From sequence record OK331996.1: DNA of 64,000 bases; one strand, given 5' to 3'. The position numbers and the translations under genes were made by a program. The notes under the pieces are model-generated. The model had not been told where the DNA came from and ran no database searches. It was given only the letters and a program-made list of their open reading frames with translations. Shown piece after piece: positions 1 through 64,000 of the stretch (position 1 is the stretch's first letter; every line of letters begins with the position of its first letter). The stretch is from Escherichia phage vB_EcoM-G157lw.

Positions 1-162
1 AGCATTATAAGTTTTCCAGGCACCAGCTGAATATGGAACATCACCGTCACCAAGCTCGTAATAAAGCTCATCAAAGTTTTCATTTATTTTTATACCACCT
101 TTACGCAGGTAGTCACCGGTACCATCATCTACAACATTACCGATATTAATATTTTGTTTCAT
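1..162 (-). CDS. 10: baseplate wedge subunit gp10, N-terminal 54 codons (gene continues past window start)
   Basis: ATG at 162-160 overlaps gp9 stop (TAATG); reads MKQNINIGNVVDDGTGDYLRKGG...; T4 order 9-10. Confidence 0.7.
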   Translation of the reverse strand, partial: MKQNINIGNVVDDGTGDYLRKGGIKINENFDELYYELGDGDVPYSAGAWKTYNA

Positions 163-1028
163 TATTGAGCCACCCCGATTTTCTGCGTAGCGATAACTTT
201 AACTGCTGCTCTCATACCGACAGTTGAAGAACTTATAGTCGCCGTTACATAATTTTCTTTAATACTAAATGCAATATTAGCGATTTCGTCTTCTTCGGTT
301 TCATTCCCAACTCGCATGACAGCATATTCAGAAGAAATGACCTCTGAATTAACAATATCCACAAGAATATTTATTTCTGCTGTTTTAATTTTTCTTCCAT
401 CTGCTGACTGGCATGTAACTAACAATTTAGCCATGTTATATTCAGTGCGATGAAACAATGGAATGTCAACTGATCCAGATGTAGAAATATTCCACGTACC
501 TTCAACTGGTGATTCCTTTTGACCAAACATGCTTTCAATAGAATAATTCCAAACCGACGTAGAATTATCAGATGAAATACAGCGTAAAGTAACTTTACTA
601 TATGGAGTAGTTACTACCAAATTACCTGAAACACCTTTAATTGAATCAATAGCCTGAATCGTTAAAGGATTAGTAACTGATATTGATCCATTAGAATTAA
701 TGAATTCAACACAATCGCCAAGTTCTCCTCTTTCAATGATAACTTTAACACCTACAGTAGAGGTATCAATATCATGTCTAGTGCCAACTTTTACTGGAGT
801 TGCATACTCAGCAATAGAGTGTTTTTGATAATATCCAGTAGCATGGATAATTTGACCATCAGCTCCGGTGCCATTTGCTACTGCCATTTTACGCTGATCG
901 CCAAACGCATTATAAATTGCGTTAAAATCACTATTAATTTTATTACCACCGTCGAATAAGATATCACCAGTAGAAGCGTTACCAATTTCGCCGGTATCAA
1001 TCAATTTCTTTGGTTCTTGAATGAACAT
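162..1028 (-). CDS. 9: baseplate wedge / long tail fiber connector gp9
   Basis: 288 aa, MFIQEPKKLIDTGEIGN... matches T4 gp9 size and synteny. Confidence 0.9.
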   Translation of the reverse strand: MFIQEPKKLIDTGEIGNASTGDILFDGGNKINSDFNAIYNAFGDQRKMAVANGTGADGQIIHATGYYQKHSIAEYATPVKVGTRHDIDTSTVGVKVIIERGELGDCVEFINSNGSISVTNPLTIQAIDSIKGVSGNLVVTTPYSKVTLRCISSDNSTSVWNYSIESMFGQKESPVEGTWNISTSGSVDIPLFHRTEYNMAKLLVTCQSADGRKIKTAEINILVDIVNSEVISSEYAVMRVGNETEEDEIANIAFSIKENYVTATISSSTVGMRAAVKVIATQKIGVAQ

Positions 1029-1052
1029 AGCGGTTTCCTTATGAGTTTATAG

Positions 1053-1060
1053 TATTTATA
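1053..1060 (-). promoter_or_regulatory. T4-type late promoter TATAAATA (minus strand) upstream of gene 9
   Basis: plus-strand TATTTATA about 25 nt upstream of gp9 ATG. Confidence 0.6.
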
Positions 1061-1087
1061 AAGAAAAAGGGAGCCCATGGGCTCCCT
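1060..1087 (-). terminator. palindromic GC hairpin with T-run after gene 8
   Basis: GGGAGCCCATGGGCTCCC followed on minus strand by CTTTTTCTTT. Confidence 0.5.
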
Positions 1088-1091
1088 TAAT

Positions 1092-2096
1092 TTAAAATGT
1101 AAACAGAATATTGATTTCTTCTGTTTGATCCATTGCCATAATAATAGGTGGCCTATTTTCCATATAAATCATTTCACCCGAATGCCTCATTAAATCTTCT
1201 GGGTCATAATAATCCTTTTCAGCTTTAACGTTTGGGTCATTTGGATGAGCTTTAGCTTCAAGAGGATTCGTAATTATTGATATTTGTCTAAATCCTTTAT
1301 TTCCCGGCAATGCAGCTTCAGGAAAATAAACTGAATCTAAATATGCTTTAAAACGGATAGTATTTGCCTTAACACGGTAAATTAATCCAAAATCATCTTG
1401 TTGCCAAGTGAGATTATCTTCATACCCCCATCTAGTCGGGTCTTCTTTTAATTCCTCAGGCCAAGGAACCACGATATATTCATTCGTGCATCTATTTATA
1501 GATACATCAGGCGGAATCTCAAAAAGATATTCCCACACATACCCGTCTCCGGGTTCAATTGTTCCTTCAGCATCTCCTCGGCCTTCAGGCGGAGTCATTG
1601 ACCTAACAGAAGGTGTCCATTTTCCACCTAATTTGAGGCATTCATCCTTATCAGTTAAAGATGTTATTGAACACATTCCAGTATCAGGAACATCTAAACA
1701 ACGATATACTAACCAGCCTGCGCCTGATTCAGTAGCATTGTAAGGAGCTGAGTTACACACTACAATATCGTTAATTCTAAATGTGTATGGATCCGGATAT
1801 CTAGTATCTCCCCAATCTCGACGAGGAATAACAGCATCAAGCATTGATGGAAGAACCTTTACTGTTCCCATCATATGCGTCCACATGTCAGTTACGCCTA
1901 ATACAGAATCAGTTGGATAAGGTGGGGCAAAGCCCACCTCATTTTCATTTGATGACCACGGTTCTGATCTTCCAAATGTGATAAAGATAGTGTTTTTATC
2001 CGGACCACTTCCAATTGAATTATAAAAATTCAACATTTTTTCTGTTCTAAATTTTGAAGTAACTATCGCACGATAGATAACACTTGAATCATTCAT
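1092..2096 (-). CDS. 8: baseplate wedge subunit gp8
   Basis: 334 aa, size and position as T4 gp8. Confidence 0.9.
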   Translation of the reverse strand: MNDSSVIYRAIVTSKFRTEKMLNFYNSIGSGPDKNTIFITFGRSEPWSSNENEVGFAPPYPTDSVLGVTDMWTHMMGTVKVLPSMLDAVIPRRDWGDTRYPDPYTFRINDIVVCNSAPYNATESGAGWLVYRCLDVPDTGMCSITSLTDKDECLKLGGKWTPSVRSMTPPEGRGDAEGTIEPGDGYVWEYLFEIPPDVSINRCTNEYIVVPWPEELKEDPTRWGYEDNLTWQQDDFGLIYRVKANTIRFKAYLDSVYFPEAALPGNKGFRQISIITNPLEAKAHPNDPNVKAEKDYYDPEDLMRHSGEMIYMENRPPIIMAMDQTEEINILFTF

Positions 2097-5000
2097 CTAT
2101 TTTAACCTGTGTTGGATTTTCAGGGTCTCTTGGATTTCCTATATTATCTTTTAGACGTTTATTAACTAAATCTCTAAATTGCGCAAATGTTGTTCCAGAT
2201 GCATCAAATAAAGGACTCATTAATTTACGTCGTTCAGACGGCAATTGACCTTGAAATATTGAATTATTATTTTCAGCATTATAGTCATCAGGAAGAGGAT
2301 ATTCTACACCAGCCATTGGGCCAGGCTCATAAATTGCTTCGCCTGTTACTGAATCATGCTCAATTTCACCGGTTGGAGTTAATTTAGCTACTCTATCAGC
2401 ATATTCAGTAGGCAATCCAGAATCCCATTTATAGTTTTTGTATTTATTAATTATAGTCTCTGTGTGTTTAAGAGTTAAACCAACATTAATAAACATCGTT
2501 AAAAGGGTAATTGCTATAAATCCAAATCCTACTGGATGAACAAAACGAATAACGTCAGATTTCCAACGGGAAGAAGGTAAATTGGATTTAATTTTCATTA
2601 CATAGTATGATCTACTTCTATTAATATAGTCTATATTGTTTTGAAGCAAATCCTTTCCTTTAACCCCACGAATAATTTCGCCTTCAAAACCAGGGAGTCT
2701 TTCTGCTTTAACTTCTTGACCAGCAATTAATCGTCCTAAAAGATTATGAATAGTTACGGTCCATTGCAATTTACCATTAGAATAGCTTCTTTCTATATAA
2801 GTAACATTACATCTTCCTGTTGCCGTATAAATCGTTTGTCCTACTAAATCTTCAGTCAAAGAATCAGATTGAACGATTATGTCATATTCAGTACCGGCCC
2901 CAGATTCAATTTCAATTTCAACTTCTTCATTATAAAGAACTTTAAAAAGAAACTTGTATGATGCTTCAATTCCTTTAGTAGAATAAAAATCATAGCTACG
3001 TGATTCAAAGAATCTCGCAACAGCATCACGTTTATCAGCATTTAAATAAATGTTTCTTTTATATATCTCTGACCACAAATATTCCCACGCATGCTCTTCT
3101 CGTGGATATTGGTTACGAATTAAATTTCGTAAATTGTTATACTGAGTTCCATATCCGTCAGAAAGATATTGAATATATGCTTCACAAAATGCCTCAAAAT
3201 TAGAATCTTGTAACAAGTAAGAATCAGGCATCATTGTGCCAATCAATGGTCTTAAATCAGGGTCAGCTAATCCACGTTCTTCTTCTGGTGACCAAGGAGT
3301 TTCGCGCTCTTGGTTTTGTAAAAATGCTTTTAAAAATACTTCAGTTGGCTTCCAAATAATTTCTACTGTATCTCTCACACGATAGTTAAAATCATAATAA
3401 GAAATTATTTCGCCAGAAGATTTGTAGAAAAGCATTCCTGATGCGTATTTTTTAAATCCGGTGAATTTAACATTTGGCATTACTATCGTGCAATCACCAT
3501 CATCCCAGTATTCATGAACTAATCTATCTGGTGATGTTTCTGGAATATTTTCTATAACTTTAGTGTATTTTAAATCAGCATAAACTACTACAGCTCTATC
3601 AGAGTTGTTTATCCAACATCGTGTGTTAGATTTTTTAGACCAGTTAAAGAACGGTTCTGCGTAGTATTTCATTGGTTGAGGAGTAAAAGTCTCCCAATCA
3701 GATTTTTCATCCGCTATAAATGCCATCATATGATAATGCTTATCAGCTAACCATTCACGAGGAAATTCATATTTAACAGCACCGATTAACTGATATTTCA
3801 CCACAGTTTCAGGGTCATTAACAATGTTATCACTTAAAAATTTAAAATTACTCGAAGATAGAGAAACTAATTTACCGTCAGTTGACATATTCGCATATCC
3901 GGGTTGAATACGTCTTCTTTCTTCTTCGGTATTACCGAAAACTCTTTTCCACGTTTTCGTATCATGGTTTAAAACATATATTCCTTTATCAGCAGAATCA
4001 ATTATTTTTGATGTTCTAGGATTGGCATTTAATGTTTCAACTTCACCAATAATAAGAGCAAAAACTTTATCACCAACAGAATCCATTTTATAGCATACTG
4101 CTTTAGGATTTCCGGTTATAGTCATGGTATCAGGTTCAAAAAGTCTTTCCGAATATGTTGGAGATAATGGATCAGAATCTATAGGTGCATTACTCGTTTT
4201 TATGTATCTAACTTTGTCTCTGGCGACAACGTAAATGTAATCATCGGTGCAAGTAATAGCTTCTGCAATGCGGTATACATTCGCTGGTAAAGTCGCATAA
4301 GTGGCAAAAATTTCTACATCAAATCCTAAATGTAATTGGTCGCCAAGTTTAGCGAATGTTATATCCTGTGAACTGAATCTGACATCATCAGCTGACCATC
4401 TAACATCAGTAGATTTGCGGCCATAGAAAATCTTGTCGTATCCTAGAACGTATGTAGTGTTCGCAGATTGGTAATATACTGTCTTAGATAAAGGATATCC
4501 TACACGGTCATTGAAGAGCTTTACAGCTTTCCAGGTTTGTCCTTTATCATTAGATACTTTAACCACGGGTTGATAACGCTCAAAAAGATATAGAATCCCT
4601 TCTGATTCCATCAAATAAACTCGGTTAATATCCTTACATACTTGCTGAATGGAACCTTGTATTTCATGATACTCATTTTCACCAATAATAAAATTACTGA
4701 TTGATGAAACATCAACATATGATGGGCTGAATTGGAACGATTCATTCATCAATGCAGCCATTATAGTGTCATTATTAAAATTGACATAATTAGAATTGTT
4801 AAGAGTAAACTTTTCCTGAATGAATTTATTGGCTAATTGCATTTCAATCATGTTTTGAAATGTGTAAGCATTCGTAGCAAAAGTTTCAAACTCTTCAGTA
4901 TAAATCCAATCAGACTGCTCAAAATCCTGCGCAGCTGTAGCTACTCTAATAATGTACGATGTTAATGGATTAGCATTATCAAAAAAGAAGCTGTTATTTG

Positions 5001-5187
5001 CAGTATATCCTAAGTTAATCCATCTGTATTGATTGCTCGGGAGATTTTCTCCCGAGTTTGTTTTTGTCTCAGCGATTTCTACAAAATAGTAGAAATTAGC
5101 ACCAACGTCATCCCAGCGTACTTGCACCTGATTTGCGGATAACTTGGAAATTCTGAGACTAGTGACTGAAGGTGCTTTTACTGTCAT
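2089..5187 (-). CDS. 7: baseplate wedge initiator gp7
   Basis: 1032 aa, size and position as T4 gp7. Confidence 0.9.
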   Translation of the reverse strand: MTVKAPSVTSLRISKLSANQVQVRWDDVGANFYYFVEIAETKTNSGENLPSNQYRWINLGYTANNSFFFDNANPLTSYIIRVATAAQDFEQSDWIYTEEFETFATNAYTFQNMIEMQLANKFIQEKFTLNNSNYVNFNNDTIMAALMNESFQFSPSYVDVSSISNFIIGENEYHEIQGSIQQVCKDINRVYLMESEGILYLFERYQPVVKVSNDKGQTWKAVKLFNDRVGYPLSKTVYYQSANTTYVLGYDKIFYGRKSTDVRWSADDVRFSSQDITFAKLGDQLHLGFDVEIFATYATLPANVYRIAEAITCTDDYIYVVARDKVRYIKTSNAPIDSDPLSPTYSERLFEPDTMTITGNPKAVCYKMDSVGDKVFALIIGEVETLNANPRTSKIIDSADKGIYVLNHDTKTWKRVFGNTEEERRRIQPGYANMSTDGKLVSLSSSNFKFLSDNIVNDPETVVKYQLIGAVKYEFPREWLADKHYHMMAFIADEKSDWETFTPQPMKYYAEPFFNWSKKSNTRCWINNSDRAVVVYADLKYTKVIENIPETSPDRLVHEYWDDGDCTIVMPNVKFTGFKKYASGMLFYKSSGEIISYYDFNYRVRDTVEIIWKPTEVFLKAFLQNQERETPWSPEEERGLADPDLRPLIGTMMPDSYLLQDSNFEAFCEAYIQYLSDGYGTQYNNLRNLIRNQYPREEHAWEYLWSEIYKRNIYLNADKRDAVARFFESRSYDFYSTKGIEASYKFLFKVLYNEEVEIEIESGAGTEYDIIVQSDSLTEDLVGQTIYTATGRCNVTYIERSYSNGKLQWTVTIHNLLGRLIAGQEVKAERLPGFEGEIIRGVKGKDLLQNNIDYINRSRSYYVMKIKSNLPSSRWKSDVIRFVHPVGFGFIAITLLTMFINVGLTLKHTETIINKYKNYKWDSGLPTEYADRVAKLTPTGEIEHDSVTGEAIYEPGPMAGVEYPLPDDYNAENNNSIFQGQLPSERRKLMSPLFDASGTTFAQFRDLVNKRLKDNIGNPRDPENPTQVKIDE

Positions 5188-7166
5188 TGTGATATAGGCT
5201 CCAAATCGATAGTTAAGTATTGTGGACGTAAATCATTTTCAAATACAATCAGTGAACCATCGCGCGTGAAAATAACATCGTCTATTGGATCAGAATATAG
5301 CTCAATAGTCTGAACCTCAAATTTATCGGATGTTAAATTAATTTTAGCGATATTCCAATAAATCATGTCAGCTGGATAATTTATTTCACCGATAACATAG
5401 TATTTGTCACGTCCATCGGAACTTGCTAATTTATTAAAATCATTGCCTGTATATGGCTGAATGTTTTCATTTTCTGTAACATCGCCAGAAGCAAATGGAC
5501 CAATAATAACTTTGCCAATTCCTTTAGAATCTCGGTCTGTTGATACTATATGAACGTCATATAATACATCTTCTTCTAAACCAGTATCAGGATTTACAAC
5601 CTTTCGTCCAGAATTAAATGAAAACGTATTAGATTCCATAGAACGATCTTTTATTTGATTATTGTATTTAATACCCGCTTCAGGCGTTTTATAGAAGTTT
5701 TGTACTTCACGAACCATTTGAATAGTCGCTGATGAACCAATGACAGAATGATCTGCATCATCTACATATGTCAACATCTTAGATTTAGCGAAAGATGAGT
5801 TAAAAATTTCTACATCTTCTGTATAATAGCGATCAATTTTATCAATTATTTGACCTTCAAGCCATTGCTCGGATTCTTGCAGTTTATTTAAAGCATATGT
5901 GACTTTTAAATTAGTCTTAATAAAAAGATAATTAGGAGAAATAATTGATGGCGTAATAGGAGCTAAATTATAGTCTTTGAGATAATTTTTAATATCTTCA
6001 CGCTGTACGGTAGTTAAATACAGACCTGATTTAGGTTTGGCAGCAATGAATGCATACCCAGGTTTAGTAGAATCAGTGAAAGTTTGAACAGCTTGAATAA
6101 TAGAACCAAATCTTTCTGAGACAAATGTATCATAATCTGTCGCAGTTACACATCGCTGCTGAGTTTCACGCTTAATAGTACCCAATTCACGAATACGTTC
6201 AATATCTTCTGGATCACCACCACCATCAGCACCAACAAAATCTGGGTCATCGTTTGGATTTTCATTAATATTGATGACAGTTATATTTGTTAATGTATCT
6301 GCATATGAAAATCCGACTGCGCCATTCGCATCTGCACCGTTAGTACTGATGTACTCAATAACAATCGTAGAGTTCTGGGTAGGTTTAAGACCTCCGATAT
6401 AATTAGCGGTCAAAGCTCCTTCAGAAGCATTAACAGAAATTTCACCTTCGCCAAAATAGAATTCAGTGTTTCCATCAATAGTTTCACGCATGTAGTAAAT
6501 TGTTGATGTAGAACCAGCATGGACCATTGACTTTCTTGTCCAGTTAATCCATTCCGCTCCATCAACATATAATTTAACCTGGTTTCTATCAATATTTTTA
6601 TCATAAATGATAATAGGTGTTAATTTATCATAAATGATTTCAGTTCTTACTATACGTCCCTGGGCCAATTTCAATCGTGGAAAATATTGGTTATTTTTAT
6701 CACGAATAGCAATAACATCTTCGGTAGATACAAAGTTATAAGGATTAACAGAAGTATCCTTTGCATATGCTAAAAAGCGAGTTCCGCGAGGAATAGTAAT
6801 GTAATTCCTATTCAATGCGTCGGTGCATGTTAACATAATTTCGGTCTGCGCAGCGGATTTTGAAGTAGGTAAATATCCGTTATCTTGTGCAGCTTGAACA
6901 ACTGAACTTCGTAAGTTAGCAGTACGCATAAAGCTTTCATACACAGCAGCATTACCAAACTGCTGAATGTACAGCGTATTATAAGCCAAAAGGTCGCACA
7001 GAACGTTTAATCTTGAGCCTTCAAAATCATAATCCAAAAATTCATTTTGGCCATTAAGCCATTCAATGAGGTTTTGTTTTATTTCAGCAAACGTACCCCC
7101 GACGAATATCTCGGGAATAGCATTTGCTGTTCTTGTTAATTGATAATTTACAGGGGTATTTGCCAT
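5184..7166 (-). CDS. 6: baseplate wedge subunit gp6
   Basis: 660 aa, size and position as T4 gp6. Confidence 0.9.
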   Translation of the reverse strand: MANTPVNYQLTRTANAIPEIFVGGTFAEIKQNLIEWLNGQNEFLDYDFEGSRLNVLCDLLAYNTLYIQQFGNAAVYESFMRTANLRSSVVQAAQDNGYLPTSKSAAQTEIMLTCTDALNRNYITIPRGTRFLAYAKDTSVNPYNFVSTEDVIAIRDKNNQYFPRLKLAQGRIVRTEIIYDKLTPIIIYDKNIDRNQVKLYVDGAEWINWTRKSMVHAGSTSTIYYMRETIDGNTEFYFGEGEISVNASEGALTANYIGGLKPTQNSTIVIEYISTNGADANGAVGFSYADTLTNITVININENPNDDPDFVGADGGGDPEDIERIRELGTIKRETQQRCVTATDYDTFVSERFGSIIQAVQTFTDSTKPGYAFIAAKPKSGLYLTTVQREDIKNYLKDYNLAPITPSIISPNYLFIKTNLKVTYALNKLQESEQWLEGQIIDKIDRYYTEDVEIFNSSFAKSKMLTYVDDADHSVIGSSATIQMVREVQNFYKTPEAGIKYNNQIKDRSMESNTFSFNSGRKVVNPDTGLEEDVLYDVHIVSTDRDSKGIGKVIIGPFASGDVTENENIQPYTGNDFNKLASSDGRDKYYVIGEINYPADMIYWNIAKINLTSDKFEVQTIELYSDPIDDVIFTRDGSLIVFENDLRPQYLTIDLEPISQ

Positions 7167-7174
7167 TTTAAATC

Positions 7175-7468
7175 CTATTTAATGAATACTTTAGATGATG
7201 CCTGAGCCACAGTATCACCGCATGATATTGGATCAGCCATTTGAACAGCTTTCTTTCCAGTGACATATACCTTAGAAGTTCTGGGTTGTGTCACTCCGCC
7301 ATGTGTTTCATATGGCTTTTTAATTTCTGTATGTTCTGTAATTGGATCGCCTGCTACTAGAACAGCAATTCCTCCAGTGAATACTTTACTTTGTGTAGCA
7401 TTCACAACTGTTGGAGGCCACGCTTCATGACCAGCAGTAACACATTTATCATAACTTAATCCTGACAT
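7175..7468 (-). CDS. 5.4: PAAR-like spike tip protein gp5.4
   Basis: 97 aa, Gly/Val/His-rich; position between gp5 and gp6. Confidence 0.75.
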
Positions 7469-8025
7469 TATTGCCTCTCATACACGTAGCTTCTCAGTTT
7501 ATTAGCCCAACGACTCCAATTTCCAACTATAGTTTTAGTATAATTTTTAACGAGAGTTTTTCTTATTGGAGCAGGAGGATCCGTTGGTTCAGTAGTATCA
7601 GAAGATGACCTAGAATTACTGCCAGAACCCCCAGATTCACTTTGTTCTTGGTAGTCATATATTAATGTTACTTCGTAAGTGAATGTCTTCTGGAGGTTTT
7701 GAGGAGCTTTCCATAGATATAACTGAGTATTAGAATCAGTTGGGAGGTCTTCCCATGAAGCAGCAGTTTTAAATTCATCGCCTAAACGATATTTCAACGC
7801 GTCATCTCCAAATCCAAACACAGATTCATATGTTCCATATAAGCGATTTTCTTCTACTAAAACCCCAGGAGTTTCTTCGTAACTAGTTATATTTATAGAT
7901 ACTAACGTTTCACCTGTTTCTAATTGAGCGGTAAAGGTGACGTCGATAGAAGAACCTTCCATGGATTCTCCTAAATCAGCGCTCATTGGAAGTATATTAG
8001 CCAATGTCAATCCTCGATCCATCAA
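7468..8025 (-). CDS. hypothetical protein (5.1-like position)
   Basis: 185 aa ORF between gp5 and gp5.4, start overlaps gp5 end. Confidence 0.6.
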
Positions 8026-9724
8026 TTGTGTATTGACCGGATGAAATAGAACTCATAGATGCCATTTTTTCTGTCCAATCACCACCAACGTCCCAATCAA
8101 CTGTCCCAGCAACTTTCCAAGAAAGATTTCCATTTACTGTATTAGTCTGATTTCCTTCAACTAAAGTGGTAGCATCTCCTTTAACTGTAATGTCAGCATT
8201 ACCTTCAACTACAATAGTAACATTACCTTTAACTAGGATAGTTCCATTACCTTCAACCGTCTTAGTTTCATCGCCACGTACAAATATTGTATTGCTTCCA
8301 TCTATTTGGTGAAGACGATTATCCATGTTGTAATAAATTTCTGATCCACCGACGTTAGTCTTTTTATCGCCGGCTACCAAAAAATTACCATCAGCGTTGG
8401 TTATATCATACAAATTATCAACAGTTTTTCTTGTTCTTCTCCCTGACGGTGATACTTCTTCATAAGTTCCAGTTGGATGAACTAATCTATATCGTTCTTG
8501 CCCAGGGGTATCATCAAATTCCTGAATATGTCCACTTTCAGTTTCCATTGTATGCACATACGGATATTCGCCTTTATATGAAGAAACTGGTTCTTTGAAT
8601 AAAATTCTTGAGTCATTTGGAATAGGAGGGTCAGCTGGATCAGAAGACTTCGCCACAGTAGCAGCCATTGCCGACAAAGACCTAGCTGGTGTTTTAACTT
8701 CAATACCATATGATTCCAAATTTCCGGTAAGAATAATCATGGTAACACGGGATGCACGGCCTTTTGTTTGTTGATACCACAACGAATCACGACCAGCTTT
8801 ATATGCTTTTTCCCAATCTCCTGCTAACATAGCAGTTAACATTGTGTTAAATTTAGCTACACCGCCAACACCCATCTGAAATGCCATATTTTCTAATGCC
8901 ATTTGACGAGAACGGTTGACAGCTTGCCAGACTGGTCCTACTTTAGAATGTGATTTAATGTCACGTTGCATATCAGCTAAATCACGTTCAAATAAAGTTA
9001 CCGCTTCTTCCATTGTAATAGAACCTGGATTTCCAGTAATTTCACGACCAACTTGTTTTGATAAAACTTTATTAATTTGAGCCATATCACGAACTGGCTG
9101 TTTCATGATAAGATGACCAATACCAATTGTCGGATATCCTTCAGTATCCCAATAAACTTTTAGTCTTAATCCTTCATCACGGCGAAGCATTTCAGCCATT
9201 GACATATTTGGATTATCATCAGTTGGAATCTCTGATAGTGGTCTATCATCGGGATTTATTGCGGTGTCTAAGTTACTATCTTGGATAACGTTAGAAGACG
9301 AATCATATCCTACTTCTCCGCCTTGGTTTAGTACGTTAGTATCATTTCCTAAACGTCTAGGATATTGTCCAGTTGGATCAGAAAATCCTTCAAGTCTATT
9401 CGGTTTTTCGCGAACTATTCCACCATACGTGCCAAGAACAATTCCGTTGGTTTTCCATTTGTCTAAAAAATGACCATAAACTCTAGTTCCTTCTACCGGT
9501 CCAGTAACGGAGCCTCCAATTCCAGACATTGCTGCAGAAGTTATAGGTTGAATAACTGACATCCATGGTAATTTTTCAGTTGGAATACCCATTACATCAC
9601 CTTGTGCTCTTTGAGGTGGATGCAGACCAACAACACGAACACGAACACGACCTAATTTTAATGGGTCCATTCTATCTTCAACAACACCAACAAACCAATT
9701 AAGGTTATTACTTATCATTTCCAT
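7997..9724 (-). CDS. 5: baseplate central spike and tail lysozyme gp5
   Basis: 575 aa; internal lysozyme domain EMLRRDEGLRLKVYWDTEGYPTIGIGH resembles gene e; C-terminal repeat VEGN..VKGN..VEGN beta-helix. Confidence 0.9.
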   Translation of the reverse strand: MEMISNNLNWFVGVVEDRMDPLKLGRVRVRVVGLHPPQRAQGDVMGIPTEKLPWMSVIQPITSAAMSGIGGSVTGPVEGTRVYGHFLDKWKTNGIVLGTYGGIVREKPNRLEGFSDPTGQYPRRLGNDTNVLNQGGEVGYDSSSNVIQDSNLDTAINPDDRPLSEIPTDDNPNMSMAEMLRRDEGLRLKVYWDTEGYPTIGIGHLIMKQPVRDMAQINKVLSKQVGREITGNPGSITMEEAVTLFERDLADMQRDIKSHSKVGPVWQAVNRSRQMALENMAFQMGVGGVAKFNTMLTAMLAGDWEKAYKAGRDSLWYQQTKGRASRVTMIILTGNLESYGIEVKTPARSLSAMAATVAKSSDPADPPIPNDSRILFKEPVSSYKGEYPYVHTMETESGHIQEFDDTPGQERYRLVHPTGTYEEVSPSGRRTRKTVDNLYDITNADGNFLVAGDKKTNVGGSEIYYNMDNRLHQIDGSNTIFVRGDETKTVEGNGTILVKGNVTIVVEGNADITVKGDATTLVEGNQTNTVNGNLSWKVAGTVDWDVGGDWTEKMASMSSISSGQYTIDGSRIDIG

Positions 9725-10298
9725 AAGATTTCTCCATTATACGTATAAGGTCGTTCATAAATGAATTAATGTCTGATTTTGCTATTATTTTTATTTGACG
9801 AAGTTTTTCATTTTCAAGAACAGCAGCTTCATACGTATTAACAGCAGCAAGCGCTCCTTCATATTGAGGATATTTTTTAGCTTTATCGCCTTTATCATAC
9901 CAAACATATGGATTATCATCGTATGATATTAAATTGTAAAATTTTTCACCGTTCTCATTCACATGATATACTATTTGGTCTCCACCTACGTTTTTGTATT
10001 TTTGTATAGATGCTTGATAAGCAGCTTCTTGCGAAGTAATCCATCCATAATATGGATCATAATTATCATTACACATCAATAAAACCCAATACAACTGTGG
10101 ATTTCCATATATAGTATTTGCTAATTCTTCCGGGCGTGGTGAACCTTTGATATAATAAGTACGTAAGCGGTATCCCGCAAGAGCGCGTTTAAAATAGTCT
10201 TTATAGTTTCTAAAAATATCTGTCATAGGAATAGTCGGCGCGTTTTTATTCACCGTTTTGGCCGCATATTCAATCGGATCAAAAAATGTAAAGAGCAT
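9708..10298 (-). CDS. 53: baseplate wedge subunit gp53
   Basis: 196 aa, size and synteny. Confidence 0.85.
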   Translation of the reverse strand: MLFTFFDPIEYAAKTVNKNAPTIPMTDIFRNYKDYFKRALAGYRLRTYYIKGSPRPEELANTIYGNPQLYWVLLMCNDNYDPYYGWITSQEAAYQASIQKYKNVGGDQIVYHVNENGEKFYNLISYDDNPYVWYDKGDKAKKYPQYEGALAAVNTYEAAVLENEKLRQIKIIAKSDINSFMNDLIRIMEKSYGNDK

Positions 10299-10311
10299 GG
10301 GCCCTCCTGTT

Positions 10312-10319
10312 TATAAATA
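10312..10319 (+). promoter_or_regulatory. late promoter TATAAATA for gene 4
   Basis: exact TATAAATA 26 nt upstream of ATG 10346. Confidence 0.6.
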
Positions 10320-10326
10320 TATTATC

Positions 10327-10334
10327 TATTTATA
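10327..10334 (-). promoter_or_regulatory. late promoter TATAAATA (minus strand) for gene 53
   Basis: plus-strand TATTTATA about 30 nt upstream of gp53 start; divergent with the gene 4 promoter. Confidence 0.55.
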
Positions 10335-10345
10335 AGGAGAATCCA

Positions 10346-10798
10346 ATGGCATATTCTGGAAAATGGGTTCCTAAAAATATATCAAAATATAGAGGTGACC
10401 CTAAAAAAATTACGTATAGATCAAATTGGGAAAAATTCTTTTTTGAATGGTTAGATAAAAATCCAGAAATTATTGCATGGGGTAGTGAAACAGCAGTAAT
10501 TCCTTATTTTTGTAATGCAGAAGGGAAAAAACGTAGATACTTCATGGATATTTGGATGAAAGATTCTTCTGGACAAGAATTTTTTATTGAAATAAAACCT
10601 AAAAAAGAAACACAACCACCAGTTAAACCAGCACATCTAACAACTGCAGCGAAGAAAAGATTTATGAATGAAATTTATACCTGGTCTGTGAACACTGACA
10701 AATGGAAAGCAGCACAATCTTTAGCTGAAAAGCGTGGAATAAAATTTAGAATTCTAACAGAAGATGGATTACGAGCTCTTGGCTTTAAGGGGGCATAA
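10346..10798 (+). CDS. 4: head completion protein gp4
   Basis: 150 aa, RBS AAGGAG, synteny. Confidence 0.85.
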
Positions 10799-11622
10799 TG
10801 GCTATTTTTCAAATAATTAATGAAAGCACTCCCCAAGTTCCAAAGGTTAAGCAATCATTAAACGAAAAGAAATGGATTCAGATAGGTCTTGAATATAAAA
10901 AGGCCAAAGCAAAAGGAATGACAGGAAAGCAATTTGCTGAAGAAAGAGGAATCAAATACTCTACGTTTACTTCGGCAATGTCAAAATATGCTTCAGGAAT
11001 TAAAACAGCTGAAAAGATTCAAAAGCTTGAATCAAAACCAATGAATAAGCTCAATAAGCAAGAAAGACAACTGCTTATGATAAATTCATTCAGACAAACA
11101 TTGCGTGATAAAATTCGTAATGAAGGCGCAGCAATTAATAATAAAACCAGAAAATGGTTTGCTGAAACTATTAAGCAAGTAAAAGGACATAAAGTTGTTC
11201 GCCCGCAGCCGGGACGAATATATGCTTTTGCTTATGATGCTAAACACAAGGAAACTCTTCCTTACTGGGATAAATTTCCTTTGATAATTTACCTTGGTTT
11301 AGGTAAGCATAATTTAATGTACGGATTAAACTTGCACTATATTCCACCTAAAGCTCGTCAGCAATTTCTAGAAGAGCTTTTAAAGCAATATGCAAATACA
11401 CCTACTATTACTAATAAAACGAAATTAAAAATTGATTGGAGTCAAGTGAAAGGATTTAGGGGTGCAGACCAAATGATTAAGGCATATATACCCGGTAATA
11501 TTATGGGTAGCCTTGTTGAAATCGCCCCGAAAGACTGGGCGAACGTTGTGTTGATGCCACTTCAGCAGTTCGTTTCAAAAGGAAAACGTTTCTCTGCAAA
11601 CAAAGTCTGGTCAAATATCTAA
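10798..11622 (+). CDS. 2: DNA end protector protein gp2
   Basis: 274 aa, ATGA-type junction with gene 4, synteny. Confidence 0.85.
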
Positions 11623-11728
11623 TTCTATTATCTTCCATTCTTTTCTGTTGTTTGTTCTAAATGGAATTGAATGGAAGGGACTTAGACCCATTATACCACC
11701 AACAGTTATAAAGCATTATGAGGAATAT

Positions 11729-12259
11729 ATGTCGCAAGCTCTGCAACAAATTTTTAACCAAGCAAATACAACTAACTTTGTAGTATCAATACCACATAGT
11801 AATACTACATCTGCTTTTACTTTAAATGCTCAGTCAGTTCCTATTCCAGGAATTAGAATACCTGTTACTGATACCGTGACTGGGCCGTTTGGACTGGGCC
11901 GAGCACAACGTCCAGGTGTTACATTTGAGTATGATCCACTCATTGTGAGATTTATAGTTGATGAAGAACTTAAGTCATGGATAGGAATGTATGAATGGAT
12001 GCTAGGAACTAGCAACTATCTTACAGGTGAAAATACTGCCCAAAAAACAGGTCCTGAGTACATTACGCTTTACATCTTAGATAATAGCAAAACTGAAATC
12101 GTGATGTCAATAAATTTTTATAAGCCTTGGGTTTCTGACCTATCTGAAGTAGAATTTAGCTATACGGAAGATTCAGACCCGGCTTTAGTATGTACTGCAA
12201 CGATTCCTTACACCTATTTTCAAGTAGAAAAAGATGGAAAAATTATAGCAGAAGTTTAA
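11729..12259 (+). CDS. 3: tail completion and sheath stabilizer gp3
   Basis: ORF 11648 trimmed to ATG 11729 (GAGG RBS), giving 176 aa MSQALQQIFNQ... Confidence 0.8.
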   Translation: MSQALQQIFNQANTTNFVVSIPHSNTTSAFTLNAQSVPIPGIRIPVTDTVTGPFGLGRAQRPGVTFEYDPLIVRFIVDEELKSWIGMYEWMLGTSNYLTGENTAQKTGPEYITLYILDNSKTEIVMSINFYKPWVSDLSEVEFSYTEDSDPALVCTATIPYTYFQVEKDGKIIAEV

Positions 12260-12308
12260 TGCTTCAGTTTTGTGTGTTATAATCTTAATTAAATTTGAGG
12301 AGAAACAC

Positions 12309-13033
12309 ATGAAACTAATCTTTTTAAGCGGTGTAAAGCGTAGTGGAAAAGATACTACTGCTGATTTTATCATGAGCAATTATTCTGCAGTTAAATACCA
12401 ACTTGCTGGTCCTATTAAGGATGCATTGGCTTATGCATGGGGAGTATTTGCAGCAAACACTGGCTATCCTTGCTTAACTCGTAAAGAGTTTGAAGGAATT
12501 GACTATGATCGTGAGACTAATTTAAATCTGACTAAATTAGAAGTAATTACGATTATGGAACAAGCATTTTGCTATCTTAATGGTAAAAGCCCAATTAAGG
12601 GTGTGTTTGTTTTTGATGACGAAGGACAAGAATCAGTTAATTCCGTAGCATTTAACAAGATTATTGACGTTATAAATAATATTGAAGATCAATGGTCAGT
12701 CCGTCGTCTGATGCAAGCCCTAGGTACGGATTTGATTGTTAATAACTTCGACCGCATGTACTGGGTAAAATTATTTGCTTTAGATTATCTTGATAAATTT
12801 AACTCAGGTTATGATTATTATATCGTTCCTGATACTCGTCAAGATCATGAAATGGATGCGGCTAGGGCGATGGGTGCTACGGTAATTCATGTAGTTCGTC
12901 CTGGTCAAAAATCCAATGATACACATATTACAGAAGCTGGATTGCCAATTCGTGATGGCGATTTAGTAATTACAAACGATGGTTCTCTTGAAGAACTTTT
13001 TTCTAAAATTAAAAATACACTAAAGGTACTATA

Positions 13034-13034
<1 letters not shown>
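12309..13034 (+). CDS. 1: deoxynucleoside monophosphate kinase gp1
   Basis: trimmed to ATG 12309; 241 aa MKLIFLSGVKRSGKDTTADFI... with P-loop. Confidence 0.9.
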
Positions 13035-13731
<697 letters not shown>

Positions 13732-13744
13732 TTTCACAAAGTTG

Positions 13745-13776
13745 TTTACACGATGATGGAGAAGTGATATTATCTC
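13745..13776 (+). promoter_or_regulatory. T4-type early promoter (GTTTAC -35, TGATATTAT -10)
   Basis: AT-rich upstream, GTTTACA, about 17 nt spacer, -10 like. Confidence 0.5.
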
Positions 13777-13808
13777 CATCAACACATTTATTAATTTAGG
13801 AAAATAAA

Positions 13809-14093
13809 ATGAAAACTTATCAAGAATTCACTTCAACGACTAACGCTTCTACTTTGACTGAAGCGACCCTTACTTCTGAAGTTATTAAAGCAAACAAAGG
13901 ACGTGAAGGTAAACCGATGATTAGCCTGGTTGATGGCGAAGAAGTCAAAGGTACTGTTTACCTGGGTGATGGATGGTCCGCTAAGAAAGATGGTGCTACA
14001 ATCGTTATCTCCCCTGCTGAAGAAACTGCTTTGTTTAAAGCCAAGCATATTTCAGTAGCTCAGCTTAAAATTATTGCTAAAAATCTTTTGTAA
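13809..14093 (+). CDS. ipI: internal head protein IPI with capsid targeting sequence
   Basis: 94 aa, N-terminal MKTYQEFTS... CTS-like leader; position after 57B. Confidence 0.8.
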   Translation: MKTYQEFTSTTNASTLTEATLTSEVIKANKGREGKPMISLVDGEEVKGTVYLGDGWSAKKDGATIVISPAEETALFKAKHISVAQLKIIAKNLL

Positions 14094-14111
14094 TAAATTT
14101 TTCGCAAAGTT

Positions 14112-14141
14112 GTTTACACAGGGTTTTAGTAGTGATACTAT
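14112..14141 (+). promoter_or_regulatory. early promoter (GTTTAC / GATACTAT)
   Basis: same architecture as the other early promoters in the window. Confidence 0.45.
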
Positions 14142-14169
14142 TACCCTATCAACTACTGAGGAGAATAAA

Positions 14170-14355
14170 ATGAAACGTTGTGAATTAATTCGAAATGTTG
14201 CTATCGCAATTTCTGCTTCCGCTTTTAGTTTTTCAATGTTTGTTGGATTTATATGCGGATTATTAACTACAGCAGAAAATGTATTTTCACTTGTAGTAGC
14301 ATTTTTAATTGGTTTAATTGCTATCGTTATGGATAAAATTTCTAAAGGTGAGTAA
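14170..14355 (+). CDS. small membrane protein
   Basis: ATG 14170 after GGAGAATAAA RBS; 61 aa with hydrophobic core. Confidence 0.55.
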   Translation: MKRCELIRNVAIAISASAFSFSMFVGFICGLLTTAENVFSLVVAFLIGLIAIVMDKISKGE

Positions 14356-14356
14356 A

Positions 14357-14737
14357 ATGTATAAAGTATATGCAGATTATCAGGCTAATCCATCTGAAAA
14401 GCCAGATTGCCAAATTGGATGGGCTCATGATACCTTGCTTGAAGCAGTAGATGCTGCTCAAAAATTAGGATATAGTTATGTAGATATTGTTCAACCTGGT
14501 GGAACAGTTATTACTCTTGAAGAGTTCAATAACATTAAACCAAACTTTTTACTTTTTGCAGGTGATAATTATTATCCTCGCGGTGGATATGCTGATTTAA
14601 TCGCGAAAGCCGCTACCGAAGATGAACTCCGTGACATTATCAAAGAAAATGAGAACAAACCAATGTATGGTTCTAATCGCTTTGATTGGTGGCAAATTGT
14701 AAATGCCCACACTCATACTATTGTTGATGAAGGGTAA
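14357..14737 (+). CDS. hypothetical protein
   Basis: ATG 14357 after GGTGAG RBS; 126 aa. Confidence 0.55.
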   Translation: MYKVYADYQANPSEKPDCQIGWAHDTLLEAVDAAQKLGYSYVDIVQPGGTVITLEEFNNIKPNFLLFAGDNYYPRGGYADLIAKAATEDELRDIIKENENKPMYGSNRFDWWQIVNAHTHTIVDEG

Positions 14738-14740
14738 ATA

Positions 14741-15028
14741 ATGATTCTTTATGCAAAAGTATCATCCATTGAAAATGGATATAAATATGATCAAGAAGCA
14801 GCTAAAGCCTTGATTGATGATTATGGTATTTTAACATGTTTTGAAGTTGAAAAAGTTTACATTGACCGTTCATCTTCTCAAGTTAAATTAGTGAAGGAAG
14901 ACCATAAATTTAATACAGTAAATTTTGATTTCTTTATTGAAACAGAAAAAGGTCCTCTTGAATATGATATTTTCAAGAATCCTTTGGGTCTTGAGTGCAT
15001 CGTAAATATGTATTATCATAAATGGTAA
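14741..15028 (+). CDS. hypothetical protein
   Basis: 95 aa ORF, tightly packed with upstream gene. Confidence 0.55.
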   Translation: MILYAKVSSIENGYKYDQEAAKALIDDYGILTCFEVEKVYIDRSSSQVKLVKEDHKFNTVNFDFFIETEKGPLEYDIFKNPLGLECIVNMYYHKW

Positions 15029-15093
15029 ATATGCTTTAAGAATTATTTGTTATTATTAACTCATACCGCACTGATTAATACCCTCTATCATCA

Positions 15094-15119
15094 AGGGCTC
15101 TTGCTTGAGAGCCTTTGTT
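15094..15119 (+). terminator. hairpin plus T-run upstream of tRNA array
   Basis: GGGCTCT tgct TGAGAGCC then TTTGTT. Confidence 0.45.
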
Positions 15120-15125
15120 AATAAT

Positions 15126-15198
15126 TGGGAATTAGCCAAGTTGGTAAGGCACTGGATTTTGATTCCAGGATGCAAAGGTTCGAGTCCTTTATTCCCAG
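15126..15198 (+). tRNA. tRNA-Gln (anticodon UUG)
   Basis: manual cloverleaf: acceptor TGGGAAT/ATTCCCA, anticodon loop TTTTGAT, T-loop GGTTCGAGTCC. Confidence 0.8.
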
Positions 15199-15199
15199 C

Positions 15200-15286
15200 G
15201 CGAGAATGGTCAAATTGGTAAAGGCACAGCACTTAAAATGCTGCGGAATGATTTCCTTGTGGGTTCGAGTCCCACTTCTCGCACCA
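15200..15286 (+). tRNA. tRNA-Leu (anticodon UAA), class II
   Basis: acceptor GCGAGAA/TTCTCGC, loop CTTAAAA, long variable arm, encoded CCA. Confidence 0.8.
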
Positions 15287-15291
15287 AATTT

Positions 15292-15365
<74 letters not shown>

Positions 15366-15375
15366 ATTTAATTTA

Positions 15376-15449
15376 CTCCGTGTAGCTCAGTTTGGTAGAG
15401 CGCCTGATTTGGGATCAGGAGGTCCAAGGTTCAAATCCTTGTATGGAGA
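15376..15449 (+). tRNA. tRNA-Pro (anticodon UGG)
   Basis: anticodon stem CCTGA/TCAGG, loop TTTGGGA, T-loop GGTTCAAATCC. Confidence 0.75.
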
Positions 15450-15451
15450 CT

Positions 15452-15541
15452 GGAGGCGTGGCAGAGTGGTTTAATGCACCGGTCTTGAAAACCGGCAGTC
15501 GCTCCGGCGACTCATAGGTTCAAATCCTATCGCCTCCGCCA
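15452..15541 (+). tRNA. tRNA-Ser (anticodon UGA), class II
   Basis: acceptor GGAGGCG/CGCCTCC, loop CTTGAAA, long variable arm, CCA. Confidence 0.8.
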
Positions 15542-15546
15542 GTTTT

Positions 15547-15622
15547 GCTGATTTAGCTCAGTAGGTAGAGCAACTCACTTGTAATGAGAAGGTCGGCGGT
15601 TCGATTCCGTCAATCAGCACCA
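15547..15622 (+). tRNA. tRNA-Thr (anticodon UGU)
   Basis: acceptor GCTGATT/AATCAGC, loop CTTGTAA, CCA. Confidence 0.8.
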
Positions 15623-15623
15623 A

Positions 15624-15698
15624 GGCCCTGTAGCTGGAAGGTTCAAGCAAGCGACTCATAATCGCCAGATGGTGGTTCAATTCCACCCAGGGCCACCA
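15624..15698 (+). tRNA. tRNA with CAU anticodon (Ile2 lysidine-type, or Met)
   Basis: acceptor GGCCCTG/CAGGGCC, loop CTCATAA, CCA; T4 tRNA-Ile position. Confidence 0.75.
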
Positions 15699-15710
15699 AA
15701 TTATGAATTA

Positions 15711-15797
15711 GGGGAGTTATCCCGTAGAGGTAGCGGTGTGGACTGTAAATCCATTGTCATTGCGACTCGGGTGGTTCGACTCCATCACTCCCCACCA
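15711..15797 (+). tRNA. tRNA-Tyr (anticodon GUA), class II
   Basis: acceptor GGGGAGT/ACTCCCC, loop CTGTAAA, long variable arm, CCA. Confidence 0.75.
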
Positions 15798-15801
15798 ATT
15801 T

Positions 15802-15876
15802 GGATGTGTAGCTCAATGGCAGAGCGATCGCCTGTTAAGCGATTGGTTATAGGTTCGAATCCTATCACGTCCGCCA
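15802..15876 (+). tRNA. tRNA-Asn (anticodon GUU)
   Basis: anticodon stem ATCGC/GCGAT, loop CTGTTAA, T-loop GGTTCGAATCC, CCA. Confidence 0.75.
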
Positions 15877-15990
15877 AATTTGTGACAGTTGTCACATTAA
15901 TATCTACTTGACGCGATTATCGGGGTTGAACTGATCACTCTTCTCTTAATTTCGTGTGAAGACATCTTGATTGTTGGAGTAGGTATTAAT

Positions 15991-16066
15991 GTGGCCGTAG
16001 TTCAGTTGGTAGAACTCGAGATTGTGATTCTCGTAGTCATGGGTTCGACTCCCATCGGTCACCCCA
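15991..16066 (+). tRNA. tRNA-His (anticodon GUG)
   Basis: anticodon stem CGAGA/TCTCG, loop TTGTGAT, T-loop GGTTCGACTCC, CCA. Confidence 0.75.
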
Positions 16067-16070
16067 ATTA

Positions 16071-16146
16071 CGGGGCATAGCTCAGAAGGAAGAGCAAGGA
16101 CCTTCTAAGTCCTAGGTCGTAGGTTCGATCCCTACTGCCTCGACCA
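16071..16146 (+). tRNA. tRNA-Arg (anticodon UCU)
   Basis: anticodon stem AGGAC/GTCCT, loop CTTCTAA, T-loop GGTTCGATCC, CCA. Confidence 0.8.
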
Positions 16147-16162
16147 ATTAAGTGAGGAAAAT

Positions 16163-16513
16163 ATGAAAGGTAATGTTTATTTAGTAGTTCATGATTTAAC
16201 ATTTTACTTCAATGAATATGAAAAACATATCTCATTTCGTGAAATTAATTTACTTTATCAACACGCGGATTATATTTATATTCAAAACGAATTTGGTCAT
16301 TGGCAATTTCTCAAAAATCGTTCATTTGGCTTAGATGGTTACGAATACTTTGAACGTAAAGACCTTTTAGATAAAATTCCGTTATCTACACAATATCAAA
16401 ATCACAAGTCTTTATATAAATGCCGTCCAATTCGAAATGCTGAATCTGCGTATGAAGCAATTGATTTATGGCGTAAACGTCGTGAACAGATTGATGCTTT
16501 AAAAGAATATTAA
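16163..16513 (+). CDS. hypothetical protein
   Basis: 116 aa ORF, RBS GAGGAAAA, directly after tRNA-Arg. Confidence 0.55.
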   Translation: MKGNVYLVVHDLTFYFNEYEKHISFREINLLYQHADYIYIQNEFGHWQFLKNRSFGLDGYEYFERKDLLDKIPLSTQYQNHKSLYKCRPIRNAESAYEAIDLWRKRREQIDALKEY

Positions 16514-16519
16514 GAAACC

Positions 16520-16826
16520 GGGTCGCTACCGGTAAGTCGTCGGACTGATGTTCCCTGAGTAAGGAATTGTGTTAATAAATCTTTATGATTTGTTGATGCC
16601 CTCTTACATCACAGCTGAAACGGCGCACCGAATTATCGATTCGAGGAAATATCTTTGCCGTAAGCCGAGTAGCGTTTTTGACGGAACGTTCGGATATGGT
16701 CGAGATATGGCCTTTTAAAAATATTGAGTAGCGTCAACTGCTTGATAACCGGGTTCGAATCCCGGCGTTTCGTACAAACACTTGCCTTAGCAGGTGGAAC
16801 CCCGACAAGGTTGCCGCAAGGCTTAG
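16520..16826 (+). ncRNA. ORF-free structured region, candidate small stable RNA(s) comparable to T4 species 1/2 RNAs
   Basis: about 310 nt without ORF; T-arm-like CCGGGTTCGAATCCCGG; ends at strong terminator. Confidence 0.35.
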
Positions 16827-16852
16827 CCCCAGCCGAAAGGTTGGGGCTTTTT
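16827..16852 (+). terminator. intrinsic terminator, GNRA-loop hairpin
   Basis: CCCCAGCC gaaa GGTTGGGG then CTTTTT. Confidence 0.7.
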
Positions 16853-16854
16853 AG

Positions 16855-16862
16855 TATAAATA
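16855..16862 (+). promoter_or_regulatory. late promoter TATAAATA
   Basis: exact TATAAATA 37 nt upstream of ATG 16899. Confidence 0.55.
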
Positions 16863-16898
16863 AGTATATTAAATCTACAAATTAAAACAGGAAATAAG

Positions 16899-17372
16899 AT
16901 GAAATCATATACTCAATTTTTAAATGAAGCGGTGTTAAATGAAGCATCTAGCACCGAAATTCAAGCTGTCGCAAAAGCAGCCATTGCAGCGGGTAAATAT
17001 TCTTACAAAGATGCTTCTGATGAATCACGATTCCAGTTCGCACGCGACATGAAAGCGGAAGGATTTACGGGAAATGCAGTTAGTATGGCCTGGAAAAGTT
17101 TAGTTGCTACTGGCGCTGCTTTTGCAAAGGCTTCGGGTAAACCTGCTCCTAAAGCAGATCCTAAAGTCGCACAAGAGAAAAATATTGTTAAAGGAATTAT
17201 CTCCAAATATGAAGCTATCCTTAAAGAGCTTTTAGTAATCAAAACTGAAGGCCAAAAACTAGCTCGTGCTTATAGTTTCAAAGATAACCCACATGCTCAC
17301 TCTCTTGAGTATGTTGAAGACATCCAAAAAATTATTAAAGACCGCATTTGGTCTGCTAAACAAATCAAATAA
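16899..17372 (+). CDS. internal-protein-like protein with capsid targeting leader
   Basis: 157 aa, N-terminus MKSYTQFLNEA resembles CTS of T4 IP proteins; late promoter upstream. Confidence 0.65.
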   Translation: MKSYTQFLNEAVLNEASSTEIQAVAKAAIAAGKYSYKDASDESRFQFARDMKAEGFTGNAVSMAWKSLVATGAAFAKASGKPAPKADPKVAQEKNIVKGIISKYEAILKELLVIKTEGQKLARAYSFKDNPHAHSLEYVEDIQKIIKDRIWSAKQIK

Positions 17373-17381
17373 CATTCTTAG

Positions 17382-17407
17382 CCCTAGCCGAAAGGTTGGG
17401 GCTTTTT
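17382..17407 (+). terminator. intrinsic terminator (near copy of 16827 hairpin)
   Basis: CCCTAGCC gaaa GGTTGGGG then CTTTTT. Confidence 0.7.
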
Positions 17408-17540
17408 GGTATCTAGGCCTTTCCAGGCCTCTCTAGACATCATTTAGTTTCTACCCTTTATAATATATTATCCTATCCTTTGATTTCCCCTCCCTGCCCT
17501 AGAATTCCCCAAAACTTTTTAAAAATTTTTTCACAAAACT

Positions 17541-17570
17541 GTTTACATCCTTGTCCTTCCATGGTACTAT
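17541..17570 (+). promoter_or_regulatory. early promoter with conserved leader (PeSL-like cassette)
   Basis: GTTTAC, TACTAT, then conserved ACAACTATCAACTACTGATACAG leader. Confidence 0.55.
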
Positions 17571-17613
17571 ACAACTATCAACTACTGATACAGAAAACAA
17601 CTTGGAGAATGAA

Positions 17614-17877
17614 ATGGATAATTACGGTGAACTGTTCAACTTCTTTATGAAATGTGTTTCAGAAGATTTCGGTCGTACGGTGAATGATATTAAAGTTATC
17701 GGTCCTGATCATCCGATGTTTGAAACCTATGCAGTAATGGGTAATGAAGATGGTCAGTGGTATACTGTAAAGGTTGTGATTAACATGTTCACTGCTGAAG
17801 GTTATGTTAAACTGTCTTCTAAAGTTTACCATGATAACGACGAAATCGCAGAAGAATATTTCAATAATATGAAATAA
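17614..17877 (+). CDS. hypothetical acidic protein
   Basis: ATG 17614 after GGAG; track start 17551 is a TTG extension; 87 aa. Confidence 0.6.
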   Translation: MDNYGELFNFFMKCVSEDFGRTVNDIKVIGPDHPMFETYAVMGNEDGQWYTVKVVINMFTAEGYVKLSSKVYHDNDEIAEEYFNNMK

Positions 17878-17933
17878 GTTTACATAGGCTCATGATTGAG
17901 ATATTATGAGCCTATAATTTGAGGAAAACTGTT

Positions 17934-18452
17934 ATGTCTCTTTATACCGAACTGAATGAAACTTCCGAAAAATCTTTTGATGGTATCTTATCAATAATGC
18001 AAAAGCAGGTATTAGAAGAGCTTAGTGAAGCCGCAAGCAATGGGTACAAAGCTTGTCGAGTTCAAAGCCCACATCGCCGCATGTATGAACGCCCTCTTAT
18101 TAATTGGCTAGAAAGCGAAGGTCTTACGGTTAAGATTTGCCCTGCTAAATTTGATGTTCCACGTATTCTTAATATTTACTGGGATAAACCGGTTGAGAAA
18201 AGTGACACTTGGGTTGTTAATGTAAAAACATGCGATAATGGATGCTCACTTGAGGTGTCTGCTGTAATTAAAGGCACCCATGGTGAAAAATCGTGGGGTT
18301 GGCCTGGTAAAGATAAAGAAATCGTGTTAAGTGTAAAAGCTACTAGTATTAGTACTCCTATAGCTAAAAGCATTATCACTGCCGCTGTTGAAGAAGCTGA
18401 ACGAATTTGTAAAATTAAAAATAGTTTACATCTCTTAAGTAGCATGATATAA
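17934..18452 (+). CDS. hypothetical protein
   Basis: ATG 17934 after GAGGAAAA; 172 aa. Confidence 0.6.
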   Translation: MSLYTELNETSEKSFDGILSIMQKQVLEELSEAASNGYKACRVQSPHRRMYERPLINWLESEGLTVKICPAKFDVPRILNIYWDKPVEKSDTWVVNVKTCDNGCSLEVSAVIKGTHGEKSWGWPGKDKEIVLSVKATSISTPIAKSIITAAVEEAERICKIKNSLHLLSSMI

Positions 18453-18495
18453 TTCTTCTGCAGATTTTAATTTCTAATCAACCTAAGGAAATACT

Positions 18496-19089
18496 ATGAA
18501 CACACTGAAGAAAATTGTTGAGTTTATTCGCACTAAACTTGGTTCTGCTATGGCTAAAAATCTATCTGTTGAAGAGCAGTATACTGCCGCAGCAGCAAAA
18601 TTGCTTGATAAAATTAAAGATCTAAAAACTGCTTCTGTTAAATCTATTAATGAAGAAAAGCGTATTCGTGAACTTATTGTCGAAAAGAATAAGCAGGCCG
18701 AATCAAAAGAGCGTGAAATTCGCAAGCTCCTTTCTGAAGGTCAAGATGTAACAATGCATGCTAAACTCGGTTTACTATATCGTCGAACAGCTGAGCAGTT
18801 GACTACTAAAGCTGATGGTTATGCTGAAATGCGAATTGAAATCGCCAAGAAAGTAGTTGAGTTAGATGATGCTCGCCAAGAACTTGCAGTTAAATTGGAA
18901 TATATCCGTGAAACTCGCGCCGCGAATGCCCTTGGAATTAGTACTGCTGATGATGTAGTTGAAATTGCAGCACTGACTAAGGTTGATATTGAAGATACTC
19001 TTGCTCGAGTTGAAACCTTTAATGGTAATATTTCTGGGGTTGAAACTACCTCTGCCGATGTTCAGGAATATATTAATTCTCTGAAATAA
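18496..19089 (+). CDS. hypothetical coiled-coil protein
   Basis: 197 aa, heptad-rich, RBS AAGGAA. Confidence 0.6.
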
Positions 19090-19094
19090 TGATA

Positions 19095-19110
19095 AGGGGC
19101 TTCGGCCCCT
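19095..19110 (+). terminator. UUCG-loop hairpin (terminator or RNA-stability element)
   Basis: AGGGGC ttcg GCCCCT; no clear T-run. Confidence 0.35.
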
Positions 19111-19130
19111 ATTACTTGGAGTAAGTAGGA

Positions 19131-19739
19131 ATGAAAATGCAAAGTGATTTCAATTCAATGTTTGAAGAGTTCCAAAGACAGGTTGATGTTCCAGACCAAT
19201 TATTAAATGCTCTTAAACGTATGGCAGAAGGACGTAATTATTATTGGGGTTCTTCATATGAAACTGTTGAAAATCTTTCTGGAAGATTTTCTAGAGGTAA
19301 AAAGTCTTTAATACGTCCTGGAATACTTATTAACAGTATTGAATCAATTCATTTATTAACATGCGATTTTGACGTTGAATTTACTGATTTTGTTTCTCCT
19401 GAATGGACGGTCTGTTATTTAAACGACGATTATGATTATCTTGGCGTTTATAGTTTAAGTGATGCATGGTTTAAACGTAATTTACAAAAGTCAAATTTAT
19501 TCTATATTGATACTACTGTAAAATTTCAGGGCAAGAAATATTTCTTTACTCTTATAGTTGACTCTGAAACAAAATATGAAAATAAACGTATTCTTAGTAA
19601 AAAGAATATCTTAACTATTGTCGATGATCTTTTTGATAAATTCGTAGAAAATCCCAATTTTGAAAGCGATTTATTATTAGAAAAATTTGTTAAGGAATGT
19701 AGAGAATATGTCAAAACCATCACTATACCTTCCAAGTAA
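19131..19739 (+). CDS. hypothetical protein
   Basis: 202 aa ORF. Confidence 0.6.
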   Translation: MKMQSDFNSMFEEFQRQVDVPDQLLNALKRMAEGRNYYWGSSYETVENLSGRFSRGKKSLIRPGILINSIESIHLLTCDFDVEFTDFVSPEWTVCYLNDDYDYLGVYSLSDAWFKRNLQKSNLFYIDTTVKFQGKKYFFTLIVDSETKYENKRILSKKNILTIVDDLFDKFVENPNFESDLLLEKFVKECREYVKTITIPSK

Positions 19740-20100
19740 ACCGTTGAAGTATGAATTAAAGCGTCAGATAATTTCTACTGATGTGTTAATAGGTCCTGTG
19801 GTAGTTGTATCATTTGTGATTCTGGTGATTGCTGGAATGGTTATAGACGTTATGACTGATATTGAATCTGGTGCAATATTTGGAGCAACACTAATTCTTC
19901 CGTTGGTAGTTCCGCTTTTATTAGTACCTATAAATTGGATAGGATATTGGTATCAAGGAAGACACTATCGTAAACGTGTACGTGATTGGAAAGCTCAGTG
20001 TAAAAAGATTAAAAAGGAACATCAGCTTAAACTTGCTGCGCATGAATTTGATGAAATTATGAAATTTGTTAAGGAATCACGATGCAAAAGCCAAAACTAA
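19708..20100 (+). CDS. small membrane protein, paralog family member A
   Basis: ATG 19708 (track start is TTG); two predicted TM helices; C-terminus FVKESRCK. Confidence 0.55.
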   Translation: MSKPSLYLPSKPLKYELKRQIISTDVLIGPVVVVSFVILVIAGMVIDVMTDIESGAIFGATLILPLVVPLLLVPINWIGYWYQGRHYRKRVRDWKAQCKKIKKEHQLKLAAHEFDEIMKFVKESRCKSQN

Positions 20101-20456
20101 ATAAAGTCAAATATTCTCTTCCTGAGTCATTTTTAATTTTTACTGTAGCGTTGGCTGCATCTCTTGCGGGTAGTCTTTTTGGATTGTTAATTGACTGTCT
20201 TATTTTAAACATCCGTAGTAACGTCAGCGGTATAATAGATATAATAGAAGTTTGGAGTGAACTTCATTATACTATAGCGATTTCATTATTTTCATTCTTT
20301 GGTACAATGTTATATTTTCATTATGATAATTTTAAAATAAATTGGCAAAGAAAAAAAGATTACAAAATACAATTAAAGGAATATAATAGCTACATGTCTT
20401 ATATTGAAAAAGAATCAATGGAAGAGTTTGTGAGTGATTGTAGGAAAATTAAATGA
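20082..20456 (+). CDS. small membrane protein, paralog family member B
   Basis: 124 aa, TM helices, C-terminus EEFVSDCRKIK; RBS AAGGAA. Confidence 0.6.
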   Translation: MQKPKLNKVKYSLPESFLIFTVALAASLAGSLFGLLIDCLILNIRSNVSGIIDIIEVWSELHYTIAISLFSFFGTMLYFHYDNFKINWQRKKDYKIQLKEYNSYMSYIEKESMEEFVSDCRKIK

Positions 20457-20937
20457 TTTTAAAAACTCGCTGGTATGATTTAGATGATGGGGATGATGGC
20501 ATTTCAGTTGATAGAGTTGACTGGAATGGTTGTTCCGAAGATATGAAAAATTTGTTGATTAGGGAGTTTAGAATGGGATATCAAGCAGCTAAGCCATCTA
20601 TTATAACAGATGATAAATTCGTGTGTATTCATAATGGTCGCGCTAAGTTAACGAACGCTGATTGGTTCACAGATAAAATTATGATTCTGTGGTATATTAT
20701 TAGTCTTCCTGTGACATCATTCGTATTTTACTTTTTTATAAAAAATCCAATGGACAGAATAGGAGATTGGATTCTTTTAACCATACTTGTTAATATTTTT
20801 ACTGCAGCAATATTATCTGGGATATGGTGCGTGTTCATTGAAATGCCATGGCGGCTACGCAGACAGCAAAAGATTTTTGATGAAAAGAAATACACTCAAA
20901 ATTTAAATAACTTTATCACTGAATGCAGGAAATTAAA

Positions 20938-20941
<4 letters not shown>
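20453..20941 (+). CDS. small membrane protein, paralog family member C
   Basis: 162 aa, TM helices, C-terminus NFITECRKLK; ATGA overlap with previous gene. Confidence 0.6.
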
Positions 20942-21910
<969 letters not shown>

Positions 21911-21914
21911 AGTT

Positions 21915-21944
21915 GTTTACTTTCTCCTAGAATTGTGATAGTAT
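21915..21944 (+). promoter_or_regulatory. early promoter (GTTTAC / TAGTAT) with TGCTTGA MotA-box-like motif downstream
   Basis: motif match only. Confidence 0.4.
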
Positions 21945-21998
21945 ATTCACAGTTGCTTGAAGAGACAAATTACTAATTAAAATATTTAAAGGAAACCC

Positions 21999-22472
21999 AT
22001 GAAAACATATCAAGAATTTATCACTGAAGCAGCTATTAATTCTCAAATTATTGCTGAATCTTTTACTGATCTTTTGAAATTTAAAAAAGGTCAAAAAATT
22101 ACTGCTGTATTGGATGATGGTACAGAAGTTGAGATGGATGTACAGGGATATAATTATGCAGTAGATGGAAAATTGTATAATAAATCTCATGCTAAATTTG
22201 ATTCATTTGACGACTTTGTTAATGCAGTTGAAGATGAAAAAACTCGTCGATCCATTGCAACTGGTGATGCTAAGGTTCTTATGGCACATGGTCATGAACG
22301 CATTCGCGCTAAACAGAATAAAATGGGTGAAGATAATTTTGCATTAGTTGGTTATCAATCTGGTAAACAAACCTATGGTTATCAGCGTACTGCTACCATG
22401 TATAATAAAAATGGTAAAATTGCCTTTGTGAATAGTAAAGGTTCTATTCAGTACGTTAAATCGTTCAAATAA
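21999..22472 (+). CDS. internal head protein (IPIII/IPII position) with capsid targeting sequence
   Basis: 157 aa, N-terminus MKTYQEFITEA; immediately after e. Confidence 0.7.
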   Translation: MKTYQEFITEAAINSQIIAESFTDLLKFKKGQKITAVLDDGTEVEMDVQGYNYAVDGKLYNKSHAKFDSFDDFVNAVEDEKTRRSIATGDAKVLMAHGHERIRAKQNKMGEDNFALVGYQSGKQTYGYQRTATMYNKNGKIAFVNSKGSIQYVKSFK

Positions 22473-22612
22473 TATGGGAACAACCTGGACCTCATGATTC
22501 TATGAGGGATTCCCGCCAACCTGTAATAAGGTCGAGTCCAGGTGCGGTAATGGGTAAATACAGAAATGGACAATTCATGCGCCATGGAATGGCCCAAACT
22601 TAGAGAGAAGAA

Positions 22613-23152
22613 ATGAGAACATTTTTAACTGGTCCTTATCTATCCCTGATGAATGCTTTTACACACCATTCTGATGCTAGAGTAGAAGAAATTTGTAAAA
22701 ACGAATATATCCCGCCATTTGAAGAATTACTTAAACAGTACTGCACACTTCGACTAGACGGTGGACGTCAATCTGGTAAATCAATTGCTGTGACTAACTT
22801 TGCTGCTAATTGGCTGTATGATGGCGGAACAGTTATTGTTCTTTCTAATACTTCAGCTTACGCTAAAATTTCTGCAAATAACATTAAAAAGGAATTTTCG
22901 CGTTATTCTAATGATGATATACGTTTTCGTTTATTTACTGATTCTGTGCGCAGTTTTATTGGTAATAAAGGAAGCAAGTTCAGAGGTTTATCGCTTTCGC
23001 GAATTTTGTATATAATTGATGAGCCTGTCAAATCTCCTGATATGGATAAGATTTATAGTGTCCATATTGACACTGTACACTACTGCTGTAATAGTAAATG
23101 TTGCATTGGTGGTATTACTCGTCCTCAATTTTTTGTGATTGGAATGCAATGA
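22613..23152 (+). CDS. small P-loop NTPase, hypothetical
   Basis: 179 aa; Walker A GGRQSGKS, Walker B-like LYIIDE. Confidence 0.55.
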   Translation: MRTFLTGPYLSLMNAFTHHSDARVEEICKNEYIPPFEELLKQYCTLRLDGGRQSGKSIAVTNFAANWLYDGGTVIVLSNTSAYAKISANNIKKEFSRYSNDDIRFRLFTDSVRSFIGNKGSKFRGLSLSRILYIIDEPVKSPDMDKIYSVHIDTVHYCCNSKCCIGGITRPQFFVIGMQ

Positions 23153-23478
23153 TGACAGACACTCAGCTTTTCGAATATCTTTATTTTTCGCCAAAAACTA
23201 TTAAAAATAAATTGGTGAATCATTTTGAAATTTTGGCAAAAAATAACATTTTAAGCGAATTTTATCCTAAGCAATACAAATTACAAAAAGGCGTATTCAA
23301 AGGATGCAGAGTTTTATGTACTGCTCCTAATGCACGGCTAATGAATAAAATTCCATATTTTACCATGGAATTTATTGATGGGCCTTTTAAAGGACTAATC
23401 ACACAGAGTTTAATGGCATATGATTCTGAGCCATTTTTAATTAAAGAACAATCTTGGATAAATTTATTTTCTAATTGA
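23149..23478 (+). CDS. hypothetical protein
   Basis: ATG 23149 overlaps upstream stop (ATGATGA); 109 aa. Confidence 0.5.
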
Positions 23479-23485
23479 GGTTTAT

Positions 23486-23848
23486 ATGAAAGCATATCAA
23501 ATTCTTGAAGGCACACATAAAGGTACTATTTATTTTGAAGATGGTATTCAAGCACGAATTATTGTCTCCAAAACCTTTAAAGAGGACTCTTTTGTAGACC
23601 CAGAAATTTTCTACGGTTTGCATGCCCGTGAAATTGAAATTGAGCAACAGCCTACAGTTAAAATTGAAGGTGGTCAACACCTGAACGTTAACGTTCTGCG
23701 TCGCGAAACTCTGGAAGATGCAGTTAAGCATCCGGAAAAATATCCGCAGCTGACCATCCGTGTATCCGGTTATGCAGTTCGCTTTAACTCTCTGACTCCG
23801 GAACAGCAGCGCGACGTTATCGCTCGTACCTTTACCGAGAGTTTGTAA
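23486..23848 (+). CDS. autonomous glycyl radical cofactor (GrcA/YfiD-like)
   Basis: 120 aa; C-terminal [57 protein letters not shown] glycyl radical motif. Confidence 0.85.
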
Positions 23849-24069
23849 TGGCAAAGATAATTATTGAAGGTTCTAAAGATGTGCTAAATGCTTTCGCAGA
23901 ATGGTTTAGTAATTCAGGCGAACAGCAATTTAATGAAGCGTGGAACATGGGTGATATTAATGGAATTTATCCTACGACAGAAATTTCTGTTCAAGGATAT
24001 GGCATTCATGAACCTATTCGTTTAGTTGAATATGATTTATGTACTGGTGAGGAAGTCAAATATGATTGA
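23848..24069 (+). CDS. hypothetical protein
   Basis: 73 aa, ATGA junction. Confidence 0.5.
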   Translation: MAKIIIEGSKDVLNAFAEWFSNSGEQQFNEAWNMGDINGIYPTTEISVQGYGIHEPIRLVEYDLCTGEEVKYD

Positions 24070-24328
24070 AGACATTAAAGGTTATAAGCCGCATACTGAA
24101 GAGAAAATCGGTAAAGTGAATGCTATTAAAGACGCTGAAGTTCGTTTAGGACTTATCTTTGACGCTTTATACGATGAATTCTGGGAAGCACTAGATAATT
24201 GTGAAGATGATGAACTCGCGAAGAATTATGCTGAAAGCCTCGATCAGTTAACTATTGCTAAAACGAAACTCAAAGAAGCCAGTATGTGGGCTTGTCGTGC
24301 AGTGTTCAAACCAGAGGAAAAATACTAA
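24062..24328 (+). CDS. hypothetical small acidic protein
   Basis: ATG 24062 after GGTGAGGAAG; 88 aa. Confidence 0.5.
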
Positions 24329-24606
24329 TGGCGCAATTAAGTGCAGGGTTTGGTTATGAGTATTATACTGCACCTCGTCGTGTATCTGCCGCTTCTAAGA
24401 AAATTCAAAGTCTTGATGACTTCCAGGAAGTAGTCCGTAAAGCTTTTCAGGACTATGCACGTTATCTTAAAGAAGATTCACAGGACTGTCTCGAAGAAGA
24501 TGAAATTGCTTACTATGAGCAGCGTCTTGAACAGCTTAAAAACTTACATGAGGTTCGTGCAGAAGTTTCAAAGTCTATGAATAAATTGATTAGATTTAAA
24601 GAATAA
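24328..24606 (+). CDS. hypothetical small protein
   Basis: ATG 24328 (TAATG overlap); 92 aa. Confidence 0.5.
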
Positions 24607-24608
24607 CT

Positions 24609-24646
24609 GTTTACTTTTCCTCTTGACTGTGGTATAATTTTTCTAT
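24609..24646 (+). promoter_or_regulatory. early promoter GTTTAC ... TGGTATAAT
   Basis: consensus-like -35 and extended -10, 20 nt before regB RBS. Confidence 0.6.
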
Positions 24647-24665
24647 CAGTTAAGAGGAGAATAAC

Positions 24666-25127
24666 ATGACTATCAATACAGAAGTTTTTATCCGTCGAAA
24701 TAAGCTTCGTCGTCACTTTGAGTCGGAGTTTCGTCAAATTAACAATGAGATTCGTGAGGCATCAAAAGCAGCAGGGGTCTCATCGTTTCATCTAAAATAT
24801 TCTCAGCATCTTCTTGATCGTGCAATTCAACGGGAGATTGATGAGACATATGTTTTTGAATTATTCCATAAAATAAAAGATCATGTTTTAGAAGTTAATG
24901 AATTCCTGAGTATGCCTCCGCGTCCTGACATTGACGAGGATTTTATTGATGGGGTTGAATATCGTCCTGGACGTTTAGAAATCACAGATGGAAATCTTTG
25001 GCTTGGATTTACAGTTTGTAAGCCTAATGAGAAGTTCAAAAACCCGTCACTTCAATGCAGGATGGCAATTATCAACAGTCGTCGTTTACCAGGAAAGGCT
25101 TCTAAAGCAGTAATTAAAACTCAATGA
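24666..25127 (+). CDS. regB: RegB-like sequence-specific endoribonuclease
   Basis: 153 aa MTINTEVFIRRNKLRRHFESEF...; size and position of T4 regB. Confidence 0.65.
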   Translation: MTINTEVFIRRNKLRRHFESEFRQINNEIREASKAAGVSSFHLKYSQHLLDRAIQREIDETYVFELFHKIKDHVLEVNEFLSMPPRPDIDEDFIDGVEYRPGRLEITDGNLWLGFTVCKPNEKFKNPSLQCRMAIINSRRLPGKASKAVIKTQ

Positions 25128-25134
25128 GGTAAAC

Positions 25135-25680
25135 ATGAGAAAAGCACTACTCGCTGGTCTATTGGCCATTTCAATGATGGCACATAGCTCCGAGCATACT
25201 TTCAGTAATGTCCAACTCGATAACATGCGTTACGCGTATCAATTCGGGGAACAATTTTCTAAGGATGGAAAATATAAAACACACAAAAATATCCACAAGA
25301 GCGGATTAGGTCATATAATGGCTGCTATTTTATGGCAAGAAAGCTCTGGCGGAGTTAATTTAAAATCTAAACCAAAGCATCACGCCTATGGAATGTTCCA
25401 AAATTATTTGCCTACTATGCGAGCAAGAGTTAAGGAACTTGGTTATAATATGACCGATGCTGAAATAAAAAGAATGTTGAATAAACGGTCCAATTCAGCT
25501 TCCTGGGCGTACATTGAACTTTCTTATTGGTTAAATATACATAAGGGCGATATAAGAAAAGCAATATCCTCTTATAATTCGGGATGGAATGTTAAAGCAG
25601 GTTCTAAATATGCTTCTGAAGTCCTAGAAAAGGCTAATTACCTTAAAAATAATAAACTTTTGGAAATAGTAAATGACTAA
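25135..25680 (+). CDS. secreted lytic-transglycosylase-like (SLT domain) protein
   Basis: signal peptide MRKALLAGLLAISMMAHS; motif WQESSGG ... YGMFQ. Confidence 0.55.
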   Translation: MRKALLAGLLAISMMAHSSEHTFSNVQLDNMRYAYQFGEQFSKDGKYKTHKNIHKSGLGHIMAAILWQESSGGVNLKSKPKHHAYGMFQNYLPTMRARVKELGYNMTDAEIKRMLNKRSNSASWAYIELSYWLNIHKGDIRKAISSYNSGWNVKAGSKYASEVLEKANYLKNNKLLEIVND

Positions 25681-26014
25681 AATTTTGGTTTTATGTATAG
25701 GATTAATTTCATTTTCTGCGTTAGCAGATACATCATATACTGAAATTAGAGAGTATGTAAACCGTACTGCAGCGGATTATTGCGGGAAAAATAAAGCATG
25801 CCAAGCTGAATTTGCGCAGAAATTAATATATGCATATAAAGACGGAGAAAGAGATAAATCAAGCAGATACAAAAATGATACATTGTTAAAACGATATGCT
25901 AAAAAGTGGAATACCTTAGAATGTTCAGTTGCGGAGGAGAAAGATAAAGCCGCTTGTCATTCAATGGTTGACCGTTTGGTAGATTCTTATAATCGAGGAT
26001 TGAGTACTAGATGA
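25673..26014 (+). CDS. secreted hypothetical protein
   Basis: 113 aa; signal peptide MTKILVLCIGLISFSALA; several Cys. Confidence 0.55.
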   Translation: MTKILVLCIGLISFSALADTSYTEIREYVNRTAADYCGKNKACQAEFAQKLIYAYKDGERDKSSRYKNDTLLKRYAKKWNTLECSVAEEKDKAACHSMVDRLVDSYNRGLSTR

Positions 26015-26490
26015 TTGTAAAATATATCAAGGGCGATATTGTCGCCCTATTTCTTCAAGGTAATATTATTGCGCACGGGTGCAATTGTTTTCATACTATG
26101 GGTTCAGGTGTAGCGGGTCAATTAGCAAGAGCCTATCCCAAAATTTTAGAAATAGATAAAACCACTACTGAGTACGGTTCTCGTGATAAATTAGGCGATA
26201 TGTCTATTATTTTTAAACATAAACCTAATGGTTTTGGCATATGTTATAACTTGTATACGCAATACGAACCAGGTCCTAATCTTGATTATGGTGCTTTAGT
26301 AAACTGCATGATAGAATTAAATCTACAGGCAGAAACCCTTTTGTTTAAACCAGTAATTTACATTCCACGCATAGGTTGTGGTATTGCTGGCGGCGATTGG
26401 GATAAGGTTTCTAAATTAATCGACATGTTTACTCCTGATATTGATTTAATAGTGGTGGATTATGAAAGTACATTACCCACATCCGTTTGA
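26011..26490 (+). CDS. macro-domain-like protein (candidate ADP-ribose binding/hydrolase)
   Basis: 159 aa; KGDIV..IAHGCNCFHTMGSGVAGQLA resembles macro-domain N-x(6)-GGGV motif. Confidence 0.5.
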   Translation: MIVKYIKGDIVALFLQGNIIAHGCNCFHTMGSGVAGQLARAYPKILEIDKTTTEYGSRDKLGDMSIIFKHKPNGFGICYNLYTQYEPGPNLDYGALVNCMIELNLQAETLLFKPVIYIPRIGCGIAGGDWDKVSKLIDMFTPDIDLIVVDYESTLPTSV

Positions 26491-26674
26491 TCCTAAAAAC
26501 AAAGTGGAAATTATTCGTCAATGGGAACGCATTTGCCGTACTAAATGTCCAATTAATAGTCCACATGATGTAGATAAAGACTACATTGGAACATTCGTTG
26601 AATATACCTTTATTGATAAGAAAGGTCGTAAACAACATGTAGAAGAATATTGCTTAAAGGTTACATGGTTATGA
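26462..26674 (+). CDS. hypothetical protein
   Basis: 70 aa ORF, overlaps upstream gene end. Confidence 0.4.
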   Translation: MKVHYPHPFDPKNKVEIIRQWERICRTKCPINSPHDVDKDYIGTFVEYTFIDKKGRKQHVEEYCLKVTWL

Positions 26675-26877
26675 GCCAAACTAGTATTCTTAAAAATGCC
26701 CACTGTGAAAAGTGTAAGTGGCCTGTTGTTTTTGCTTTATGTAATGATGAAATGGCTTGTGATTTCGATTATTGGTGCTATTGTTCTAATAAAGGATGCA
26801 TCAATCATAAAGGTGAAGGATTTTATTCGGGATTTTATCCTTATCCTGATTTCGTTAAAGAAGGTAAACCAAAATGA
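26671..26877 (+). CDS. Cys-rich small protein (putative zinc binding)
   Basis: ATG 26671 ATGA-coupled; 68 aa with about 9 Cys incl CEKCKW. Confidence 0.5.
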   Translation: MSQTSILKNAHCEKCKWPVVFALCNDEMACDFDYWCYCSNKGCINHKGEGFYSGFYPYPDFVKEGKPK

Positions 26878-27050
26878 ATGATGATTTAAAATATCAATTA
26901 TTACGTGAACTTGATGTTTTGATTGAACTTTCTGCACAAAAAGGATTTATAATTGGATCGGGTCAAAAAGACCCCAACGGTCATTCAATCGTAGCGGTTA
27001 TGAATCAGAAACGAGTCATTTTAAAACTTTTGGGGATTGACATACTGTGA
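26874..27050 (+). CDS. hypothetical small protein
   Basis: 58 aa, ATGA-coupled; not in ORF track (under 60 aa). Confidence 0.4.
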   Translation: MNDDLKYQLLRELDVLIELSAQKGFIIGSGQKDPNGHSIVAVMNQKRVILKLLGIDIL

Positions 27051-27232
27051 GCCTAAGCAAAGAACAAAAAGATAAATTGTTTGAGCTTATCCATGAACTT
27101 CTAGATGAGCATGCAGAAGCAAACACCTTTTATGATGAATACGGCCCGCTATCTCCCGAACAGCAGGAAGAATTTGCTGATCGGTTTGATAAGAAAGAAA
27201 ATGAATTAATAGCTTATGTGAATACGCTTTAA
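27047..27232 (+). CDS. hypothetical acidic small protein (GTG start)
   Basis: 61 aa; GTGA overlap with previous stop. Confidence 0.4.
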   Translation: MSLSKEQKDKLFELIHELLDEHAEANTFYDEYGPLSPEQQEEFADRFDKKENELIAYVNTL

Positions 27233-27241
27233 GAAGGTGAT

Positions 27242-27823
27242 ATGGCGAGTTTAATTTTTACTTATGCAGCAATGAATGCTGGAAAATCTGCTTCTCTTTT
27301 GACTGCTGCACATAATTATAAAGAACGTGGAATGAGTGTATTAGTTCTTAAGCCTGCTATTGATACTCGCGATTCTGTCTGTGAAGTTGTTTCTCGCATT
27401 GGAATTAAACAGGAAGCGAATATTATTACAGATGATATGGATATTTTCGAGTTCTATAAATGGGCTGAAGCACAAAAAGATATTCATTGCGTATTTGTAG
27501 ATGAAGCTCAGTTTTTAAAAACTGAACAGGTGCACCAATTAAGCCGAATTGTTGATACATATAATGTTCCTGTTATGGCTTATGGATTAAGGACTGATTT
27601 CGCTGGAAAATTGTTTGAAGGTTCTAAAGAACTTTTAGCGATTGCAGATAAACTTATTGAACTAAAGGCAGTTTGTCATTGCGGCAAAAAAGCGATTATG
27701 ACAGCTCGATTAATGGAAGATGGAACACCAGTTAAAGAAGGTAATCAAATCTGTATTGGTGATGAAATTTATGTTTCTTTGTGCAGAAAACATTGGAATG
27801 AATTAACTAAAAAGCTTGGTTAG
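27242..27823 (+). CDS. tk: thymidine kinase
   Basis: 193 aa, P-loop AMNAGKS, MASLIFTYAAM... matches T4 tk. Confidence 0.9.
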   Translation: MASLIFTYAAMNAGKSASLLTAAHNYKERGMSVLVLKPAIDTRDSVCEVVSRIGIKQEANIITDDMDIFEFYKWAEAQKDIHCVFVDEAQFLKTEQVHQLSRIVDTYNVPVMAYGLRTDFAGKLFEGSKELLAIADKLIELKAVCHCGKKAIMTARLMEDGTPVKEGNQICIGDEIYVSLCRKHWNELTKKLG

Positions 27824-27865
27824 TGCAAAAGTTATAAATAGGTTTATCTAACTAAAGGGGTATAT

Positions 27866-28078
27866 ATGCTACAATTAACTGAAAAGCAACTTCGCAATCT
27901 TACTGTGCTTCAATTAGATGAAATTCGTAGGGAAGTTGGAAATATCATTTCAGCTTTGCGTCGAGAAGTATCACTCAACCAATCTCCGGCAGACTATACT
28001 AGATTGCGAAATTTTGAAAAATACCTTGATAAAGTTAAGGCCGTGCATCGGCATAAAGTAAATACAGGACAAAAATGA
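27866..28078 (+). CDS. hypothetical protein (rI.1 position)
   Basis: 70 aa, RBS AAGGGG. Confidence 0.55.
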
Positions 28079-28090
28079 TAGGAGGCCTTT

Positions 28091-28384
28091 ATGGCCTTAA
28101 AAGCAACGGCACTATTTGCCATGCTAGGATTGTCATTTGTTTTATCTCCATCGATTGAAGCGAATGTCGATCCTCATTTTGATAAATTTATGGAATCTGG
28201 TATTAGGCACGTTTATATGCTTTTTGAAAATAAAAGCGTAGAATCGTCTGAACAATTCTATAGTTTTATGAGAACGACCTATAAAAATGACCCGTGCTCT
28301 TCTGATTTTGAATGTATAGAACGAGGCGCGGAGATGGCACAATCATACGCTAGAATTATGAACATTAAATTGGAGACTGAATGA
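28091..28384 (+). CDS. rI: lysis inhibition regulator RI (antiholin)
   Basis: 97 aa with N-terminal signal-anchor MALKATALFAMLGLSFVLSPSIEA; adjacent to tk as in T4. Confidence 0.8.
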   Translation: MALKATALFAMLGLSFVLSPSIEANVDPHFDKFMESGIRHVYMLFENKSVESSEQFYSFMRTTYKNDPCSSDFECIERGAEMAQSYARIMNIKLETE

Positions 28385-28767
28385 AATTCAGCGACTTTTC
28401 ACAAAGTGGAAAACCTTCAAAGGCAGATGAATACTTAGGTTTATTAATGGCTGCACAAGCTTATTTTCATTCTGCACATTTTGAAACTAAAAGTTATGCT
28501 AGACACAAAGCATACGATTTTATTTTCTCCGAGTTGCCAGATTTGATTGATAAATTTGGTGAGCAATATTTGGGGTATTCTGGTAGAAAATACACACCTT
28601 CAATTCCAGATGCCAGTAAACTTCCTACCGACACAATTAAAATGATTGATCACATACTAGACCAATCTAACAGCATTTATAAAGAAATGCCTCCAGCCAT
28701 TCAAAGCACGATAGATGATATTACTGGAATGTTTTACCAGAGCAAATATCTTCTTTCCCTCGAATAA
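28381..28767 (+). CDS. hypothetical protein
   Basis: 128 aa, ATGA-coupled to rI. Confidence 0.55.
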
Positions 28768-28771
28768 CATT

Positions 28772-28795
28772 AGTCTCCTTCGGGAGACTTTTTCA
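28772..28795 (+). terminator. intrinsic terminator, UUCG loop
   Basis: AGTCTCC ttcg GGAGACT then TTTTT. Confidence 0.7.
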
Positions 28796-28803
28796 TTTTA
28801 CCA

Positions 28804-28833
28804 GTTTACTTTCAATTTGAGCTGTGATACTAT
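28804..28833 (+). promoter_or_regulatory. early promoter (GTTTAC / GATACTAT), PeSL-like
   Basis: follows terminator hairpin; shares TATACAAC leader start. Confidence 0.5.
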
Positions 28834-28861
28834 ACAACCATCGGATAAAGAGGAGAACATC

Positions 28862-29050
28862 ATGAAAATTGAAGCACTCAATCAAGAAGGAAATATCTAC
28901 GTCATCATTAATGGTGATTTTTTCGTCGACATGGATGAAGTTACTAGTGAAGAACTTGTAGAACTTCTTAAGAAACGTTATGATATGTGTGATGAAGCTG
29001 CAACTCATATGGCGTGTGCAATATTCTCTCTTTCATATGTGGTGGAATAA
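28862..29050 (+). CDS. hypothetical small acidic protein
   Basis: ATG 28862 after AAAGAGGAG; 62 aa. Confidence 0.5.
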
Positions 29051-29253
29051 TGACTAGAATTGAACAAGCAGATAAAATTAAAGAATTGGTAGCTTTAATT
29101 CGCAAAGCAGATGAGGAACTTAGTGACTTTGCTTGGTTTTCGGCAGGCATTGCAAATAAAGGTATTGAAAAATTTGAAGCTAAAGTTGATAATGCTGTAG
29201 AAGCTTTAGATATGTTTCTTGATGAAATTATCGATCATAATACGAGAGTTTAA
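29050..29253 (+). CDS. hypothetical small protein
   Basis: ATG 29050 within GGTGGAATAATGA junction; 67 aa. Confidence 0.5.
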   Translation: MTRIEQADKIKELVALIRKADEELSDFAWFSAGIANKGIEKFEAKVDNAVEALDMFLDEIIDHNTRV

Positions 29254-29255
29254 GT

Positions 29256-29450
29256 ATGCTAACACGTGAACAGTTTGAAAAAATTATTAAATTAGCACGT
29301 GATGTTGAAATAGATTCATATCAATTAGCAGTTGAGCACTGTGAAGGATACTCATACGATGGTATAGAAGCAGCTAAAAAGGATTTGGATAAATCCAAAG
29401 CTAAGTTAGTTCAATATCTTGAAATGATTAGGTGGAATAATGAAAACTGA
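29256..29450 (+). CDS. hypothetical small protein
   Basis: 64 aa ORF. Confidence 0.5.
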   Translation: MLTREQFEKIIKLARDVEIDSYQLAVEHCEGYSYDGIEAAKKDLDKSKAKLVQYLEMIRWNNEN

Positions 29451-29613
29451 AAAGCAGATGTTTTTAATGAAGCTAATTGAAGAATATGCTAATGCAGTTT
29501 CTGACTATGAGTATTCTGCTAGGGAAAGAGGTACAGCTTTCGCAAAGGAAGAAATGAAAATCATGGTTGATGCTCACACAAAGCTTCAGAATTTTATTGA
29601 AAACGTCATTTAA
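29440..29613 (+). CDS. hypothetical small protein
   Basis: 57 aa after second GGTGGAATAATGA junction; not in ORF track. Confidence 0.4.
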   Translation: MKTEKQMFLMKLIEEYANAVSDYEYSARERGTAFAKEEMKIMVDAHTKLQNFIENVI

Positions 29614-29615
29614 TG

Positions 29616-29645
29616 GTTTACAAGTTGGCAAGGTTATGATATAGT
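29616..29645 (+). promoter_or_regulatory. early promoter (GTTTAC / TATGATAT)
   Basis: motif match. Confidence 0.4.
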
Positions 29646-29780
29646 AATCTTGTCAACTGCCAAGGAGAAGAGAATGAAAGTTTTGTTTGTTGTGTATGTG
29701 ATGATTCAATATAATTATCCAATGTTTACTTATAATCTGGTGAACAACATTATTGATATTATTCAAAGGAGTATGTAATT

Positions 29781-30338
29781 GTGGGTGAGTCGAAGAGAAT
29801 CAATATGAAACGATTAGTATTAGAAGTTAGTCCGCTTTTTGGTGAATTAGCTATAGAAAAAGTAAATAATATGTATCGTTTGACACAAGAAGACGATATG
29901 CTATATTTTACGCCTAGTGAAATCATTCATTTAACCCAAATTGAATATCCTTATACTGATAAAATAGTAAGCATCAATGATGAGCACAAAATTCATTTTT
30001 ATTCTTCATGCCCAGGATTTAATATTAAAAGTGAGTCAATGTGTTTATCAGTTATCCATTGGGATAGTTTTATAGATAAGATTAAATATTTTTATTATTC
30101 TAATGAAAGAAAACATAGTTTAAAATGGCTCAAAAATTGCAATGCTATTATTACTAACGCTTGCAATCAGAATGATGAAACTGTTTTAAACGTATCAAAA
30201 TGCTATGAAGATGGTGATGTCTTAACTATTCGTCAAATTGATGATTTTCGATCGTATATTGTCACATTTACCAAAGACGAAGCTATTGCGCTAAAGACTT
30301 ATCTCGATTCTGTCATTCCAACTATGATTTCAAAGTGA
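29781..30338 (+). CDS. hypothetical protein, paralog pair member 1
   Basis: 185 aa; GTG start after AAGGAG (alt ATG 29805); C-terminus DEAIALKTYLDSVIPTM. Confidence 0.55.
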   Translation: MGESKRINMKRLVLEVSPLFGELAIEKVNNMYRLTQEDDMLYFTPSEIIHLTQIEYPYTDKIVSINDEHKIHFYSSCPGFNIKSESMCLSVIHWDSFIDKIKYFYYSNERKHSLKWLKNCNAIITNACNQNDETVLNVSKCYEDGDVLTIRQIDDFRSYIVTFTKDEAIALKTYLDSVIPTMISK

Positions 30339-30344
30339 GGAAAT

Positions 30345-30866
30345 ATGTTTATTTCAAGTGGAAGTGGTTTAATTCGTGTTGAATTTAAAAATGACATCTT
30401 CCTTATTCAAGGAGATGATATTATTAAAATGAGTTATGATGAAATTAAGAAAATTTGTAATGCTCTTGAAAGTCATGGAAAAGTGAACGCTGTTATTGAT
30501 ATTGGTGATTTATGGGTGACACTTTATGAAGTATCCGAAGGATTTAATATTGAAGATGAAAACAACATCTTAGCTATTGATAAAAGAAGCGATTTGTTTG
30601 ATGTGTTAAAAGTTTATGAACAGTCAAACGGTGGAAGAAAAGCTGTATTGATTTATCAAAAACCACATTCATGTGGAACTGCTTCAATCATTTCAGATAT
30701 TGAAGATGAAACTGATACTTATATGTGTGTTTTAAAAGCTGGTGGTGACCGTCATCCGGATTTTATTTCTATTCGTCAAAACAATGGAGAAATTTCATTA
30801 TCAAAATCAGAAGCTGAAGCTATGATTAAGTATTTAACAACTGTTACACCTTCAATGAAAGGATAA
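30345..30866 (+). CDS. hypothetical protein, paralog pair member 2
   Basis: 173 aa; C-terminus SEAEAMIKYLTTVTPSM similar to upstream gene. Confidence 0.6.
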   Translation: MFISSGSGLIRVEFKNDIFLIQGDDIIKMSYDEIKKICNALESHGKVNAVIDIGDLWVTLYEVSEGFNIEDENNILAIDKRSDLFDVLKVYEQSNGGRKAVLIYQKPHSCGTASIISDIEDETDTYMCVLKAGGDRHPDFISIRQNNGEISLSKSEAEAMIKYLTTVTPSMKG

Positions 30867-30868
30867 TT

Positions 30869-31330
30869 ATGATTATTAATGAAAACTCTTGGCACTATAA
30901 ATTATTCAAACTGTTTAACGACGAATGGAAACGACCTAAGACACTGTGTGCATACTTTTGGTCTATTGTTATCCCTACATTTTTCGTTTCTTTTTTCGGA
31001 TGTACTATACTCGCAGGTCTAACTATTATCTGTGCAGAAATCATACAGAAATGGCTTATTTTTGGTAGTTTATGGACTCTTATTCCATCAGCATTTATAC
31101 TTGCCATTTTGCTTATTTTACTTATTATTGGTTCATTTGTTATTCCTGCACAACTGCATGAAAAATATAAAGATTATAAATGGAAAAAGGATTATGCTTT
31201 ACATGTAGAAAATATTGATAGGGCGTATAAAGGTTTACCTCCTATTCAACCCAAGAAATCTATTATCGTTGAATTTTTAAAAGCTCGTAAAGCTAAAGTA
31301 TGTCCTGTTATTGAATATAAGGCTGAATGA
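30869..31330 (+). CDS. membrane protein
   Basis: 153 aa, three hydrophobic segments. Confidence 0.6.
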   Translation: MIINENSWHYKLFKLFNDEWKRPKTLCAYFWSIVIPTFFVSFFGCTILAGLTIICAEIIQKWLIFGSLWTLIPSAFILAILLILLIIGSFVIPAQLHEKYKDYKWKKDYALHVENIDRAYKGLPPIQPKKSIIVEFLKARKAKVCPVIEYKAE

Positions 31331-32340
31331 TGAAAACAGTAATGAAAAGCTATTTTGGTAGTCATCTTTATGGAACTTCTACCCCAGAATCTGATGTAGA
31401 TTTTAAAGAAATCTTTGTTCCTCCTGCTCGCGATATTCTTATCGGAAATGTCAAAGAGCACATGAGTAAAAACACTAACAACACATCATCTAAAAACACT
31501 AAAGATGATATTGACCATGAACTATACAGTCTTAAATATTTCTTTAAATTAGCAGCAGATGGTGAAACTGTAGCGTTGGATATGCTTCACACTCCACCTG
31601 AACTAGTGGTTAAATCTGATTTGCCTGATGTGTGGAAGTTTATTCAAGACAACCGTTCTCGTTTTTATACGACTAACATGAAATCATATTTAGGATATGT
31701 CCGCAAGCAAGCTTCTAAATACGGTGTCAAGGGTTCTCGTTTGGCTGCATTACGTGATGTATTGAAAGTAGTTAATCAAATCCCTGAGCAATGGGTTGAT
31801 TACCAAGAAGATGGTTCTATTAAGCAGCGTCGTACTAAAGTTGAAGATATTAAGCATCGTCTTCCAGAAAACGAATTCTGTGAATGGGTGTTCCATAATC
31901 ATGAGAAAACAGGCCCACAAACGTTCTACACTGTGTTGGGTCGTAAATATCAGACAACTCTTTCTCTTATTGAGCTTAAGCAGTCACTGAACAAATTAGA
32001 TGCTGAATACGGTGAACGTGCTCGTAAGGCCGAAGCCAACGAAGGCATTGACTGGAAAGCTCTGAGCCATGCTTGTCGTGGTGGACTTCAACTATTGGAA
32101 ATTTACAAAACTGGTGACTTGGTTTATCCACTCCAAGATGCTCCATTTATTCTCGACGTGAAGTTGGGTAAGCATCCATTTAAAACAGTTCAAGAGTTTT
32201 TGGAAGATGTGGTCGATCAAGTAGAAGCAGCATCTATTGAAGCTTCTAAGAACGGTATGCAGCAAAAAGTAGACATGGGTTTCTGGGATGACTTCCTTGA
32301 GAAGGTCTATCTTGAAAACCATCGAAGTTATTATAAATGA
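31327..32340 (+). CDS. Pol-beta-superfamily nucleotidyltransferase-fold protein
   Basis: 337 aa; GSHLYGTSTPESDVDF fits G[SG]-x(9-13)-DhD NTase signature. Confidence 0.6.
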   Translation: MMKTVMKSYFGSHLYGTSTPESDVDFKEIFVPPARDILIGNVKEHMSKNTNNTSSKNTKDDIDHELYSLKYFFKLAADGETVALDMLHTPPELVVKSDLPDVWKFIQDNRSRFYTTNMKSYLGYVRKQASKYGVKGSRLAALRDVLKVVNQIPEQWVDYQEDGSIKQRRTKVEDIKHRLPENEFCEWVFHNHEKTGPQTFYTVLGRKYQTTLSLIELKQSLNKLDAEYGERARKAEANEGIDWKALSHACRGGLQLLEIYKTGDLVYPLQDAPFILDVKLGKHPFKTVQEFLEDVVDQVEAASIEASKNGMQQKVDMGFWDDFLEKVYLENHRSYYK

Positions 32341-32342
32341 TA

Positions 32343-32366
32343 GGGAGCCTTCGGGCTCCCTTTTTT
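32343..32366 (+). terminator. intrinsic terminator, UUCG loop
   Basis: GGGAGCC ttcg GGCTCCC then TTTTTT. Confidence 0.75.
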
Positions 32367-32390
32367 ATTTCAAAAATTTTTCACAAAACG

Positions 32391-32420
32391 GTTTACAAGC
32401 ATAAAGCTTTATGGTACTAT
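32391..32420 (+). promoter_or_regulatory. early promoter with conserved leader (PeSL-like cassette)
   Basis: GTTTAC, TACTAT, conserved ACAACTATCAACTGATAC leader. Confidence 0.55.
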
Positions 32421-32454
32421 ACAACTATCAACTGATACGGATTTGGAGAATAAA

Positions 32455-33423
32455 ATGAAAACTGTAACTATCAATAAGGGTATCTACTTCGGTAAAGAAA
32501 TCTCTGGAACTTTTGAGCTCTTAGGCGAATGGTTCCCGGATAATGCTCCGGTAGATGCACAAGGAGATGGTAAAGTTTTTGTTGAAATTGACGGTAAACG
32601 TCGCGGTGTTTGGGTTTACAAATCAGACATTTCATATGATGGTGTAAAAGTTGAAGAAGTTAAAGAATCGTATGAAGATATGAAAACCCGCATTAATAAA
32701 AGATTTAATGTTATGGGAATGATGACGAATGGTATTATTAACGGAAACATTCGTTCATTAATTATTTCTGGTGCGGCGGGTATTGGTAAAACGTATTCTT
32801 TAGATAAAGCTTTAAATAAAGCAAATGATATTGGATACATTGAATATAAAAGCATTAATGGTAAAATCTCTGGTATTGGTCTTTATGAACAGCTTTGGAA
32901 TAATCGTGAAGAGAATTCTGTCCTTTTGATTGATGATGTGGATGTTTTCTCTGATATGGACATTCTTAATCTTCTGAAAGCTGCTCTGGACACTGGAGAG
33001 ACCCGTAAAGTCTGCTGGAGCACTGCATCTTCTTACTTAGAAGAAAAAGGAATTGAGCGTGAGTTTGAATTTAAAGGAACGATTGTTTTTATCACAAACG
33101 TTGACATTGACCGCGAATTAGACCGTGGTACTAAACTTGCTCCACATTTACAAGCATTAGTGTCCCGCTCAGTTTATTTGGATTTGGGTGTTCACACTAA
33201 TGAAGAAATTATGGTCAGGGTTGAAGATGTTATTCTTTCAACTGACATGATGCAAAAGCGCGGTCTTTCTGATGAAGAAACTTATAAAGCATTATCATGG
33301 ATGAAAGTCAATGTTAATCGTTTACGCAATGTTTCACTGCGTACTGCTCTTTATCTTGCTGACTTTATTATGACCGACAAAAACGGTTGGGAAGAAATCG
33401 CTGAAACGGTATTATTAAAATGA
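32455..33423 (+). CDS. AAA+ family ATPase
   Basis: ATG 32455 (track start is TTG); Walker A GAAGIGKT, Walker B LLIDDVD, sensor-1-like FITN. Confidence 0.65.
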   Translation: MKTVTINKGIYFGKEISGTFELLGEWFPDNAPVDAQGDGKVFVEIDGKRRGVWVYKSDISYDGVKVEEVKESYEDMKTRINKRFNVMGMMTNGIINGNIRSLIISGAAGIGKTYSLDKALNKANDIGYIEYKSINGKISGIGLYEQLWNNREENSVLLIDDVDVFSDMDILNLLKAALDTGETRKVCWSTASSYLEEKGIEREFEFKGTIVFITNVDIDRELDRGTKLAPHLQALVSRSVYLDLGVHTNEEIMVRVEDVILSTDMMQKRGLSDEETYKALSWMKVNVNRLRNVSLRTALYLADFIMTDKNGWEEIAETVLLK

Positions 33424-34138
33424 AAAAATATTTTACTATCTATAAAACTGAAATATTAAATTTAAAGACAGGTATTAAGAAATACTATTATGGTCGACAT
33501 ATAACTAATAACATCAATGATTCGTATGTTGGTAGTGGAAATTATATAGAACGTGTAAAAGTGTCAAATGACCACATATTATCAAAAACGGTTTTAGAAG
33601 TTTTTGATAATTATGATAAAATGGTACAAGCTGAAATATTATATATCATGGCAGGTAAATTGAAATATGGAAAAACTGTGTTAACCTGTCATACGGGGGT
33701 GAAGGAGGAAAGGTTGCAGATGAAACTAGGATAAAATGCAAAAAGCATTCTATAAATTTATGGAAAAATCCTAATCATATACAGCATATGAAGAAAAAGA
33801 TGAAAGAGGTCACATCCACGCCGGAAGCTAAATTAAACACTTCAATAAAAACTTCGCAACGATATAAGGACCCAGTTTTTGTTAGAAAAGTTAGTAATAT
33901 TATTAAAAAGAAACTAAACAATCCTGCAGTAAAAGAAAAGCATATTAATGGAATTAAAGCTGCAAAGCGTTCTCATTTAACTATATGGCAGTATGAAGAT
34001 GAATTATTCGAGCTTTGGAAAGAAACTAAATATGGATGGAGAAAATTTACAAAGGAAGCTATAAAACACGGATATCCAAATGAACCGTATCGTAGTATGG
34101 TATCAACTTTTCAGAAAAGACATTTAGAAGAATCCTAA
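33420..34138 (+). pseudogene. GIY-YIG (seg-like) homing endonuclease interrupted by a frameshift
   Basis: ORF 33420-33734 has GIY-YIG-like N-terminus; downstream frame stays open back to about 33683 and overlaps it; shift near G-run 33694-33698. Confidence 0.45.
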
Positions 34139-34220
34139 GACAAAAAGGCAGTTCAGAAATAGATTATATGGACTGCCATCAAAAAGATGACTAGAATTAA
34201 ACTGGTAAATGGAGGTAATG

Positions 34221-34523
34221 ATGTTATACTCAAAGGCTCGTGAAATTTACGAAACTAAAATTAAAGAAGCAGTATTTCAGTTCGCAACAACAATGCGATG
34301 GACAAATGATTGGGAGTATTCAAAAAATCATAAGAAGCCTTTGGTGACAAGAAAGGCTCATATGTTAGTGTTAATAGACCGTGAGCAGATTAAAGCCCGA
34401 GAAGCCCTCCAGAATCATAAAAAGGCTGCCTTTGAATGGTTTATGGATAACACTGCTCCTGAGACTAAGAAAGCAGTGAGCGCTTGGTTCAGTGGAAAAA
34501 ATTGTGAAAGAAGTTTCTTTTAG
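34221..34523 (+). CDS. hypothetical protein
   Basis: ATGs at 34209/34218/34221; GGAGG RBS favours 34221. Confidence 0.5.
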   Translation: MLYSKAREIYETKIKEAVFQFATTMRWTNDWEYSKNHKKPLVTRKAHMLVLIDREQIKAREALQNHKKAAFEWFMDNTAPETKKAVSAWFSGKNCERSFF

Positions 34524-34525
34524 TT

Positions 34526-34555
34526 GTTTACAAGACCGTTCCTCTGTGGTACTAT
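34526..34555 (+). promoter_or_regulatory. early promoter with conserved leader
   Basis: GTTTAC, TACTAT, ACAACTATCAACTAC. Confidence 0.5.
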
Positions 34556-34583
34556 ACAACTATCAACTACGGAGGAACAGAAA

Positions 34584-35111
34584 ATGAACGCTAAAGATAT
34601 TTTCAACCTGGTAAATTATAACGATGGTAAATTTAAATCTGAAGCTCAAAGCAAGTTCTTTAATGATGTCTCAATCGGTGGTGAAATCACTGTTGATGGA
34701 GGACAAATTTACAAATCCCGTTGGAATTGGATCGTTATTATCGATGAGATTGGTATTGTAGAAATTTACAAGAATACGAATAAAAATCGTACATTACACT
34801 GGTCTCGTGATACTAACGAACAGTACAAAAAGGATAAAGCATCTAAATTATCTCGTGTAACTCAAGAAGATATTGAGTTCATCAAGAAAGATATTTTGAT
34901 GTATGATAACTTAATTGCTGAAGAGCAAGCTGTTATTGATAAATTTGACGAGATTAAAGCTTCTCGTGAAATTCCTGATTTTATGAAAGAATCAGTAAAT
35001 GAACGATACACTCTCATTTCAGAGCGTATTGAAACTTACAAAAAGCAAAGAGCTGAACGCCAGAATACTCTTCGGAAGTTTGAAGAACGGTTAAAGACGG
35101 TACTCGCATAA
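34584..35111 (+). CDS. hypothetical protein
   Basis: ATG 34584 after GGAGGAACAG; 175 aa. Confidence 0.6.
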   Translation: MNAKDIFNLVNYNDGKFKSEAQSKFFNDVSIGGEITVDGGQIYKSRWNWIVIIDEIGIVEIYKNTNKNRTLHWSRDTNEQYKKDKASKLSRVTQEDIEFIKKDILMYDNLIAEEQAVIDKFDEIKASREIPDFMKESVNERYTLISERIETYKKQRAERQNTLRKFEERLKTVLA

Positions 35112-35166
35112 CCGCTTTATACCAAGGATGGTATAATGGTTCTAAGCCCTTTTAATTGAGATTATT

Positions 35167-35571
35167 ATGAAACAGTTGATAATTAAAAGATTGAATTTAT
35201 TGATATGTTGTTTATGTATAGTAATTGCATATGGTTATTATGCTATTAATGATTATATGCATTATAAAGATTATGATGTTACTGTAGTTAATACCATTAC
35301 AGGAACTCAAGGAAAGGGGTCTAATTTATCGTTTATTGCCGTATATGAACTCAAAGACGGTTATAGATTTAGTGAATATATTTCCCCAGAGATGTATTCT
35401 TCAATAGAAAAAGGTGATAATATTACTGTAAGTTTACGTCCTTTCGACGTAAAACAGACATTGTTTGATAATATCGTTTGGTTCTTTGGAATGGTATTAG
35501 TTCAATCTGTATGCGGTGCTTATATAGTCTTTTCCATCATATTCTGCGTATTTAGTAAAATTGAAAATTGA
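35167..35571 (+). CDS. membrane protein
   Basis: 134 aa, N- and C-terminal hydrophobic helices. Confidence 0.55.
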   Translation: MKQLIIKRLNLLICCLCIVIAYGYYAINDYMHYKDYDVTVVNTITGTQGKGSNLSFIAVYELKDGYRFSEYISPEMYSSIEKGDNITVSLRPFDVKQTLFDNIVWFFGMVLVQSVCGAYIVFSIIFCVFSKIEN

Positions 35572-35582
35572 GTGAGGAAAAT

Positions 35583-36470
35583 ATGTCAGTAGTAATTAAT
35601 AATGTCAATGCAGTAATTAAATCTTTAGTTAATAAAAAATTGAATGAATGGACTGTACTTCGTCGTGGAGAGCCAGATAAATTTTTTCATAGATTTAACC
35701 CAACTTTGGATTTGAATGTTATTGACAGAGATGTTCATGCTGAAATTTTAGATAAATTTAAAGTTGATATTGGATTTGGATTAGAAAAACATTTACAGCG
35801 AACAAACGGGTCTGGAATGGGTTTATCTAATCGCATTATGAAAGCCCTTAATAAAATTGGAGCATTGTCTCGTATTAATGCAAGTGAAATTCTTCGCAAT
35901 TATAATAAAGGATATGACCTTTATGGTCGACTAATGCCAAAATTATCATTCGATCAAATGATTGAGGATTTGTGGGAAAATCAACGACGATTATTAGCAT
36001 TAGGCGCTCGATTAGCTAAAGGTCTAGATAAACAAATGATTTTTAAGACCAATAATACAGAAGACCTTAAATGCTTTAAATTTAGCACTCGTGGAGATGA
36101 TTATTACGTCAGAGCTCGCTCTACTGATTATGTCAATATGGGTCATCATCTCTGTTTAGCTTTTGAAGTTTTAAAAGAATCTGGAACATTAGAATATTCA
36201 TCTGGTGCAAAATGTCCAATTGGTTCAAGTTGTATTTTAATTTATCGCCCGGATGAATCCAGTTCAACTAAATTGCCTACAAAACCTGTACCAGTTCGTA
36301 GTAACGAAAAACATTCTGAGCAAATTGATTATTTTAATAAGCAAATTGAAGAGCTGAATATTTCTATTCAACAATATGACGATGAAATCTTTAGACTATC
36401 TGGATTGAGTAGTAAAGCTAAATCTGAGCGTGAAAAGTTAATTAAAATTGTTGATTTACTTAAATCTTAA
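35583..36470 (+). CDS. hypothetical protein with C-terminal coiled coil (array member 1)
   Basis: ATG 35583 after GAGTGAGGAAA; 295 aa. Confidence 0.6.
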   Translation: MSVVINNVNAVIKSLVNKKLNEWTVLRRGEPDKFFHRFNPTLDLNVIDRDVHAEILDKFKVDIGFGLEKHLQRTNGSGMGLSNRIMKALNKIGALSRINASEILRNYNKGYDLYGRLMPKLSFDQMIEDLWENQRRLLALGARLAKGLDKQMIFKTNNTEDLKCFKFSTRGDDYYVRARSTDYVNMGHHLCLAFEVLKESGTLEYSSGAKCPIGSSCILIYRPDESSSTKLPTKPVPVRSNEKHSEQIDYFNKQIEELNISIQQYDDEIFRLSGLSSKAKSEREKLIKIVDLLKS

Positions 36471-36478
36471 GGAACACT

Positions 36479-37498
36479 ATGAAAACTCGTTCTCAAATTG
36501 AAGATATGGTTCGTAATGCCAGCTATACTCGTGATGTTATGACATTTTTGTGCCAAAATAATTTAGACCCTGATAGAGTTAATAGTTCCATTCACTTTAA
36601 GTATATGAATAGCAGTGAATGGTTACGTCATTTTAGTAAAGCGGGATATATTACACAAATGACTGCTCGTGAGCAGCTCACCGATTTCTGTAAAACTATT
36701 GATTATAAAAATCCTCTATTTGTTCAAGGTGTTGGTCAGAGTAAGGTTGATTTATCATCTGGATTTTTCAATCCCAATCATTATCGTATTGAATGGAGAT
36801 TTATTGCTCTATTCCGTAAACAGTTAAAGCAAATTTTGTCGACAGCTAGTCGATTAAAAGGTTCTGACATTAACTTAAAGAACCTGAAATTTGATGGTTA
36901 TACTCTTCAGATGGAAGTAAGACCATTAAAAGAAAATAATAGAACTGCACGAATTAGCTTTAAACCTAATACAAAAAATTCTCTTTCAATTTGTGAATGC
37001 CTTAAATCACAGTTGACAGAAGCATTTAAGTATATGGATGTTGTTGCCGCTGTTCAGTCTAAGATTTTACCTCGTTTTGAACGATTTAAGTTAGATACAA
37101 CATCATATGAACTTGATATGATCGTTTCATTTAAATACGATTTTTTGAGAAAGGACGAAGTCCCGCAAGAGAAAAAGCAGGAAGTACAAGATAACTTAAA
37201 TTTATCCAATTACTTATCAAACGATCCTAAATTTTGGATGTATAGTTCAGGTAATAATGATGCATGGAAATTCAATAAAGTGAATTTTCTTCCTGTTGAA
37301 AATCCGAGTCTTAAACCTGTTGAAAAATGGCACGCGGATGCGATTGAGAAGTCTATCAAGGCAGTAGATGATGAACTCGTTAAAGCGACCAATGAAGTGC
37401 TAGAAGCTGAAAAGGCGTTAGAACAAGCTCAGTCAAGGGTTCAAAATCTGACAAAGCAACGTTCTAAACTGAACAATGCATTAAATGCACTGAACTAG
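36479..37498 (+). CDS. hypothetical protein with C-terminal coiled coil (array member 2)
   Basis: 339 aa, N-terminus MKTRSQIEDM. Confidence 0.65.
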   Translation: MKTRSQIEDMVRNASYTRDVMTFLCQNNLDPDRVNSSIHFKYMNSSEWLRHFSKAGYITQMTAREQLTDFCKTIDYKNPLFVQGVGQSKVDLSSGFFNPNHYRIEWRFIALFRKQLKQILSTASRLKGSDINLKNLKFDGYTLQMEVRPLKENNRTARISFKPNTKNSLSICECLKSQLTEAFKYMDVVAAVQSKILPRFERFKLDTTSYELDMIVSFKYDFLRKDEVPQEKKQEVQDNLNLSNYLSNDPKFWMYSSGNNDAWKFNKVNFLPVENPSLKPVEKWHADAIEKSIKAVDDELVKATNEVLEAEKALEQAQSRVQNLTKQRSKLNNALNALN

Positions 37499-37527
37499 TT
37501 TACTTTGCCACAAGGATGTGGTATAAT
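37498..37527 (+). promoter_or_regulatory. early promoter GTTTAC ... TGGTATAAT
   Basis: extended -10 consensus. Confidence 0.5.
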
Positions 37528-37555
37528 GTTCTTACTTTCTACTGAGGAGATTAAT

Positions 37556-38560
37556 ATGACTCGTAACGAATATATCAAATCATTCAATAGGGTTATTGAT
37601 GATAAAGTTAAACCCATGTCTAGTCAGAATGCTGTTCTTTCTATTATCAATCAATGGCTCAGCAGTATTGATGCAAGTATTGTTTCTTCCAGTAAATTTA
37701 TTCATGAAGTTCGTGAAATTTCTAGCCGTGTAGATAAAGATGATATTAAGATAATCTTTAAAGGGTCTCGTCTTCTTTCATATTTAGTTAATCGGGATAT
37801 TCTTGGTAATTTTGGGAAAGAAATTAAACGAACTAAAGGTGTAATAGGATACAATTGGTTCGGTGATGTTAATTCTTCTTATCATCTTAATATCAAAGAA
37901 GACCCTAAGAATATTTTTACTCGTCGTTGGATTAGTAATTTCAGACTTTTTAAAGGACAAATTCTAAAATCAGCTTCTAAATTATGTTATGGCGATTATC
38001 GTCAAATTCATCCTTTGGCTTCTGATATGATTATCGTAAAAGAATATGAGCTTGATAAAAATAAAGTAGCTATTTTTGTGAATTATGAATTTTTTACACC
38101 AGAAGCTAACCAAAAGAATATTAATAAATTTTTCTCAATTGCTAGCACTATAACTCATCAATTAGAGACGGCTTTGGATTGTATGGAAACTGTAAAAAGT
38201 ATTCATACATATCCTTTCAAAAATATTGGTGGTTGGGAAGGATATAAAATTGTAATTAGTCTTCGTGAAGTGAAATGTGCTTATTCACTAACTGATAAAG
38301 AAATTTACCAACAAAAATGCGAAGAAATTGTGAATACTCCTAAAGAAGAAACTACCCTTGAGGAACTAATGGATAATCTTGACGATTCACTTGAACCGGT
38401 AGAAATTCGTCCAGAAGTTGTTGCACTAGAAAAAGCTTATAAAGAAGTTCTAGAAATTTCTAATAAAGCGCAGAAAGAATATGAGAAGGCTAAAAAGATT
38501 TGGGAAGAATCTGTTAATCGCTTGGATCGTCTTGAACAAGCTTTACAGTTAATTAAGTAA
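37556..38560 (+). CDS. hypothetical protein with C-terminal coiled coil (array member 3)
   Basis: ATG 37556 after GAGGAG; 334 aa. Confidence 0.6.
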   Translation: MTRNEYIKSFNRVIDDKVKPMSSQNAVLSIINQWLSSIDASIVSSSKFIHEVREISSRVDKDDIKIIFKGSRLLSYLVNRDILGNFGKEIKRTKGVIGYNWFGDVNSSYHLNIKEDPKNIFTRRWISNFRLFKGQILKSASKLCYGDYRQIHPLASDMIIVKEYELDKNKVAIFVNYEFFTPEANQKNINKFFSIASTITHQLETALDCMETVKSIHTYPFKNIGGWEGYKIVISLREVKCAYSLTDKEIYQQKCEEIVNTPKEETTLEELMDNLDDSLEPVEIRPEVVALEKAYKEVLEISNKAQKEYEKAKKIWEESVNRLDRLEQALQLIK

Positions 38561-38611
38561 TTTAAAGCCAAGGATGGCTCGGAGTATAAATCATTAACAA
38601 GTGAGAAGAAC

Positions 38612-39541
38612 ATGAAAACTCGTAAACATTATATTGATTATTTTGACAGTCTTATTACTAAACATCGTAATTATCAGATCGGACACAGAGCAGTAATCAA
38701 TAATATTCTTCGTGATTTCCTTCAATATGTTGGCCAGGAAAATCATATCTGTAAAGATACTCAAAACGCTTATTCTCATTCGTTAGGCAATTTGCTTGAA
38801 TGGTTTAAACGTTCTCGTATGTTATCTTCTACTATAGCTCGTGATAACATTAAAAACTTTATGAAGCCGAGCTTCATTAAATCTGAGACATCTATAACCG
38901 ATTTGGTTCAATTTACTATTGTTAACGATGTTAAAAAGACCCATTTGGCTGATTGGTTATCTACCATTCCTGAAACTAAATTTGCTGATAAATTTGCTTG
39001 TCAATTCAATACCCAAGTGAATATGCTTTTTAAGCATGCTCGCAAACTGTTTACCGCGGGCGATGATCGTACAAATACAGTTCATGTTAAGGACTGGGTT
39101 ATTGCTGATGAAGTAACACACAAGCCAGGTGGTTCATCAGTATTAATTAATATCCAGGTTCCTTATTATTACTCACGTAATCTCGGCACCATGACAGCTA
39201 AAGAAATTAATAAGCACAACAAAACTATTCGTTCGTTGTCTTATAAACTCCGCATGATGTTAAAAATTATGGACGTAGTGGAAATGTATGACGAAACCGA
39301 AGATAATGGTTCAATGTTATACAGTTCACGCATTCTAATTAAACTGAAGAACCCTAATACATATAAGACAGTTGTAAAAGAGCCTAAAGTAGAAAAGGTT
39401 GATAATCTGGGTGAAGAACGTGAATATCTCAATGCCCGTTTGACTGAAGTTGAAAAACAAATTGAAGAGCATACTAAAGTTCTTAAGGCTTTAACCGCCA
39501 AAGCAAATGGTTTACGTAATGCTATTGAGGTATTGAAATGA
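38612..39541 (+). CDS. hypothetical protein with C-terminal coiled coil (array member 4)
   Basis: 309 aa, N-terminus MKTRKHYIDY. Confidence 0.65.
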   Translation: MKTRKHYIDYFDSLITKHRNYQIGHRAVINNILRDFLQYVGQENHICKDTQNAYSHSLGNLLEWFKRSRMLSSTIARDNIKNFMKPSFIKSETSITDLVQFTIVNDVKKTHLADWLSTIPETKFADKFACQFNTQVNMLFKHARKLFTAGDDRTNTVHVKDWVIADEVTHKPGGSSVLINIQVPYYYSRNLGTMTAKEINKHNKTIRSLSYKLRMMLKIMDVVEMYDETEDNGSMLYSSRILIKLKNPNTYKTVVKEPKVEKVDNLGEEREYLNARLTEVEKQIEEHTKVLKALTAKANGLRNAIEVLK

Positions 39542-39927
39542 AAAAGCGTTTATTAGAAGACATTGCAGCTTCAAGTAATTCTAGTCTAATTAAAATTATT
39601 ATGGCTGGTGAGGAAGATGATATGGAAATGCGTGGAAAGATTCACGGCTGCGATGATTTAGATTTTAAACCTCCAGCATGGGATGCTATTATGGCTATGG
39701 TTGAACGTCGCGAAAGGGCTTCTAAAAACGTTCCTAATTGCCCTGAATGCGGTACTGAACAAGTTCAATTGATTAACTGGCGTAAACCAGAGCTTGAATA
39801 TAAATGCCGTCAATGTAAACATAAATTCAGTAAGCATGCTCCGGAAATGGTTAAATTGCCTGACTCTACTGAGTTCTTTAAAGAACTTGTGAGTGTTCAA
39901 CCAATGCCTAATAATATTTTGGATTAA
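39538..39927 (+). CDS. zinc-ribbon protein
   Basis: 129 aa; CPECG ... CRQCKHKF. Confidence 0.55.
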
Positions 39928-39929
39928 AA

Positions 39930-40172
39930 ATGACCAAGCGTAAAGAATATATGGAGGCTGCTGAAAAGGCAGTCCGTGAATTAGCAATAGCTTATTATAA
40001 TGAACATGGTAAATTTCCTGATAGATACAGCGTGCTTAAATCTGCTGTAACTCGTTCATACAAAAATATGCTATCAGAAGTAAGTGATATTATATACAAA
40101 CATAAAGAACAAACGGGCCAAAGTCTTGATTACGACGAGACTTTTAAACAAGTACTAGGAATTAAGGAATAA
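39930..40172 (+). CDS. hypothetical protein
   Basis: 80 aa ORF. Confidence 0.5.
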
Positions 40173-40173
40173 T

Positions 40174-40437
40174 ATGTTTAAAGTATATGGTTATGATAGC
40201 AACATTCATAAATGTGTGTATTGCGATAATGCAAAACGTCTTTTGACCGTGAAGAAACAGCCGTTTGAATTTATTAACATTATGCCGGAAAAAGGTGTTT
40301 TTGATGATGAGAAAATCGCTGAGCTTCTGACTAAACTAGGTCGTGATACTCAAATTGGATTGACAATGCCGCAGGTATTCGCTCCAGATGGAAGTCATAT
40401 TGGTGGATTTGACCAATTGCGGGAATACTTTAAATGA
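40174..40437 (+). CDS. nrdC: phage thioredoxin/glutaredoxin NrdC
   Basis: 87 aa MFKVYGYDSNIHKCVYCDNAKRLL..., CVYC active site. Confidence 0.9.
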   Translation: MFKVYGYDSNIHKCVYCDNAKRLLTVKKQPFEFINIMPEKGVFDDEKIAELLTKLGRDTQIGLTMPQVFAPDGSHIGGFDQLREYFK

Positions 40438-40649
40438 TGCTCGAAGGAACCGATTATATCCATGACTACCGCGGAAGCGCGGTATATGTAGGTGATGAGG
40501 TTGCAGTTTATTATGGGTATGGAACTTTGATGACAGCCAAGGTTATTCAAATTAAAAATAATCGTGCTAAACTCGAAGTTTATTATTCTAATGGTGAAAA
40601 GTCTATTTCTAAGTGGAAATACGGCGATTGCATGGTCAAACTGGGGTAA
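40434..40649 (+). CDS. hypothetical protein
   Basis: 71 aa, ATGA-coupled. Confidence 0.5.
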   Translation: MMLEGTDYIHDYRGSAVYVGDEVAVYYGYGTLMTAKVIQIKNNRAKLEVYYSNGEKSISKWKYGDCMVKLG

Positions 40650-40651
40650 AT

Positions 40652-40822
40652 ATGATTTACGATATTAATGTATCACGAGCTCCGTCAATGGTTACTATTC
40701 CAGCCGAAGAACTAGATCGTCTTCAGAAAATTGAAGAACTTCTTTGGGAAATTGAATGTGACCTGCCATCAGGACTAGAATCCTGGATTGATGATGAAGA
40801 ACTTAATAAATTGCGAAATTAA
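40652..40822 (+). CDS. hypothetical small acidic protein
   Basis: ATG 40652; 56 aa. Confidence 0.4.
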   Translation: MIYDINVSRAPSMVTIPAEELDRLQKIEELLWEIECDLPSGLESWIDDEELNKLRN

Positions 40823-40832
40823 TTGGTGAAAA

Positions 40833-41153
40833 ATGACTATTGAAAATAAATTAGATGTTGATGCAGTTCTGAGCGAAATCATTGAAGACCATGATGCATT
40901 TTCGGAAAACTATGATTTCGATTTTTCCGATTATCTTAAACCTGTCGAAATAGAAGACTGGGTGCAAGATGGTAAATGTCAATATCGTCAGTGTGTTTAC
41001 TTTAGTCCAAAACATAATGTACATGTAGCGGTAAATGAATCTCGGTCAGGTTCTTATCATTCTGACTGGTATTATGCAGTTCCGACTGTTGAACTAGTCG
41101 AGCCCCGTGAACGTGTAGTAACTCAGATAGTACGAGAATGGATTACGCTATAA
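40833..41153 (+). CDS. hypothetical acidic protein
   Basis: 106 aa ORF. Confidence 0.5.
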   Translation: MTIENKLDVDAVLSEIIEDHDAFSENYDFDFSDYLKPVEIEDWVQDGKCQYRQCVYFSPKHNVHVAVNESRSGSYHSDWYYAVPTVELVEPRERVVTQIVREWITL

Positions 41154-41276
41154 AACCTTGGTGGGCGGCTAGATGGGAAACTGTAGAGCCAGAGCCGGAA
41201 GAACCGGTTTACACTGATGAAGAAACAGTATATAATGAACCAACGATAAATGACTTAATTGATATGGAGATGGGAC

Positions 41277-41762
41277 ATGATTACAGTAGATAAGTGGTTT
41301 AGAATTAATCGTGCTGATGCAGGGCTGTGTAATTACTGGCCGGAACTTAGTGCAGGTACTGTCTTTAAAGTTCGTGAACTTGCAAAAGAATGTGAAGATG
41401 ATATAGAGCCTGATACTGGAATTATTGAAATTGAACTTTCTGATGGAAAGATTATTAACATCTACGATAAGCCAATTACGTATTGGTGCTTGTGGAATAC
41501 TGAATCAGTCGAAAATGGCGAAATTGAAGAAGTTGTAGAGCGAACTAATCAAGTTGTTCAGAAGCCTAAAGCTGATTTTCAAGGTGAACGTATTTCATAC
41601 GCATTAGCTAAATTAGCTGCACAAGAAAATAACGATGGCTATGAAGGAAATTTGATGCAAGCTGCCGCAGAATATATTGAATGGCTTGAAACCCAAATTT
41701 CTTTTTCTGACCAAAAGATTCGGCAATATAAGCGATTGAATCAAATGTTTTACAATACTTGA
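41277..41762 (+). CDS. hypothetical protein (size and position of T4 pin, unverified)
   Basis: ATG 41277 after GGAGATGGG; 161 aa; upstream of gene 49. Confidence 0.5.
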   Translation: MITVDKWFRINRADAGLCNYWPELSAGTVFKVRELAKECEDDIEPDTGIIEIELSDGKIINIYDKPITYWCLWNTESVENGEIEEVVERTNQVVQKPKADFQGERISYALAKLAAQENNDGYEGNLMQAAAEYIEWLETQISFSDQKIRQYKRLNQMFYNT

Positions 41763-41804
41763 AAATAATAAATACCCTTATCTATTTAAGGTAAGGGTTT
41801 TATT

Positions 41805-42278
41805 ATGTTATTGACTGGCAAATTATATAAAGAAGAAAAACAGAAATTTTATGATGCACAAAATGGTAAATGTTTAATTTGCCAACGAGAACTAAATCCT
41901 GATGTTCAAGCTAATCATCTTGATCATGACCATGAATTAAATGGACCGAAAGCAGGAAAGGTGCGTGGATTGCTTTGTAATCTCTGCAATGCCGCAGAAG
42001 GTCAAATGAAACATAAATTTAATCGTTCTGGCTTAAAGGGGCAAGGTGTTGATTATCTTGAATGGTTAGAAAATTTACTTACTTATTTAAAATCCGATTA
42101 CACCCAAAATAATATTCACCCTAACTTTGTTGGAGATAAATCAAAGGAATTTTCTCGTTTAGGAAAAGAGGAAATGATGGCTGAGATGCTTCAAAGAGGA
42201 TTTGAATATAATGAATCTGACACTAAAACACAATTAATAGCTTCATTTAAGAAGCAGCTTAGAAAGAGTTTAAAATGA
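41805..42278 (+). CDS. 49: endonuclease VII (Holliday junction resolvase) gp49
   Basis: 157 aa, Cys cluster CLICQ ... CNLCN, position before nrdD. Confidence 0.85.
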   Translation: MLLTGKLYKEEKQKFYDAQNGKCLICQRELNPDVQANHLDHDHELNGPKAGKVRGLLCNLCNAAEGQMKHKFNRSGLKGQGVDYLEWLENLLTYLKSDYTQNNIHPNFVGDKSKEFSRLGKEEMMAEMLQRGFEYNESDTKTQLIASFKKQLRKSLK

Positions 42279-44092
42279 CAATTGAAAAAGAAATTGAAGG
42301 ATTGATTCATAAAACTAATAAAGACCTTTTAAACGAGAATGCTAATAAAGATTCTCGTGTTTTTCCAACTCAACGGGACCTTATGGCTGGTATTGTGTCT
42401 AAACACATTGCCAAAAATATGGTCCCGTCTTTTATTATGAAAGCGCATGAAAGCGGAATTATCCATTTCCACGATATTGATTATTCCCCTGCTCTTCCAT
42501 TTACTAATTGTTGTTTAGTAGATTTAAAAGGAATGCTTGAGAACGGATTTAAGCTTGGTAATGCACAGATTGAAACTCCTAAATCAATTGGAGTTGCTAC
42601 TGCAATTATGGCACAAATTACTGCACAGGTTGCTTCCCATCAATACGGCGGAACGACTTTTGCTAATGTAGATAAAGTACTTTCTCCTTATGTTAAACGC
42701 ACCTATGCAAAACATATTGAGGATGCAGAAAAATGGCAAATCGCTGATGCGTTGAATTATGCTCAATCTAAAACAGAAAAAGATGTATACGATGCATTCC
42801 AAGCTTATGAATATGAAGTAAATACTCTCTTTAGTTCAAACGGACAAACGCCTTTTGTAACAATTACATTTGGTACAGGAACTGACTGGACTGAACGAAT
42901 GATTCAGAAAGCAATTCTGAAAAATCGTATTAAAGGTCTTGGTCGTGATGGGATAACTCCTATTTTCCCTAAACTTGTTATGTTCGTTGAAGAAGGTGTT
43001 AATCTTTATAAAGACGATCCGAACTATGATATTAAACAGCTTGCTCTAGAGTGCGCAAGCAAAAGGATGTATCCTGATATTATTTCAGCTAAGAACAATA
43101 AAGCTATCACTGGTTCATCTATTCCTGTTTCTCCAATGGGTTGCCGCAGTTTCTTGAGTGTATGGAAAGATTCGACTGGCAATGAAATTCTTGATGGACG
43201 TAATAATCTCGGTGTTGTAACACTGAATCTTCCTCGTATCGCATTAGATTCTTATATTGGAACACAGTTCAATGAACAGAAATTTGTTGAATTATTCAAT
43301 GAACGAATGGATTTATGTTTTGAAGCATTGATGTGTAGAATTAGTTCCTTAAAAGGAGTTAAAGCGACTGTTGCTCCTATTCTTTACCAAGAAGGTGCAT
43401 TCGGGGTTCGTCTTAAACCTGATGACGATATAATTGAGTTATTTAAAAACGGCAGAAGTTCAGTGTCTTTAGGATACATTGGTATTCATGAATTGAATAT
43501 TCTTGTCGGTCGTGATATTGGACAAGAAATTTTAACTAAAATGAATGCTCGTCTTAAGCAGTGGACTGAAAGAACCGGATTTGCTTTTAGTTTATATTCG
43601 ACTCCTGCTGAAAACCTTTGTTATCGCTTCTGTAAACTCGATACCGAAAAATATGGAAGTGTAAAGGATGTTACCGATAAAGGCTGGTACACTAACAGTT
43701 TCCATGTTTCAGTAGAAGAAAATATTACTCCGTTTGAAAAGATTTCTCGCGAAGCGCCGTATCATTTCATTGCGACAGGCGGTCACATTTCTTATGTTGA
43801 ACTTCCAGATATGAAAAACAATTTAAAGGGTCTTGAGGCTGTCTGGGATTATGCTGCACAACATTTAGATTATTTTGGTGTTAATATGCCGGTAGATAAA
43901 TGTTTTACATGCGGAAGTACCCATGAAATGACTCCTACTGAAAACGGATTTGTTTGTTCTATCTGTGGAGAAACTGATCCTAAAAAGATGAACACAATAA
44001 GAAGAACATGTGGTTATTTGGGAAATCCGAACGAACGTGGATTTAATCTCGGTAAAAATAAAGAAATCATGCATAGGGTTAAACACCAATGA
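42275..44092 (+). CDS. nrdD: anaerobic ribonucleotide reductase NrdD (uninterrupted)
   Basis: 605 aa; C-terminal glycyl radical motif RRTCGYLG and Cys cluster CFTCGS..CSICG. Confidence 0.9.
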   Translation: MTIEKEIEGLIHKTNKDLLNENANKDSRVFPTQRDLMAGIVSKHIAKNMVPSFIMKAHESGIIHFHDIDYSPALPFTNCCLVDLKGMLENGFKLGNAQIETPKSIGVATAIMAQITAQVASHQYGGTTFANVDKVLSPYVKRTYAKHIEDAEKWQIADALNYAQSKTEKDVYDAFQAYEYEVNTLFSSNGQTPFVTITFGTGTDWTERMIQKAILKNRIKGLGRDGITPIFPKLVMFVEEGVNLYKDDPNYDIKQLALECASKRMYPDIISAKNNKAITGSSIPVSPMGCRSFLSVWKDSTGNEILDGRNNLGVVTLNLPRIALDSYIGTQFNEQKFVELFNERMDLCFEALMCRISSLKGVKATVAPILYQEGAFGVRLKPDDDIIELFKNGRSSVSLGYIGIHELNILVGRDIGQEILTKMNARLKQWTERTGFAFSLYSTPAENLCYRFCKLDTEKYGSVKDVTDKGWYTNSFHVSVEENITPFEKISREAPYHFIATGGHISYVELPDMKNNLKGLEAVWDYAAQHLDYFGVNMPVDKCFTCGSTHEMTPTENGFVCSICGETDPKKMNTIRRTCGYLGNPNERGFNLGKNKEIMHRVKHQ

Positions 44093-44559
44093 ATTATGAT
44101 AGATTTTATCCTTGCGATTTTGTGAATGGCCCTGGTTGCAGGGTCGTTCTTTTCGTTACAGGTTGTTTGCATAAATGTGAAGGGTGTTATAATAAATCAA
44201 CATGGAATGCTAGAAATGGTATTCCATTCACTGGTGAAACACTAGAACAATTAATTGAATGTTTGAATAATGATTATATAGAAGGATTAACTATAACTGG
44301 GGGTGACCCTCTTTATCCTGATAACAGAGACGTGATTCACTCTGTGGTTCAAACTATTAAAAATCTTTATCCCAATAAAAGCATTTGGTTGTGGACAGGA
44401 TATAAGTTTGAAGATATTAAACAACTAGAAATGCTTAAATATGTTGATGTTATTATTGATGGGAAGTATGAGAAAAATCTTCCGACTAAAAAGCTGTGGC
44501 GAGGATCAGATAATCAGCGACTTTGGTCAAATACCGATGGGGTGTGGACACATGATTAA
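44089..44559 (+). CDS. nrdG: anaerobic RNR activating protein NrdG (radical SAM)
   Basis: 156 aa, CLHKCEGCYN. Confidence 0.85.
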   Translation: MNYDRFYPCDFVNGPGCRVVLFVTGCLHKCEGCYNKSTWNARNGIPFTGETLEQLIECLNNDYIEGLTITGGDPLYPDNRDVIHSVVQTIKNLYPNKSIWLWTGYKFEDIKQLEMLKYVDVIIDGKYEKNLPTKKLWRGSDNQRLWSNTDGVWTHD

Positions 44560-44674
44560 ATTGAATTACATTATGGATACTATAAATGATATGATTTTTC
44601 ATTTTGGTCCAGAATTTTATTCGCAATATAGTTTAGTGCTTATCAATGCTTGGTTAATCAATTAAGGGTAAAAT

Positions 44675-44890
44675 ATGTATAAATTTCGTAAAGGTTTAGC
44701 TGATTTTCTTACAACTGTAACGTTCTTTCTGTTTATGGCAGTTGGAGCTATTTTCCTTATTCCTTTTATTGTTGTATTTTTCGTGATTAGTTTAATTTCT
44801 CCAGAAAAGGGCTTATCTTCTAGTGAGTTCAATGAGCGTCTGGATAAAATTACTAACAAGCTGAATGCTGTTCTTGATAAAAAGGCTTAA
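44675..44890 (+). CDS. small membrane protein
   Basis: 71 aa, single long hydrophobic segment. Confidence 0.55.
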   Translation: MYKFRKGLADFLTTVTFFLFMAVGAIFLIPFIVVFFVISLISPEKGLSSSEFNERLDKITNKLNAVLDKKA

Positions 44891-44892
44891 TT

Positions 44893-45204
44893 ATGATTAG
44901 TTTTGAGCGGTATGTAGTAGAGAGTTGGAAGGGGTTTGATATGTTTGGTAATGACTATTATTTTTACGAATGTAGTCTAAATCCTAGTTTTTGGGCTGGA
45001 CGTGAACGAGATCTCGAAGAAATTAATGCTCGTGCCGAATTGTTAGGTGAACTGCCTACGGTTTATTTTACCTTTGATGCATCTGGATTTGTTATCCAGG
45101 TTTATTTTCCTGAAGAAAACTCTGGTGAGGATTCTGTTAATCCTCCTTATTGGGCTTACCAAGGAATTATTTCTCGTGGAACAAAACTCGAACTTAAAGA
45201 ATAA
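44893..45204 (+). CDS. hypothetical protein
   Basis: 103 aa. Confidence 0.55.
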   Translation: MISFERYVVESWKGFDMFGNDYYFYECSLNPSFWAGRERDLEEINARAELLGELPTVYFTFDASGFVIQVYFPEENSGEDSVNPPYWAYQGIISRGTKLELKE

Positions 45205-45499
45205 GATTGAAGTCTATGGAATTCCAGATGAAGTAGGTCGTTGTCCTGGATGTCAATCAGTTACAAAACTTCTAAAGGAGCTCAATGCTCCTTTTACTTT
45301 CTATAAAGTTCTTACTAATAATGGTAAGATTGAGTACGATCGCCCATTGATTGTATCTCTTGCTAAACGCGCTGGATTCACATCTCTTAATATTCGGTAT
45401 CCTGTCATTTTCATTAATGATTCTAGACAAAAGAACATTAAACACTTCAAAGAAACTCTCATTTCACTTGGATATGATAGAGATATCATAGAAGACTAA
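45172..45499 (+). CDS. glutaredoxin/NrdH-like redoxin (non-ATG start inferred)
   Basis: KIEVYGIPDEVGRCPGCQ thioredoxin-fold start with CPGC; no in-frame ATG; GTG 45172 after AAGGAA. Confidence 0.45.
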
Positions 45500-45502
45500 G
45501 AC

Positions 45503-45526
45503 GGGCCCTCTGGGCCTTTCTTTCTT
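45503..45526 (+). terminator. hairpin plus T-rich tract
   Basis: GGCCC tct GGGCC then TTTCTTTCTT. Confidence 0.5.
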
Positions 45527-45596
45527 ACATTCTGTATATTACCATTCTAAGCTATCGTTCCCTTCTTATCATTCCCTAAAATAATTTTCACAAAGT

Positions 45597-45627
45597 TGTT
45601 TACAACAAGTTCAAACCGTGGTATTAT
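45597..45627 (+). promoter_or_regulatory. early promoter (GTTTAC / TGGTATTAT)
   Basis: AT-rich UP region, GTTTACA, extended -10. Confidence 0.55.
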
Positions 45628-45657
45628 TAACATATGAATTACCTTTGAGGAATTGAT

Positions 45658-45834
45658 ATGATTGATAAAGAGATTAAAATTGACCAGTACTATCGTGTTA
45701 ACGGACATATCGTTATTGTTACAGCAGTCGATGATTTAGATGTTCATTATACTTTGCTTAAATGGAACAAACGTTTGATTTGTGATCGTGCTGTATTTAG
45801 TTCAGTTGCTAAGGAAATTAAACTCCATGGGTAA
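45658..45834 (+). CDS. hypothetical small protein
   Basis: 58 aa after GAGGAA; not in ORF track. Confidence 0.4.
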   Translation: MIDKEIKIDQYYRVNGHIVIVTAVDDLDVHYTLLKWNKRLICDRAVFSSVAKEIKLHG

Positions 45835-46120
45835 AACGTATCGTCGTAAAGACTTAAAAGTGCGTGATTATGACTATTTCGGAAAGCGTAAAGCTCCTGA
45901 TGGTGTAAGTCATAAAGATATGGTTGAAAACATTTTTCGCTCAGATAAATGGCGTAGAATGAAAGGTATTGATTCAGAAGTTAAAGATGAGCTAAATCGC
46001 CAATTACGTGGTGAAGTAAGAAAGTTGAAAAAATCAGTTTACATTGACGATGATTTTGATTATAATACTTCTCAACGAGTTGCTAAACGTAAATCAAACG
46101 AGTGTTATCGTTATAGCTGA
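45827..46120 (+). CDS. highly basic small protein (possible nucleic-acid binding)
   Basis: ATG 45827; 97 aa, K/R-rich. Confidence 0.5.
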   Translation: MGKTYRRKDLKVRDYDYFGKRKAPDGVSHKDMVENIFRSDKWRRMKGIDSEVKDELNRQLRGEVRKLKKSVYIDDDFDYNTSQRVAKRKSNECYRYS

Positions 46121-46126
46121 GGAAAA

Positions 46127-46259
46127 TATGAATATCAAACGAATGCTTTTTAAGCAGGGGTTATACACTTTAAATGTTACTCCAAAAGGCGATACAACTA
46201 GGTGGTCAGTAAATGACTGGATTAAATTTATTGATGAAAATGGTAATTGGGAAATTTAA
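46127..46259 (+). CDS. hypothetical small protein
   Basis: 43 aa after GAGGAAAAT. Confidence 0.35.
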
Positions 46260-46460
46260 ATGAATCCTGAATCTAAATTATCGCAGCGAATTGCCGAAGC
46301 TCGTCGTCAGTTCTTTGAAAATATGATAGCACAAGGTATTGATGACGAAGTTTTTCTAAACTGGTTTTGGAATCACAAATATTCAAGTTGCTCAGGAGCA
46401 ATATTAATATCAGCCGCAATGATGTACGAAGGCTGGAAGGGTGCCAAAAAGTTTAGCTAA
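46260..46460 (+). CDS. hypothetical protein
   Basis: 66 aa, ends at terminator. Confidence 0.5.
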   Translation: MNPESKLSQRIAEARRQFFENMIAQGIDDEVFLNWFWNHKYSSCSGAILISAAMMYEGWKGAKKFS

Positions 46461-46477
46461 GGGCTTCGGCCCTTTTT
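46460..46477 (+). terminator. intrinsic terminator, UUCG loop
   Basis: AGGGC ttcg GCCCT then TTTT. Confidence 0.7.
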
Positions 46478-46512
46478 GGATAATAAAATTTTAATGCAAT
46501 TGAGGATAATGT

Positions 46513-46839
46513 ATGACTATTCAAATTAAAAACGCCATCAATTCTTACGCATATGATAAAGTAGTTTCTTTGCTAGAAAAAGGCGATATTGTAACTCCTC
46601 AAATTTTGGATAAATGGGAAAAAGAGCTTCATCAAACGATGAAACAGAATGATCAGAAGATTGGACGCAATACTGTCCGTGAATTATTGGTTCAATATAT
46701 CTTGTCAGAATTTGATGTTAAAGCTTTTGGTGTAGAATCTAAAGCTTATCAAAAGCATGAAATTTCCGATAAAACTATTCGTCGCATGAAAAATCAACGC
46801 AAGAAAAAATTTGCAGACCTGAAAATTACTAAGGTATAA
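46513..46839 (+). CDS. hypothetical protein
   Basis: 108 aa, RBS GAGGATAAT. Confidence 0.55.
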   Translation: MTIQIKNAINSYAYDKVVSLLEKGDIVTPQILDKWEKELHQTMKQNDQKIGRNTVRELLVQYILSEFDVKAFGVESKAYQKHEISDKTIRRMKNQRKKKFADLKITKV

Positions 46840-46841
46840 TT

Positions 46842-47057
46842 ATGAACGAAGCTCTTATTAACGATTTACGTCTTGCTGGATATGAAGTAAATACAAATGG
46901 CATTGGTTTAACTCAAATTGAAGGAAACGGATTCATCCTTGAGTATGAATTTAGCCAATGGTGGTTATATGCCAATTATGGCGAATTGATTGAATATGTT
47001 GACCAATTTGATTCACTAGATGCAGCTCTTGGAGCGGCTAAGCTGATGAATGTATGA
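46842..47057 (+). CDS. hypothetical protein
   Basis: 71 aa. Confidence 0.5.
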   Translation: MNEALINDLRLAGYEVNTNGIGLTQIEGNGFILEYEFSQWWLYANYGELIEYVDQFDSLDAALGAAKLMNV

Positions 47058-47323
47058 AATTTATTAATATTTCTATTACTATTGAAAATTATGGCATTTT
47101 CTATGTTGATCAATACATGAAAATTTCATTTTTCCCAAATAAGACTGGTGTTGGATATTGGGAAAGCCATGTTTCTGAATTAAATGAAAGCGAATATGCT
47201 AGTACACATGAAAAGTTTTTAGACTTTTTATATCATGCTGATCTAACTAGTCATTATATAGATATTCATGAATTTAAAAAGATGATGGAGAAAGTGTTCC
47301 AAGCATACTGTTTACTTAGATAA
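47054..47323 (+). CDS. hypothetical protein
   Basis: 89 aa, ATGA-coupled. Confidence 0.5.
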   Translation: MKFINISITIENYGIFYVDQYMKISFFPNKTGVGYWESHVSELNESEYASTHEKFLDFLYHADLTSHYIDIHEFKKMMEKVFQAYCLLR

Positions 47324-47401
47324 CTGATATCCTCTATGCTTTAAGATAGATCTTCAAATATTATGATATAATAGATCTATGAATTGAGCTAAGAGGTGAA
47401 A

Positions 47402-47959
47402 ATGTCAGAAACTAAGCCTAAATATAATTACGTAAACAATAAAGAGCTTTTACAAGCTATTATTGATTGGAAAACAGAATTAGCAAATAATAAAGACCCA
47501 AATAAAGTAGTTCGTCAGAATGATACTATCGGATTAGCCATTATGCTTATTGCAGAAGGCTTATCTAAACGTTTCAACTTTTCAGGATACACCCAGTCTT
47601 GGAAACAAGAAATGATTGCAGATGGTATAGAAGCTTCTATTAAGGGGCTTCACAATTTTGATGAAACGAAATATAAAAACCCACATGCATATATAACTCA
47701 AGCTTGTTTTAATGCATTCGTCCAGCGTATTAAAAAAGAACGTAAGGAAGTTGCAAAGAAATATAGTTACTTCGTTCACAATGTCTATGACAGCCGTGAC
47801 GACGATATGGTTGCGTTAGTAGATGAAACTTTTATTCAAGACATCTACGATAAAATGACGCATTACGAAGAATCAACCTATAGAACACCGGGGGCTGAAA
47901 AGAAAAGTGTTGTAGACGATTCTCCTAGTTTGGATTTTTTATATGAGGCTAACGATTAA
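47402..47959 (+). CDS. 55: late-transcription sigma factor gp55
   Basis: ATG 47402 after AGAGGTG; 185 aa [23 protein letters not shown]... Confidence 0.85.
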
Positions 47960-48161
47960 CCTCTCCGGATTCTTGGAAGAAATACCTGAAGTTGAAGCTA
48001 TTCCCTATTTACTTAAAATGTATCTCAGGGAAGTTTTAGCTCTTGACATTGATATTGATCCAGAAAATCCGTATGATACCGCTTTTAAATCTAATGGTGT
48101 AGAATTAAACTATCGGTATCATTTAACAGATGATGATTTTTATTTTATATTAGAGAAATAA
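47943..48161 (+). CDS. hypothetical protein
   Basis: 72 aa. Confidence 0.5.
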
Positions 48162-48162
48162 T

Positions 48163-48480
48163 ATGACTGATAAACCCGAAATTAATGATGAAGTGGAAAA
48201 GCTTATTTCTTCTATTGAAGAAAAGAACCGTCTTGAAGCAGAAAGAAAAGCAAATAAGTTATTGTCTAAAAACAAACGCGAACTGAATCGTCTTTATAAG
48301 CATGCTCAGATCGCAGCTGAAAACAATAATTTTGCTCAATACGAATATGCTATCAAGAAAAGTCGGGATATTCTAAAACAGCCATATAACGATGAACTCA
48401 TCAGTATTCTTTGGAAGACTACTAGATCGCAGATTGAGGATATGATTGATGCTTACACACGTAAAATTCAAGCGTCTTAA
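48163..48480 (+). CDS. hypothetical coiled-coil protein
   Basis: 105 aa. Confidence 0.55.
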   Translation: MTDKPEINDEVEKLISSIEEKNRLEAERKANKLLSKNKRELNRLYKHAQIAAENNNFAQYEYAIKKSRDILKQPYNDELISILWKTTRSQIEDMIDAYTRKIQAS

Positions 48481-48652
48481 AATTAATGCAGGATTTACTG
48501 AATCTTTGAATGGTCATCTTTGCGTGAAAATTTCTGAAAAAGAATACCACGATAGTTCAATTAAAGAAGTTAATCCTCCTATTGTAAGAGCAGACCCTAA
48601 TATGAAAGTGTGGGTTGATTCCTATCAAGTCAAAAAATGGTGGCAGCTGTGA
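48446..48652 (+). CDS. hypothetical protein
   Basis: 68 aa, overlaps upstream gene end. Confidence 0.4.
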   Translation: MMLTHVKFKRLKINAGFTESLNGHLCVKISEKEYHDSSIKEVNPPIVRADPNMKVWVDSYQVKKWWQL

Positions 48653-48655
48653 AAG

Positions 48656-48829
48656 ATGAACGCCCAGACTTGTGAAATAGATTATAATAAAATTCGTTCC
48701 TCTAAAGTAGAAATGATGAGACGCTTTAAAGAATCTCATGATAAAGCTAAAGCAGAAGGAACTATAACATATAAGCGTATAAAATTTAGAAGCTCTAATG
48801 AGCCTCTGTATGGTGTATTATGCGGATAG
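48656..48829 (+). CDS. hypothetical small protein
   Basis: 57 aa; not in ORF track. Confidence 0.35.
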   Translation: MNAQTCEIDYNKIRSSKVEMMRRFKESHDKAKAEGTITYKRIKFRSSNEPLYGVLCG

Positions 48830-48895
48830 GAGCTTCGGCTCCTATATTGCTTTATAAATTTTTGGTAAAATAAACCAAAACAATGAGGATATTAA

Positions 48896-50098
48896 ATGAA
48901 AGTATGCATTTTTATGGCTCGAGGTCTTGAAGGTTGTGGCGTAACTAAATTTTCTCTTGAGCAACGTGATTGGTTTATTAAAAATGGTCATGAAGTAACT
49001 TTGGTTTATGCTAAAGATAAATCATTTACTCGTAATTGCGCGCATGATTATAAGTCATTTTCAATTCCGGTTTTATTGGCAAAAGAATACGATAAAACAC
49101 TTAAGCTGGTAAATGATTGTGATATTCTAATTATCAATTCAGTTCCTGCTACTTCAGTCGAAGAAGACACTATTAATAACTATAAAAAAATTATTGATAA
49201 CATTAAACCTTCTGTTCGTGTTGTAGTTTATCAACATGACCATTCTTCTCTTTCTTTGCGCCGAAATTTGGGATTAGAAGAAACTGTTCGTCGAGCTGAT
49301 GTTATTTTTAGCCATTCTGATAATGGTGATTTTAATAAAGTTTTGATGAAAGAATGGTATCCAGAAACCGTTTCTCTGTTTGATGATATTGAAGAAGCAC
49401 CGACCGTATACAACTTTCAGCCTCCTATGGATATTGCGAAGGTTCGATCAACCTACTGGAAAGATGTTTCTGAAATTAACATGAATATCAACCGTTGGAT
49501 TGGTCGCACGACTACATGGAAAGGTTTTTATCAGATGTTTGATTTTCATGAAAAACATCTTAAACCTGCAGGACTAAGTACTATTATGGAAGGTCTGGAA
49601 CGTTCTCCAGCGTTCATTCCTATTAAAGAAAAAGGAATTCCATACGAGTATTATCGTCTTCATCAAGTAGACCAAATTAAAATTGCTCCTAATTTGCCAA
49701 CGCAAATTCTTGACCGTTATGTAAATAGCGAAATGCTTGAACGTATGAGTAAATCCGGTTTTGGTTATCAGTTGAGTAAGTTGGATAAAAAATATCTACA
49801 ACGTTCTTTAGAATATACTCATCTCGAGCTTGGTGCATGTGGAACAATTCCGGTATTTTGGAAATCTACTGGCGAAAATTTAAAATTCCGTGTTGATAAT
49901 ACTCCGTTAATTTCTCATGATAGCGGTATCGTTTGGTTTGATGAAAATGACATGGAATCAACATTTGAACGTATTAAAGAACTGTCATCTGACCGAGCTC
50001 TTTATGACCGCGAACGCGAAAAAGCTTATGAATTTTTGTATCAGCATCAAGATTCAAACTTCTGCTTTAAAGAACAGTTTGACATTATTACAAAATAA
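48896..50098 (+). CDS. a-gt: DNA alpha-glucosyltransferase (hmC glucosylation)
   Basis: 400 aa MKVCIFMARGLEGCGVTKFSLEQRDWFIKNGHEV...; size and position of T4 alpha-gt. Confidence 0.85.
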   Translation: MKVCIFMARGLEGCGVTKFSLEQRDWFIKNGHEVTLVYAKDKSFTRNCAHDYKSFSIPVLLAKEYDKTLKLVNDCDILIINSVPATSVEEDTINNYKKIIDNIKPSVRVVVYQHDHSSLSLRRNLGLEETVRRADVIFSHSDNGDFNKVLMKEWYPETVSLFDDIEEAPTVYNFQPPMDIAKVRSTYWKDVSEINMNINRWIGRTTTWKGFYQMFDFHEKHLKPAGLSTIMEGLERSPAFIPIKEKGIPYEYYRLHQVDQIKIAPNLPTQILDRYVNSEMLERMSKSGFGYQLSKLDKKYLQRSLEYTHLELGACGTIPVFWKSTGENLKFRVDNTPLISHDSGIVWFDENDMESTFERIKELSSDRALYDREREKAYEFLYQHQDSNFCFKEQFDIITK

Positions 50099-50114
50099 AG
50101 GGCTTCGGCCCTTT
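50099..50114 (+). terminator. UUCG-loop hairpin terminator
   Basis: GGGC ttcg GCCC then TTT. Confidence 0.55.
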
Positions 50115-50137
50115 AGCTTTATACGGAGTTTGATATA

Positions 50138-50278
50138 ATGATATTTCTTGGATATGTGATACTTTTTCTTGCATTTTATCTATTCACTAGAGCATGTTGT
50201 GTTGGGTTCTTTAGCACACCAGATGGGTTTATTTCAATAATTTTATTTTGCATTTCAATGACGGTTCTTGATATATGA
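50138..50278 (+). CDS. small hydrophobic membrane peptide
   Basis: 46 aa after GGAG; ATGA-coupled to downstream gene. Confidence 0.4.
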   Translation: MIFLGYVILFLAFYLFTRACCVGFFSTPDGFISIILFCISMTVLDI

Positions 50279-50898
50279 AAAAATATATAACTTATTTAAC
50301 AATATATAGTGGAGATAAACTTCCTCCTTTTTATATTGGATCTACGTCTTTAGATAGGCATTTAGCTGGATATCATGGTTCAGTTTTATCTAAAAAGTAT
50401 AAGAAAATTTATAATAAAGAGCTTTCAGATAATCCTCACTTATTTGATTCATGCATTTTAGCTGAATTTGATACGCGTGAAGAAGCTATTAAATGCGAGT
50501 TATATTATCAACGATTGCATGATGCAGTTAAAAATCCATTATTCTTTAATATGTCATATGCTGCTCCAAAAGGTTCATTTGGAAGAGATAATAAAGGACA
50601 AAATCATCCATTATATGGTTCTCATAATTGTAAAGGAAATATACATTCACATGATCCATTAACAGGAAAATCTGCCTTTTTGCCTTATATTCCAGAAGGT
50701 TATGTAAAAGGAAGGTCAAATAAATTTAAAGCTTCATCACATAATAAAGGTAAAAAATGGTATAATAACGGAGTTAAGCAAATGTTATGTCATGAACCTC
50801 CTGGTCCTGAATGGACAAAAGGAAAAATTAAAGAACTGGTTTCAAAAGCAGCTAAATTAGGATGGAAAAGACACCATGAAAATACTAAACTTGGGTGA
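50275..50898 (+). CDS. GIY-YIG-like putative homing endonuclease
   Basis: 207 aa; TIYSGDKLPPFYIGST motif; His/Lys-rich C-terminus; overlaps gene 47 start by 23 nt. Confidence 0.5.
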   Translation: MKKYITYLTIYSGDKLPPFYIGSTSLDRHLAGYHGSVLSKKYKKIYNKELSDNPHLFDSCILAEFDTREEAIKCELYYQRLHDAVKNPLFFNMSYAAPKGSFGRDNKGQNHPLYGSHNCKGNIHSHDPLTGKSAFLPYIPEGYVKGRSNKFKASSHNKGKKWYNNGVKQMLCHEPPGPEWTKGKIKELVSKAAKLGWKRHHENTKLG

Positions 50899-51895
50899 TT
50901 GGCATTTAGGCGTTAAAGCTGATGATGAGTGGATTCGCGGTATTCAAATTGATGGAATTAAGCAAGCGATAGAATATTCTAAGAAAAATGGAATTACTGT
51001 ATGGATTCAATACGGTGATATTTTTGATGTGCGAAAAGCGATCACGCATAAAACTATGGAGTTTGCCCGTGAAATAGTTCAAATGCTTGATGGTGCTGGA
51101 ATCACATTACATACTATTGTAGGAAATCACGATCTTCACTACAAAAATGTAATGCATCCAAATGCCTCTACTGAGCTTTTGGCTAAATATCCTAATGTTA
51201 AAGTATATGATAAGCCTACTACAGTAGATTTTGACGGATGTTTGATTGATTTAATTCCTTGGATGTGTGAAGAAAATACTGGTGAAATTCTTGAACACAT
51301 CAAAACTTCATCTGCTTCTTTTTGTGTTGGTCACTGGGAGCTGAATGGATTTTATTTTTATAAAGGAATGAAATCTCATGGTCTTGAACCTGATTTCCTT
51401 AAGACTTATAAAGAGGTGTGGTCTGGTCACTTCCATACTATCTCTGAGGCTGCTAACGTCAGATATATTGGGACACCATGGACACTAACTGCAGGTGACG
51501 AGAATGACCCTCGTGGGTTCTGGATGTTTGATACAGAAACAGAACGAATGGAATTTATTCCAAACAACACTACCTGGCATCGTAGAATTCATTATCCATT
51601 TAAAGGAAAAATTGACTATAAAGATTTTACAAATCTATCAGTACGTGTTATAGTAACTGAGGTAGACAAAAATCTGACGAAGTTCGAATCTGAACTAGAA
51701 AAAGTTGTGCATTCATTACGAGTTGTGTCAAAAATTGATAACTCTGTCGAGTCAGATGACAGTGAAGAAGTTGAAGTTCAATCTCTTCAGACGTTAATGG
51801 AAGAATACATTAATGCAATTCCAGACATCACTGATTCTGACCGTGAAGCACTTATTCAATATGCGAATCAGCTATATGTAGAGGCAACACAATGA
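50876..51895 (+). CDS. 47: recombination endonuclease subunit gp47 (Mre11-like)
   Basis: 339 aa, phosphoesterase motifs LGDWHLG, GNHD. Confidence 0.9.
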   Translation: MKILNLGDWHLGVKADDEWIRGIQIDGIKQAIEYSKKNGITVWIQYGDIFDVRKAITHKTMEFAREIVQMLDGAGITLHTIVGNHDLHYKNVMHPNASTELLAKYPNVKVYDKPTTVDFDGCLIDLIPWMCEENTGEILEHIKTSSASFCVGHWELNGFYFYKGMKSHGLEPDFLKTYKEVWSGHFHTISEAANVRYIGTPWTLTAGDENDPRGFWMFDTETERMEFIPNNTTWHRRIHYPFKGKIDYKDFTNLSVRVIVTEVDKNLTKFESELEKVVHSLRVVSKIDNSVESDDSEEVEVQSLQTLMEEYINAIPDITDSDREALIQYANQLYVEATQ

Positions 51896-52155
51896 CTTTT
51901 GATGAATTTAAAAATGTTATGATGAGTCAGCATTTTGAATGCGAAGTAAAAGATGATATTGGGCATAAAGAAATTATTGAATATTGGTTTGAACCGTTAG
52001 AGGTTGAAGATAATTGTATTAAAAAGGTTACGGTATGCACTGATTGGGCCGTATCTTTTAACTTCAACATTTTAGATAATGATACACCTAAATCATTACA
52101 AGATATGGCTGTATCTTGTATTAAGGATGCATACTGTGAAGTTTTCGACATTTGA
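51892..52155 (+). CDS. hypothetical protein
   Basis: 87 aa, ATGA-coupled to gene 47. Confidence 0.55.
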   Translation: MTFDEFKNVMMSQHFECEVKDDIGHKEIIEYWFEPLEVEDNCIKKVTVCTDWAVSFNFNILDNDTPKSLQDMAVSCIKDAYCEVFDI

Positions 52156-52342
52156 CATTAATGATGAATTCATAGCAAATATTGATTATACCGAAGAAGA
52201 TTCTAGATATGTTGGAATAATTTATATCACATCAAAAGTAGCACAAGGTGTTGTTTGCATGGCTGAATTTGATGAATACTTTTTAGATTATGATGATATG
52301 ATAGAATGGTCTAAAAGATACATTAAAAGGAATCTTTTGTGA
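52127..52342 (+). CDS. hypothetical protein
   Basis: start uncertain (ATG 52127 or GTG 52136). Confidence 0.4.
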   Translation: MHTVKFSTFDINDEFIANIDYTEEDSRYVGIIYITSKVAQGVVCMAEFDEYFLDYDDMIEWSKRYIKRNLL

Positions 52343-54021
52343 AGAATTTTAAACTAAACCGAGTTAGGTATCAAAATATAATGTCAGTAGGTGGAAATCC
52401 TATTGACATTCAATTAGATAGGGTTCAAAAAACTCTTATTACTGGCCGAAATGGCGGTGGTAAGTCTACTATGTTAGAAGCCATCACATTTGGGCTTTTT
52501 GGCAAGCCATTTCGTGATGTAAAGAAAGGTCAATTAATAAACAGCACAAATAAGAAAGAACTTTTAGTTGAACTGTGGATGGAATATGATGAGAAAAAGT
52601 ATTATATCAAAAGAGGACAAAAACCAAACGTTTTCGAAATCACCGTTAACGGTACACGTCTTAATGAATCTGCCAGCAGTAAAGATTTCCAAGCAGAATT
52701 TGAACAGCTTATCGGAATGTCATATGCCAGTTTCAAGCAGATTGTTGTCCTTGGTACAGCAGGGTATACCCCTTTCATGGGTTTGTCGACCCCTGCGCGA
52801 AGAAAGCTTGTGGAAGACCTGCTTGAGGTAGGAACATTAGCTGAAATGGATAAGCTTAATAAAGCACTAATACGTGAATTAAATTCACAAAACCAAGTGC
52901 TTGATGTTAAAAAAGATAGTATTATCCAACAAATTAAAATATATAATGATAACGTTGAACGCCAGAAAAAATTAACGGGTGACAACCTTACTCGTCTTCA
53001 AAATATGTATGATGATTTGGCAAAAGAAGCTAGAACGCTAAAATCGGAAATAGAAGAAGCTAATGAAAGATTAGTTAATATTGTTTTAGATGAAGACCCG
53101 ACTGATGCATTTAATAAAATCGGTCAAGAAGCAGTTTTAATTAAATCAAAAATTGACTCGTATAATAAAGTCATTAATATGTATCACGAAGGTGGATTAT
53201 GCCCAACCTGCTTGTCACAATTAAGTTCAGGTGATAAAGTTGTTTCTAAAATTAAAGATAAAGTTTCTGAATGTACGCATTCGTTTGAACAGCTTTCAAC
53301 ACATCGTGATAATTTAAAAGTTCTTGTTGATGAATACCGAGATAATATTAAAACCCAGCAGTCGTTGGCAAATGATATTCGCAATAAAAAGCAATCTCTG
53401 ATCGCAGCAGTAGATAAAGCTAAAAAGGTTAAAGCGGCTATAGAAAAAGCATCTTCTGAGTTTATTGACCATGCTGATGAAATAGCACTGCTTCAAGAAG
53501 AACTTGATAAAATTGTTAAGACAAAAACTAATTTAGTAATGGAAAAATACCACCGAGGAATTTTGACTGATATGCTCAAAGATTCTGGTATTAAAGGTGC
53601 TATTATTAAAAAGTACATTCCATTATTTAATAAGCAGATTAACCATTATCTTAAAATAATGGAAGCGGATTATGTGTTTACATTAGATGAAGAATTTAAT
53701 GAGACAATTAAATCACGTGGTCGTGAAGATTTTAGTTATGCTTCATTCAGTCAAGGTGAAAAAGCGCGAATTGATATTGCTCTTTTATTTACTTGGCGTG
53801 ATATTGCTGAAAAAGTTTCAGGCGTTAAAATAAACACACTAATTCTTGATGAAGTTTTTGATTCAGCGACCGACGTTGAAGGTGTAAAAGCTATTTCAAC
53901 TATTTTAGATAGTTTAAAAAATACTAATGTTTTTGTTATTTCGCATAGAGACCATGACCCGCAAGCATACGGTCAGCATCTTCAAATGAAGAAAGTTGGT
54001 CGATTTACTGTAATGGTTTAA
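52339..54021 (+). CDS. 46: recombination endonuclease ATPase subunit gp46 (Rad50/SbcC-like)
   Basis: 560 aa, Walker A GRNGGGKST, central coiled coil, Walker B LILDEVFD. Confidence 0.9.
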   Translation: MKNFKLNRVRYQNIMSVGGNPIDIQLDRVQKTLITGRNGGGKSTMLEAITFGLFGKPFRDVKKGQLINSTNKKELLVELWMEYDEKKYYIKRGQKPNVFEITVNGTRLNESASSKDFQAEFEQLIGMSYASFKQIVVLGTAGYTPFMGLSTPARRKLVEDLLEVGTLAEMDKLNKALIRELNSQNQVLDVKKDSIIQQIKIYNDNVERQKKLTGDNLTRLQNMYDDLAKEARTLKSEIEEANERLVNIVLDEDPTDAFNKIGQEAVLIKSKIDSYNKVINMYHEGGLCPTCLSQLSSGDKVVSKIKDKVSECTHSFEQLSTHRDNLKVLVDEYRDNIKTQQSLANDIRNKKQSLIAAVDKAKKVKAAIEKASSEFIDHADEIALLQEELDKIVKTKTNLVMEKYHRGILTDMLKDSGIKGAIIKKYIPLFNKQINHYLKIMEADYVFTLDEEFNETIKSRGREDFSYASFSQGEKARIDIALLFTWRDIAEKVSGVKINTLILDEVFDSATDVEGVKAISTILDSLKNTNVFVISHRDHDPQAYGQHLQMKKVGRFTVMV

Positions 54022-54076
54022 TTTATAAGAGATTATGCTTTAATTTATTAGAGTATAATCTCTATGGAGGAAAAAC

Positions 54077-54265
54077 ATGGAATATTCAACTGGACAGCAT
54101 CTATTAACTATTCCTGAAATAAAACGATATATTCTGAGAAATAATTTTTCTAATGAAGAGCATATAGTTACTGAATCTATGCTTAGGAATGCATTTAAAG
54201 CAGAATATACAAAAATAATGTCCAATAGAAATGAAGCTTGGACTGTTACTGATTATTATGACTAA
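54077..54265 (+). CDS. hypothetical protein (45.2 position)
   Basis: 62 aa. Confidence 0.5.
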   Translation: MEYSTGQHLLTIPEIKRYILRNNFSNEEHIVTESMLRNAFKAEYTKIMSNRNEAWTVTDYYD

Positions 54266-54274
54266 AGGTGTATT

Positions 54275-54664
54275 ATGACTAAAATTACTGTGAATTATAC
54301 TGTTGATGTAAAAGATATTCAGCCAAAACACGTGCGTTCTGACTCAAATCCGCAAAACCAAAATAAAATTCGTCGCGCATGGGTTTTGTCTCTTTCTGAT
54401 AACGCAATGGAAGTTATTCAGAACAAAATTAAATCTGCACCTGCTCGTCATGCATATTATGAAGCTATCGATCGTGAAGTAAGTAATAAATGGATTGAAC
54501 TAATGCGCAAACATACGACAGAATCTCTAAATGCTGGTGCTAAATTTATTATGACTTCATGCGGTGAACGCCTTGAAGATGATTATTGCGGTAATGCAGA
54601 TGAACGTCTAATTGTTGCTGCTCAAATTGTTGCGGAAACAATTGCTGCTGATTTTAATCGTTAA
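54275..54664 (+). CDS. rpbA: RNA polymerase binding protein RpbA
   Basis: 129 aa, position between 45 and 46. Confidence 0.65.
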
Positions 54665-54719
54665 TTGCTTTATTAAATTAGTTATAAAATTAAATCTCAT
54701 TTGAATTGAAGGAAATTAC

Positions 54720-55406
54720 ATGAAACTGTCTAAAGATACTACTGCTCTGCTTAAAAATTTCGCTACTATTAACTCTGGTATTATGCTTAAATCCGGTCAA
54801 TTTATTATGACTCGTGCAGTTAATGGTACAACTTATGCGGAAGCAAATATTTCTGACACTATTGATTTTGATGTAGCAATTTACGATTTGAATGGTTTTC
54901 TCGGTATTCTGTCTTTAGTTAATGATGATGCAGAAATTTCCCAGTCAGAAGATGGAAATATTAAAATTGCTGATGCCCGTTCAACAATTTTTTGGCCAGC
55001 AGCCGATCCGAGTACAGTAGTTGCTCCTAATAAACCAATTCCATTCCCAGTAGCATCTGTTGTTACTGAAATTAAAGCTGAAGACCTTCAACAGCTGTTG
55101 CGTGTATCTCGTGGTCTGCAGATTGATACAATTGCTATCACGGTAAAAGAAGGTAAAATCGTAATTAACGGTTTTAATAAAGTAGAAGATTCTGCTCTGA
55201 CCCGTGTTAAATATTCTTTGACTCTTGGTGATTATGATGGTGAAAATACATTTAATTTCATTATCAATATGGCAAATATGAAAATGCAACCAGGAAATTA
55301 TAAACTTCTGCTCTGGGCAAAAGGTAAACAAGGTGCTGCTAAATTTGAAGGTGAACACGCGAATTATGTAGTAGCTCTTGAAGCTGATTCTACCCACGAT
55401 TTTTAA
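54720..55406 (+). CDS. 45: sliding clamp gp45
   Basis: 228 aa MKLSKDTTALLKNFATINSGIMLKSGQFIMTRAV... Confidence 0.9.
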   Translation: MKLSKDTTALLKNFATINSGIMLKSGQFIMTRAVNGTTYAEANISDTIDFDVAIYDLNGFLGILSLVNDDAEISQSEDGNIKIADARSTIFWPAADPSTVVAPNKPIPFPVASVVTEIKAEDLQQLLRVSRGLQIDTIAITVKEGKIVINGFNKVEDSALTRVKYSLTLGDYDGENTFNFIINMANMKMQPGNYKLLLWAKGKQGAAKFEGEHANYVVALEADSTHDF

Positions 55407-55409
55407 TAG

Positions 55410-55425
55410 AGGGCTTCGGCCCTTT
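55410..55425 (+). terminator. UUCG-loop hairpin terminator
   Basis: GGGC ttcg GCCC then TTT. Confidence 0.55.
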
Positions 55426-55457
55426 ATAATTTACACTAAAACTTGAATGAGGAAATT

Positions 55458-56417
55458 ATGATTACCGTAAATGAAAAAGAACACATTCTTGAACAGAAAT
55501 ATCGTCCATCTACTATCGATGAATGTATTCTTCCCGCCTTTGATAAAGAAACCTTTAAATCTATTACAAGTAAAGGTAAGATTCCACATATTATTCTTCA
55601 TTCTCCTTCTCCAGGAACAGGTAAAACAACTGTAGCAAAAGCATTGTGTCATGATGTAAATGCTGATATGATGTTTGTGAATGGATCAGATTGTAAAATT
55701 GATTTCGTTCGCGGTCCTTTGACTAATTTTGCCAGCGCCGCTTCATTTGACGGTCGTCAAAAAGTAATCGTTATTGATGAATTTGACCGTTCAGGATTAG
55801 CAGAGTCTCAGCGACATCTTCGTTCCTTTATGGAAGCTTATAGTTCGAACTGTAGTATTATTATTACTGCTAACAATATTGATGGTATTATTAAACCGCT
55901 TCAGTCACGCTGCCGAGTTATCACATTCGGTCAACCGACCGATGAAGATAAAATTGAAATGATGAAGCAGATGATTCGTCGATTGACTGAAATCTGTAAG
56001 CATGAAGGAATTGCTATAGCTGATATGAAAGTTGTAGCAGCTTTGGTTAAAAAGAATTTTCCTGATTTTCGTAAAACTATTGGCGAGCTCGATAGTTATT
56101 CATCTAAAGGTGTTTTGGATGCTGGTATTTTATCACTGGTTACTAACGATCGTGGTGCTATTGATGATGTTCTTGAGTCTCTCAAAAATAAAGATGTTAA
56201 ACAACTCAGAGCTTTAGCACCAAAATATGCAGCCGATTATTCGTGGTTCGTGGGTAAACTTGCCGAAGAAATCTATTCACGTGTAACTCCACAGAGTATT
56301 ATTCGTATGTACGAAATTGTCGGCGAAAATAATCAGTATCATGGTATTGCAGCTAATACTGAATTGCATCTAGTTTATCTTTTCATTCAGTTAGCATGTG
56401 AAATGCAGTGGAAGTGA
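55458..56417 (+). CDS. 44: clamp loader large subunit gp44
   Basis: ATG 55458 after TGAGGAAA (track start is TTG); 319 aa, Walker A SPGTGKTT. Confidence 0.9.
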
Positions 56418-56418
56418 T

Positions 56419-56982
56419 ATGAGCTTATTTGAAGATGATATTCAATTAAACGAGCATCAAGTTGCTTGGTATTCAAAAGATTGGACAGCTGTCCAATCCG
56501 CTGCTGATTCTTTTAAAGAAAAAGCTGAAAATGAATTTTTTGAAATAATTGGAGCTATTAATAATAAAACTAAATGCTCTATTGCTCAAAAAGATTATTC
56601 AAAATTCATGGTTGAAAATGCATTATCACAATTTCCAGAGTGCATGCCAGCTGTATATGCTATGAATTTAATTGGATCAGGCTTAAGCGATGAAGCTCAT
56701 TTTAATTATCTAATGGCTGCAGTTCCTCGTGGTAAAAGATATGGTAAATGGGCAAAACTAGTTGAAGATTCCACCGAAGTATTGATTATTAAGTTACTTG
56801 CTAAGCGGTATCAAGTTAACACAAATGATGCAATTAACTATAAATCAATTCTTACTAAAAATGGAAAACTTCCTTTAGTATTAAAAGAACTAAAAGGTTT
56901 AGTCACGGATGATTTTTTGAAAGAAGTGACTAAGAACGTAAAAGAACAGAAACAACTCAAAAAACTAGCATTGGAATGGTAA
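56419..56982 (+). CDS. 62: clamp loader small subunit gp62
   Basis: ATG 56419 just after gp44 stop; 187 aa [14 protein letters not shown]... Confidence 0.85.
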
Positions 56983-56983
56983 A

Positions 56984-57352
56984 ATGATTGAAATTACTCT
57001 TAAAAAACCTGAAGATTTTCTGAAAGTAAAAGAAACTTTGACTCGTATGGGAATTGCTAATAATAAAGATAAAGTTCTGTATCAGTCCTGTCATATTCTT
57101 CAGAAAAAAGGACTATACTATATCGTTCATTTTAAAGAAATGCTTCGTATGGATGGTCGCCAAGTTGAAATGACAGAAGAAGATGAAGTTCGTCGTGATT
57201 CGATTGCATGGCTGTTAGAAGATTGGGGACTAATTGAAATCGTTCCTGGACAAAGAACTTTTATGAAAGATTTAACTAATAACTTCCGAGTTATTTCTTT
57301 TAAACAAAAGCACGAATGGAAACTCGTTCCTAAATATACGATTGGTAATTAA
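56984..57352 (+). CDS. regA: translational repressor RegA
   Basis: 122 aa MIEITLKKPEDFLKVKETLTRMGIANNKDKV... Confidence 0.9.
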   Translation: MIEITLKKPEDFLKVKETLTRMGIANNKDKVLYQSCHILQKKGLYYIVHFKEMLRMDGRQVEMTEEDEVRRDSIAWLLEDWGLIEIVPGQRTFMKDLTNNFRVISFKQKHEWKLVPKYTIGN

Positions 57353-57355
57353 GCA

Positions 57356-57376
57356 AGGGGCTTCGGCCCCTTATTT
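57356..57376 (+). terminator. UUCG-loop hairpin terminator
   Basis: GGGGC ttcg GCCCC then TTATTT. Confidence 0.55.
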
Positions 57377-57394
57377 GGAGTATAATATATCAAG

Positions 57395-57412
57395 AGCCTA
57401 ATAACTCGGGCT
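57395..57412 (+). promoter_or_regulatory. gene 43 translational operator hairpin (gp43 autoregulation)
   Basis: AGCCU-AAUAACUC-GGGCU (5-bp stem, 8-nt loop) just upstream of the AAGGAA RBS. Confidence 0.55.
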
Positions 57413-57430
57413 ATAAACTAAGGAATATCT

Positions 57431-60127
57431 ATGAAAGAATTTTATATCTCTATCGAAACAGTCGGAAATAACATTGTTGAACGTTATATTGATGAAAACG
57501 GAAAGGAACGTACTCGTGAAGTAGAATATCTTCCAACTATGTTTAGGCATTGTAAGGAAGAGTCAAAGTACAAAGACATCTATGGTAAAAACTGCGCTCC
57601 TCAAAAATTTCCATCAATGAAAGATGCTCGAGATTGGATGAAACGAATGGAAGACATCGGTCTCGAAGCTCTCGGTATGAACGATTTTAAACTCGCTTAT
57701 ATCAGTGATACATACGGTTCAGAAATTGTTTATGACCGAAAATTTGTTCGTGTAGCTAACTGTGACATTGAGGTTACTGGTGATAAATTTCCTGACCCAA
57801 TGAAAGCAGAATATGAAATTGATGCTATCACTCATTACGATTCAATTGATGATCGTTTTTATGTTTTCGACCTTTTGAATTCAATGTATGGTTCAGTATC
57901 AAAATGGGATGCAAAGTTAGCTGCTAAGCTTGACTGTGAAGGTGGTGATGAAGTTCCTCAAGAAATTCTTGACCGAGTAATTTATATGCCATTCGATAAT
58001 GAGCGTGATATGCTCATGGAATATATCAATCTCTGGGAACAGAAACGACCTGCCATTTTTACTGGTTGGAATATTGAGGGATTTGACGTTCCGTATATCA
58101 TGAATCGCGTTAAAATGGTTCTCGGTGAACGTAGTATGAAACGCTTCTCTCCAATCGGTCGAGTAAAATCTAAACTTATCCAAAATATGTACGGTAGCAA
58201 AGAAATTTATTCTATTGATGGCGTATCTATTCTTGATTATTTAGATTTGTATAAGAAATTCGCATTTACTAATTTGCCGTCATTCTCTTTGGAATCAGTT
58301 GCTCAGCATGAAACCAAAAAAGGTAAATTACCATACGACGGTCCTATTAATAAACTTCGTGAGACTAATCATCAACGATACATTAGTTATAACATCATTG
58401 ACGTAGAATCAGTTCAAGCAATTGATAAAATTCGCGGGTTTATCGATCTAGTTTTAAGTATGTCTTATTACGCTAAAATGCCTTTTTCTGGTGTAATGAG
58501 TCCTATTAAAACTTGGGATGCTATTATTTTTAACTCATTGAAAGGTGAACATAAGGTTATTCCTCAACAAGGTTCGCACGTTAAACAAAGTTTTCCGGGT
58601 GCATTTGTATTTGAACCTAAACCAATTGCTCGTCGATATATTATGAGTTTTGACTTGACGTCTCTATATCCTAGCATTATTCGTCAGGTTAACATTAGTC
58701 CTGAGACTATTCGTGGACAATTTAAAGTTCATCCAATTCATGAATATATCGCAGGAACAGCTCCTAAACCGAGTGATGAATATTCTTGTTCTCCGAATGG
58801 ATGGATGTATGATAAGCATCAAGAAGGTATCATTCCAAAGGAAATCGCTAAAGTATTTTTCCAGCGTAAAGACTGGAAAAAGAAAATGTTCGCTGAAGAA
58901 ATGAATGCCGAAGCTATTAAAAAGATTATTATGAAAGGCGCAGGGTCTTGTTCAACTAAACCGGAAGTTGAACGATATGTTAAGTTCAGTGATGATTTCT
59001 TAAATGAACTATCGAATTATACTGAATCTGTTCTCAATAGTTTGATTGAAGAATGTGAAAAAGCGGCTACACTTGCTAATACAAATCAGCTGAACCGTAA
59101 AATTCTTATTAACAGCCTTTACGGTGCTCTTGGTAATATTCATTTCCGTTACTATGATTTGCGAAATGCTACTGCTATCACAATTTTTGGTCAAGTTGGT
59201 ATTCAGTGGATTGCTCGTAAAATTAATGAGTATCTGAATAAAGTGTGCGGAACTAATGGTGAAGATTTCATCGCAGCAGGTGATACTGATTCGGTATATG
59301 TTTGTGTAGATAAAGTTATTGAAAAAGTTGGTCTTGACCGATTCAAAGAGCAGAACGATTTAGTTGAATTCATGAATCAGTTCGGTAAGAAAAAGATGGA
59401 ACCTATGATTGATGTTGCATATCGTGAGTTATGTGATTATATGAATAACCGCGAGCATCTGATGCATATGGACCGTGAAGCTATTTCTTGCCCTCCACTT
59501 GGTTCAAAGGGCGTTGGTGGATTTTGGAAAGCGAAAAAGCGTTATGCTCTGAACGTTTATGATATGGAAGATAAGCGATTTGCTGAACCGCATCTAAAAA
59601 TCATGGGTATGGAAACTCAGCAAAGTTCAACGCCTAAAGCGGTTCAAGAAGCTCTTGAAGAAAGTATTCGTCGTATTCTTCAAGAAGGCGAAGAGTCTGT
59701 TCAAGAATATTATAAGAACTTTGAGAAAGAATATCGTCAACTTGACTATAAAGTTATTGCTGAAGTAAAAACTGCGAACGATATAGCGAAATATGATGAT
59801 AAAGGTTGGCCAGGATTTAAATGTCCATTCCATATTCGTGGTGTGTTAACTTATCGTCGAGCTGTTAGTGGTCTGGGTGTAGCTCCAATTTTGGATGGAA
59901 ATAAAGTAATGGTTCTTCCATTGCGTGAAGGAAACCCATTTGGTGACAAATGCATTGCTTGGCCGTCGGGCACAGAACTTCCAAAAGAAATTCGTTCTGA
60001 CGTACTGTCTTGGATTGACTACTCAACTTTGTTCCAAAAATCGTTTGTTAAACCGCTTGCGGGTATGTGTGAATCGGCTGGTATGGACTATGAGGAAAAA
60101 GCTTCGTTAGACTTCCTGTTTGGCTGA
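57431..60127 (+). CDS. 43: DNA polymerase gp43 (family B)
   Basis: 898 aa; exo and pol motifs incl DTDS. Confidence 0.95.
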   Translation: MKEFYISIETVGNNIVERYIDENGKERTREVEYLPTMFRHCKEESKYKDIYGKNCAPQKFPSMKDARDWMKRMEDIGLEALGMNDFKLAYISDTYGSEIVYDRKFVRVANCDIEVTGDKFPDPMKAEYEIDAITHYDSIDDRFYVFDLLNSMYGSVSKWDAKLAAKLDCEGGDEVPQEILDRVIYMPFDNERDMLMEYINLWEQKRPAIFTGWNIEGFDVPYIMNRVKMVLGERSMKRFSPIGRVKSKLIQNMYGSKEIYSIDGVSILDYLDLYKKFAFTNLPSFSLESVAQHETKKGKLPYDGPINKLRETNHQRYISYNIIDVESVQAIDKIRGFIDLVLSMSYYAKMPFSGVMSPIKTWDAIIFNSLKGEHKVIPQQGSHVKQSFPGAFVFEPKPIARRYIMSFDLTSLYPSIIRQVNISPETIRGQFKVHPIHEYIAGTAPKPSDEYSCSPNGWMYDKHQEGIIPKEIAKVFFQRKDWKKKMFAEEMNAEAIKKIIMKGAGSCSTKPEVERYVKFSDDFLNELSNYTESVLNSLIEECEKAATLANTNQLNRKILINSLYGALGNIHFRYYDLRNATAITIFGQVGIQWIARKINEYLNKVCGTNGEDFIAAGDTDSVYVCVDKVIEKVGLDRFKEQNDLVEFMNQFGKKKMEPMIDVAYRELCDYMNNREHLMHMDREAISCPPLGSKGVGGFWKAKKRYALNVYDMEDKRFAEPHLKIMGMETQQSSTPKAVQEALEESIRRILQEGEESVQEYYKNFEKEYRQLDYKVIAEVKTANDIAKYDDKGWPGFKCPFHIRGVLTYRRAVSGLGVAPILDGNKVMVLPLREGNPFGDKCIAWPSGTELPKEIRSDVLSWIDYSTLFQKSFVKPLAGMCESAGMDYEEKASLDFLFG

Positions 60128-60140
60128 TAGAATAAATCTA

Positions 60141-60161
60141 GGGACCTCCGGGTCCCTTTTT
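60141..60161 (+). terminator. intrinsic terminator
   Basis: GGGACC tccg GGTCCC then TTTTT. Confidence 0.75.
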
Positions 60162-60243
60162 CATACAAGTAATATAAATCTATACTTATGAAAAACAGAT
60201 GATTCTGGACATTTAGAATTCCCTAAAAAATTTTCACAAAACT

Positions 60244-60273
60244 GTTTACAAGACTGTTCCTCTGCGGTACTAT
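60244..60273 (+). promoter_or_regulatory. early promoter with conserved leader (PeSL-like cassette)
   Basis: GTTTAC, TACTAT, ACAACTATCAACTACTGATACAG. Confidence 0.55.
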
Positions 60274-60310
60274 ACAACTATCAACTACTGATACAGATTT
60301 GGAGAATAAA

Positions 60311-60547
60311 ATGAAAATTGTTATGGGATGCTTAGCAGTTTGTTTAGTTGCATTAGCAGCAGTTCCATTTGTTAGTGTTGAAAATGATACTCAACCTATG
60401 ATTGAATCTAGCACCGTTATTCACACTAATGGTAAAATATCAGTTAAAATTGATGATAATCTTCATGTGAATACAAATGGATCTTTAGGTGTACAAATAG
60501 GTAATACCTGCATAAGCACTACTGGAGTAATTACTACTTGCATTTGA
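60311..60547 (+). CDS. small secreted protein
   Basis: ATG 60311 after GGAG (track start is TTG); signal peptide MKIVMGCLAVCLVALAA. Confidence 0.55.
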   Translation: MKIVMGCLAVCLVALAAVPFVSVENDTQPMIESSTVIHTNGKISVKIDDNLHVNTNGSLGVQIGNTCISTTGVITTCI

Positions 60548-60557
60548 GGAAATTATT

Positions 60558-60938
60558 ATGAAAATCGCTATTTTGGTTATTGCATTAGGTCTTACTGGTT
60601 GTGTAGCTCAAGGACCGGTAGTAAATCAGTCTGATGTAGGAAAAATTGTAAATTGTTCAAGTAAATTTTATAATCCTAATGTCAAGTGTTATAAAGAAGC
60701 TCCAAAGCAAACAGTAGAACAAATGCAGGCGAATTTTGACGAAGCTATTCGTCCAGATGAATCTGCTCAAGCATATCGTAATTCGGATGTAATTACACGC
60801 GAAGAAAAAATTGAAAACTACTGCGCCGAGCTTTGGGCTAATTGGGCTAATAATTACCAATGGCGTACCGGTAAAAATGCTCCGATGGAGTATGTAGTGA
60901 ATTCTTATAATTCATGCGTAAAAAATTTAACTAAGTGA
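60558..60938 (+). CDS. lipoprotein
   Basis: 126 aa; signal peptide with lipobox LTGC; Cys-rich mature part. Confidence 0.65.
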   Translation: MKIAILVIALGLTGCVAQGPVVNQSDVGKIVNCSSKFYNPNVKCYKEAPKQTVEQMQANFDEAIRPDESAQAYRNSDVITREEKIENYCAELWANWANNYQWRTGKNAPMEYVVNSYNSCVKNLTK

Positions 60939-60945
60939 GGAAAAC

Positions 60946-61197
60946 ATGGAAACTTTAGTAGCAGGTTCAATTTTTATGGTTTTAGTTTCAGGTGTGTTGG
61001 CTATTATTATATACATGCTTCCATGGTTCATCGCCTTGATGCGTGGGTCAAAATCGACAGTAGGAATCTTTTTCACGTCTTTACTGTTTAACTGGTCAAT
61101 TATTGGTTGGTTTATTACATTTATTTGGTCAATTGCGGGTGAAACTAAAAAGTCTGCACAGCCAAATCAGGTAATTATCATCAGAGAGAAGGAATGA
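60946..61197 (+). CDS. imm: superinfection immunity membrane protein Imm
   Basis: 83 aa, two TM helices, position between 43 and 42. Confidence 0.7.
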   Translation: METLVAGSIFMVLVSGVLAIIIYMLPWFIALMRGSKSTVGIFFTSLLFNWSIIGWFITFIWSIAGETKKSAQPNQVIIIREKE

Positions 61198-61343
61198 AAA
61201 GCAAAATTATAGCAGTGTTGCTTTTAATCTTGATGATTATAATAAGTATATACTATAGTGTAACGGTTCCTCTTATGATTCCAACTATTATTTTAGGTTG
61301 GAGCTTATTACTGTTACAAGTTAAATATGAATGTATCAATTGA
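61194..61343 (+). CDS. small membrane peptide
   Basis: 49 aa, ATGA-coupled to imm; not in ORF track. Confidence 0.45.
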   Translation: MKSKIIAVLLLILMIIISIYYSVTVPLMIPTIILGWSLLLLQVKYECIN

Positions 61344-61350
61344 GGTTTAA

Positions 61351-62091
61351 ATGATTAGTGACTCTATGACAGTTGAAGAAATCCGTCTTCATTTGGGGCT
61401 TGCATTAAAAGAAAAAGATTTCGTAGTTGATAAAACTGGTGTTAAAACTATTGAAATTATTGGCGCATCATTTGTAGCAGATGAACCGTTTATTTTTGGC
61501 GCTCTTAATGATGAATACATTCAGCGTGAACTTGAATGGTATAAATCTAAGAGCTTGTTCGTTAAAGATATTCCAGGTGAAACACCGAAGATTTGGCAAC
61601 AAGTAGCATCTTCTAAAGGCGAAATTAACTCGAATTATGGTTGGGCTATTTGGTCAGAAGATAACTATGCCCAGTATGATATGTGTTTAGCTGAACTTGG
61701 TCAAAATCCTGATTCTCGACGTGGTATCATGATTTATACTCGTCCATCCATGCAATTTGACTATAATAAAGATGGTATGTCAGATTTCATGTGTACTAAT
61801 ACAGTACAGTACCTGATTCGTGATAAGAAAGTAAATGCAGTAGTAAGCATGCGCTCAAATGACGTGGTCTTCGGATTCCGTAATGATTATGCATGGCAAA
61901 AATACGTATTAGATAAATTAGTATCTGATTTGAATGCCGGCGATTCAACTCGTCAGTATAAAGCAGGTTCTATTATATGGAATGTCGGAAGTCTTCATGT
62001 ATATTCTCGTCATTTTTACTTGGTTGATCATTGGTGGAATACTGGCGAAACTCATATTGTGAAAAAAGACTATAAAGGTGTGTGGAAATGA
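61351..62091 (+). CDS. 42: dCMP hydroxymethylase gp42
   Basis: 246 aa, thymidylate-synthase-like fold, synteny. Confidence 0.85.
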   Translation: MISDSMTVEEIRLHLGLALKEKDFVVDKTGVKTIEIIGASFVADEPFIFGALNDEYIQRELEWYKSKSLFVKDIPGETPKIWQQVASSKGEINSNYGWAIWSEDNYAQYDMCLAELGQNPDSRRGIMIYTRPSMQFDYNKDGMSDFMCTNTVQYLIRDKKVNAVVSMRSNDVVFGFRNDYAWQKYVLDKLVSDLNAGDSTRQYKAGSIIWNVGSLHVYSRHFYLVDHWWNTGETHIVKKDYKGVWK

Positions 62092-62930
62092 TTCAATTCG
62101 TAATTCCAAGTTATCAGCGTGTCGGGGCAGTTTCTGCCCTTGATATGTTTCCGACTGATTATGAACCGCATATTGTAGTGCGTGAACATGAAGAAAAAGC
62201 TTATTATGATGCCTATGGGTCTAGAGCTAAAATTATAACTATTCCTGATGATGTAAACGGAATTGCCGGTACTCGTAAAGCAATTACTGATATGTATGCA
62301 GGTCAACGAATCTGGATGATTGACGATGATACTACTATTCGTATGAGTTCAATGCGAAAAAGAGATGACCGTCGTTGTGTAGATAAAGTCAATCAATTAA
62401 CCCGTGAACAGTTCTATGAATTGATTCAATACGTCGAAGATGCCATGGATTGCGGGTATTATCACGGTCATGCTCGTCTACCTATTTTTAAAATTACTTC
62501 ATCTTGGGGTAATTATCGTGAAAATTCATATGGATTCACGAATACATGGTATGACCTTGGAAAACTTACGACAGAACAAATTGGGTATGGAAAAATTGAT
62601 TTGTGCGAAGATATGTATGCATTTCTCAATTTAATTAATCAAGGTTATCCGCATTTGGCCTTGTTCAAATATCTGGTTGTATCTGGAAAAGCACAAGCTC
62701 CTGGCGGGTGTAGTTCAATTCGTAGTAATTCTAAACATAATAGAGCGCTTGAGCAAATCAATAGAGAGTTTCCAGAGCAAGCTCGTTGGAAAACTTCTAA
62801 TATTGAAAAACGAAAATCGTTGGGTGAAGAAGACGAGCCATTAAAGGTTCTTCGCATGTGTGTTTCGCGTAAAGAAAAATCAGAAGCATTTCATAAGTTT
62901 AATGCTATTCATCCAATAGCAGTTGATTAA
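62088..62930 (+). CDS. glycosyltransferase with DXD motif at the T4 beta-gt locus (candidate beta-glucosyl-HMC-alpha-glucosyltransferase)
   Basis: ATG 62088 ATGA-coupled to gene 42; 280 aa; IWMIDDDTTI; unlike T4 beta-gt in size and N-terminus. Confidence 0.55.
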   Translation: MIQFVIPSYQRVGAVSALDMFPTDYEPHIVVREHEEKAYYDAYGSRAKIITIPDDVNGIAGTRKAITDMYAGQRIWMIDDDTTIRMSSMRKRDDRRCVDKVNQLTREQFYELIQYVEDAMDCGYYHGHARLPIFKITSSWGNYRENSYGFTNTWYDLGKLTTEQIGYGKIDLCEDMYAFLNLINQGYPHLALFKYLVVSGKAQAPGGCSSIRSNSKHNRALEQINREFPEQARWKTSNIEKRKSLGEEDEPLKVLRMCVSRKEKSEAFHKFNAIHPIAVD

Positions 62931-63007
62931 TGCCTAAATTTATTGTGTTATAATTACTCTATCTTTAACCAGTGAGGAAAATATAATGATGCCTATGGAA
63001 AAAATGA

Positions 63008-64000
63008 ATGTCTATTGCAGATTTAAAATCCCGTTTGATTAAAGCTTCCACTTCTAAAATGACTGCTGAACTGACTACATCTAAATTCTTTAATGAAAAG
63101 GATGTAATTCGTACAAAAATCCCAATGCTTAATATTGCTATTTCTGGTGCGATTGATGGCGGTATGCAGTCTGGTTTAACTATTTTTGCAGGTCCTTCTA
63201 AACACTTTAAATCAAATATGTCTTTGACTATGGTTGCGGCATATTTGAACAAATATCCTGACGCGGTTTGTCTATTCTATGATAGTGAATTTGGTATTAC
63301 TCCAGCTTATTTGCGATCCATGGGAGTTGACCCGGAACGAGTAATTCATACGCCGATTCAGTCAGTTGAACAGCTGAAAATTGATATGGTGAACCAGCTT
63401 GAAGCTATTGAGCGCGGTGAAAAGGTTATTGTATTCATCGACTCAATCGGTAATATGGCTTCTAAGAAAGAAACGGAAGATGCCTTAAATGAAAAATCTG
63501 TGGCAGATATGACTCGTGCTAAATCACTGAAGTCATTATTCCGTATCGTTACTCCTTACTTTAGCATTAAAAATATTCCATGTGTTGCGGTTAACCATAC
63601 AATTGAAACAATTGAAATGTTTAGTAAAACCGTGATGACAGGTGGTACAGGCGTAATGTATTCGGCTGATACAGTATTCATTATCGGTAAGCGTCAGATT
63701 AAAGATGGTTCTGATCTTCAGGGGTATCAATTTGTTCTAAATGTAGAAAAATCTCGTACCGTTAAAGAAAAAAGTAAATTCTTTATTGATGTTAAATTTG
63801 ACGGTGGTATTGATCCTTATTCTGGATTGCTAGATATGGCTCTTGAATTAGGATTTGTAGTAAAACCTAAGAATGGTTGGTATGCTCGTGAATTTCTTGA
63901 TGAAGAAACCGGTGAGATGATTCGCGAAGAAAAATCTTGGCGTGCAAAAGATACCAACTGCACTACATTCTGGGGTCCTTTATTTAAGCATCAACCATTC
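63008..64000 (+). CDS. uvsX: recombinase UvsX (RecA-like), N-terminal 331 codons, truncated by window end
   Basis: MSIADLKSRLIKASTSKMTAEL...; Walker A GPSKHFKS; runs to window end. Confidence 0.85.
   Translation, partial: MSIADLKSRLIKASTSKMTAELTTSKFFNEKDVIRTKIPMLNIAISGAIDGGMQSGLTIFAGPSKHFKSNMSLTMVAAYLNKYPDAVCLFYDSEFGITPAYLRSMGVDPERVIHTPIQSVEQLKIDMVNQLEAIERGEKVIVFIDSIGNMASKKETEDALNEKSVADMTRAKSLKSLFRIVTPYFSIKNIPCVAVNHTIETIEMFSKTVMTGGTGVMYSADTVFIIGKRQIKDGSDLQGYQFVLNVEKSRTVKEKSKFFIDVKFDGGIDPYSGLLDMALELGFVVKPKNGWYAREFLDEETGEMIREEKSWRAKDTNCTTFWGPLFKHQPF

Follow-up and report, generated by a model that had tools for sequence, protein, structure and literature searches.

Here we report that the repeated promoter cassettes in the early region of Escherichia phage vB_EcoM-G157lw most likely mark the boundaries of early transcription units. 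The copies appear to be kept alike by selection together with ectopic recombination, and crossovers within them would occasionally lead to genes being gained, lost or exchanged; we put the probability of this reading at roughly 0.85. The module is real but already described, both among the T4 early promoters and as the PeSLs of Arbiol 2010 and Comeau 2014. Its promoter, RegB site and tetraloop terminators are long-established T4 features, and it brings no new element or mechanism.

The window, by which we mean the whole stretch of DNA analysed (64,000 nt of record OK331996.1), is a Tequatrovirus (T4-like) segment. A 3-kb query around the cassette at 60141-60313 matched 644 phage records, of which Escherichia phage ECML-363 was the best at 99.9% identity. 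By annotation transfer from ECML-363 and T4, baseplate genes occupy the minus strand up to about 10.3 kb, and the plus-strand early/middle region follows in the order gene 4, tRNA cluster, e.x, regB, tk, rI, mobD.x, nrdC.x, 55, a-gt, 47-43, imm, 42, uvsX. The plus strand is the early-transcription strand of the window.

A repeat family of early promoters

Six cassettes are considered here, all on the plus strand: copy A (17380-17616, ahead of the e.8 homolog), B (32342-32457, ahead of nrdC.10), C (34526-34586, ahead of nrdC.8), D (60140-60313, ahead of orf78) and two partial copies, E (14112-14172, ahead of trna.4 in an internal-protein locus) and F (28772-28864, ahead of mobD.5). A first-pass annotation of the same DNA had placed them at 17382-17616, 32343-32457, 34526-34586, 60141-60313, 14112-14172 and 28772-28864, and the elements it described are present at all six, with the variation in hairpin and leader set out below. 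There are four exact matches to the 21-mer GGTACTATACAACTATCAACT, all on the plus strand (17563, 32413, 34548 and 60266), and none in 100 shuffled sequences, even with three mismatches allowed. An unbiased repeat search put the module first among the direct repeats of the early region, as the largest family there, with 73-nt copies at six positions (14093, 17522, 32372, 34507, 45579 and 60225). What the four full copies (A, B, C and D) share is more than a generic -35 and -10, as had been supposed at first pass: exact tracts of 21-32 nt join them, the 32-nt tract being common to A and D, and spacers are held in common as well.

A generic sigma-70 scan was not enriched (90 sites found against 78 expected from shuffles) and, being uninformative, gave way to the T4-specific pattern GTTTAC-N18-TAnnAT. 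Across the whole window this pattern has 15 sites on the plus strand and none on the minus strand, against 0.12 expected. Nine sites had not been listed before; seven directly precede gene starts (13744, 17878, 18424, 21915, 24609, 37498 and 45598), while two (41207 and 46037) are apparently within coding sequence. The gap of about 17 nt first given between GTTTAC and TACTAT needs a small correction, as 18 nt separate these two motifs and 17 nt separate the sigma-70 hexamers.

All six copies combine a -35 GTTTAC with a -10 TAnnAT at the 17-nt hexamer spacing. The extended -10 element (TGn) is found in A, B, C, E and F and is missing from D, which has CGG in place of the TGG of its T4 ortholog. 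An UP-like tract, AAAWWTTTTCACAAAAC, lies upstream of the -35 in A, B and D and in variant form in E; the corresponding stretch is coding sequence in C and merely the terminator T-run in F. This is the anatomy of T4 early promoters, which are “UP/-35/TGn/-10” promoters with extra consensus regions (Hinton 2010, PMC2988021) and carry GTTTAC at -36 to -31 (Nolan et al. 2006, PMC1524935). The likeness extends to the UP-like A/T tract, both hexamers, TGn, the additional consensus regions and the placement of every site on the early strand. Two differences are that the four full copies form a sub-family with a common -10-proximal spacer end, start-site region and leader of 15-23 nt, and that copy D has no TGn.

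Orthology with T4 points the same way. Near-identical cassettes stand in T4 at the orthologous imm.1, e.8, nrdC.10, nrdC.8, trna.4 and mobD.5 (T4 positions 27080, 70696, 55384, 53943, 73572 and 58780), and additional copies with the same leader lie ahead of motA and upstream of ndd.6. On this orthology and on their anatomy, the cassettes are predicted to be active promoters. From promoter geometry, transcription should start in the conserved CTATC about 6-8 nt past the -10; a literature search found no dataset of T4 transcription start sites.

An exact-match scan of IMG/VR for GGTACTATACAACTATCAACT gave 21 more instances in 8 contigs, too few for population statistics. Taking IMG/VR contigs, T4 and the window together, eight different genes have the 21-mer ahead of their start (e.8, an 87-aa ORF, imm.1, orf78, a 37-aa ORF, nrdC.10, nrdC.8 and motA). 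Given these eight positions and the T4 copies, the module is a genome-wide family and not something local to the window.

Hairpins, leaders and the putative RegB site

Copy D, at 60141-60313, lies between gene 43 (the DNA polymerase gene, which ends at 60127) and the ORF that follows, in a gap of 183 nt. After gene 43, the terminator scan places a plus-strand hairpin (60140-60162; AGGGACC-UCCG-GGUCCCU followed by UUUUU; -13.9 kcal/mol, z -3.25). Alignment and the repeat family identify the UP-like A/T-rich tract TAGAATTCCCTAAAAAATTTTCACAAAACT (60214-60243), which is common to copy A and to the T4 imm.1 and e.8 promoters. The promoter core follows at 60244-60273, with the -35 GTTTAC at 60244-60249, an 18-nt spacer and the -10 TACTAT at 60268-60273, and then the start-site region and leader ACAACTATCAACTACTGATACAGATTT (60274-60300), predicted to be unstructured (-0.6 kcal/mol, z +1.2). 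The Shine-Dalgarno sequence is held within GGAGAATAAAA (60301-60313), which equals the RegB/S1 11-nt consensus and overlaps the ATG at 60311-60313. Behind it lies orf78 (60311-60550, plus strand), encoding 78 aa with an N-terminal hydrophobic segment (phrog_4189).

Copy A has the same order on the plus strand: hairpin (17380-17403), UP tract (17522-17540), -35 (17541-17546), -10 (17565-17570), leader (17571-17603), GGAGAATGAAA (17604-17614) and ATG (17614-17616), with its T4 ortholog at 70696. Its terminator hairpin has a second copy upstream (16822-16857, plus strand; fold -20.6 kcal/mol), a 36-nt direct repeat 94% identical to 17377-17412. Copy B is made up of a C(UUCG)G hairpin (32342-32361), -35 (32391-32396), -10 (32415-32420), GGAGAATAAAA (32445-32455) and ATG (32455-32457). 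Copy C is shorter and has no GC hairpin: its -35 (34526-34531) comes immediately after the nrdC.9 stop codon (34521-34523), and is followed by the -10 (34550-34555), GGAGG (34571-34575) and ATG (34584-34586); the segment GTTCCTC of its spacer and GAGGAAC of the Shine-Dalgarno region are complementary. Partial copy E, also without a hairpin, consists of -35 (14112-14117), -10 (14136-14141), leader TACCCTATCAACTACTGA, GGAGAATAAAA (14160-14170) and ATG (14170-14172), and partial copy F of a C(UUCG)G hairpin (28772-28789), -35 (28804-28809), -10 (28828-28833), GGAG (28852-28855) and ATG (28862-28864).

The hairpins of A, B, D and F (17380-17403, 32342-32361, 60140-60157 and 28772-28789) fold at -10.8 to -18.3 kcal/mol with z of about -3.3 to -3.9, are each followed by 5-6 U, and rank among the strongest plus-strand terminator-like sites in three scans. 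They have the sequence of rho-independent terminators and are predicted to act as such. The GC hairpin with T-run that the first-pass annotation had made part of the module is accordingly present in four of the six copies, the hairpin at 34526 being weak and AT-rich (-3.8 kcal/mol) and that at 14112 absent. The loops are C(UUCG)G in B and F, GAAA in A and UCCG in D. Stable C(UUCG)G tetraloop hairpins were reportedly noted in T4 intercistronic regions by Tuerk et al. in 1988. The copies resemble those hairpins, and intrinsic terminators generally, in the C(UUCG)G loops of B and F and in the U-run after each hairpin, and differ in the UCCG of D.

The leader is less uniform than “near-identical”, as it had been called. 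In its full 23 nt, ACAACTATCAACTACTGATACAG is exact only at 17571-17593 and 60274-60296 (copies A and D). The copy with its -35 at 32391 lacks 3 nt and has an A>G change, the copy at 34526 matches only the first 15 nt, and those at 14112 and 28804 match less. All six leaders are predicted to be unstructured (0 to -2.1 kcal/mol, z 0.06 to 1.4). A structured RNA in the leader was considered and rejected: the candidate 5' hairpin AUCA/UGAU reaches just -0.6 kcal/mol, z is at least 0 in all six, and the hairpin is not kept in B and C. Rfam matches in the window are 11 tRNAs only, with no family for the cassette leaders.

The target of RegB with S1 is an 11-nt site, GGAGAAUAAAA at its T4 optimum and GGAGRAYARAA in degenerate form, which must be single-stranded (Durand et al. 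2006, PMC1702504). The optimum is present exactly at 60301-60311 (D), 32445-32455 (B) and 14160-14170 (E) and at 10 of 11 positions at 17604-17614 (A). These sites sit at the 3' end of the cassette, in RNA predicted to be single-stranded, and overlap the early-gene Shine-Dalgarno, whose GGAG lies within the 11-mer. Copies C and F differ in matching GGAGRAYARAA poorly. The leader does end in GGAG and ATG, as the first-pass annotation had it; the RegB/S1 site at that very place had gone unrecognised. The product of regB (24666-25127, plus strand; a site-specific RNase by ECML-363 and T4 annotation, with its own early promoter at 24609) would be the enzyme that cleaves the cassette leaders at GGAG.

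Taken as a working unit, the cassette would operate as follows. Where present, the GC hairpin and U-run would terminate or attenuate upstream transcripts, and host sigma-70 RNA polymerase would then initiate at a very strong early promoter (UP tract, GTTTAC, 17-nt spacer usually with TGn, TACTAT). The transcript would start about 7 nt past the -10, in the conserved CTATC, and carry an unstructured leader of 28-43 nt with its Shine-Dalgarno GGAG inside the RegB/S1 site GGAGAAUAAAA. Because of that overlap, the mRNA is expected to be translated at once and later switched off by the phage RegB RNase. For annotation, cassettes of this kind may be read as marking the starts and ends of early transcription units in T4-like genomes, and as predicting which early mRNAs are inactivated by RegB.

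Probable exchange between copies

Two processes could keep paralogous copies alike: selection on all of the parts, and ectopic homologous recombination or gene conversion. Selection acting without the second would mean functional convergence, each copy being independently favoured as an optimal promoter, ribosome-binding site and RegB site with no role for recombination. We regard this as improbable, although slightly less so than the other alternatives. It accords with conservation being strongest in the functional blocks (UP tract, -35, TGn/-10, CTATC and GGAGAAUAAAA) and with the majority of the flanked genes being conserved. The spacers are where it fits poorly.

Promoter spacers have no known sequence requirement. 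Copies C and D nevertheless differ at only 2 of 18 spacer positions, and the T4 nrdC.10 and frd.3 promoters have an identical 18-nt spacer within about 70 nt of near-identity. Between orthologs the spacers are mosaic. At the imm.1/orf78 locus, two of the genomes compared with the window (L017 and L020) match it in full upstream (81/81 positions) and almost in full over orf78 (235-236/240), but agree with it at no more than 13/18 spacer positions, so that a divergent spacer lies inside flanks of 98-100% identity. Across seven genomes the halves of the spacer at this locus are variously paired, each being either e.8-type (ATCCC; GTTCTTCCAT) or nrdC.8-type (AAGAC; GTTCCTCTG). The T4 cassette upstream of ndd.6 is likewise hard to explain by convergence: it equals the imm.1 cassette over 58 nt with one mismatch, and the match takes in the first 12 nt of the imm.1 coding sequence, leaving an 8-codon remnant ORF. 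From these mosaic spacers and the displaced imm.1 start, together with the hairpin repeat around ORF157 and a swap breaking in two leaders (both described below), we infer that the copies recombine with each other.

More distant genomes separate the parts of the cassette. At nrdC.10, a Mosigvirus and a Moonvirus keep the architecture, the hairpin and the GGAGAATAAAATG ending, as convergence would also lead one to expect, while the mid-leader differs; its deep conservation was sought at nrdC.10 in these two genera and not found. Dhakavirus Bp7 has the hairpin alone at nrdC.10, with no promoter. Exact mid-leader identity is therefore a within-genus feature, and homogenisation between copies appears to fit it better than deep constraint does.

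The same data bear on a second alternative, in which the mid-leader ACAACTATCAACTACTGATACAG is a specific cis-acting element, perhaps an operator at which some factor shuts off early promoters, or an RNA site recognised by a factor for translation or stability. If so, the start-site and mid-leader segment (GGTACTAT-ACAACTATCAACTAC[TGATACAG]) would mark a sub-class of early promoters as a recognition element, for instance a shut-off operator or a site on early mRNA for S1 or another factor, and promoter strength and gene conversion would not suffice to explain it. In seven genomes the 21-mer does not vary before any of the eight gene starts, CTATCAACTAC also precedes nrdC.8 in a Mosigvirus, and the shut-off of T4 early transcription is still unexplained (PMC2988021). 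The invariance is partly circular, however, as this set of gene starts was chosen by exact match to the 21-mer. The leaders are unstructured and match no Rfam family, the mid-leader is missing from most other early promoters of the window, copies B and C have deletions within it, and it is not conserved at nrdC.10 in the Mosigvirus or the Moonvirus. We consider such an element, and the sub-class that it would define, quite unlikely.

Gene turnover at the cassettes

Under the favoured reading of recombining unit boundaries, the common tracts of 20-60 nt would act as portable homology for gene insertion, loss and swap, as in the published PeSL model. Comparing the window with T4, we counted 19 insertion, deletion or replacement events, four of which abut an early-promoter cassette. 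In the first, ORF157 (16899-17372), missing from T4, lies between the 36-nt hairpin direct repeats, where T4 has a single hairpin; convergence alone would not predict such an arrangement. The second is the replacement of e.7 by ORF172 or the reverse, in which window and T4 cease to align just past the start-site region of the promoter at 17878 and align again from within the e.6 promoter's leader; these breakpoints match the -10-to-ATG crossovers reported for PeSL mini-circles. The third is an internal-protein swap after the 21915 promoter. In the fourth, orf78 lies between the copy D leader and imm.1, and the indel begins 11 nt past the cassette, bounded by an 8-nt repeat, ATGAAAAT (60311-60318 and 60558-60565).

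Five of the 38 event boundaries fall at cassettes, which make up 4.1% of the region. This points to a modest enrichment that is not decisive, because cassettes and viable indels are both limited to intergenic DNA. Copies B and C stand 2.1 kb apart, and loss of the DNA between them was not evident in the database genomes, where nrdC.10 and nrdC.8 are each found at 95% identity or more in about 500 records. Homing-endonuclease genes or introns have a part in at least 7 of the 19 events (segC, segB, mobD, I-TevII, mobC, mobB, segA and a GIY-YIG-like ORF at 50275-50898). Arbiol 2010 (PMC2839356) speculated on a protein targeting the stem-loop, and homing-endonuclease genes are abundant in the region, but that the cassettes are the ends or targets of a dedicated mobile element, through site-specific recombination or endonuclease homing, is highly improbable: no recombinase or endonuclease gene is consistently beside the copies, the junctions vary by event (hairpin, leader, start codon), and the homing-endonuclease indels are far from the cassettes.

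The first-pass annotation had taken the genes behind the copies for the likeliest acquired cargo and proposed a presence/absence comparison with T4-like genomes. That comparison bears the idea out for orf78 only, one of six downstream genes. It is found in 321 records, against about 500 Tequatrovirus records that contain the flanks of the 60141-60313 locus, and is missing from T4, in which imm.1 comes directly after the cassette. The other genes are conserved or syntenic: e.8 (behind A) is in 567 records, 504 of them at 95% identity or more; nrdC.10 (behind B) is in 1111, from many genera including Klebsiella, Acinetobacter, Aeromonas and Vibrio phages; and nrdC.8 (behind C) is in 741. Among Tequatrovirus records these three are close to universal (about 500 of about 500), two of them reach other genera, and trna.4 and mobD.5, behind the partial copies E and F, are syntenic in T4. 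ORF157, in 494 records (368 at 90% identity or more), is the only other polymorphic gene adjoining a listed copy, and it lies upstream of copy A, not behind it. Pfam and PHROGs assign no function to the flanked genes, the closest being sub-threshold matches of nrdC.10 to AAA/NTPase and of ORF207 to GIY-YIG.

Several observations weigh against reading the copies as unit boundaries of the PeSL kind: D has lost TGn, C and E are without a real terminator, the link with gene turnover is modest, no B-to-C deletion is evident in the database genomes, and the genes behind the copies are for the most part conserved.

As for classification, the PeSLs of the T-even pair PST/T4 run from a stem-loop just upstream through an AT-rich stretch and TTTACW-N17-TAYWAT to a Shine-Dalgarno and the start codon (Comeau, Arbiol & Krisch 2014, PMC4122927). 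All six copies have TTTACW-N17-TAYWAT followed by a Shine-Dalgarno and a downstream start codon, and the assignment to PeSLs made at first pass is correct by this sequence definition. The copies share with PeSLs (Arbiol et al. 2010, PMC2839356; PMC4122927) the composite of stem-loop, AT tract, early promoter, Shine-Dalgarno and start codon, a location among non-essential early genes, and some indel or replacement junctions inside the cassette, from -10 to ATG, like published mini-circle junctions. Copies C, with a weak stem-loop, and E, with none, correspond to the “degraded/half” PeSLs of those authors. Nothing essential is different, although the association with gene turnover is weak here (1/6 downstream genes polymorphic) and one copy follows a core gene, gene 43. 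As far as their description in PMC2839356 goes, T-even internal-protein loci have early promoters and weaker AT-rich stem-loops flanking swappable small genes (Repoila et al. 1994); the two such loci here contain copy E together with the promoters at 13744 and 21915. Lambdoid morons are comparable as self-contained units of promoter, gene and terminator, and differ in being a temperate-phage feature not built on a repeated, recombining promoter family.

For the evolution of such modules, the window offers clean comparative examples of PeSLs in the mosaic spacers, the gene flanked by a duplicated hairpin and the swap breaking in leaders. It also indicates a limit of the PeSL idea, as the genes flanked by cassettes are mostly stable and the majority of differences from T4 are found elsewhere, many of them at homing-endonuclease genes.

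Inverted repeats of at least 7 bp extend across the -10 box at 4 of the 15 promoter sites in the window and at 7 of 32 in T4, against 2-4% in permuted pairs; they correspond to PeSL sub-classes already described for phi1/RB49.

A probable cassette transfer and a shared spacer in T4

Upstream of ndd.6, T4 carries a cassette of the PeSL (promoter-early stem-loop) family that is the same as the imm.1 cassette over 58 nt, with one mismatch (NC_000866, 167086-166996, locus L008 at about 36996-37086, compared with 27080-26990, locus L004). Included in the match are the opening 12 nt of imm.1 coding sequence, and an eight-codon remnant ORF, MKIAEIEL, results; other genomes have an 87-aa ORF at this site instead. 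Judged from this alignment, the cassette upstream of ndd.6 is the footprint of a past cassette transfer.

The T4 promoters of nrdC.10 and frd.3 (55384 and 146875) lie 91 kb apart and have in common an 18-nt spacer, as well as about 70 nt around it. The same spacer is found in copy B, the window's cassette in front of nrdC.10, where it contains a perfect 12-nt palindrome, ATAAAGCTTTAT (32401-32412).

Gene content of the window compared with T4

Two copies of a 36-nt terminator hairpin, 94% identical and 555 nt apart as direct repeats (16822-16857 and 17377-17412), enclose ORF157 (16899-17372), a member of phrog_2280, a family of unknown function; T4 has one hairpin and lacks ORF157. Immediately 3' of the first hairpin stands a perfect T4 late-promoter consensus, TATAAATA (16855-16862), and because of its position ORF157, though within the early region, may be expressed late.

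At 17929-18479 an unrelated 172-aa ORF (phrog_6869) occupies the place of T4 e.7. At the 17878 promoter, homology to T4 breaks just 3' of the start-site region; it returns in the e.6 leader, so the next promoter, at 18424, was swapped together with the gene. Compared with T4, where segB lies here, the tRNA region (15126-16143) is rearranged; Rfam gives 11 clustered tRNA matches in the window, including a borderline one of 30.2 bits, and eight tRNAs are annotated in T4 and nine in ECML-363, the closest record.

Between 47.1 and 47 we identified a 207-aa ORF (50275-50898) that is probably a homing endonuclease, as suggested by a sub-threshold Pfam match to a GIY-YIG nuclease (E 3e-4, 21.4 bits; cut-off 22.6 bits). 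Two further ORFs of 104 and 116 aa lie between nrdC.10 and nrdC.9 (33402-34135), and a Pfam search with them returned no match. Since a seg-like endonuclease is annotated beside nrdC.10 in AR1, they may be what is left of a homing endonuclease gene. All three ORFs are absent from T4 and have no annotation in ECML-363.

Stem-loops, the -10 box and late-promoter motifs

At some early promoters, an inverted repeat of 7 bp or more has one arm in the spacer and the other just 3' of the -10 box, which falls within the loop. Such repeats occur at four of the 15 early-promoter sites on the window's plus strand (13744-13790, 17878-17920, 24609-24660 and 34526-34582) and at 7 of 32 T4 sites, as against 2-4% in permuted pairs. 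Complementarity is kept and the arm sequences vary between loci and genera, and the arrangement matches the PeSL sub-class with a stem-loop overlapping the -10 (Arbiol 2010).

A second repeat family of 22 nt, D3, consists of AAGGGC-UUCG-GCCCUU tetraloop hairpins 3' of several genes (19091, 46455, 50094, 55405 and 57352); no early promoter was found downstream of the hairpin at any of these five window sites.

In copy D, the cassette between gene 43 and orf78, CGG (60265-60267) replaces the TGG seen in T4 and in the other copies, and the extended -10 is therefore lost. Between the gene 43 terminator and this early promoter lies a near-consensus late-promoter motif, TATAAATC (60173-60180).

Follow-up and report, generated by a model that had tools for sequence, protein, structure and literature searches.

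Superinfection exclusion by the T-even phages is a classic system and is usually told with two genes, imm and sp. Superinfecting T-even phages still adsorb to the cell and eject into the periplasm, and T2, T4 and T6 use different receptors. T4 Spackle (gp61.3) is a periplasmic inhibitor of the tail lysozyme gp5 and acts against secondary infection. Among other phages, the lytic phage T5 produces early an outer-membrane lipoprotein, Llp. For Imm, a mechanism was proposed only in 2026 in a preprint, according to which genome translocation is stopped at the inner membrane when Imm binds the tape-measure protein gp29 of the incoming phage at its helical-bundle domain. Plasmid-borne Imm alone excluded T4 in that study. 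The preprint makes no mention of Imm.1, the product of a gene next to imm.

The locus was analysed in Escherichia phage vB_EcoM-G157lw (OK331996.1), in a stretch of 64,000 nucleotides (the window) whose coordinates are used here. A preliminary description of this DNA had reported a PeSL-like cassette followed by four ORFs between gene 43 and gene 42, and had regarded the envelope-targeted products next to imm as plausible extra factors for superinfection exclusion or for blocking injection. The cassette and all four ORFs were recovered on the + strand at the positions given below. Comparative support for the exclusion idea was obtained for the lipoprotein Imm.1 only and not for gp42.1 or ORF78.

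Layout of the region between genes 43 and 42

The region of 1.26 kb, together with its flanks, gave nucleotide matches to hundreds of Tequatrovirus genomes, with 96-99.8% identity to T-even phages. ECML-363 was the closest match (99.8%), and T4 was 96% identical to vB_EcoM-G157lw across the common part of the region. The source of the window is evidently a T2/T6-type Tequatrovirus.

The upstream context is gene 43 (57431..60127, + strand), an 898-aa ORF annotated as gp43 or DNA polymerase in ECML-363, T4 and others. It is followed by an intrinsic-terminator-like hairpin (60140..60157, +) with a 7-bp stem containing five GC pairs and then TTTTT, which represents the stem-loop half of the cassette and is an annotated terminator in NR1 and fPS-90. 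Further downstream lies a T4-type early-promoter-like site (60245..60273, +; TTTACA, 17 nt, TACTAT), which carries the label “predicted early promoter” in fPS-90. The promoter block at 60243-60310 has further copies within the window at 34525-34570 (96% identity), 17563-17594, 32413-32454 and 45571-45605. PeSLs combine a terminator stem-loop with an early promoter and occur as copies scattered over the genome (PMC4122927), and the hairpin and promoter at 60140-60273 form such a combination. The spacer between gene 43 and ORF78 was thus identified as a PeSL from the hairpin, the early promoter and the repetition of the promoter block elsewhere in the window. In these three respects and in its position between genes, it is like the PeSL cassettes described for T4-like phages (PMC2839356, PMC4122927).

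ORF78, imm.1, imm and gp42.1 follow, and the gaps from ORF78 through to gene 42 are 10, 7, -4 and 7 nt. The downstream context is gene 42 (61351..62091, +), coding for dCMP hydroxymethylase (PF00303; gp42 in T4). The same genes in the same order are found in the imm.1-imm region of T4 (AF158101), taken together with “gp42.1” of RB51 and VR7 and orf054c of RB69. The arrangement would correspond to a T-even “43-to-42” early transcription unit in which the PeSL-type cassette drives four small envelope-targeted proteins. The gene after gene 42 (62082-62930) belongs to the TAGT family (PF20691; phrog_842, beta-glucosyl-HMC-alpha-glucosyltransferase). While T4 has beta-gt at this place, vB_EcoM-G157lw has this T2/T6-type glucosyltransferase, which overlaps the end of gene 42.

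Selection was assessed by pN/pS, calculated from pooled pairwise comparisons of 8-10 Tequatrovirus loci and compared between reading frames. The values were 0.029 for imm.1, 0.043 for imm, 0.40 for ORF78 and 0.50 for gp42.1, and for each of the four genes the annotated frame gave the lowest value. Since pN/pS is minimal in the annotated frame and gp42.1 has protein-level homologues in at least seven genera, the four ORFs are, by these measures, genuine genes under selection and not chance ORFs. None of them is new: according to sequence comparison, all are already catalogued and near-identical to genes in hundreds of sequenced phages. ORF78 is a hypothetical protein in many genome annotations, and Imm.1 is listed as “hypothetical predicted membrane protein” in that of T4. 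Full-text literature searches yielded no functional study of Imm.1, gp42.1 or ORF78, no mention of DUF5481 (the Pfam family of Imm.1), the term “imm.1” in one paper only and as a group marker, and nothing relevant on T4 ribosome-profiling evidence for small ORFs. PADLOC and NCBIfam searches gave sub-threshold noise only, and PDB sequence searches with Imm.1, Imm and ORF78 gave no meaningful match.

ORF78, Imm and gp42.1

ORF78 (60311..60547, +; phrog_4189) encodes a protein that starts MKIVMGCLAVCLVALAAVPFVSVEND, and its ATG is preceded by GGAG. Signal-peptide and lipoprotein calls were made with sequence-based rules. They agreed with the claim of a 78-aa secreted protein insofar as the N-terminus is signal-peptide-like, with K2 as its one lysine, a stretch of about 20 hydrophobic residues and, at residues 14-17, the site A-L-A|A, which is conserved in variants. 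A pattern check found no classic lipobox in ORF78 of vB_EcoM-G157lw. The N-terminus may equally well be a signal peptide or a signal anchor; the latter is suggested by the length of the hydrophobic region, which 7-residue duplications extend further in some phages. The C-terminal part is beta-rich with TNG-x-h-x-V-x-I repeats. The AF2 model (pLDDT 53) was too poor for a fold search.

The ORF is present in 325 phage records, all at the level of Tequatrovirus similarity and with an open frame throughout. Compared with 501 records of Tequatrovirus-type Imm.1, this corresponds to about 65%. No distant relatives were found in the phage collection or in an index of 5.8 billion proteins. T4 lacks ORF78 by a clean 247-bp indel, which ends on either side in ATGAAAAT, the sequence at the starts of ORF78 and imm.1. 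The indel is flanked by this 8-bp repeat at two start codons and not by two PeSLs. The metagenomic lineages L026 and L027, with the order gene 43, lipoprotein, imm, have no ORF78 either. Its absence from these two divergent lineages suggests that it was gained within Tequatrovirus. Taken together, ORF78 is best described, from its distribution and substitution pattern, as a dispensable, lineage-specific accessory protein that is exported or anchored and under relaxed constraint.

Several phages have in-frame 21-bp tandem duplications (CLVALA[A/V]) in the hydrophobic region (window 60330-60365), which lead to variants of 85-89 aa; they were seen at loci L008, L009 and L011 near position 340. 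Some duplicated variants gain a lipobox (LAAC, in some 85-aa forms), and UniRef names one of them “Lipoprotein”. In Shigella phage CT01 (L012, 310-958), ORF78 is replaced by a chimera of imm.1 codons 1-32 and the 3' part of ORF78, followed by a second copy of the promoter/Shine-Dalgarno block and an intact imm.1. This arrangement indicates recombination between the repeated start or promoter blocks. The rearranged CT01 copy is the only one with a duplicated promoter block at this locus.

Imm (60946..61197, +) matched the superinfection immunity family PF14373 with 7.7e-16 and 58.2 bits (cut-off 27.9). It is identical to T4 Imm in 82 of 83 residues, and from this near-identity we infer that it is the inner-membrane immunity protein which blocks secondary entry of T-even genomes. 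Imm had been described as a two-helix protein, and two hydrophobic stretches (residues 1-34 and 39-65) were indeed found; the 2026 preprint, however, models four helices. The alternative start that gives a 94-aa Imm in T4, used for the cryo-EM construct in the preprint, is not conserved (window 60925-60950; T4, L003 2068-2352). In vB_EcoM-G157lw, imm is the 83-aa ORF only, since the end of imm.1 differs by 1 nt and the upstream ATG is thereby out of frame.

The 49-aa protein gp42.1 (61194..61343, +; phrog_3610, profile match 9.5e-26) is a predicted membrane hairpin of two hydrophobic segments with K/R solely at the two ends. It differs from its T4 counterpart in one residue. Homologues at the protein level were found in Mosigvirus, Gaprivervirus, Dhakavirus, Kanagawavirus, Winklervirus and two metagenomic lineages. 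The motif IYW..T.P.MIPTL..W..L.LQ.KYxCFN is conserved in 11 lineages, with the core P.MIPT..W..L.LQ.KYxC(F/I)N. The ORF is named gp42.1 in RB51 and VR7, orf44 in JS98 and orf054c in RB69, where the record notes “similar to T4 42-imm intercistronic region”. In T4 itself it is intact between imm and gene 42 (L003 2349-2498, AF158101) and unannotated there as well as in MT984581 (L021). In their annotations, RB69 orf054c (L005 2950-3093) and JS98 orf44 (L032 1734-1871) start at an internal Met and comprise 36 aa, whereas the ORFs backed by the family alignment start at the ATGA overlap and have 47 aa (RB69) and 45 aa (JS98).

The peptide had been described as coupled to imm, and its start does overlap the imm stop (ATGA). 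The coupling is positional, though, as the same overlap with the preceding stop occurs in all 11 lineages, irrespective of whether imm (five lineages) or arabinose-5-phosphate isomerase (Mosigvirus, Kanagawavirus, Winklervirus) lies upstream. It therefore belongs to gp42.1 and is not specific to imm. In RB69, Q7622, Kc304 and Gravdalen (L005, L022-L024), gene 43 is followed by isomerase and nucleotidyl-transferase genes instead of gene 42, and gp42.1 lies between these two, overlapping the isomerase stop. Translation of gp42.1 would begin by termination-reinitiation after whatever gene is upstream and give a small inner-membrane hairpin, whose role need not concern imm.

Both gp42.1 and ORF78 are weak candidates for a role in exclusion. 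We give even chances to the explanation that they are unrelated to it, with gp42.1 serving another early membrane function and ORF78 being a dispensable, recently acquired accessory gene. The indifference of the gp42.1 overlap to the upstream gene agrees with this, as do its distance of about 10 kb from imm in Mosigvirus, the absence of ORF78 from T4, from about 35% of the Tequatrovirus records and from L026 and L027, and the pN/pS values of 0.40-0.50 for the two genes. The position of gp42.1 directly after imm in five lineages speaks for a connection with exclusion, and so does the fact that both proteins are predicted to be envelope-targeted and probably co-transcribed with imm in vB_EcoM-G157lw.

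Imm.1 and its lipoprotein family

A 126-aa lipoprotein with the lipobox LTGC had been predicted upstream of imm, and imm.1 (60558..60938, +) encodes exactly such a protein. It has K2, a hydrophobic region, and LTGC with Cys15 and Val at +2, and also fits a PS51257-like pattern. It matched Pfam DUF5481 over its full length (5.4e-72, 239 bits, cut-off 27) and the phrog_1754 profile with 5e-44. Compared to T4 Imm.1, it is about 99% identical, with one substitution, which lies in the lipobox (LTGC vs. LAGC in T4), and it is longer by one residue at the C-terminus. Identity of Imm.1 among hundreds of Tequatroviruses, T2, T4 and T6 included, is about 97-100%.

In 12 aligned lineages, the lipobox Gly(-Cys), Tyr38 and the pair Cys89/Cys120 are invariant, and all of them are present in Imm.1 of the window. 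The Cys pair, found in 12 of 12 sequences, fits a periplasmic disulfide. In one DUF5481 lineage the lipobox is replaced by a type-I signal peptide ending AHA|S; thus, export appears to be the conserved feature. Imm.1 is predicted to be lipidated and, since the residue at +2 is Val and not Asp (E. coli +2 rule), to be sorted by Lol to the outer membrane.

In the AF2 model of Imm.1 (mean pLDDT 70), a tether of about 35 residues, modelled with low confidence, precedes a C-terminal helical hairpin with pLDDT >90. Foldseek searches with this model retrieved nothing below E = 1 from the PDB and only the own family from BFVD. Without structural relatives outside the Imm.1 family, the fold gives no binding function. 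When 1.84 billion cluster representatives were searched exhaustively with phmmer, only six DUF5481 clusters were recovered, four of them divergent and beyond the reach of word-indexed search. Word-indexed protein searches with Imm.1 and ORF78 had given near-identical relatives only, and a scan of IMG/VR added little diversity. The phrog_1754 profile revealed a family wider than Pfam DUF5481, with full-length matches of E 7e-9 to 9e-52. While hhalign with the shallow DUF5481 profile aligned VR26_045 over the first 30 residues only, the PHROG profile supported full-length relatedness. Homology between Imm.1 and Spackle was considered and rejected, as the profile comparison aligned their signal peptides only.

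A predicted outer-membrane lipoprotein which is made early by a lytic phage could also be a receptor-masking protein, like Llp of T5 or Cor of T1 and phi80, and block adsorption from the periplasmic side. This is very improbable for Imm.1. It is nearly invariant in T2, T4 and T6 despite their differing receptors, which led us to reject it as a masker of the Llp/Cor type. In addition, adsorption and ejection into the periplasm still take place in superinfection by T-even phages, and Imm.1 matched no solved structure by sequence or fold.

Association of the lipoprotein with imm and its possible role

The main new result of the comparison is the synteny of the phrog_1754 lipoprotein with imm and gene 43. 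The DUF5481 gene lies directly upstream of imm in five of five lineages, namely Tequatrovirus (T4 and the window), Mosigvirus, and the metagenomic lineages L026, L027 and L029, which show 32-46% identity and have imm as the next gene downstream. This pair occurs in three different genomic contexts. In the wider family, phrog_1754 lipoproteins were located just after gene 43 or beside imm in 12 of 12 Tevenvirinae lineages sampled. Lipobox-bearing members flank imm in Gelderlandvirus, Jiaodavirus, Muldoonvirus phage WSPA, Dhakavirus and Gaprivervirus, the order being imm, 42.1, lipoprotein in the last two, and lipobox-bearing proteins are likewise found just after gene 43 or beside imm in Kanagawavirus and Winklervirus.

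In Mosigvirus, the Imm.1-Imm pair is relocated between genes 41 and 61. The order there is dmd, DUF7279, Imm.1, Imm, Spackle, and no other gene separates the last three. In phage MM02 (L006 2529-4030), the five genes are consecutive between the helicase (41) and primase (61) genes. Thus, all known exclusion genes stand in one block in this genus.

Imm.1 is a plausible candidate for an extra exclusion factor. We assign a probability of roughly 40% to the reading that it contributes to the same defence as Imm, whether it binds a component of the incoming tail or positions Imm. A periplasm-side role in this defence appears the likeliest one because the lipoprotein gene follows imm through several relocations and stands in a block with imm and spackle in Mosigvirus. 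After cleavage by signal peptidase II and lipidation at Cys15, Imm.1 would be sorted to the outer membrane, from which its flexible tether of about 35 residues with a conserved Y-N-P motif would reach into the periplasm and end in the disulfide-clamped helical hairpin. From there, Imm.1 could engage the tail tip, tube or tape-measure assembly of the incoming phage at a conserved part, or position Imm, and so supply a periplasm-side layer of defence against secondary T-even infection.

The same lipoprotein may instead have an envelope function independent of Imm, for example stabilising the outer membrane or peptidoglycan against lysis from without, signalling in lysis inhibition or modulating a host envelope machine. 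It would then stand near imm since both are early accessory genes after gene 43, and shared early timing in a region of variable gene content could alone keep the neighbours of imm adjacent. We consider this tentatively as a serious competitor. No other member of the cluster is as widespread as the lipoprotein: it is present in all 12 lineages sampled, while Imm is absent from or was not examined in two and gp42.1 is absent from about four. Kanagawavirus Q7622 carries the lipoprotein, gp42.1 and spackle, and no Imm was detected in the 144 of its 174 kb that were scanned with an HMM made from eight Imm sequences; the late structural-gene block is expected in the other 30 kb. On control loci the HMM scored 89-115 bits, but the control sequences had been used in building it. 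The lipoprotein can therefore occur where no Imm is detected. An independent role is also favoured by the lack of a fixed gene order, as seen in Gaprivervirus and Dhakavirus, and by the finding of the preprint that Imm by itself is enough for exclusion, from which it follows that Imm.1 is not required for the core effect. The position directly upstream of imm in all five DUF5481 lineages and in three contexts argues against such independence, and the joint relocation of DUF5481 and imm next to spackle is hard to square with position alone.

The reading that Imm.1 contributes to the same defence as Imm can be extended to the whole phrog_1754 family, which would then be a third T-even component against secondary infection, in series with Spackle and Imm. 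The family would act from the outer-membrane or periplasmic side, Spackle at the peptidoglycan step and Imm at the inner-membrane step. This extension seems rather doubtful. If true, the third component would be conserved across Tevenvirinae, including a genus without a detected Imm. Being strongly constrained and beside imm in most sampled T4-like genera, Imm.1 offers an inexpensive and clearly defined target for knockout and expression. The second point of general interest is that the T4 reference records miss gp42.1, a membrane-protein gene conserved in at least seven genera. Apart from these two points, the region is ordinary.

Among the described systems, Spackle is the one that Imm.1 resembles in being a small early protein exported to the periplasm, and in Mosigvirus its gene directly follows those of Imm.1 and Imm. 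However, Spackle is soluble and Imm.1 is predicted to be lipid-anchored, and the two are not homologous. HK97 gp15 and the immunity proteins against pore-forming colicins, which the 2026 preprint presents as analogues of Imm, are inner-membrane blockers of a tape-measure or pore-forming domain. The parallel concerns Imm alone. A lipoprotein partner is not described for those systems in the text consulted. Llp (T5) and Cor (T1, phi80, HK022) are, like Imm.1, phage-encoded predicted outer-membrane lipoproteins, but they share no sequence or structural likeness with it in Pfam, PDB sequence and fold searches.

Follow-up and report, generated by a model that had tools for sequence, protein, structure and literature searches.

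Gene organization at the gene 42-uvsX locus

The DNA analysed in this study was a 64-kb stretch of the genome of phage vB_EcoM-G157lw, referred to below as the window. Between gene 42 and uvsX, it carries an ORF for a 280-aa protein containing the motif IWMIDDDTTI (residues 75–84), as had been noted in an earlier reading made from the letters alone (the sequence-only reading). The gene is called ba-gt here, and its coordinates and those of the associated features are listed in Table 1. In the ORF list, the frame was entered as 62082..62930 (+) with GTG as the first codon; starting from the ATG at position 62088, which is the annotated start of ba-gt in T2, ECML-363, and vB_Eco_Solly (Solly), the gene is 843 nt long including the stop codon and encodes 280 aa. 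This ATG and the TGA that terminates gene 42 overlap, forming ATGA (sequence AAATGATTC), and the same overlap was observed in Solly. Judging from this arrangement, translation of ba-gt appears to be coupled to that of gene 42. In the syntenic records, the matching upstream gene bears the annotation gp42, and locus comparison showed that ba-gt occupies the same slot between gene 42 and uvsX in the window, T2, T6, Solly, and ECML-363.

Table 1. Positions of ba-gt, its partner genes, and the corresponding regions in other phage records
Feature	Position	Strand	Evidence or remark
a-gt, DNA alpha-glucosyltransferase, 400 aa	48896..50098	+	Pfam PF11440 AGT, E 2.4e-236, profile 1-355 of 355; PHROG 2888, E 5.7e-222
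Gene 42, dCMP hydroxymethylase, 246 aa	61351..62091	+	Pfam PF00303 Thymidylat_synt, E 1.1e-15; PHROG 160, E 4e-67
ba-gt/ggt, beta-alpha glucosyltransferase (annotated beta-glucosyl-HMC-alpha-glucosyltransferase; Pfam TAGT), 280 aa	62088..62930	+	ORF; PHROG 842; Pfam PF20691; identity to T2, T6, and Solly proteins
VIPSYQR, residues 5-11, loop after strand 1	62100..62120	+	Alignment; I6 and P7 invariant
ba-gt codons 11 and 251	62118-62120; 62838-62840	+	Sites of R11H and P251S in T2
DDD, residues 79-81, DXD-type motif after fourth predicted beta-strand	62322..62330	+	Alignment of six sequences
Spacer between ba-gt and uvsX, 77 nt	62931..63007	+	Sequence; holds neither beta-gt nor segA, unlike T4
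uvsX, 5' part, running past the window end	63008..64000	+	Translation MSIADLKSRLIKAS...; synteny with ECML-363, T6, and Solly
ba-gt in three T2 records	L003:4286-5125; L010:798-1637; L011:789-1628	-	
ba-gt in T6 record MH550421	L002:4138-4980	-	
ba-gt in T6 record NC_054907	L005:301-1140	+	
Gene 42-uvsX gap with TAGT and beta-gt, CC31	L007:195-1222		
Gene 42-uvsX gap with TAGT and beta-gt, Serratia phage SP1	L008:1230-6215		

In the spacer preceding uvsX, reading by eye located TGCCTAAA, followed 11 nt on by TATAAT (62931-62954, plus strand), a pair of elements that resembles a T4 middle (MotA-dependent) promoter. This promoter-like stretch was not flagged on the plus strand in a scan for sigma-70 consensus sequences, and in the region 61000-63200 the promoter and terminator consensus scan gave counts no higher than expected by chance. 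Upstream of gene 42, the imm.1 and imm genes are flanked by two small ORFs for predicted membrane proteins, one of 82 aa (60299-60547, plus strand; PHROG 4189) and the other of 49 aa (61194-61343, plus strand; PHROG 3610), the latter lying between imm and gene 42. The 49-aa ORF is annotated in Solly and has no annotation in the T4, T6, and T2 records.

Similarity of the 280-aa protein to the T2 and T6 enzymes

The deduced protein matched PHROG 842, beta-glucosyl-HMC-alpha-glucosyltransferase, over residues 1-275 (E 6.4e-89) and Pfam PF20691, TAGT (TET-associated glycosyltransferase), with a score of 38.9 bits, above the gathering cut-off of 27.5 bits; residues 3-207 were aligned to positions 2-205 of the 205-position profile, i.e. 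over the whole profile, and the DDD motif was conserved. No NCBIfam model was matched by the protein.

Comparison with the beta-alpha-glucosyltransferases of T2 and T6, the homology check proposed with the sequence-only reading, showed identity at 278 of the 280 residues to the T2 protein and at 258 of 261 to the annotated T6 ggt product, the T6 protein being about 99% identical. Proteins with 100% identity are encoded by vB_Eco_Solly, FriedrichZschokke, vB_EcoM_Maryam, and others, and the protein of phage EL shares 97.5% identity. At the nucleotide level, megablast with the ba-gt gene returned 474 phage records with at least 90% identity, no less than 80% of the gene being covered in each. 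Tequatrovirus phages of Escherichia, Shigella, Yersinia, and relatives made up most of these, and in many of the records the gene is annotated as beta-alpha glucosyltransferase. The identity to the gene was 98.6% in both NR1 and QOTSP, and phage Some gave a 97.6% match to the final 24 kb of the window.

More distant homologues, all full-length, with identities of 66%, 48%, and 23%, came from phages of other genera or from unclassified phage genomes. They included 1) homologues with 64–66% identity in Karamvirus CC31 and in many T4-like phages of Klebsiella and Enterobacter, in which they follow gene 42; 2) the homologue of Serratia phage SP1 (48%); and 3) a homologue in an uncultured phage (23%), adjoining a gene annotated as "pyrimidine hmase". 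With these homologues and the 474 records, ba-gt is not a chance reading frame.

The window and T2/T6 thus have the same 280-aa protein at the same gene 42/uvsX position with the same alpha-gt partner. Apart from the absence of the substitutions R11H and P251S of T2 and Y40N, D55G, and R106H of T6, there is essentially no difference between the enzymes. These data indicate, with a probability of roughly 95%, that the ORF encodes a beta-alpha glucosyltransferase of the T2/T6 type and that the phage has the pathway to alpha-gentiobiosyl-hmC. A second enzyme building a disaccharide, as in the T2/T6-type arrangement, had been suggested by the sequence-only reading and is borne out by the near-identity to T2 and T6, the 100% identity to Solly, the shared locus, and the presence of alpha-gt. 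The gene is presumably the one for EC 2.4.1.28, glucosyl-DNA beta-glucosyltransferase, and the T2 and T6 genes were reportedly first cloned by Winkler and Rüger in 1993 (Nucleic Acids Res).

Presence of alpha-gt in the window and absence of beta-gt from it

The alpha-gt gene reported at position 48896 by the sequence-only reading was confirmed as a full-length T4-like gene, its product matching the entire Pfam AGT profile (Table 1). Alpha-glucosyl-hmC, the product of this enzyme, is the acceptor for ba-gt. Directly downstream of alpha-gt, a 207-aa ORF was observed (50275-50898, plus strand). Its match to Pfam GIY-YIG was weak (E 3e-4; 21.4 bits, slightly under the cut-off of 22.6), and those to PHROG were strong, including phrog_10820 (E 1e-94) and phrog_314, "homing endonuclease". 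By these matches, it probably encodes a mobile endonuclease of the seg type. The 24-kb stretch containing this ORF was aligned to close relatives in 1 to 4 pieces, suggesting variation in the content of the region between phages.

T4 beta-gt, which lies in the same genomic slot as ba-gt, acts on modified phage DNA, forming a beta linkage with UDP-glucose as the donor. This position between gene 42 and uvsX is the one point in favour of regarding ba-gt as an orthologue of T4 beta-gt that has diverged or been truncated. In BLASTP, the two proteins showed no similarity beyond chance, the best match spanning 8 residues with an E of 2.2. The full-length alignment to T4 beta-gt, named with the sequence-only reading as a result that would overturn it, was therefore not found, and the description of the protein in the sequence-only reading as having an N-terminus different from that of T4 beta-gt was right as to the difference but too narrow, because the dissimilarity is not restricted to the N-terminus and no similarity was detected anywhere. 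Searching the PDB sequences with the single protein and with a 6-sequence profile gave no significant match and no beta-gt entry, and the protein matches Pfam TAGT instead. Moreover, both genes are present next to each other in the gene 42-uvsX gap of CC31 and SP1, showing that they are two distinct genes sharing one locus. Orthology to T4 beta-gt was therefore rejected, its probability being practically nil. The two enzymes would also belong to different fold classes (PMC13216743), T4 beta-gt having the GT-B fold, and they differ in acceptor, which is hmC itself for T4 beta-gt and alpha-glucosyl-hmC for ba-gt.

No beta-gt was detected elsewhere in the DNA studied either, as tblastn with T4 beta-gt against the whole 64-kb window gave no match (best E 7.1). 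In T4, CC31, and SP1, beta-gt sits at the gene 42/uvsX locus, accompanied in T4 by the homing endonuclease gene segA, which lies between b-gt and uvsX, whereas the window has TAGT alone. The TAGTs of CC31 (66% identity), Klebsiella T4-like phages (about 65%), and SP1 (48%) are homologous over the full length and, like that of the window, directly follow gene 42; CC31 and SP1 differ from the window in having beta-gt after TAGT and before uvsX. Since its contents differ among T4, the window, CC31, and SP1, the locus is a site for glycosyltransferase cassettes.

Conserved motifs and predicted fold

In GT-A enzymes, a DXD motif binds the metal and the UDP-sugar. The DDD motif of ba-gt was kept in 5 of the 6 aligned sequences, down to the homologue with 23% identity, the exception being the T6 record NC_054907 with DD; D80 and D81 were invariant in all six. 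By analogy with GT-A enzymes, DDD would form the metal and UDP-sugar site, and the VIPSYQR loop may have a role in nucleotide binding. The AF2 model computed from the single ba-gt sequence had a pLDDT of 39.6. When modelled with AF3, the T6 TAGT showed a GT-A fold that clusters as sister to GT2 (PMC13216743).

Proposed pathway and sugar specificity

By analogy to T2 and T6, DNA modification in vB_EcoM-G157lw would proceed as follows. The gene 42 product would make hm-dCMP, so that hmC enters the DNA at replication, and alpha-gt would then add an alpha-linked glucose to hmC in the DNA. Ba-gt would move a second glucose from UDP-glucose, the likely donor, onto the first glucose in a beta-1,6 linkage, giving alpha-gentiobiosyl-hmC. 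The mechanism is expected to be inverting, because a beta linkage is made from an alpha-linked UDP-sugar, and an enzyme of the GT-A type would use the conserved DDD for binding the metal and UDP-sugar. The phage DNA should accordingly contain hmC, some alpha-glucosyl-hmC, and mainly gentiobiosyl-hmC; no beta-glucosyl-hmC is expected, because beta-gt is absent from the locus. We infer these catalytic details and the modification ratio for vB_EcoM-G157lw. The genetic requirement and the DNA chemistry have been shown by others for identical or 99%-identical proteins.

Two deletion studies bear on the genetic requirement. DNA of T6 with ba-gt deleted was degraded in vitro by Brig1, an alpha-glucosyl-hmC glycosylase, and wild-type T6 DNA was not (PMC11078745). 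This fits ba-gt adding the second glucose, as the DNA from the deletion phage behaves as if only alpha-glucosylated. Similarly, BapA released glucose from DNA of T6 with ba-gt (designated g-gt in that study) deleted and none from that of wild-type T6 (bioRxiv 10.64898/2026.02.25.707755). As to the chemistry, the DNA of several Durham phages, among them Solly, NR1, QOTSP, and Some, was found by LC-MS to contain approximately 2/3 alpha-5-gentiobiosyl-mdC and 1/3 5-hmdC, with alpha-glucosyl-hmC in trace amounts and no beta-glucosyl-hmC (PMC13390438). This pattern was ascribed by the authors to the possession of alpha-GT and TAGT without beta-GT (PMC13390438).

A different specificity, i.e. transfer of arabinose or another sugar, or direct glycosylation of hmC rather than extension of alpha-glucosyl-hmC, might be considered, as TAGT-family enzymes are also present in phages having no alpha-GT or beta-GT homologue (PMC13216743), and as TAGT adjoins beta-gt in CC31 and SP1, so that acceptors may differ across the family. 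However, ba-gt is 99–100% identical to the proteins of phages that have gentiobiosyl-hmC and no other sugar, and the phenotypes of the T6 deletions fit the extension of alpha-glucosyl-hmC. The probability of either alternative is consequently very low. Another sugar specificity, which the sequence-only reading had left as an option, is very unlikely given the gentiobiosyl-hmC detected by LC-MS in Solly with its identical protein (PMC13390438).

Expected level of di-glucosylation

Gentiobiosyl-hmC has been reported to account for approximately 5% in T2 and 72% in T6 (PMC13390438, PMC11078745). The level of di-glucosylation is therefore unreadable from the presence of the gene alone, because T2 reaches only about 5% with a protein 99% identical to that of the window. 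For the same reason, ba-gt of vB_EcoM-G157lw might be supposed to work at the low T2 level, leaving the DNA essentially mono-alpha-glucosylated, and an intermediate ratio of 1:2:2 was found in the Durham phages EL, BGP, and Geo (PMC13390438), of which EL has the 97.5% identical protein mentioned above. Three observations speak against this supposition: 1) the Solly protein is 100% identical and about 2/3 gentiobiosyl-hmC is present in Solly DNA; 2) residues 11 and 251 are R and P in the window protein, as they are in T6 and Solly, whereas H11 and S251 are found in all three T2 records; and 3) Solly shares the ATGA coupling of ba-gt to gene 42. A T2-like level is thus considered unlikely. Instead, a gentiobiosyl pattern like that of T6 and Solly is predicted for vB_EcoM-G157lw, because its protein is identical to that of Solly and lacks both T2 substitutions.

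The substitutions R11H and P251S were observed in 3 of the 3 T2 records (AP018813, LC348380, and MH751506) in comparison with the window, Solly, and T6. R11 is kept in every aligned homologue, including the one with 23% identity, except for T2, which has H; R11H could thus be a candidate explanation for the low gentiobiosyl level of T2. More generally, small allelic differences in ba-gt may set the ratio of mono- to di-glucosylated hmC (5% in T2 versus 72% in T6), a tentative proposal that we regard as possible rather than probable. If it holds true, the modification level and the sensitivity to Brig1-type glycosylases and type IV restriction would become predictable from sequence.

The two T6 records examined have different lesions in ba-gt. 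In MH550421, codon 10 is changed from CAG to TAG and the CDS is annotated from M20, giving 261 aa; in NC_054907, an in-frame 3-nt deletion reduces DDD to DD. Such lesions are odd for a phage known for 72% gentiobiosyl-hmC, and they may represent drift in laboratory stocks or sequencing errors.

Occurrence of TAGT in T4-like phages and implications

The family name TAGT refers to a TET/JBP dioxygenase context. In the window, the neighbour that provides the hydroxymethyl base is instead gene 42, whose product, a thymidylate synthase-family dCMP hydroxymethylase, acts on the nucleotide, and the acceptor of the window enzyme is a sugar already on the DNA, not the base. In CC31 and SP1, the TAGT product may be built on beta-glucosyl-hmC.

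In a 2026 survey, 753 phages were found to encode one or more homologues of the T-even glucosyltransferases (PMC13216743), and the vast majority of the surveyed phages pair alpha-GT or beta-GT with TAGT (PMC13216743). Thus, the "non-T4" arrangement is the rule, with T4 as the exception. The sequence-only reading, which had treated the arrangement as unusual, overrated it in this respect, since it is that of the majority among T4-like coliphages, with T4 as the outlier (PMC13216743). The T2/T6-type ba-gt at 62088-62930 is an already known gene and ordinary among T4-like coliphages.

The results presented here fix the annotation of the window and allow the DNA chemistry of the phage to be predicted, and this chemistry has a bearing on the host defences acting on the phage. 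DNA with gentiobiosyl-hmC resists Brig1 in vitro, and T6 is still restricted in vivo (PMC11078745). BapA releases little or no glucose from such DNA (bioRxiv 10.64898/2026.02.25.707755), and GmrSD-type enzymes are described in the literature as still cleaving it. In vB_EcoM-G157lw, the disaccharide would likewise change which of the host defences act on the DNA. Although it is no discovery, the annotation of ba-gt is useful for the prediction of host range and for the choice of phages.
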